NCBI GenBank assembly: GCA_964468895.1
Contig: CAYXWT010000039.1
Location: 1-7,106, forward strand
DNA from: an uncultured archaeon
Lineage (GTDB): Archaea; Iainarchaeota; Iainarchaeia; Iainarchaeales; CSSED10-239
Reading direction: 5' to 3'
Length of the DNA stretch: 7,106 bases
Shown: in pieces, positions 1-7,106 of the stretch
Position numbering within the stretch: position 1 is the stretch's first letter
Layout of the letters: each line of letters opens with the position of its first letter
Made by a program: the position numbers and the translations under genes
The notes under the pieces: generated by a model
The model's database searches: none
What the model was told of the DNA's origin: nothing
The model's input: the letters and a program-made list of their open reading frames with translations, nothing else

Positions 1-158
1 ATAATTATAAAAATTTAAAACCTCCTTTAAATCAATTTAAAAGAGTTCATATTACTCAACAATTTGTATTAATTTTTCAAGTAGATACTAAAACTAATTC
101 TATTTTATTTGTATATTTTGATCATAGAAAAAATGTTTATAAAGATTTGAAACTTTAG
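1..158 (+). CDS. 3' end of a RelE/ParE-superfamily type II toxin gene, 5'-truncated by the window edge
   Basis: Frame 3 (codons from nt 3) is open from the window edge to TAG at 156-158. It reads NYKNLKPPLNQFKRVHITQQFVLIFQVDTKTNSILFVYFDHRKNVYKDLKL*. The pattern F-K-R-V-H-I ... F-V-L-I-F-x-V-D ... I-L-F ... H-R-K-N-V-Y resembles the C-terminal signature of RelE/StbE/YafQ-type mRNA interferases (compare archaeal RelE ...YRIRVGNYRI...HRKxIY). It is absent from the ORF track because no start codon lies in the window. Recognised from memory only. Confidence 0.45.
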   Translation, partial: NYKNLKPPLNQFKRVHITQQFVLIFQVDTKTNSILFVYFDHRKNVYKDLKL

Positions 159-164
159 TTAAAT

Positions 165-692
165 TTAAAGTTTGTTTATTATTGCCATTTTTTCTATAAT
201 TTGATCTTCTATATCTTTTTTAGATTTTATATTATAAAATCTAAGGGCTTTATTTTGATTATATTTTTCTATTTTTAATTCTTTTAAATCTAAATTGTTT
301 GTAATTTTATTAATATCTTTTGTAGTTATTTCTTTTGAACTTACAATTTCTAAGAAAACATTATTTTTACCTTTTTTAATAAAAAATCCTTTGTCTATTT
401 TGTTTAACTGATTGCTACAATTTAAAGTTAAAAGTATTTCATTTTTAAGATTTTTAGAAGTGTTAATTTTATCAAATATTCTATTTTTGGATATAAATAT
501 AGCCCATAACAGGTGATTTTTACTGTATATTTGTGTGTTTGGTATTATTAATATGTCTAAATAAGATTTTTTATCATTTTTTTGATCTTCAATTCTTTTT
601 AAATAGTTTTCTATATTATTAATATTTATAGATCCATAAATATTATATATAAAGATCTTCTTTTTTCCTAAACTAAAATAATGTTTGTTCAT
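165..692 (-). CDS. cgi121: KEOPS complex subunit Cgi121 (kinase-binding protein CGI-121 family)
   Basis: This is a 175-aa ORF. The core HLLWAIFISKNRIFDKINTSKNLKNEILLTLNCSNQLNKIDKGFFIKKGKNNVFLEIV parallels the conserved Cgi121/TPRKB block (human ...[46 protein letters not shown]; M. jannaschii ...HVLHAINQAKTKKPIAKSFWMEILVRASGQRQIHEAIKIIGAKDGNVCLI). The C-terminal helix DIEDQIIEKMAIINKL parallels ...VERVLEKIALIELKK. Size fits the family. Confidence 0.65.
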   Translation of the reverse strand: MNKHYFSLGKKKIFIYNIYGSININNIENYLKRIEDQKNDKKSYLDILIIPNTQIYSKNHLLWAIFISKNRIFDKINTSKNLKNEILLTLNCSNQLNKIDKGFFIKKGKNNVFLEIVSSKEITTKDINKITNNLDLKELKIEKYNQNKALRFYNIKSKKDIEDQIIEKMAIINKL

Positions 693-715
693 AATATTAT
701 TAGTATTTGAAAAAA

Positions 716-723
716 TATATAAA
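716..723 (-). promoter_or_regulatory. Candidate archaeal TATA box for cgi121, implying a leaderless transcript
   Basis: The plus strand reads TATATAAA, which is TTTATATA on the minus strand and matches the archaeal TATA consensus. Its centre lies about 26-27 nt upstream of the ATG at 692, so the predicted TSS falls on or next to the start codon. No Shine-Dalgarno-like purine run lies between them. AT-rich background makes chance matches likely. Confidence 0.3.
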
Positions 724-798
724 TTCTTGCATGTTTAAATAAAATCATGTAAACAGTTAAAAAAATATAAAATGATAAATAAAAGTAAAATTATACTT

Positions 799-805
799 AG
801 GGTGA
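799..805 (+). promoter_or_regulatory. Shine-Dalgarno-like ribosome-binding site for the S8e gene
   Basis: AGGGTGA lies 7 nt upstream of ATG 813. It has one mismatch to GAGGTGA, the complement of the archaeal 16S 3' end. It is one of very few G-rich strings in this intergenic region. Confidence 0.5.
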
Positions 806-812
806 AAATAAT

Positions 813-1208
813 ATGGTTGAATGGAGAAAAAAATCAAAAAGAAAATCAACAGGCGGCATTAATAACGCTACAAATAGAAAAACAAAATCTTTAAGTGATA
901 GAGGTGGACTTTTTTCTAAAACTGTTGTTGATGAAGATAGTAAAAGATACAAAGTTAGAACTATTGGTGGCGGTAGTAAAACAAAATTAGCAAAGACAAA
1001 TGATATTTTGGTTTCTAGTGGTGCTAAAACTATTAAATGTAAAATTGTAGGTGTTGAAAATAATTCTGCAAATAAACATTTTGTAAGACAAAAAGTAGTA
1101 ACTAAAGGTGCTATCTTAAAGGTTGAATTAGAAGGTAAAGAGACTAAAGTTAAAGTAACTAGTAGACCTGGTCAAAGTGGTCAAGTAAGTGGAATTGTTA
1201 TAAAATAG
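813..1208 (+). CDS. rps8e: 30S ribosomal protein S8e
   Basis: This is a 131-aa ORF. The N-terminus W-x-K-K-S-K-R-K-S-T-GG matches the S8e signature W(Q/H)xxSxRKxTGG. The internal KVRTIGGGSKTKL corresponds to the canonical (R/K)VRxRGGNxKxR(A/L) block. The C-terminus VTSRPGQSGQVSGIVI matches (V/I)TSRPGQDGxxNAVL. The preceding RBS and the higher local GC than neighbouring genes fit a highly expressed housekeeping gene. Confidence 0.9.
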   Translation: MVEWRKKSKRKSTGGINNATNRKTKSLSDRGGLFSKTVVDEDSKRYKVRTIGGGSKTKLAKTNDILVSSGAKTIKCKIVGVENNSANKHFVRQKVVTKGAILKVELEGKETKVKVTSRPGQSGQVSGIVIK

Positions 1209-1237
1209 ATCTAAATGATCTATTTATATTATTTTTT
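1206..1237 (+). terminator. Short hairpin plus oligo-T tract immediately after the S8e stop codon
   Basis: TAGATC (1206-1211), a TAAAT loop, then GATCTA (1217-1222) form a perfect 6-bp inverted repeat overlapping the TAG stop. TTTATATTATTTTTT follows, including a T6 run at 1232-1237. Oligo-T tracts are the usual archaeal termination signal. The stem is short and AT-rich, so this is weak. Confidence 0.3.
1222..1229 (+). promoter_or_regulatory. Candidate TATA box for the archaeosortase-like gene, with a leaderless or near-leaderless transcript
   Basis: The centre of TTTATATT lies about 26-29 nt upstream of ATG 1255. No SD-like motif occurs in CTAATTCTTAATTTATA just before the start. Composition makes a chance occurrence plausible. 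Confidence 0.25.
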
Positions 1238-1254
1238 CTAATTCTTAATTTATA

Positions 1255-1827
1255 ATGACATTTAAAAAAAATAGAAATTTGTTTTCTTTAAAACAAATAA
1301 AAAAAGATTTAAAAAATAAAAAAGAACTTAAAAAGTCCTTTATTTTTTTAATTTATTTTTTAGTTATATTTGTAGTTGTTTATTTATTTTTAAATAATGT
1401 GCTTTATAATTATATTAATTATTGTTATGGTTTTATTTCTAATTTTATAATTTCAAATATGTTTGGTATAAATACCAGTTTTATATTTGATGATATTAAT
1501 CTTATTTCTGTAATACTTATTAATTCTTTAAATTATCCTGTATTTATAACTTTTTTATGTACTGGTATATTAGAATTTTCTTTAATAAGTTCTGCAATAT
1601 TAGCTTCCAAAGGTATTAGTTTAAAAAATAGAATTTATGGTTTTTTACTTAGTATTCCTTTAGTAATTGTATTTAATATTTTTAGAATAGTTTGTACAAT
1701 TTTAATGATAATTTATTTTTCATTACCATTAGCAGAGTTTTTACATTCTTTTTTATTTAGATTATTTTTAATAATAATTGTAATTGGTTTTTATTATTTC
1801 TGGTTTAAATTTTATTATAATAAATAA
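1255..1827 (+). CDS. Exosortase/archaeosortase-family integral membrane transpeptidase, minimal 190-aa form
   Basis: The protein has a Lys-rich N-terminus followed by about 5 hydrophobic helices. Family-type motifs occur in the right order at helix ends: F-L-C-T-G (Cys102, nt 1558-1560), N-I-F-R-I (Asn141/Arg144, nt 1675-1686) and E-F-L-H-S (His164, nt 1744-1746). The Cys-to-Arg spacing of 42 residues is about what I recall for Haloferax ArtA (Cys173/Arg214). A candidate substrate gene with a C-terminal motif + TM + basic tail lies nearby. Confidence 0.6.
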   Translation: MTFKKNRNLFSLKQIKKDLKNKKELKKSFIFLIYFLVIFVVVYLFLNNVLYNYINYCYGFISNFIISNMFGINTSFIFDDINLISVILINSLNYPVFITFLCTGILEFSLISSAILASKGISLKNRIYGFLLSIPLVIVFNIFRIVCTILMIIYFSLPLAEFLHSFLFRLFLIIIVIGFYYFWFKFYYNK

Positions 1828-1839
1828 GAATAAGAATAT

Positions 1840-2226
1840 TTAAGATTTACTATCTTTAATTAGTTTTTTTACTTGTTCAACTGTTGTATATTCTAATGGA
1901 TTTATGTTTTCTATAATATACTTCATTTCTTTTAATTCTTCAGCTTTAGCAAATCTTTTTGTAAAAAGTTCCATGTTTGTTTCTAAGGATCTAATTTTTT
2001 TTGTAATTTTATCTTGTTGATCTAATATTTCAGTAATTTTAGAGTTATCAATATCACTGTTGGAAGATCCACTGCTTTTGGATGCAATTTTTTTATTTAA
2101 AATTAAAATATTTCTTCCAAGTATTTTTTCATTATGTACTAAATATTTAATTTTTTGAGATAATACAAGTATACTTGATTGTAATGCTTTAATATCTTGC
2201 ATTATTCCTGGTTGTTCATCACTCAT
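1840..2226 (-). CDS. Hypothetical coiled-coil protein, 128 aa, no predicted TM segment or signal peptide
   Basis: The ORF is complete and convergent with the sortase-like gene (12-nt gap) and divergent from the surface-protein gene. It has two heptad-like helical segments, IMQDIKALQSSILVLSQKIKYLVHNEKILGRNILILNKKI and ITEILDQQDKITKKIRSLETNMELFTKRFAKAEELKEMKYII. These are separated by a Ser-rich linker, SKSSGSSNSDIDNS. I recognise no family. Confidence 0.55.
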   Translation of the reverse strand: MSDEQPGIMQDIKALQSSILVLSQKIKYLVHNEKILGRNILILNKKIASKSSGSSNSDIDNSKITEILDQQDKITKKIRSLETNMELFTKRFAKAEELKEMKYIIENINPLEYTTVEQVKKLIKDSKS

Positions 2227-2356
2227 GATTTATCTAAGTTTAATTTATATATTATATATGTTAGTTTGTAATATTTATATTTATTTGCTTTTTATTTAAA
2301 TTTGATATTAAGAGTTATTTTTTAGTTTTTCTGCCTTAATTCTTTAAAAAAGTACA

Positions 2357-2364
2357 TTTATAAA
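2357..2364 (+). promoter_or_regulatory. Candidate TATA box for the large surface-protein gene
   Basis: TTTATAAA is preceded by the A-rich, BRE-like AAAAAAGTAC. The predicted TSS near 2387 would give a roughly 20-nt leader containing the AGGT RBS. Specificity is low in this composition. Confidence 0.25.
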
Positions 2365-2392
2365 CTATTTCATAGATATATTATTTATTAAT

Positions 2393-2399
2393 GGTAGGT
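2393..2399 (+). promoter_or_regulatory. Shine-Dalgarno-like site for the surface-protein gene
   Basis: In GGTAGGT, the AGGT at 2396-2399 lies 8 nt upstream of GTG 2408. The next in-frame ATG (2417) would be 17 nt away. This supports the GTG start given in the ORF track. Confidence 0.4.
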
Positions 2400-2407
2400 A
2401 GTTAATT

Positions 2408-2497
2408 GTGATTGTTATGATTTTAAAAATAAAAAAAATATTTACTTTATTAATGTTATCTATTTGTTTAATTATATTTACAAATAATATATTTGCA
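2408..2497 (+). other. N-terminal Sec-type signal peptide of the surface protein
   Basis: MIVMILKIKK is the basic n-region, IFTLLMLSICLIIF the hydrophobic core and TNNIFA/IS the small-residue cleavage context. The cleavage position is estimated by eye. Confidence 0.6.
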
Positions 2498-5449
2498 ATA
2501 TCTTTAAATATAGATTCTTTTCAAGTAAGAACAGATTCCTATAATTTTTATGATAATGTACAGCAAGGTAACTATTATGATAATGTAGATTTGAAGATGA
2601 ATTTTTCTATAGATCAATTACTATCTAATAATAATTATTTACCTGTATTATTAAATTCAAAAATATATGGTTTACTTCCAAATGGCCAAATAGTTTTAAT
2701 AGATGTAATGCCTACTATGCATCATAATATTTATTCAACTAATATTGAAGAATACTTCTCAAATAATTTATTTTATTTAGATCCCAGTTTTGCAGCTTAC
2801 ATGATTTCTTTAAATATAAATTCTTTAGATAATTCTTATTCTGATGTAGATTATGCTTATATTTTTTCAGATTATACAATTTATGAAAATTTTTATGATG
2901 AAGATTATTTTGAAGATTTTGAAGATTCAGAAAATCCTAATTCAAATGAAGATGATGATTTGCCAGATGATGAATTTGAAGATGATTTTAGTTTAAGTGG
3001 TGTTCAAGATTTTTATTTAGATGAAGATGAAAAAGAAGATTATAAATTATATCTTAAAAATAATTCAGATGAAGAACTTCAAATAATTTCTATAACTACT
3101 AATGAACCTACAAGATTAGATGTAGAAGATATTGATTATTCTGAGTTTATTAATAGTGATTCAACAGCTACTATTACTTTAGAATTATTAAGTGATACTG
3201 TAAGTAGTGATTATACTGGTGAATTAGAAATAAATGTAATGGCTAGATATTTAGAACAAGATGATATTAGTAAAACTTATGTTTCTAATTATCATATTGA
3301 AGATGAAGATTCTCAAAATACAAGTGATTGTTCAGATTTAGAAATAGACAATTCTAGATTTACTATAAATGATAATTTTATTAGTAATTTAGAAATAATT
3401 TTAATAAATGAAAGTGATGATTATTATTTTGAATTAGATGAAGTTAATATTGAATCTGATTCAATATTAGAAACAAAGGTTGTAAATTTTACTGAAGAAA
3501 TTGATGAAGAAAGTAATGGTGTTATTAATTTAGAAGTTATTAGTGATGATATTTCTAATAATACTACTAGAACTATTGAACTTGAAATTGAAGGTTATTT
3601 TAAAAGAGAAAATAGAGATTCAGAAAAGTGTAGAATTTCAAAAAATTTAAGAATAAATGTTGAGGATAATTCTTCTAATGAAGATAATTCTACCTCTCAA
3701 ACTAATTGTAACAATTTAATTTTATTTACTCCAAGTATTATTCAAGAAGAAAATACTATTAAAAACTATAATAAAAACAAAGGTTTTTTTGTAATAAATA
3801 ATAGTAATAAAGAATTTACTATTACTAATCTAATAATAAGTGATAATACTTCTAAATCAACACTTTCTAAAAATATAAGTTCTACTAAAATTTACGCAAA
3901 TTCAGATTTGTCTTTAGATTTTGATTTACAAACTAATGAAATTACTAATAATTTAATTTATTCAAAAGCAAATGTTTCTATAAGTGGAACTTTTTCAGAT
4001 GGTAGTATTTGTAATGCATTAGACACTAAACAAAATTTTGATTTATCAATAGTTAGTTCTGAAGATAAATGTTCTAAAATTGGATTAAGATCCAAAATAA
4101 TAACCACAGGTAATAATACTATTACTTTATTTAATAATTCAGATTTGTCTTTTTATGTTACTGATTTTTTAGAAGCAAATAAATTTAATTTAGAATCTAA
4201 TGTTAATTCTGTTCAGCATACTATTGAAAAAAATAAAACTAAAGATGTTAGTGTTGGTTTTTCAGGAAATGGATCTTTAGAATTAAAATTAAATGGAGTA
4301 TTTTCAGATGGAACTAATTGTTCATTTAGTGAAACTAGAAGTGGAATATTTGCTTCAACAAATATTTCAGAAATTGATTTTGCTGCAAATATAGATAATT
4401 GTTCATTTCAATTAGAGGTTCCTAGTTATTTAGAGATAGACGATTCTTATGAAACTATTAATTTAAATTTTAAAAATTTAAGTGTTAATGGTGGAAAAAT
4501 AACTTTAATAGGAAATGGAGTTGTAGTAAATCCATCTATAATTTATTTAGATGGTCAAGACGATTTTCAAAAAAACATAGTTATTTCTAATTTTTATGAA
4601 CCAGAAAGTGTTTTTTATAATGTTAAATTAAATGGTTGTGAAACAAAAACAGATTTTACTAATTTAGAAGAAAAAATAGATGTTTCTAAAAGAATTTATT
4701 TTGTTAGTTACCCTAATTTATTAAAGCCAAGTTCTAAATTAGTTGTTGTTGATTTAGAAATTAATAATTCTTATAATACTAAACAAAATATTAAACTTAA
4801 AGTTAGTGGATTTCCTTCTAGTTGGACTATTGAATCTAAAGATGTTCTTTTAAATGAAAGAACTTCTAATACTTTAAATTATTCATTTTATATAGATGAT
4901 TTAAATAATTCTAAAAAATACAATGGTTATATTGAAATTTATAAAAATAATTTAAAAATTAATTCTGTACCTTTAACTGTTGATTTAACTAAACCTACTA
5001 AAGAACTAATAATGAAATCTAGTTTAAGTAAATTAAATAGTTTAGAAAATACTTATGCTTTAGAGTTGTTTATAAATAATAAAAGTAATTCTTCTAAAGA
5101 ATATGTTGTTGATTTTAATTTAGATGGAAATTATGTTGTTGAAGGTAATAAAGAAATTAATTTGTTAGCTGATGAAAATAAAACTATAGAATATAAAATT
5201 GTTACTTTTGCTTTATTGAAAGATAGTTCTGTTATTGATGTTATTATAAAAGATAAAGTTAGTGGTGAAGAATTAGAATCTTCAGAATTAGTTTATACTT
5301 TAGAGAACAATGTTGGTTTAACTGGATTTTTAGTTTTTAATAGTTTATTAACAGAAATTGGACTTGCTATTGTTTTAATAATTATAATTATTAGTATAAT
5401 TATACAAATCAAAAAAAACAAAATTTCTAAAAATAAACCTAAAATTTAG
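2408..5449 (+). CDS. Large secreted cell-surface (S-layer-like) glycoprotein candidate and putative archaeosortase substrate
   Basis: This is a 1013-aa ORF. It begins with a signal peptide (KIKKIFTLLMLSICLIIFTNNIFA) and a roughly 130-aa N-terminal domain. A hyper-acidic linker follows, then a series of roughly 80-100-aa beta-sandwich-like modules. These have alternating hydrophobic patterns of the CARDB/NEW3 kind, e.g. LVVVDLEINNSYNTKQNIKLKVSGFPSSWTIES at nt 4739-4837. I hand-counted about 27 N-x-S/T sequons. The C-terminus is GLTGF, a hydrophobic helix and a KKNKISKNKPKI tail. No enzymatic motif was recognised. Confidence 0.8.
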   Translation: MIVMILKIKKIFTLLMLSICLIIFTNNIFAISLNIDSFQVRTDSYNFYDNVQQGNYYDNVDLKMNFSIDQLLSNNNYLPVLLNSKIYGLLPNGQIVLIDVMPTMHHNIYSTNIEEYFSNNLFYLDPSFAAYMISLNINSLDNSYSDVDYAYIFSDYTIYENFYDEDYFEDFEDSENPNSNEDDDLPDDEFEDDFSLSGVQDFYLDEDEKEDYKLYLKNNSDEELQIISITTNEPTRLDVEDIDYSEFINSDSTATITLELLSDTVSSDYTGELEINVMARYLEQDDISKTYVSNYHIEDEDSQNTSDCSDLEIDNSRFTINDNFISNLEIILINESDDYYFELDEVNIESDSILETKVVNFTEEIDEESNGVINLEVISDDISNNTTRTIELEIEGYFKRENRDSEKCRISKNLRINVEDNSSNEDNSTSQTNCNNLILFTPSIIQEENTIKNYNKNKGFFVINNSNKEFTITNLIISDNTSKSTLSKNISSTKIYANSDLSLDFDLQTNEITNNLIYSKANVSISGTFSDGSICNALDTKQNFDLSIVSSEDKCSKIGLRSKIITTGNNTITLFNNSDLSFYVTDFLEANKFNLESNVNSVQHTIEKNKTKDVSVGFSGNGSLELKLNGVFSDGTNCSFSETRSGIFASTNISEIDFAANIDNCSFQLEVPSYLEIDDSYETINLNFKNLSVNGGKITLIGNGVVVNPSIIYLDGQDDFQKNIVISNFYEPESVFYNVKLNGCETKTDFTNLEEKIDVSKRIYFVSYPNLLKPSSKLVVVDLEINNSYNTKQNIKLKVSGFPSSWTIESKDVLLNERTSNTLNYSFYIDDLNNSKKYNGYIEIYKNNLKINSVPLTVDLTKPTKELIMKSSLSKLNSLENTYALELFINNKSNSSKEYVVDFNLDGNYVVEGNKEINLLADENKTIEYKIVTFALLKDSSVIDVIIKDKVSGEELESSELVYTLENNVGLTGFLVFNSLLTEIGLAIVLIIIIISIIIQIKKNKISKNKPKI
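2894..3040 (+). other. Hyper-acidic, aromatic-studded linker in the surface protein
   Basis: The segment translates to YDEDYFEDFEDSENPNSNEDDDLPDDEFEDDFSLSGVQDFYLDEDEKED. More than half of the residues are D or E, interspersed with F/Y and with only one basic residue (a single Lys). Confidence 0.8.
3329..4639 (+). repeat. Four divergent tandem protein modules, each bracketed by a cysteine pair, arising from internal duplication in the surface-protein gene
   Basis: All 8 cysteines of the mature protein lie here: TGT codons at 3329, 3629, 3707, 4010, 4070, 4319, 4400 and 4637. Their spacings alternate long and short: 100, 26, 101, 20, 83, 27 and 79 residues. Modules start C-x-x-[LI]-x-[LIV] (CSDLEI, CNNLIL, CSKIGL, CSFQLE). 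They end [ILV]-x-G-x-F...C (IEGYFKRENRDSEKC, ISGTFSDGSIC, LNGVFSDGTNC, and the more diverged VKLNGC, which keeps only the G...C). DNA-level relics survive: identical TTCAGATTTGTCTTT at 3901-3915 and 4138-4152, and TTTTCAGATGG at 3992-4002 and 4301-4311. Confidence 0.65.
5315..5446 (+). other. C-terminal tripartite sorting-signal candidate: motif, TM helix and basic tail
   Basis: The segment reads G-L-T-G-F-LVFNSLLTE-IGLAIVLIIIIISIIIQI-KKNKISKNKPKI*. A short Gly/aromatic motif (TGF codons at 5321-5329) is followed by an 18-residue hydrophobic helix and a Lys-rich cytoplasmic tail at the extreme C-terminus. This is the architecture recognised by sortases, exosortases and archaeosortases. Confidence 0.55.
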
Positions 5450-5562
5450 AAAACACTTAAAATAATGGTTTGTTTTGTAAAATAGAAAAGAATATATATT
5501 AAAATATACTTCTAATATATAACAAAGGCTTTAATTAAGTAATTGTAGTTAATTAAAAATTT

Positions 5563-5568
5563 GAGGTG
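5563..5568 (+). promoter_or_regulatory. Shine-Dalgarno site for the M6 metalloprotease gene
   Basis: GAGGTG perfectly complements the archaeal anti-SD core and lies 9 nt upstream of ATG 5578. Confidence 0.6.
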
Positions 5569-5577
5569 TTGGATTTT

Positions 5578-7106
5578 ATGAATTATAAGAAAATTGTATT
5601 TTCTTGTTTTGTATTTGTAATAACTGTTTGTTTTTTAACAAATTTTATTAATTCTGAGATTGCAATAGATAATAGTGCCCCCAAATTTAAAAATAATAAT
5701 AATGGTGAACTAACATTTTATTCTAATAGTTCAAGTTTAAAATTAAACAAAACTTCCATTTCAACTTATTCTTCTAAACCTGCTGATTTATCTGAAGCTT
5801 CTAAAAAATTAAATTCTAATTCTGAAAAAAAAATTATTTCTAAAAAAGAAAAATTCGATACCATTGATTTTAGTGAATTAAATTTAGATATATTTTCATT
5901 TTTAAATGTAAATGTAGAAGAACCACATGTTGATTATGACTTAGTTGATGAATTAAGTAATGATTTATTATTTCCTCCTGAAGAAGTGATTTCAAAGGAA
6001 GAATACACAGAATTATTAAGATTAGCAGCAAGTAATAGAGATCCTCCAATAAATTCTAATTCAAATACTACTGTTCCAAATTTAACAGGGACTTGTCCTA
6101 CTACTGGTGAGATACACATTCCAGTTTTATTAGTTGATTTTGCTGATCAACCACATACATTAGAAAGTACTGTTTATGAAGATATGTATAATTCAGATAA
6201 TTATTTGGATGATTCTGGAATAAGTGTAAAGGATTATTATTTACATGAATCTTATGGTTCACTTAATTTTGTTTTTGATATTTATGATTGGCAAACACTA
6301 AGTAATAATACTTATGAGTATTATAGAAATACATCTTCTACTCAATGGGAAATGATGTTAGATACTATTAATTTATTTGATAGTAATGTAGATTTTAGTC
6401 AATATGATAATGATGGTGATGGAAGATTAGATGGAATAGTTATAATACCAGCAGGAAATAATAGTTCAACTTATGGAATAAGATCACATGTTAGAATATT
6501 AAAAGAATATGATAGTAATCCTGTTGATGGAAAATATCTTGGAAATACAGCTTTAATTCCAGAAATAAGTTCAGGAAGTGCTTGTTATCCTGAAGATTGT
6601 AGGACTGTTGTAAATACTGTTACTCATGAAATGGGTCATATATTAGGACTTCCAGATCTTTATGAAATAAATCCAACAACTGGAGCTCAAGAAGGTTTAG
6701 GTATAAATGCATTAAGTATGATGAGTTGGACAAGTACTAATTCTCAAAAACCTATAAATTTAGATCCTTGGAGTAGATTTTATTTAGGTTGGTTAGAAGG
6801 TACTTTTATAGGTACATATGGTCCAAGTATGCAAGAAAATGAAGATCTTTGTAATGATACTATCCAAACACTTAGAAGTGTAAATGATTATCCTGATTTA
6901 GTAGTAGTAAGTTCAAATCATTTAAATGATAGAGAATTCTTTTTGGTGGAAAACAGATTTGTAGATGTAGATGATCCTAATAATTTGGATGTTGGTAATG
7001 ATATGGTTGTAGATCCTGATGATGAATTTGGACATTTAGGTTTAGCAATATATCATATAGATGAACAATATATTGAAGATAATTTTTTAACAAACAGTAT
7101 TGCTCA
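5578..7106 (+). CDS. Secreted M6-family (immune inhibitor A-like) zinc metalloprotease, 3'-truncated by the window edge
   Basis: I translated this by hand in frame 1; it is open from ATG 5578 to the window end (509 full codons). It is absent from the ORF track because it has no stop in the window. The signal peptide is MNYKKIVFSCFVFVITVCFLTNFINS. M6-domain hallmarks appear in order: TGEIHIPVLLVDFADQ, VKDYYLHESYGSLNF, VDFSQYDNDGDGRLDGIVII, THEMGHILGLPDLY and LDPWSRFYLGWL. Confidence 0.85.
   Translation, partial: MNYKKIVFSCFVFVITVCFLTNFINSEIAIDNSAPKFKNNNNGELTFYSNSSSLKLNKTSISTYSSKPADLSEASKKLNSNSEKKIISKKEKFDTIDFSELNLDIFSFLNVNVEEPHVDYDLVDELSNDLLFPPEEVISKEEYTELLRLAASNRDPPINSNSNTTVPNLTGTCPTTGEIHIPVLLVDFADQPHTLESTVYEDMYNSDNYLDDSGISVKDYYLHESYGSLNFVFDIYDWQTLSNNTYEYYRNTSSTQWEMMLDTINLFDSNVDFSQYDNDGDGRLDGIVIIPAGNNSSTYGIRSHVRILKEYDSNPVDGKYLGNTALIPEISSGSACYPEDCRTVVNTVTHEMGHILGLPDLYEINPTTGAQEGLGINALSMMSWTSTNSQKPINLDPWSRFYLGWLEGTFIGTYGPSMQENEDLCNDTIQTLRSVNDYPDLVVVSSNHLNDREFFLVENRFVDVDDPNNLDVGNDMVVDPDDEFGHLGLAIYHIDEQYIEDNFLTNSIA
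6625..6663 (+). other. Zinc-binding / catalytic HExxH motif of the M6 protease
   Basis: The codons read H-E-M-G-H-I-L-G-L-P-D-L-Y. This matches the M6 consensus HE(F/M)GHxLGLPDxY. Confidence 0.85.

Follow-up and report, generated by a model that had tools for sequence, protein, structure and literature searches.

The locus

The window, that is, the whole 7,106-bp stretch of DNA that was analysed, has a G+C content of about 20% and carries, directly downstream of the gene for ribosomal protein S8e, an ATG-start open reading frame (ORF) for a membrane protein of 190 amino acids. The next two genes encode a predicted coiled-coil protein, on the opposite strand, and a large surface protein, again on the forward strand, whose C-terminus carries a candidate sorting signal. 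The features are as follows:

813..1208, + strand: ribosomal protein S8e gene (Pfam PF01201, 70.4 bits versus 30.2; TIGR00307, 75.9 bits)
1255..1827, + strand: small archaeosortase-family protein, 190 aa, of an Iainarchaeota subfamily without a name (ORF; TIGR04178; 42 homologues; AlphaFold2 pLDDT 90)
1546..1812, + strand: catalytic signature region, residues 98–186, equivalent to TIGR04178 positions 3–94 of 97 and covering the last three membrane helices (profile match and AlphaFold2 helices)
1558..1560, + strand: codon tgt of Cys102, the presumed nucleophile, in TFLCTGI; motif L-C-T-G-x-x-E (Cys in 40/40 close and 122/123 divergent relatives)
1684..1686, + strand: codon aga of Arg144, in NIFRIVC; motif F-N-x-x-R-I (Arg in 40/40 close and 123/123 divergent relatives)
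1744..1746, + strand: codon cat of His164, in EFLHSFL; motif H-x-x-L-F-R, in which Arg169 follows (read from the sequence; alignments)
1840..2226, − strand: predicted coiled-coil protein, 128 aa (128–130 aa in relatives), found between the sortase and surface-protein genes at every locus
2417..5449, + strand: candidate substrate, a 1,010-aa secreted all-β multi-domain surface protein, S-layer-like (ORF, AlphaFold2, Foldseek)
5318..5338, + strand: signature motif L-T-G-F-L-V-F of the candidate signal; consensus [LI]-[TS]-[GA]-F-[FL]-x-[FL] (orthologues; short AlphaFold2 strand over GFLVF)
5357..5404, + strand: hydrophobic transmembrane (TM) core of the C-terminal signal, IGLAIVLIIIIISIII (AlphaFold2, sequence)
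5405..5446, + strand: basic, putatively cytoplasmic tail, QIKKNKISKNKPKI, which completes the tripartite signal as its third part (sequence)

The 190-aa ORF and its S8e neighbour had both been claimed in a first-pass annotation of this DNA, and both are real: the ORF has 42 length-matched homologues, and the upstream ORF passes Pfam Ribosomal_S8e as well as TIGR00307. The positions given there for Cys102 (in FLCTG), Arg144 (in NIFRI) and His164 (in EFLHS) are exact in the translation. Judged from its sequence, the ORF at 1255..1827 encodes a true archaeosortase-family membrane protein of a DPANN archaeon. Further upstream, on the reverse strand (165..692), lies the gene for the KEOPS subunit Cgi121 (NF011465, 42.4 bits; Pfam CGI-121, 36.8 bits), which is divergent to S8e, an arrangement kept in the related loci examined.

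A member of the archaeosortase superfamily outside the named subfamilies

The protein passes TIGR04178, the exosortase/archaeosortase signature, with 43.5 bits against a cut-off of 23 (E = 2.9e-11; residues 98–186, model positions 3–94 of 97), which upholds the family call made in the first-pass annotation. The other models named there gave no such support. Pfam PF09721 (Exosortase_EpsH) stays below threshold for the 190-aa protein, at 11.5 bits against a gathering threshold of 25.7, precomputed matches to it being present on several homologues, and none of the ArtA–ArtG subfamily models matches the protein at E ≤ 1. In the NCBIfam scan at E ≤ 1 it passed no subfamily model: only XrtG (TIGR03110) shows up, at 12.8 bits against a curated cut-off of 102.75, with no match at that E-value to ArtA (TIGR04125), ArtB, ArtC, ArtD, ArtE, ArtF, ArtH or pacearchaeosortase (NF033505). 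Ten sampled relatives, scanned singly against the subfamily models, all remained well under the curated cut-offs. By profile matching, the protein belongs to the exosortase/archaeosortase superfamily and lies outside every named subfamily as defined by their models.

A word-indexed search returned 42 full-length homologues of 173–211 aa from many samples (E-values from 1e-26 to 1e-108, 45–77% identity), and an unfiltered HMMER scan of 1.84 billion cluster representatives returned 454 at E ≤ 1e-3, 169 of them at E ≤ 1e-10. Residue conservation was read from two sets of relatives: a close set, consisting of a 40-sequence alignment that was also the input for AlphaFold2, and a divergent set, consisting of 123 of the HMMER relatives, whose identity to the window protein is 21–37%, with the exception of a single close homologue (53%). 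In the close set, C102, E107, N141, R144, T148 and H164 are invariant. Across the divergent set, N141, R144 and H164 are each found in 123 of 123 sequences, C102 in 122 and E107 in 118, and position 169 is arginine in 111 and lysine in 12. The cysteine, arginine and histidine singled out in the first-pass annotation are thus indeed the conserved residues, present in 40/40 close relatives and in 122/123, 123/123 and 123/123 divergent ones, respectively. Cys, Arg and His also make up the catalytic triad suspected for the superfamily (Haft, bioRxiv 10.1101/2023.06.07.544157).

All 123 divergent relatives match TIGR04178, and 29 of them show a weak match to the pacearchaeosortase model NF033505. 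A profile search with the 123 sequences led to small DPANN proteins only, and a tblastn search against plasmids, looking for ArtA, gave no match. In a scan of GTDB species representatives, the subfamily was present in 15 species, all of them archaeal metagenome-assembled genomes (MAGs) of Iainarchaeota type; a complete genome that carries it is that of Ca. Forterrea multitransposorum (839,632 bp). On these searches, the protein belongs to an unnamed sortase subfamily that is confined, as far as sampled, to the Iainarchaeota (Diapherotrites, DPANN). Several of its close homologues have already been named 'exosortase/archaeosortase family protein' by NCBI/JGI, and the 190-aa protein adds a member to a known superfamily. 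A literature search found no paper connecting archaeosortases with Iainarchaeota or Forterrea.

In two of the relatives, P0106 (1,102 aa) and P0199 (462 aa), the small-sortase domain is N-terminal and long extensions of unrelated sequence come after it. We considered these fusions as Rosetta stone evidence and rejected them as such, the extensions being unrelated or read-through-like and P0199 lying on a contig of 1.7 kb.

Size

The artA gene measures 912 bp in H. volcanii, corresponding to about 303 aa, and 834 bp in M. acetivorans (PMC7157517). With 190 aa, the window protein has about 63% of the length of H. volcanii ArtA, close to the roughly 60% claimed before. The accompanying description of the protein as a miniature enzyme or minimal core does not hold, as the curated subfamily models include equally short or shorter ones: ArtD and XrtM have 150 positions, ArtE 153, ArtB 156, XrtH 158, XrtX and XrtY 168, XrtF 174 and XrtG 187. 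Among the 123 divergent relatives the median length is 185 aa (interquartile range 175–199), and among the HMMER matches listed (150 of the 454) most fall between 150 and 230 aa. Since shorter named families exist, the argument from a minimal core brings nothing new, and the notion of an exceptional 190-aa archaeosortase is to be corrected: about 150–190 aa is a common size in many subfamilies.

Predicted structure and topology

The AlphaFold2 model of the sortase has a mean pLDDT of 90 and a pTM of 0.81. It contains five helices (residues 22–49, 51–69, 105–117, 123–154 and 157–188), in agreement with the 'roughly 5' anticipated in the first-pass annotation, and strands at 74–79, 84–89 and 96–98, with a β-hairpin at 74–89. 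C102, R144 and H164 lie on or beside the helices 105–117, 123–154 and 157–188. Taken together, hydropathy and the model describe a polytopic membrane protein with four clear TM helices, to which helix 51–69 and the β-hairpin, both of uncertain placement, are added. Among solved structures there was neither a sequence match nor a Foldseek match to the model at E ≤ 0.001, and the fold is therefore one without an experimental template.

Counted across the family, lysines and arginines together average 8.75 for the N-terminal segment, 3.05 for the loop 119–126 and 2.17 for the C-terminus, against 0–1.5 in the segments 48–100 and 155–157. Positive-inside charge counts alone thus favour a cytoplasmic location for the N-terminus, the loop 119–126 and the C-terminus. 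With this charge bias, the last three helices would run out-to-in (101–118), in-to-out (123–154) and out-to-in (157–188), which would put Cys102 at the outer boundary of the membrane and, inside the outer leaflet, His164 at a depth of about 7 residues and Arg144 at about 10. This placement of the active site is unchanged whether segment 48–100 is extracytoplasmic or forms two extra passes.

A large surface protein with a candidate tripartite C-terminal signal

The mechanical ORF of the large protein starts at GTG 2408; the ATG at 2417 (MILKIKK...) fits the orthologue at related locus L008 (MNLKINK...) better. In its AlphaFold2 model (pLDDT 72), about 70 strands in an all-β multi-domain arrangement lie between a signal helix at the N-terminus and a TM helix at the C-terminus, and the sequence contains 27 N-x-S/T sequons. 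The Foldseek matches are multi-Ig/ASH/MG (macroglobulin)-domain proteins, and there is no Pfam, NCBIfam or PDB sequence family match. A sequence search with the large protein returned only 6 matches, low-complexity words saturating it, and the family was assembled from the loci instead, which yielded 19 distinct orthologues.

Although only 33–66% identical overall, these 19 proteins share the motif, the TM segment and the basic cluster. The common C-terminal layout consists of [LI]-[TS]-[GA]-F-[FL]-x-[FL], then 3–8 mostly polar residues, then about 17–20 hydrophobic residues and finally a K/R cluster; in the window, the C-terminus reads GLTGFLVF-NSLLTE-IGLAIVLIIIIISIII-QIKKNKISKNKPKI (nt 5318–5446). 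As read from the orthologues, the layout is the one known from sortase, exosortase and archaeosortase signals, a tripartite architecture of motif, TM segment and basic cluster found in sortase-type substrates (PMC6098224; bioRxiv 10.1101/2023.06.07.544157). Across the fetched related loci (about 350 kb), the signal is carried by 18 of 18 complete large proteins and by 0 of 339 other ORFs of at least 80 aa. The PGF-CTERM model gave no match at E ≤ 10 on seven target tails, and of the curated CTERM models, LPXTG, Heimdall-CTERM and PEF-CTERM appeared on target tails below their cut-offs, covering the TM and basic part only.

In a Forterrea-like subgroup (loci L005, L017, L023, L025 and L026), the TM segment and basic cluster are followed by an extension of 50–60 aa that ends in a conserved (K/R)(Q/E)(I/V)T(L/F)x(E/D/Q)(L/V)(D/E). 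The conservation of this tail motif suggests that the C-terminus is more than a discarded fragment. An ArtA substrate with sequence beyond its signal is still cleaved (PMC6098224).

Gene neighbourhood

S8e lies directly upstream of the sortase gene, on the same strand, in all 26 related loci with upstream sequence, at a distance of 46 bp in the window and of −4 to +46 bp in relatives, and the two genes are probably co-transcribed. The order S8e, sortase, coiled-coil gene, large surface-protein gene is conserved across 15 GTDB species including Ca. Forterrea; the gene for the large protein (800–1,050 aa) lies 0.6–2 kb downstream of the sortase gene in related loci and is found downstream of it in 18/18 loci with enough sequence. 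The whole region is collinear in the clade, from L1/L10/L12 through a helicase, Cgi121 and S8e to the L3 operon, and with such region-wide synteny the adjacency is by itself weak evidence for a functional link. A distant small member of the family, in a Nanoarchaeia MAG, is found without such a surface-protein neighbour.

Among five loci, the coiled-coil protein between the two genes shows 63–91% identity, a higher conservation than that of its neighbours on both sides; QDIKALQSS and NINPLEYTT are examples of its long invariant blocks. Searches of Pfam, NCBIfam and PDB gave no match to it.

Other genes of the region were recorded as well. Just upstream of the large surface-protein gene, many relatives encode a small and extremely Tyr/Asn/Pro-rich protein of 118–125 aa with a signal peptide (L005:9443-9799, L006:9086-9463, L010:5752-6108), absent from the window and from L008, which may be an S-layer accessory protein. 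An M6-like protein begins downstream, at 5578..7106 (+), and runs past the end of the window; the full copy on the ENA contig L001 (L001:7580-9487, 635 aa) is secreted and combines the zinc motif HEMGHxxGLPD with a catalytic domain of the Peptidase_M6 family, immune inhibitor A-like (26.6 bits versus 22). We considered this peptidase as a second sortase substrate and rejected it, the full-length copy having no C-terminal TM helix. Past the window end, at L001:9609-10205, lies an ORF whose start, MKNKNAQISLEILAILGIV..., looks like a class III (type IV pilin-like) signal peptide of archaea. The sortase on L001 is identical to that of the window, and the spacer between the sortase stop and the coiled-coil gene (window 1828–1839) is 6 bp shorter there, so that at least two close strains have been sampled. 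On the related Iainarchaeota contig L010, a bAvd-like gene and a reverse transcriptase (RVT_1) lie just upstream of Cgi121 (L010:446-2600); the pair looks like a diversity-generating retroelement.

Proposed function and alternative explanations

We favour, at a probability of about 0.6, a reading in which the 190-aa protein would be a small cysteine protease/transpeptidase that serves the neighbouring S-layer-like protein of about 1,000 aa, cleaving it and anchoring it to lipid. The pairing of enzyme and target is favoured because the signal occurs in 18/18 large proteins against 0/339 other ORFs; pairing, cleavage and lipidation are what we infer. The large protein would first be exported by Sec, and just outside the TM anchor the sortase would recognize the motif [LI]-[TS]-[GA]-F-[FL]-x-[FL]. 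Attack of Cys102 on a peptide bond at or next to the motif would then free the TM helix and the basic tail and leave a thioester acyl-enzyme, with Arg144, His164, Asn141 and Arg169 presumably making up the rest of the active site. The intermediate could be resolved by the amine of a membrane lipid, to give a lipid-anchored surface protein by analogy with ArtA, or by transfer to water. For H. volcanii ArtA, the proposed model has a Cys173 thioester resolved by archaetidylethanolamine (PMC7157517). The result would be a dedicated pair of enzyme and target, expressed with ribosomal genes.

More tentatively, and as something we would not yet bet on at even odds, this can be extended to the whole subfamily: the Iainarchaeota sortases, fixed in an operon with S8e, would each serve one dedicated S-layer-like protein via a '[LI]-[TS]-[GA]-F-[FL]' signal that existing models do not describe, and in the Forterrea-like subgroup the released remnant, or an uncleaved pool, may have a cytoplasmic function of its own.

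The large protein might instead be permanently anchored by its TM helix next to an active archaeosortase whose true substrates are encoded elsewhere, the adjacency being frozen gene order in small DPANN genomes. The collinearity of the neighbourhood throughout the clade would be explained in this way, as would the Nanoarchaeia family member without such a neighbour; the conserved cytoplasmic tail motif of the Forterrea-like proteins, which suggests a functional C-terminus, and the signal that no known CTERM model matches point in the same direction. We nevertheless consider a permanent anchor unlikely, as the motif before the TM helix is the best-conserved element of an otherwise variable C-terminal linker in proteins that are 33–66% identical, the arrangement matches the three-part architecture of sortase-type signals exactly, and the signal appears in no other ORF of at least 80 aa across the roughly 350 kb of related loci. 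As to the Forterrea-like tail, the ArtA substrate that continues past its signal is cleaved all the same (PMC6098224).

Two further explanations concern the enzyme itself. It could have the family fold without being a protease, for example as a scaffold or lipid-handling membrane protein that keeps ancestral residues, and it may be said in favour of this that no small archaeosortase subfamily is known to have been characterized biochemically, and that the protein passes no subfamily model. At 21–37% identity, Cys, Arg, His and Asn are almost absolutely conserved, a pattern expected of a selected active site, and ArtA cannot do without residues of these classes (PMC9263693), which makes a non-protease improbable. 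That the ORF or its family match might be an artefact of AT-rich, hydrophobic composition comes to mind at a G+C content near 20%, where Ile/Phe/Leu-rich ORFs arise easily, and with a Pfam match below threshold. This is refuted by the TIGR04178 match (E = 2.9e-11), the 42 length-matched homologues at 45–77% identity, the 454 HMMER representatives and the confident AlphaFold2 model (pLDDT 90), and we give it practically no weight.

The favoured reading, of a sortase dedicated to its neighbour, would extend the pattern of a sortase with a CTERM target to the Iainarchaeota, with a proposed enzyme and target pair and a motif outside all curated models. What it adds to a known superfamily, namely a candidate cognate signal and a candidate target, is modest. 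If confirmed, the pair would identify the probable S-layer protein of uncultured host-dependent archaea and the way it is anchored. Furthermore, being small and adjacent, enzyme and target would offer a compact setting in which to test the specificity of archaeosortases by heterologous expression.

Comparison with known systems

The essential residues of H. volcanii ArtA include Cys173, Arg214 and Arg253 (PMC9263693). The window protein shares with ArtA the TIGR04178 signature and a similar spacing of cysteine and arginine (42 residues from C102 to R144, against 41 from C173 to R214), from which a putative equivalence of these residues is drawn; that Arg253 of ArtA is equivalent to Arg169 here is a guess. 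The likely target is in both cases a large secreted surface protein with a motif, a TM segment and a basic tail, and the G/A-F of the motif described here recalls PGF. The two differ in length (190 aa against about 303 aa) and in model matches, TIGR04125 being unmatched at E ≤ 1, and the signal here is not matched by the PGF-CTERM model and has its hydrophobic core separated from the motif by a short polar stretch.

From another DPANN lineage, NCBIfam names a sortase, pacearchaeosortase (NF033505), and a CTERM target, the putative S-layer protein PACE-CTERM (NF033506), which, judging by their names, would form a cognate pair. The window protein does not match NF033505 at E ≤ 1, the target tail reaches 6.8 bits on NF033506 against a cut-off of 110, and the lineage is Iainarchaeota rather than Pacearchaeota.

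The small named subfamilies ArtB, ArtD, ArtE, XrtG, XrtH, XrtM, XrtX and XrtY are of comparable or smaller size, with profiles of 150–187 positions, and have a whole-length architecture in common with the proteins described here, as the matches of the relatives cover almost the entire profiles. None of them is matched at its curated cut-off, however, and each has its own sorting signal, known or predicted.

Finally, XrtE/VPEID-CTERM, reportedly described by Haft and colleagues in 2012, is said to be a bacterial exosortase system dedicated to a single target. Although it is bacterial and uses another motif, it shares with the locus described here its basic plan: one sortase gene near one target gene, a candidate in our case, that encodes the cognate C-terminal signal.

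Follow-up and report, generated by a model that had tools for sequence, protein, structure and literature searches.

A mini archaeosortase and its candidate giant envelope substrate on an Iainarchaeota genome fragment

Four consecutive genes on a 7,106-nucleotide stretch of archaeal DNA (hereafter the window, meaning the whole stretch that was analysed) raise the question of which of them work together at the cell surface. A preliminary description had read them as a single module, consisting of a mini-sortase, a coiled-coil protein, a giant surface protein and a secreted M6 protease. We propose, with a probability of about 70%, that the core of the locus is a minimal archaeosortase and its cognate giant substrate, likely the main envelope or S-layer protein, and that the coiled-coil and M6 protease genes lie outside this unit.

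The window has a GC content of 21.7%. At this composition a stop is expected at about one codon in ten, so open frames as long as these are not chance; a frame of 1013 codons would stay open with a probability of 5e-46, one of 509 with 2e-23, one of 190 with 3e-9 and one of 128 with 2e-6. The four ORFs are present where the preliminary description had placed them, and conserved homologues were found for each. All four genes are real, and two of the four make up the conserved unit. The earlier guess of a small-genome archaeon as the source was correct: among named organisms, Iainarchaeota (Diapherotrites) such as Ca. Forterrea multitransposorum are the closest.

A minimal archaeosortase and a giant protein with a tripartite tail

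The first gene (1255..1827, plus strand) encodes a polytopic membrane protein of 190 amino acids, with several transmembrane (TM) segments above the hydropathy threshold between residues 23 and 188. The protein matches the exosortase/archaeosortase signature TIGR04178 at residues 98-186 (43.5 bits, cutoff 23), while PF09721 is weak in it and recorded for many of its orthologues. The predicted catalytic residues are Cys102 (nt 1558-1560), Arg144 (nt 1684-1686) and His164 (nt 1744-1746). Together with N141 and E107, they are invariant in 33 close homologues (alignment A1) and in a mixed set of 36 close and distant homologues extending down to 27% identity (A4). Cys102, Arg144 and His164 are also kept in a third alignment (A5), and the homologues that retain them include some at just 27-35% identity. 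The label "mini-sortase" thus survived in that the protein passed assignment to an enzyme family, the exosortases/archaeosortases, but not in the sense of a sortase-family transpeptidase. No sortase model appeared in the Pfam and NCBIfam scans, and the protein, which spans the membrane several times, belongs to an unrelated family.

None of the named Art models was listed for the enzyme at E ≤ 1 in the NCBIfam scan, and the subfamily cutoffs of ArtA-ArtE, pacearchaeosortase and heimdallarchaeosortase were not reached. The sole Xrt/Art subfamily match listed was XrtG (12.8 bits, cutoff 102.75, E = 0.08, residues 27-184). In minimal size and C-terminal core, the protein resembles the families described by the short models ArtB, ArtD, ArtE, XrtG, XrtH, XrtM, XrtX and XrtY (150-187 positions), but both it and its nearest out-group relatives score far under every cutoff. 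Because all of these short models fall so far below their curated cutoffs, we assign the enzyme, on sequence grounds, to an unnamed subfamily. Its gene lies downstream of that for ribosomal protein S8e (813..1208, plus strand), which matches PF01201 at 70.4 bits and just misses the TIGR00307 cutoff (75.9 bits, cutoff 78.25). In most relatives -4 to +20 nt separate the two genes, compared with 46 nt in the window, and the two are probably co-transcribed.

The giant gene (2408..5449, plus strand) encodes an acidic protein of 1013 amino acids, which we predict from its AF2 model, tail signal and synteny to be an archaeosortase substrate. Since an orthologue (P0044) aligns from the Met of ATG 2417, this codon is probably the start rather than GTG 2408. 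Residues 1-30 (2408..2497, plus strand) form a predicted signal peptide with a hydrophobic segment and an AF2 helix at residues 3-26; it would be cleaved between NNIFA and ISLN. The same succession of a K-rich, a hydrophobic and a small-residue stretch is found at the N-terminus of orthologues that have the N-terminal domain. The AF2 model (mean pLDDT 72) is all-beta and runs from the signal helix through about eight tandem beta-sandwich domains and a disordered, motif-bearing linker to a terminal TM helix. Asp and Glu total 164 against 78 Lys and Arg, and there are 27 N-X-S/T sequons. No Pfam or NCBIfam family matched the protein, and Foldseek returned generic tandem Ig/MG/ASH arrays only, with TM-scores of at most 0.21 among the best 50 matches.

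The C-terminus carries the motif LTGFLVF (residues 971-977; 5318..5338, plus strand), which follows the consensus [LI][TS][GA]F[LF]x[LF] and sits in a low-pLDDT linker at residues 966-984. It is followed on the same strand by a TM helix (residues 980-1001; 5345..5410; hydropathy peak 3.0; AF2 helix 980-1006) and the basic cytoplasmic tail KKNKISKNKPKI (residues 1002-1013; 5411..5446). Such a tripartite arrangement of motif, TM segment and basic cluster is typical of archaeosortase and exosortase targets. Motif, TM segment and K/R tail are present in all 14 distinct complete giant orthologues matched by our pattern scan; across the roughly 300 kb of Iainarchaeota-type loci scanned, every other ORF of 100 amino acids or more lacks this signal. 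Further archaeosortase substrates may lie elsewhere in the genome. Named CTERM models gave no match to the window's own tail. For the orthologue tails the best scores were all sub-threshold, at 15.2 bits for Heimdall-CTERM (cutoff 24), 13.2 for PEF-CTERM (cutoff 23) and 13.4 for LPXTG (cutoff 15.9), and no PGF-CTERM match was listed for the giant protein or the orthologue tails. Forterrea-like orthologues continue past the TM helix with an extra cytoplasmic tail of 45-60 amino acids that ends in a conserved [KR][QE][IV]T[LF]x[ED][LV]D motif, which suggests a separate function for the TM anchor or for the fragment that is cleaved off.

Conservation of the pair and the role of the giant protein

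Every Iainarchaeota-type locus of sufficient length, including that of the complete Ca. Forterrea genome, shows the gene order Cgi121 (minus strand), S8e, archaeosortase, coiled-coil gene (minus strand) and giant gene; the archaeosortase and giant genes occur together wherever such a locus is long enough for both. The giant gene is found once per examined locus and at the same position in every related locus reaching that far. Its products (803-1047 amino acids) keep their Cys pairs and N-terminal domain across the clade, and their sequences change quickly (median identity 33%). The interval between archaeosortase and giant gene and the 3' side of the giant gene are variable, with insertions of 0-1.2 kb and differing downstream genes, and the pair persists.

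Distant mini-archaeosortases (27-42% identity) reside in unrelated gene contexts. In all 11 distant loci with enough downstream sequence (GC 0.31-0.58, redundancy among them being possible), a large same-strand ORF of 745 to more than 2634 amino acids starts within about 2 kb downstream, and neither S8e nor the coiled-coil gene is near the archaeosortase. These large ORFs have no sequence homology to the giant protein of the window. The only complete one (L030, 1680 amino acids) combines a signal peptide with LamG and Calx-beta domains and, at the C-terminus, a TM segment followed by RK, and others contain CarboxypepD_reg or MG3-type beta-sandwich domains. The idea of an anchoring enzyme beside its substrate, put forward in the preliminary description, is therefore supported by the family assignment, the Cys/Arg/His residues, the conserved tripartite tail and the persistent gene pairing.

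We propose that the giant substrate would be exported by Sec via its N-terminal signal peptide and transiently held in the membrane by the C-terminal TM helix and Lys-rich tail. Next to the membrane, on its outer side, the archaeosortase would recognise the [LI][TS][GA]F motif and cleave off the TM segment at its Cys102/Arg144/His164 site. By analogy with ArtA and the PGF-CTERM S-layer glycoprotein of Haloferax, the new C-terminus would then be attached to a membrane lipid.

Most likely, the giant protein serves these Iainarchaeota as their main envelope or S-layer protein and not as a specialised adhesin, because it is single-copy per locus, acidic, about 1000 amino acids long and built as a beta-sandwich array, and because its gene lies in a ribosomal-protein neighbourhood where the enzyme gene is apparently coupled to S8e. 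Its signal peptide, about eight beta-sandwich domains and C-terminal anchor are S-layer-type traits, consistent with such a role.

It is possible, though doubtful, that the giant protein of the same enzyme-substrate pair acts as a host-contact adhesin, or that the archaeosortase sheds it instead of anchoring it to lipid. The rapid divergence of the giant orthologues would fit this reading, and searches of Pfam, NCBIfam and Foldseek revealed no homology between the giant protein and known S-layer families (MSTP/DUF1608-like, halobacterial csg or PACE-CTERM-PROT). In distant loci, moreover, the partners of the enzyme are LamG, Calx-beta and PKD proteins of far greater size, along with genes for a type IV pilus-like ATPase and platform, and host-dependent DPANN archaea typically have giant beta-sandwich surface proteins. 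However, adhesins tend to occur in several copies and to vary in architecture, whereas length, Cys pairs, N-terminal domain and genomic position of the giant orthologues are kept clade-wide, and a single copy per examined locus stands in a housekeeping neighbourhood beside the apparently S8e-coupled enzyme gene.

More improbable is that the two genes are coincidental neighbours, with the giant protein remaining TM-anchored, the archaeosortase acting on unlinked substrates, and the adjacency reflecting an order frozen near ribosomal-protein clusters. Gene order in the region is conserved across the clade generally (Cgi121, S8e, L1/L10/P1, helicase), the substrate scan covered about 300 kb of loci, and the conserved cytoplasmic tail of the Forterrea-like orthologues hints at a retained anchor. 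Nevertheless, insertions and differing downstream genes have left the pair intact, and archaeosortases at 27-42% identity elsewhere still precede large ORFs with secreted-protein features. The pre-TM motif is also conserved well past the needs of a plain anchor.

The coiled-coil and protease genes

The coiled-coil gene (1840..2226, minus strand) is transcribed towards the archaeosortase gene and away from the giant gene. It encodes an alpha-helical protein of 128 amino acids with unassigned function (AF2 helices 6-52 and 61-107), in which hydropathy analysis found neither a TM segment nor a signal peptide and for which no family, PDB sequence or fold match was obtained. Its median identity across relatives is 64%, compared with 62% for S8e. 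A 45%-identical homologue from a distant relative (P0139) adjoins DNA polymerase B, and an archaeosortase ORF is absent from 20 kb of that locus. From sequence and context, we read the coiled-coil gene as a strongly conserved cytoplasmic housekeeping gene that merely lies between the archaeosortase and giant genes in this lineage. The earlier statement that all four genes point to the cell surface fails for the coiled-coil protein, given its lack of any signal peptide or TM segment. Its gene does lie between those of enzyme and substrate, as had been noted, but on the minus strand, and it is decoupled from them in the distant relative.

The fourth gene (5578..7106, plus strand), cut by the window end, encodes a secreted M6-family metalloprotease. 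It matches TIGR03296 (119.7 bits, cutoff 110.8) and PF05547 (27 bits, cutoff 22), and its HEXXH motif reads HEMGH (residues 350-354, nt 6625-6639). The preliminary description of a secreted protease on the same strand with its own ribosome-binding site was borne out by the M6 matches and because a GAGGTG at 5563-5568 lies 9 nt upstream of ATG 5578. The same description had asked whether the full-length protein shares the sorting tail of the surface protein. It does not: the full-length protease (L001) has 635 amino acids, its only hydrophobic segment is N-terminal, and its C-terminus has neither a sorting tail nor a TM segment (ends ...CAIQNVEDYCASNLN; ...DTSCAIQNVEDYCASNLN). The window protein matches the catalytic models of InhA/PrtV-type M6 proteases above cutoff and, like these enzymes, has HEXXH and a signal for secretion at its N-terminus, but its Pfam match is very divergent (27 bits), its host is an archaeon, it has no C-terminal sorting domain, and its position by the giant gene is unconserved. 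No solved structure was matched by sequence.

Only the window's own lineage (L001) and one close relative (L005), the two nearest lineages, have a protease homologue 3' of the giant gene. Most other relatives have the L3-L4-L23-L2 ribosomal operon directly at this place, and two (L011 and L017) have class III (pilin-like) signal proteins there. Judging from this gene order, the M6 protease is a lineage-specific secreted enzyme, inserted into the variable stretch that separates the giant gene from the L3 operon. For the protease, this outcome is the one that the preliminary description had named as refuting its module. That all four genes form one host-contact or envelope-remodelling module, in which the protease matures the surface protein or attacks host envelopes and the coiled-coil protein serves as an adaptor, is very improbable and largely refuted by synteny. 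In its favour, the four genes adjoin one another in the window, the protease carries a signal peptide and its gene an RBS-like GAGGTG, a protease gene recurs at this place in L005, a relative of 77% identity, and the coiled-coil gene always separates archaeosortase and giant gene in the Iainarchaeota-type loci examined. Against it, the protease is missing from its slot in every relative examined besides L001 and L005 and has no sorting tail, the coiled-coil protein is encoded on the opposite strand without any membrane or secretion feature and adjoins DNA polymerase B in a distant relative, and at distant loci the mini-archaeosortase is still followed by its large ORF but has neither a coiled-coil nor a protease gene beside it.

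Relation to known archaeosortase systems

ArtA processes the Haloferax S-layer glycoprotein, another ArtA substrate has its tripartite signal away from the extreme C-terminus, and a 2018 review placed archaeosortases in a subset of Euryarchaeota (PMC6098224). The ArtA/PGF-CTERM system and the pair in the window have in common the superfamily signature, the Cys/Arg/His residues and a large secreted substrate of Ig-like beta-sandwich type. In both, the tripartite tail consists of a motif ending in G-F, a TM segment and basic residues, with predicted TM removal and lipid anchoring. The window enzyme has 190 amino acids against the 271 positions of the ArtA model, whose cutoff it does not reach, and the motif is [LI][TS][GA]F (TGF/SAF/TAF) in place of the PGF of ArtA substrates. 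Unlike in the ArtA system, the genes for enzyme and substrate are neighbours, the enzyme gene is apparently co-transcribed with S8e, and the host is a DPANN archaeon.

The closest conceptual precedent is found in NCBIfam, which holds a pacearchaeosortase model (NF033505, 167 positions) and PACE-CTERM-PROT (NF033506), described as a "putative S-layer protein". From the model names, we infer that these form an enzyme-target pair, by name a DPANN mini archaeosortase with a large putative S-layer protein. The window enzyme does not match NF033505, the giant tail scores 6.9 bits against NF033506 (cutoff 110), and motif and substrate family differ. Dedicated archaeosortase/target pairs are an established class. 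With this class and the DPANN precedent of NF033505/NF033506, the remark in the preliminary description that it knew of no account of the arrangement was too strong; the pair looks like an ordinary enzyme-substrate pair of a known kind and not a new type of system. MSTP-like S-layer proteins have been reported for other DPANN phyla (preprint 10.1101/2024.05.28.596244). In the literature searched, we found no paper naming an S-layer protein or an archaeosortase for Iainarchaeota.

The locus provides a concrete and testable candidate for the main envelope protein of Iainarchaeota (Diapherotrites) and for the enzyme that anchors it. It would extend predicted archaeosortase-type C-terminal processing to DPANN archaea, with [LI][TS][GA]F as a new recognition motif. 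The link between the enzyme and a very large downstream ORF holds over deep divergence and could serve as a simple annotation rule for major surface proteins in uncultivated small-genome archaea.

A wider reading, which we consider unlikely in its full form, is that mini-archaeosortases (437 representative clusters at E ≤ 0.001) are a DPANN-wide class, each dedicated to one downstream giant beta-sandwich surface protein, and that the protein in Iainarchaeota forms an S-layer. If so, the Iainarchaeota pair would be wired into ribosomal-protein operons and would build a lipid-anchored S-layer of an unrecognised family. These organisms are thought to depend on partners for membrane lipids, and the anchor would therefore use scavenged lipid. 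The conserved cytoplasmic motif in the tails of some giant orthologues and the always adjacent coiled-coil protein could then form a cytoplasmic checkpoint of envelope assembly.

Between the coiled-coil and giant genes, as read from the sequence, lies a divergent AT-rich intergenic region (2227..2407), which presumably contains the promoters of both. Its counterpart in Forterrea-like relatives spans about 580-610 bp and contains an extra ORF for a Tyr-rich secreted protein.

Gene content and the membrane enzyme

The window has a GC content of 21.7%, at which roughly a tenth of all codons should be stops, so open frames of the lengths found here are not due to chance. Six genes are encoded, all with conserved homologues: the KEOPS subunit Cgi121 (165-692, minus strand), ribosomal protein S8e (813-1208, plus strand), a 190-amino acid membrane protein (1255-1827, plus strand), a 128-amino acid helical protein (1840-2226, minus strand), a 1013-amino acid giant protein (2408-5449, plus strand), and an M6-type metalloprotease that runs past the end of the window (from 5578, plus strand). 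No RNA gene was detected in the window by Rfam or by a tRNA scan. The nearest named relatives are Iainarchaeota (Diapherotrites) MAGs, among them Ca. Forterrea multitransposorum, whose genome is complete, confirming the earlier assignment of this DNA to a small-genome DPANN archaeon.

The 190-amino acid protein had been labeled a mini-sortase in the preliminary description. We found that it matches TIGR04178, the exosortase/archaeosortase signature, at 43.5 bits (cutoff, 23), and that it matches no named Art or Xrt subfamily model. Hydropathy indicated a multi-pass membrane protein. Judged by its sequence, the protein is an archaeosortase and the sortase label is wrong. Among 42 close homologues, ranging from 108 to 211 amino acids (nearly all 173-194), Cys102, Arg144, His164, Asn141, and Glu107 are invariant, and this invariance persisted after adding relatives of only 27-35% identity. 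The small size of the enzyme is not unusual, since the models of many named subfamilies span 150-190 positions.

We searched 1.84 billion representative proteins with a profile and obtained 437 clusters at E ≤ 0.001, of which 167 had E ≤ 1e-10; among the matches listed, nearly all archaeosortase clusters were 160-225 amino acids long. The Iainarchaeota enzymes formed one cluster, after which the score dropped sharply from 252 to 115 bits. When ten relatives from outside this clade were scanned, none (0/10) reached the cutoff of any named family. The representative library also contains P0203, a 1102-amino acid protein in which an entire mini-archaeosortase domain (residues 6-182) is fused to an Ala/Gly-rich region of about 900 amino acids. 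The fusion may be genuine or may stem from faulty gene calling; we rejected P0203 as an enzyme-substrate fusion, as the Ala/Gly-rich tail is unlike the giant protein.

The giant protein and its sorting tail

No family was assigned to the giant protein by Pfam or NCBIfam. It begins with a hydrophobic signal, ends with a single hydrophobic helix, and is acidic (164 Asp+Glu vs. 78 Lys+Arg); its 27 N-X-S/T sequons barely exceed the 21 expected from composition. We considered a lipobox in the signal peptide and rejected it, because the candidate sequence, LSIC, carries Ile at position -1 and orthologues do not share the motif. AlphaFold2, run on six sequences, produced a model with a mean pLDDT of 72, in which a signal helix precedes about eight β-sandwich domains, residues 966-984 are a disordered linker, and the last helix spans 980-1006. 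When Foldseek compared this model with the PDB, the only matches were generic tandem arrays of Ig, macroglobulin, and ASH domains with TM-scores ≤ 0.21, so that the fold gives no specific S-layer or adhesin assignment. The homologue search for the giant protein yielded six proteins, with low-complexity words crowding the candidates, and orthologues were instead taken from related loci.

The giant protein ends in ...NNVG-LTGFLVF-NS-LLTEIGLAIVLIIIIISIIIQI-KKNKISKNKPKI. In a pattern scan, the motif [LI][TS][GA]F[LF]x[LF], followed by a transmembrane helix and a Lys/Arg cluster, was common to all 14 distinct complete orthologues (14/14), and the combination was absent from all other ORFs of 100 amino acids or more in the approximately 300 kb of Iainarchaeota-type loci scanned. 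This predicted tail is the tripartite architecture of archaeosortase targets. The tails of the giant protein and its orthologues, scanned in isolation, scored below cutoff with all named CTERM models.

We propose a mechanism by analogy with Haloferax ArtA (review, PMC6098224). The giant protein would be exported by the Sec system and then held by its C-terminal helix, the Cys/Arg/His site would cleave it near the [LI][TS][GA]F motif, and it would be transferred to a membrane lipid.

The candidate enzyme-substrate pair resembles ArtA and its PGF-CTERM target in belonging to the same superfamily and, presumably, in its manner of working, but differs from the named systems in falling below the cutoff for every named subfamily and CTERM model. 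Dedicated archaeosortase enzyme/target pairs are an established class. We class the enzyme as an archaeosortase subfamily that has no name yet and uses a sorting motif of its own. Two models in NCBIfam, pacearchaeosortase and PACE-CTERM-PROT 'putative S-layer protein', suggest by their names a DPANN precedent. In the literature library searched, we found no paper on archaeosortases in Iainarchaeota (Diapherotrites) or other DPANN lineages, and none on pacearchaeosortase.

The giant orthologues of five Forterrea-like relatives (L007, L016, L022, L024, and L025) carry an extra cytoplasmic tail of 45-60 amino acids after the transmembrane helix, ending in a conserved [KR][QE][IV]T[LF]x[ED][LV]D. 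Such conservation is unexpected on a segment that an archaeosortase supposedly removes, and it suggests a possible function of the uncleaved form or of the released fragment. ArtA is able to process a non-terminal tripartite signal (PMC6098224).

Conserved gene order and the probable role of the giant protein

We compared related loci obtained from exact-match look-ups, a scan covering a single genome for each species, and a close metagenomic locus (L028). The order Cgi121 (minus strand), S8e, archaeosortase, helical protein (minus strand), and giant protein was found in every Iainarchaeota-type locus long enough to contain it, with differing inserted genes (0-1.2 kb) between the archaeosortase and helical genes. 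Between S8e and archaeosortase the window has 46 nt (1209-1254), and most relatives have -4 to +20 nt: L013, L017, and L019 show a 4-nt overlap of the archaeosortase gene with the S8e stop, and most others have a gap of 5-20 nt. These short gaps suggest that S8e and archaeosortase are co-transcribed. A membrane enzyme gene apparently within a ribosomal-protein transcription unit is unusual.

The preliminary description had joined the helical protein and the protease to the enzyme and the giant protein in a four-gene envelope module. Our analysis reduces this to a two-gene pair with two unrelated neighbours. The helical gene lies on the strand opposite to the enzyme and giant genes, and neither a transmembrane segment nor a signal peptide was found in its product, for which AlphaFold2 predicts two long helices. 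Its matches in Pfam and NCBIfam were all sub-threshold and to generic coiled coils, a profile search of PDB sequences gave only GCN4-type coiled coils, and Foldseek found no match to the AlphaFold2 model. Its identity among Iainarchaeota-type relatives is 59-91%, with a median of 64% (S8e, 62%; enzyme, 54%; giant protein, 33%) and two near-invariant blocks, DIKALQSS..L..K.KYLVHNEKILGRN and LKEMKY..D.INPLE. A 45%-identical homologue on a 719 kb contig adjoins DNA polymerase B, and the 20 kb around it yielded no archaeosortase ORF. The helical gene is thus a candidate essential cytoplasmic gene that is merely sited here.

The protease matches M6 domain models above their cutoffs and contains HEMGH; no relative of solved structure was found by sequence. 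Among the related loci, only two have a protease homologue after the giant gene: L001, a 10.2 kb contig of the window's own lineage, and L005, a 77%-identity relative. In most other relatives, the L3-L4-L23-L2-S19 ribosomal operon comes directly after the giant gene. The complete protease of L001 has 635 amino acids and the C-terminus ...CAIQNVEDYCASNLN, with no transmembrane segment and no sorting tail. For this gene, the proposed module is thus refuted on the terms that the preliminary description itself had set. The slot downstream of the giant gene varies between lineages and holds proteins with class III (type IV pilin-like) signals (for example, MKNKNAQISLEILAILGIVILG) in three loci: after the protease in L001 (9609-10205; motif only, no Pfam match) and after the giant gene in L011 (14977-15429) and L017 (14927-16573), the latter two with weak, sub-cutoff matches to PF04021.

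We put the probability that the giant protein is the main envelope or S-layer protein at about 55-60%, because each locus examined has one copy of constant size and position, in a housekeeping neighbourhood with the enzyme gene coupled to S8e. Against an S-layer role, the giant protein has no homology to known S-layer families, and, as a further caveat, MSTP-like S-layer proteins have been reported for other DPANN phyla (preprint, 10.1101/2024.05.28.596244). A function as a host-contact adhesin is a less probable alternative.

Other small genes occur within these loci. In Forterrea-like relatives, a Tyr-rich secreted ORF of 118-131 amino acids, absent from the window, lies directly upstream of the giant gene (L007 10443-10799; L009 10086-10463; L015 11082-11450; L022 3505-3870; L024 5330-5722; L025 11749-12144). 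It consists of a signal peptide, FDVTDISYSYV..., a Tyr-rich low-complexity region, and ...FSWQ, and is similar in its N-terminal motif to the N-terminus of the giant protein. L021 has a 146-amino acid Tyr-rich secreted ORF in the same position (2682-3122) without the FDVTDISYSYV and FSWQ motifs. In one sub-clade, a basic helical protein of about 262-277 amino acids and no known family is encoded between the archaeosortase gene and the 128-amino acid helical (coiled-coil) gene (L011 10541-11374; L013 10497-11321; L018 2437-3267; L019 2313-3101; L020 10570-11391), with a partner of about 146 amino acids in L013, L017, and L019.

Distant archaeosortase loci

Distant relatives provided a more stringent test of the pair than the close loci. 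Using an alignment of mini-archaeosortases that share 27-34% identity with the window protein, we searched metagenome contigs and obtained 11 distant loci with enough downstream sequence (GC 0.31-0.58), a possibly redundant set. Neither S8e nor the helical gene was near the archaeosortase in any of them (0/11). All 11 carry a same-strand ORF of 745 to >2634 amino acids, most of these cut by contig ends, within about 2 kb downstream of the archaeosortase. This link between the enzyme and a large downstream ORF survives complete neighbourhood turnover, which argues for a functional pair and not a frozen gene order.

The only complete large ORF, that of L030, encodes 1680 amino acids; it has a signal peptide, domains of the LamG and Calx-beta types, and, at the C-terminus, a transmembrane segment followed by RK. 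Four others contain CarboxypepD_reg or MG3-type β-sandwich domains, and the L043 ORF has Amidase_3, PKD, and glucosaminidase domains without a C-terminal transmembrane segment.

A pair of ORFs of about 760-825 amino acids lies a few kb upstream of the archaeosortase in L030, L032, L035, L043, L046, and L048, on the opposite strand in most of the six and on the same strand in L048. Pfam identified the L030 pair as a type IV pilus-like ATPase (T2SSE) and a membrane platform protein (T2SSF); size and shared C-terminal sequence point to the same identities for the pairs in the other five loci. The archaeosortase, the pilus-like pair, and the large ORFs, which have features of secreted proteins, may together form a recurrent surface-apparatus locus outside Iainarchaeota.

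Follow-up and report, generated by a model that had tools for sequence, protein, structure and literature searches.

BIG, a predicted secreted surface protein of 1013 aa encoded in the window (that is, the whole stretch of 7,106 nucleotides analyzed in this study; GCA_964468895.1 CAYXWT010000039.1:1-7106), ends with a conserved juxtamembrane signature, a hydrophobic helix, and a Lys-rich cluster, and a 190-aa membrane protein of the exosortase/archaeosortase family is encoded two genes away. We regard the chances as evenly poised that the latter is a dedicated archaeosortase with BIG as its one main substrate, both the sortase subfamily and the flavor of the signal being unnamed. We put forward with more reserve, as possible if rather doubtful, that an undescribed class of signal, provisionally termed '(T/S)(G/A)F-CTERM', marks a conserved surface protein processed by an archaeosortase of 180-190 aa in a Forterrea-like clade. 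The source of the window, of which the G+C content is ~20%, is a Forterrea-like member of Iainarchaeota (DPANN). The features relevant to the arguments below are as follows.

1255 to 1827, plus strand: gene for the 190-aa membrane protein of the exosortase/archaeosortase family, candidate enzyme for processing the tail (TIGR04178)
1840 to 2226, minus strand: gene for a probable coiled-coil protein of 128 aa, situated between the sortase and BIG genes (sub-threshold Pfam matches)
2408 to 5449, plus strand: gene for BIG, the 1013-aa secreted surface protein (ORF with a GTG start)
2408 to 2497, plus strand: predicted signal peptide of BIG, MIVMILKIKKIFTLLMLSICLIIFTNNIFA then ISLN (read from the sequence)
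5318 to 5338, plus strand: signature heptad L-T-G-F-L-V-F, aa 971-977 (column counts in orthologues)
5339 to 5356, plus strand: variable spacer N-S-L-L-T-E, aa 978-983, from the heptad to the core (alignment)
5357 to 5410, plus strand: predicted transmembrane core IGLAIVLIIIIISIIIQI, aa 984-1001, 18 residues (hydropathy and structural model)
5411 to 5446, plus strand: predicted basic cytoplasmic end KKNKISKNKPKI, with 6 Lys among its 12 residues (translation)

The translation of positions 5315-5449 is GLTGFLVFNSLLTEIGLAIVLIIIIISIIIQIKKNKISKNKPKI followed by the stop codon of BIG (5447-5449), which corresponds to the C-terminus of the ORF and bears out the first-pass annotation of a motif, a hydrophobic helix, and a Lys-rich end. 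Positions 5315-5446 encode GLTGF (aa 970-974 of BIG), a 9-residue spacer, the 18-residue hydrophobic core, and the Lys-rich end; the nine residues between GLTGF and the core, LVFNSLLTE, are partly polar and include Glu983. The Kyte-Doolittle score of the tail is 3.17 (17-residue window), and AlphaFold2 applied to the last 300 aa of BIG placed a single tail helix at aa 979-1009, while the linker that contains the motif was modeled with low confidence (pLDDT <50 at aa 968-979). The residues ahead of the motif (ELESSELVYTLENNV) showed no enrichment in Thr or Ser, confirming the absence of the Thr/Ser-rich linker remarked on at first pass. The tail has the generic tripartite layout of C-terminal sorting signals (Haft 2023, bioRxiv 10.1101/2023.06.07.544157), and it departs from the exosortase-, archaeosortase-, and rhombosortase-type signals in having a spacer between the signature and the helix (Haft 2023). 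On the strand opposite to the tail region, no ORF of at least 50 aa was found, and an Rfam search of the window yielded no match.

Outside the tail, neither Pfam nor NCBIfam searches assigned any family to BIG. The N-terminus, with a basic n-region, a hydrophobic h-region, and an IFA/ISA c-region, is predicted to be a Sec-type signal peptide, and the orthologues share the same layout. The model of the last 300 aa comprises two beta-sandwich domains and the one helix, and its fold matches were generic tandem Ig/FN3-like; the ectodomain is probably built of beta-sandwich domains, as far as this model goes.

The family consensus of the signature is [LI]-[TS]-[GA]-F-[FL]-x-[LF], which is kept in ~30 orthologues sharing ~33% identity. 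In the alignment of 18 BIG orthologues (median pairwise identity 33%), the first column is L/I in 15, the second T/S in 17, the third G/A in all 18, and the fourth F in 15 (L in 3), followed by F/L in 18, a variable position, and L/F in 18; 11 further metagenome orthologues kept the signature as well. The spacer varies in sequence and in length, its 4-9 residues being for the most part polar or small, and a K/R cluster lies behind the helix in all orthologues. In 37 of the 41 family representatives, distant homologues included, a loose form of the motif was detected no more than 20 residues from the C-terminal helix; in the remainder of these proteins, the background is 2.5% of 20-residue windows. 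Thus, the tail is not restricted to a single protein, a restriction that had been named at first pass as one of the refuting outcomes. The distant homologues bearing the motif (in forms such as GTAF, PTAF, TGF, and SGF) differ in their N-terminal modules, for instance a cupredoxin in one, and Big_9/He_PIG together with a weak, sub-threshold match to CBM_4_9 in another, while the beta-sandwich region ahead of the tail is common to all of them. The motif therefore behaves like a shared terminal module. The sole phylum label on any distant homologue was Micrarchaeota.

No named CTERM class accommodated the window tail, as the first-pass annotation had maintained: the NCBIfam search with the 69-aa tail (E ≤ 1) returned no family, and that with the 49-aa tail (E ≤ 10) returned GG_III-CTERM at 11 bits (cut-off 22) and one unrelated family. 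The PGF-CTERM model had no match to the window tail at E ≤ 10, and NF033506 (PACE-CTERM-PROT) had none to BIG. Other tails of the family gave sub-threshold matches to the Loki-, Heimdall-, and PEF-CTERM models, and one distant tail matched the C-terminal end of NF033506 with 13.1 bits (cut-off 110). Sub-threshold matches to TIGR01167 (LPXTG) were found in 6 of 13 tails (best E 0.04) and may reflect the common helix and basic cluster.

The mini-sortase near BIG proved to be real. The 190-aa protein matched TIGR04178 with 43.5 bits (cut-off 23; E 2.9e-11), as did all 21 of the 21 family members, of which the six scored individually gave 41-48 bits; judged from its sequence, we regard it as a genuine member of the exosortase/archaeosortase superfamily. 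Cys102, Arg144, and His164 are invariant in the alignment of 21 homologues (45-75% identity) and constitute a putative catalytic triad, the Cys/Arg/His triad being described for the superfamily (PMC6098224; Haft 2023). The AlphaFold2 model (pLDDT 86.8), for which no solved structure was found for comparison, contains helices at residues 22-69, 105-116, 123-154, and 157-188 and a beta-hairpin, and is consistent with a polytopic membrane protein; hydropathy and the positive-inside rule would place the three residues in the outer halves of the helices. All of the named subfamily models stayed far below cut-off for this enzyme. TIGR04125 (ArtA; cut-off 75 bits) did not match the window enzyme at E ≤ 1, the best score being 20.3 bits in one family member, and NF033505 (cut-off 80) was weakly matched by 8 of the 21 family members (16-24 bits) and not by the window enzyme. 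Family members scored 24-27 bits against ArtD (TIGR04175; cut-off 125), 19-31 bits against XrtH (TIGR04177; cut-off 86), and 13-25 bits against XrtG (TIGR03110; cut-off 102.75; 12.8 bits for the window enzyme); XrtX (NF046081) gave 31 bits against a cut-off of 170, and the heimdallarchaeosortase model was far below its cut-off as well.

The link between the enzyme and the tail is to be read against the gene order. The sortase gene lies ~0.6 kb upstream of BIG, and the two are not co-transcribed since a gene on the opposite strand separates them. This 128-aa protein gene is constant in the clade; its product shares 58-85% identity across related loci, is conserved to a greater degree than the sortase across those loci, and has weak, sub-threshold Pfam matches of coiled-coil type only. 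Every Forterrea-like locus long enough to cover both positions contained both sortase and BIG, as did 12 of the 12 metagenome contigs extending upstream of BIG; in one lineage, ~5 kb of unrelated genes separate the two. However, a block of ~20 kb, housekeeping genes included, is collinear across this entire clade (enolase, L1, L10, L12, helicase, ERCC4, Cgi121, S8e, sortase, the coiled-coil gene, BIG, and the L3 operon), so that the adjacency and co-occurrence of sortase and BIG are phylogenetically non-independent and count as weak evidence. As to the provisional '(T/S)(G/A)F-CTERM' reading, the marked protein would have its gene immediately ahead of the ribosomal L3 operon not only in the Forterrea-like clade but also in distant archaeal lineages. 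In five independent loci of distant BIG homologues, the tail was present and no exosortase-family ORF was seen in the visible flanks (0.3-10 kb on either side). The co-occurrence expected at first pass holds for every Forterrea-like contig covering both positions and was not seen within the visible flanks of these five loci. None of the sortase alignment columns tracked the G/A variant of the motif.

Among the ORFs in 300 kb of Forterrea-like loci, BIG alone ended in such a tail, and no second tail-bearing protein was found. Nor does the M6 protease, whose C-terminus is complete in a longer contig, carry a transmembrane tail. The proposal of a new enzyme/signal pair survives insofar as the sortase subfamily and the tail are both unnamed, while the adjacency that had suggested it does not count as independent evidence, given the collinearity. 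Its novelty must also be qualified, as sortases of 150-190 aa are known and NF033505/NF033506 make up a DPANN pair.

The sequence of BIG indicates export via Sec and retention in the membrane by the C-terminal helix, with the Lys cluster inside the cell and the juxtamembrane signature in a predicted flexible linker at the outer face. If the 190-aa cysteine enzyme is dedicated to BIG, it would recognize the signature and cleave at or near it, and, by analogy with ArtA/PGF-CTERM, the helix may be swapped for a lipid or another anchor.

The ArtA/PGF-CTERM system resembles the present one in the enzyme superfamily, in the conserved Cys/Arg/His, and in a large Sec-exported surface protein ending with a signature, a helix, and a basic cluster; furthermore, a genome with ArtA can hold a single substrate (PMC6098224). 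On the other hand, the ArtA model spans 271 positions, in contrast to the 190 aa here, and ArtA belongs to Euryarchaeota rather than DPANN. The PGF-CTERM signature is P-G-F instead of [TS]-[GA]-F, its basic cluster is Arg-rich rather than Lys-rich as in the window, and it comes with a Thr/Ser-rich (O-glycosylated) linker, typical rather than strictly defining, which has no counterpart here. PGF abuts the helix, whereas 4-9 polar or small residues intervene in BIG; the signature likewise abuts the helix with no spacer in PEP-CTERM and GlyGly-CTERM (Haft 2023). The pacearchaeosortase (NF033505) is also a short archaeosortase-family enzyme of DPANN (a 167-position model), and NCBIfam pairs it by name with one large 'putative S-layer protein' (NF033506), but it is of Pacearchaeota, not Iainarchaeota. 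As our literature search found no description of this system, it is set apart here by model scores. The ArtD, XrtG, XrtH, and XrtX models, which gave weak end-to-end alignments with the sortase family, and that of the pacearchaeosortase are 150-187 positions long, and the minimal sortase architecture is therefore already known. Sortase A/LPXTG (TIGR01167) has the same succession of signature, spacer, helix, and basic cluster, whereas the window system has neither an LPXTG motif nor a sortase-fold enzyme and its host is archaeal. A peptidoglycan wall is not known in DPANN archaea. Under the provisional '(T/S)(G/A)F-CTERM' reading, the spacer before the helix is as in LPXTG and unlike PEP-, PGF-, and GlyGly-CTERM. 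LPXTG signals typically have a spacer from the motif to the helix (Haft 2023).

The main rival to a dedicated pair, to which we attach a serious albeit minority probability, is that the tail serves permanently as a type-I transmembrane anchor, with the motif serving membrane-interface packing or contact with a partner, and the nearby sortase acting elsewhere or owing its position to leftover collinearity. The helix would be kept in mature BIG as it is in SlaB, the stalk-type protein of Sulfolobales (PMC6098224), which is also a large secreted protein with a single C-terminal helix. This reading gains from the five distant loci with the same motif and no exosortase-family gene in the visible flanks, from the collinearity of the whole block, which explains the adjacency, and from the spacer, which is atypical of exosortase-type signals (Haft 2023). 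The conservation of the motif is unexceptional as well, its window being only at the 77th percentile within BIG. However, Sulfolobales have no archaeosortase (PMC6098224), whereas in the strongly reduced Forterrea-like clade (genomes or contigs of 0.66-0.98 Mb) every genome retains one, apparently intact in its catalytic residues, and no alternative substrate candidate was noticed in its vicinity. The motif is predicted to fall within an unstructured linker outside the folded domain, where conservation usually signifies recognition, and this favors recognition over a structural role; moreover, motif, helix, and basic cluster make up the defining layout of a sorting signal (PMC6098224; Haft 2023). 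The cytoplasmic side can be read both ways. In some subclades the protein continues for 45-190 aa beyond the helix, and in the Forterrea subclade these extensions end in a conserved (I/V)TL(G/K)(E/Q)L(D/E), suggesting that the cytoplasmic end matters and that the anchor region has a lasting function. Nevertheless, ArtA processes tripartite signals located away from the extreme C-terminus, with long C-terminal regions behind them (PMC6098224), and such extensions are therefore compatible with processing.

It is improbable, in our view, that the tail is cut by another protease of rhomboid or CPBP/Rce1 type, with the mini-sortase unrelated to it. Small G/A followed by hydrophobic residues bears what we take to be a loose likeness to rhomboid-type sites, and the motif persists in lineages with no sortase seen near the gene. 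Some tripartite signals do pair outside the exosortase family, as in GlyGly-CTERM/rhombosortase and CGP-CTERM/archaeomyxosortase (Haft 2023), but the Pfam labels revealed neither a rhomboid nor a CPBP gene at any locus, the motif lacks the Cys required in CPBP-type signals (Haft 2023), and the sortase would be left with no candidate substrate.

We deem it decidedly improbable that the tail is a diverged member of PGF-CTERM or PACE-CTERM. The case would be made by one distant homologue with T-P-G-F-I-A-G before the helix and others with S-P-G-L or P-P-T-G-F, by the 13-bit match of one distant tail to NF033506, and by the sub-threshold Loki-, Heimdall-, and PEF-CTERM matches of some tails. All of these matches are far below the cut-offs and could be explained by the common helix and basic cluster, though, and the window tail matches none of these models; none of the 18 aligned orthologues has Pro at the signature position, and the enzyme is far below the cut-offs of both ArtA and the pacearchaeosortase. 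Finally, chance composition is scarcely credible as the origin of this Ile/Lys-rich end: at ~20% G+C, Ile, Lys, Asn, and Phe abound and hydrophobic stretches of Ile form readily, but the same motif and layout are found again in homologues whose loci have 36-47% G+C, and the juxtamembrane enrichment (37/41) stands against a background of 2.5%.

DPANN archaea adhere to other cells or depend on them, and the anchoring of their surface proteins is almost unexplored. Archaeosortases have been placed only in a subset of Euryarchaeota (PMC6098224), and our literature search for archaeosortases together with Iainarchaeota, Diapherotrites, or Forterrea found no paper. If the pairing is false, the tail of BIG would be no more than a common transmembrane anchor accompanied by a conserved juxtamembrane motif. 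Under the provisional '(T/S)(G/A)F-CTERM' reading, no archaeosortase system would have been defined in Iainarchaeota before this one, and its reliance on a single substrate would suit a minimal genome. If the pairing is true, a genome of ~0.7-1 Mb would keep an enzyme dedicated to a single large surface protein, and BIG would be central to the cell envelope, possibly as a component of the S-layer or a stalk. A compact single-substrate enzyme of ~190 aa would also be convenient for the question of whether archaeosortases are transpeptidases, and a spacer-containing signal would widen the rules of substrate recognition in this enzyme family.

The translation of window 5315-5449, which encodes the end of the 1013-aa surface protein BIG (GLTGFLVFNSLLTEIGLAIVLIIIIISIIIQIKKNKISKNKPKI, followed by the stop codon), contained all of the tail elements claimed in the first-pass annotation, namely the GLTGF motif (BIG aa 970-974), a 9-residue spacer with Glu983, an 18-residue hydrophobic core, and a Lys-rich end (12 residues, six of which are Lys). 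The absence of a Thr/Ser-rich linker before the motif had been noted correctly as well. AlphaFold2 modeled the last 300 residues of BIG (mean pLDDT of 79) as two beta-sandwich domains, a low-confidence linker bearing the motif, and a single helix (aa 979-1009), and the fold search of these C-terminal domains retrieved only generic tandem Ig/FN3-like or beta-sandwich matches (RbmA, the SPD-2 domain of CEP192, ciliary central-apparatus chains, and transglutaminase chains). The N-terminus is predicted to be a Sec-type signal peptide. The ORF as listed opens at GTG (MIVMILKIKK...; window 2408-2419), an in-frame ATG three codons on (MILKIKK...) provides an alternative start yielding 1010 aa, and the orthologue in the related locus L005 begins with MNLKINK. 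Eight Cys residues (aa 308, 408, 434, 535, 555, 638, 665, and 744) were invariant across six orthologues sharing 33-66% identity, which suggests disulfides or metal sites in repeated units of the putative ectodomain. We rejected SLP_Mh, the S-layer protein of Micrarchaeota, as the identity of BIG; SLP_Mh carries a PF05123-like S-layer domain, belongs to a different family and, unlike BIG, has no reported C-terminal helix.

The genes in the window, of which G+C content is ~20%, are as follows:

165-692, minus strand: Cgi121
813-1208: ribosomal protein S8e
1255-1827: 190-aa membrane protein (henceforth the sortase)
1840-2226, minus strand, opposite to the sortase and BIG: 128-aa protein, probably coiled-coil
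2408-5449: BIG, 1013 aa
5579 to the window end (7106), plus strand: M6-like metalloprotease, 5' part only

No RNA family was found in the window, and in 5300-5650 there was no terminator-like site and promoter-like matches were no commoner than in shuffled sequence. The scan of one genome per species placed Ca. Forterrea multitransposorum, Ca. Iainarchaeum, and 'Diapherotrites' MAGs among the relatives, which makes the source a Forterrea-like archaeon of the Iainarchaeota (DPANN). Across this clade the gene order is collinear (enolase, L1, L10, L12, helicase, ERCC4, Cgi121, S8e, the sortase, the coiled-coil gene, and BIG), and BIG is followed by either the L3 operon or pilin-like genes. Every locus (L005, L007-L023, L027, L029, L038-L053) has the probable coiled-coil protein (128-130 aa, assigned to no family) between the sortase and BIG; it is 58-85% identical across loci and more conserved than either neighbor in the same comparison. 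In one lineage, an insertion between the sortase and the coiled-coil/BIG genes (L029 2830-3817 and 4639-7868) carries a ParE-type toxin with an RHH antitoxin, two PEP-utilizer fragments, and a radical-SAM gene. The ribosomal L3-L4-L23-L2-S19-L22-S3 operon was found directly downstream of BIG or its distant homologues in L007, L013, L019-L023, L027, L029, L031, L033, L035, and L041-L044, and this adjacency is kept even in the lineages of 36-47% G+C, where the upstream neighbor is RtcB, not the sortase. Such a conserved position beside highly expressed genes would be in keeping with a major envelope protein. In L033 (801-3743) and L034 (163-3105), an intein interrupts the RtcB gene next to a distant BIG homologue, the Pfam order being RtcB, Intein_splicing, RtcB. 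One to three pilin-like genes lie downstream of BIG in part of the clade (L001 9609-10205; L009, L011, L015, L017, L038-L041, L047, L049, L051, L052); their N-termini resemble archaeal class III (type IV pilin-like) signal peptides (MKNKNAQISLEILAILGIVILG...), and some of the products are 550-1000 aa long.

The tail proved to be common to more than one protein, as BIG orthologues and distant members of the family carry it. At every related locus, the protein downstream of the sortase was a BIG orthologue of 800-1050 aa with a similar tail. Among 18 orthologues (median pairwise identity, 33%), the motif region conformed to a heptad with L/I (15/18), T/S (17/18), G/A (18/18), F (15/18, with L in the remainder), F/L (18/18), a variable position, and L/F (18/18), and the heptad was followed by 4-9 variable polar or small residues, the hydrophobic core, and a K/R cluster. 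HMMER, run exhaustively against 1.84 billion representatives, recovered only 47 members of the BIG family, 41 of which possess the C-terminal helix. Of these 41, 37 carry a loose version of the motif no more than 20 residues from the helix, compared with a rate of 2.5% in comparable windows from the rest of these proteins; the corresponding figures for the strict version near the helix were 27/41 and 1.6% of background windows. The distant members share 22-25% identity with BIG. They include positional orthologues in loci of higher G+C as well as proteins whose N-terminal modules differ (cupredoxin, or Big_9/He_PIG plus a weak CBM_4_9 match below threshold). Its recurrence in diverged, higher-G+C, and differently built homologues marks the tail as a terminal module of the whole family rather than a chance feature of a single protein or a by-product of AT-rich sequence. 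The conservation of the motif window ranked only at the 77th percentile within BIG. The search of 5.8 billion proteins with a 13-tail profile (E<=10) gave three matches and was uninformative, as it missed the known orthologues themselves, possibly by composition correction on the hydrophobic stretch. One odd match, P0045, was dismissed as a stray 40-aa ORF beside EF-G, and the other, P0044, is on a gene-sparse contig.

As the first-pass annotation had anticipated, no named sorting-domain model matched the tail at E<=1. The sole sorting-domain match of the window tail at E<=10 was GG_III-CTERM (11 bits against the cut-off of 22), and among the tails of 12 orthologues all matches (LPXTG, Loki-, Heimdall-, and PEF-CTERM) stayed below threshold and may reflect no more than the shared helix and basic cluster. 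In layout, the tail corresponds to the tripartite sorting signals (PMC6098224; Haft 2023, bioRxiv 10.1101/2023.06.07.544157). It differs from PGF-CTERM in the signature (T/S-G/A-F instead of P-G-F), the lack of a Thr/Ser-rich linker, the Lys-rich basic cluster, and the spacer between the signature and the helix. The signatures of PEP-CTERM, PGF-CTERM, and GlyGly-CTERM abut the helix, and LPXTG has a spacer (Haft 2023, bioRxiv 10.1101/2023.06.07.544157).

The neighboring gene was confirmed to encode a member of the exosortase/archaeosortase superfamily, scoring 43.5 bits against TIGR04178 (cut-off of 23). The search of 5.8 billion proteins yielded 42 homologues, nearly all of 173-211 aa, and Cys102, Arg144, and His164 were invariant across the 21 that were aligned, corresponding to the proposed Cys/Arg/His catalytic triad of the exosortase/archaeosortase family (PMC6098224; Haft 2023, bioRxiv 10.1101/2023.06.07.544157). 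The AlphaFold2 model was confident (pLDDT of 86.8), comprising long helices and a short beta-hairpin, and neither sequence search nor fold search found a solved structural relative. The sortase family scored far below the curated cut-off of each named subfamily model:

Scores of the sortase family against named subfamily models, with curated cut-offs (bits)
ArtA: 20; cut-off 75
ArtD: 24-27; cut-off 125
Pacearchaeosortase: 16-24; cut-off 80
XrtH: 19-31; cut-off 86
XrtX: 31; cut-off 170
XrtG: 13-25; cut-off 102.75
Heimdallarchaeosortase: 20; cut-off 130

Scoring above the TIGR04178 cut-off but below those of all named subfamilies, the sortase is a genuine member of the superfamily whose own subfamily has no name. 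A protein this small is nothing out of the ordinary, as models of 150-187 positions exist for several named subfamilies.

The sortase and BIG co-occurred in all Forterrea-like loci reaching both positions (genome scan and contig look-ups). Among metagenome contigs, the sortase was present in 12 of the 12 extending upstream of BIG, and the motif was found in all 11 complete BIG tails. Since collinearity extends over the entire region throughout the clade, the adjacency of the two genes is no more telling than that of S8e. Moreover, an opposite-strand gene separates them, and in one lineage ~5 kb of unrelated genes lie between them. The M6 protease, whose missing C-terminus the first-pass annotation had proposed to inspect, turned out not to be a second substrate; its complete C-terminus on a 10.2-kb contig ends ...YCASNLN with no helix. 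The full gene spans L001 7580-9487 (window part, 5579-7106, plus strand). This secreted metalloprotease of the immune inhibitor A type bears HEMGH and a signal peptide, has no membrane anchor, matches Peptidase_M6 of Pfam only faintly, and has a homologue 3' of the pilin-like genes in L047. No other tail-bearing protein was found, as the tail pattern matched BIG orthologues only (17/17) over 300 kb of related loci. At five loci of distant BIG homologues, the visible 0.3-10 kb on either side contained no exosortase-family ORF as judged by a family HMM, by scanning candidate ORFs with NCBIfam and Pfam, and by listing multi-helix ORFs; three of the five share the order RtcB, BIG, L3 operon. Along the sortase clustering, the motif changes several times between its G and A variants, and the covariation test found no sortase column tracking this change. 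The collinearity, the intervening opposite-strand gene, the ~5-kb gap, the tailless M6 protease, the single tailed protein, and the visible flanks without a sortase weaken the inference of pairing.

The main rival reading is that the tail is a permanent transmembrane anchor, of which the conserved juxtamembrane motif has another role; we regard this as possible, though on the improbable side. In the Forterrea subclade, BIG runs 45-60 residues past the basic cluster and the extension ends in a conserved (I/V)TL(G/K)(E/Q)L(D/E) (L010/L007, BIG aa ~985-1047; L014, L020, L022, L023; proteins P0058, P0060, P0062). The tripartite signal is internal in P0056, which has ~190 extra residues. These cytoplasmic extensions hint at a lasting role of the anchor region. 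They are nevertheless compatible with processing, because ArtA cleaves a tripartite signal located away from the C-terminus (PMC6098224).

The new enzyme/signal pair proposed in the first-pass annotation thus stands in part: the tail is conserved, the enzyme belongs to the family with its triad intact, and the two co-occur in the clade, but the adjacency is weak evidence, no second substrate emerged in the 300 kb of related loci, and five distant loci show no sortase in their visible flanks. The most likely reading, to which we give about even chances, is a dedicated pair, in which an unnamed archaeosortase subfamily would act on the tail of BIG, the large surface protein of this clade. The sortase would recognize the motif of BIG and cleave the tail, and BIG might be re-anchored after cleavage. 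Conceptually, the nearest precedent comes from NCBIfam, which pairs pacearchaeosortase (NF033505) with PACE-CTERM-PROT 'putative S-layer protein' (NF033506), a DPANN sortase with one large target; the proteins here reach the cut-off of neither model. The literature searched contained no description of that system and no mention of archaeosortases together with Iainarchaeota, Diapherotrites, or Forterrea. If true, the dedicated pair of the sortase and BIG would represent a known type of system in an unnamed form.
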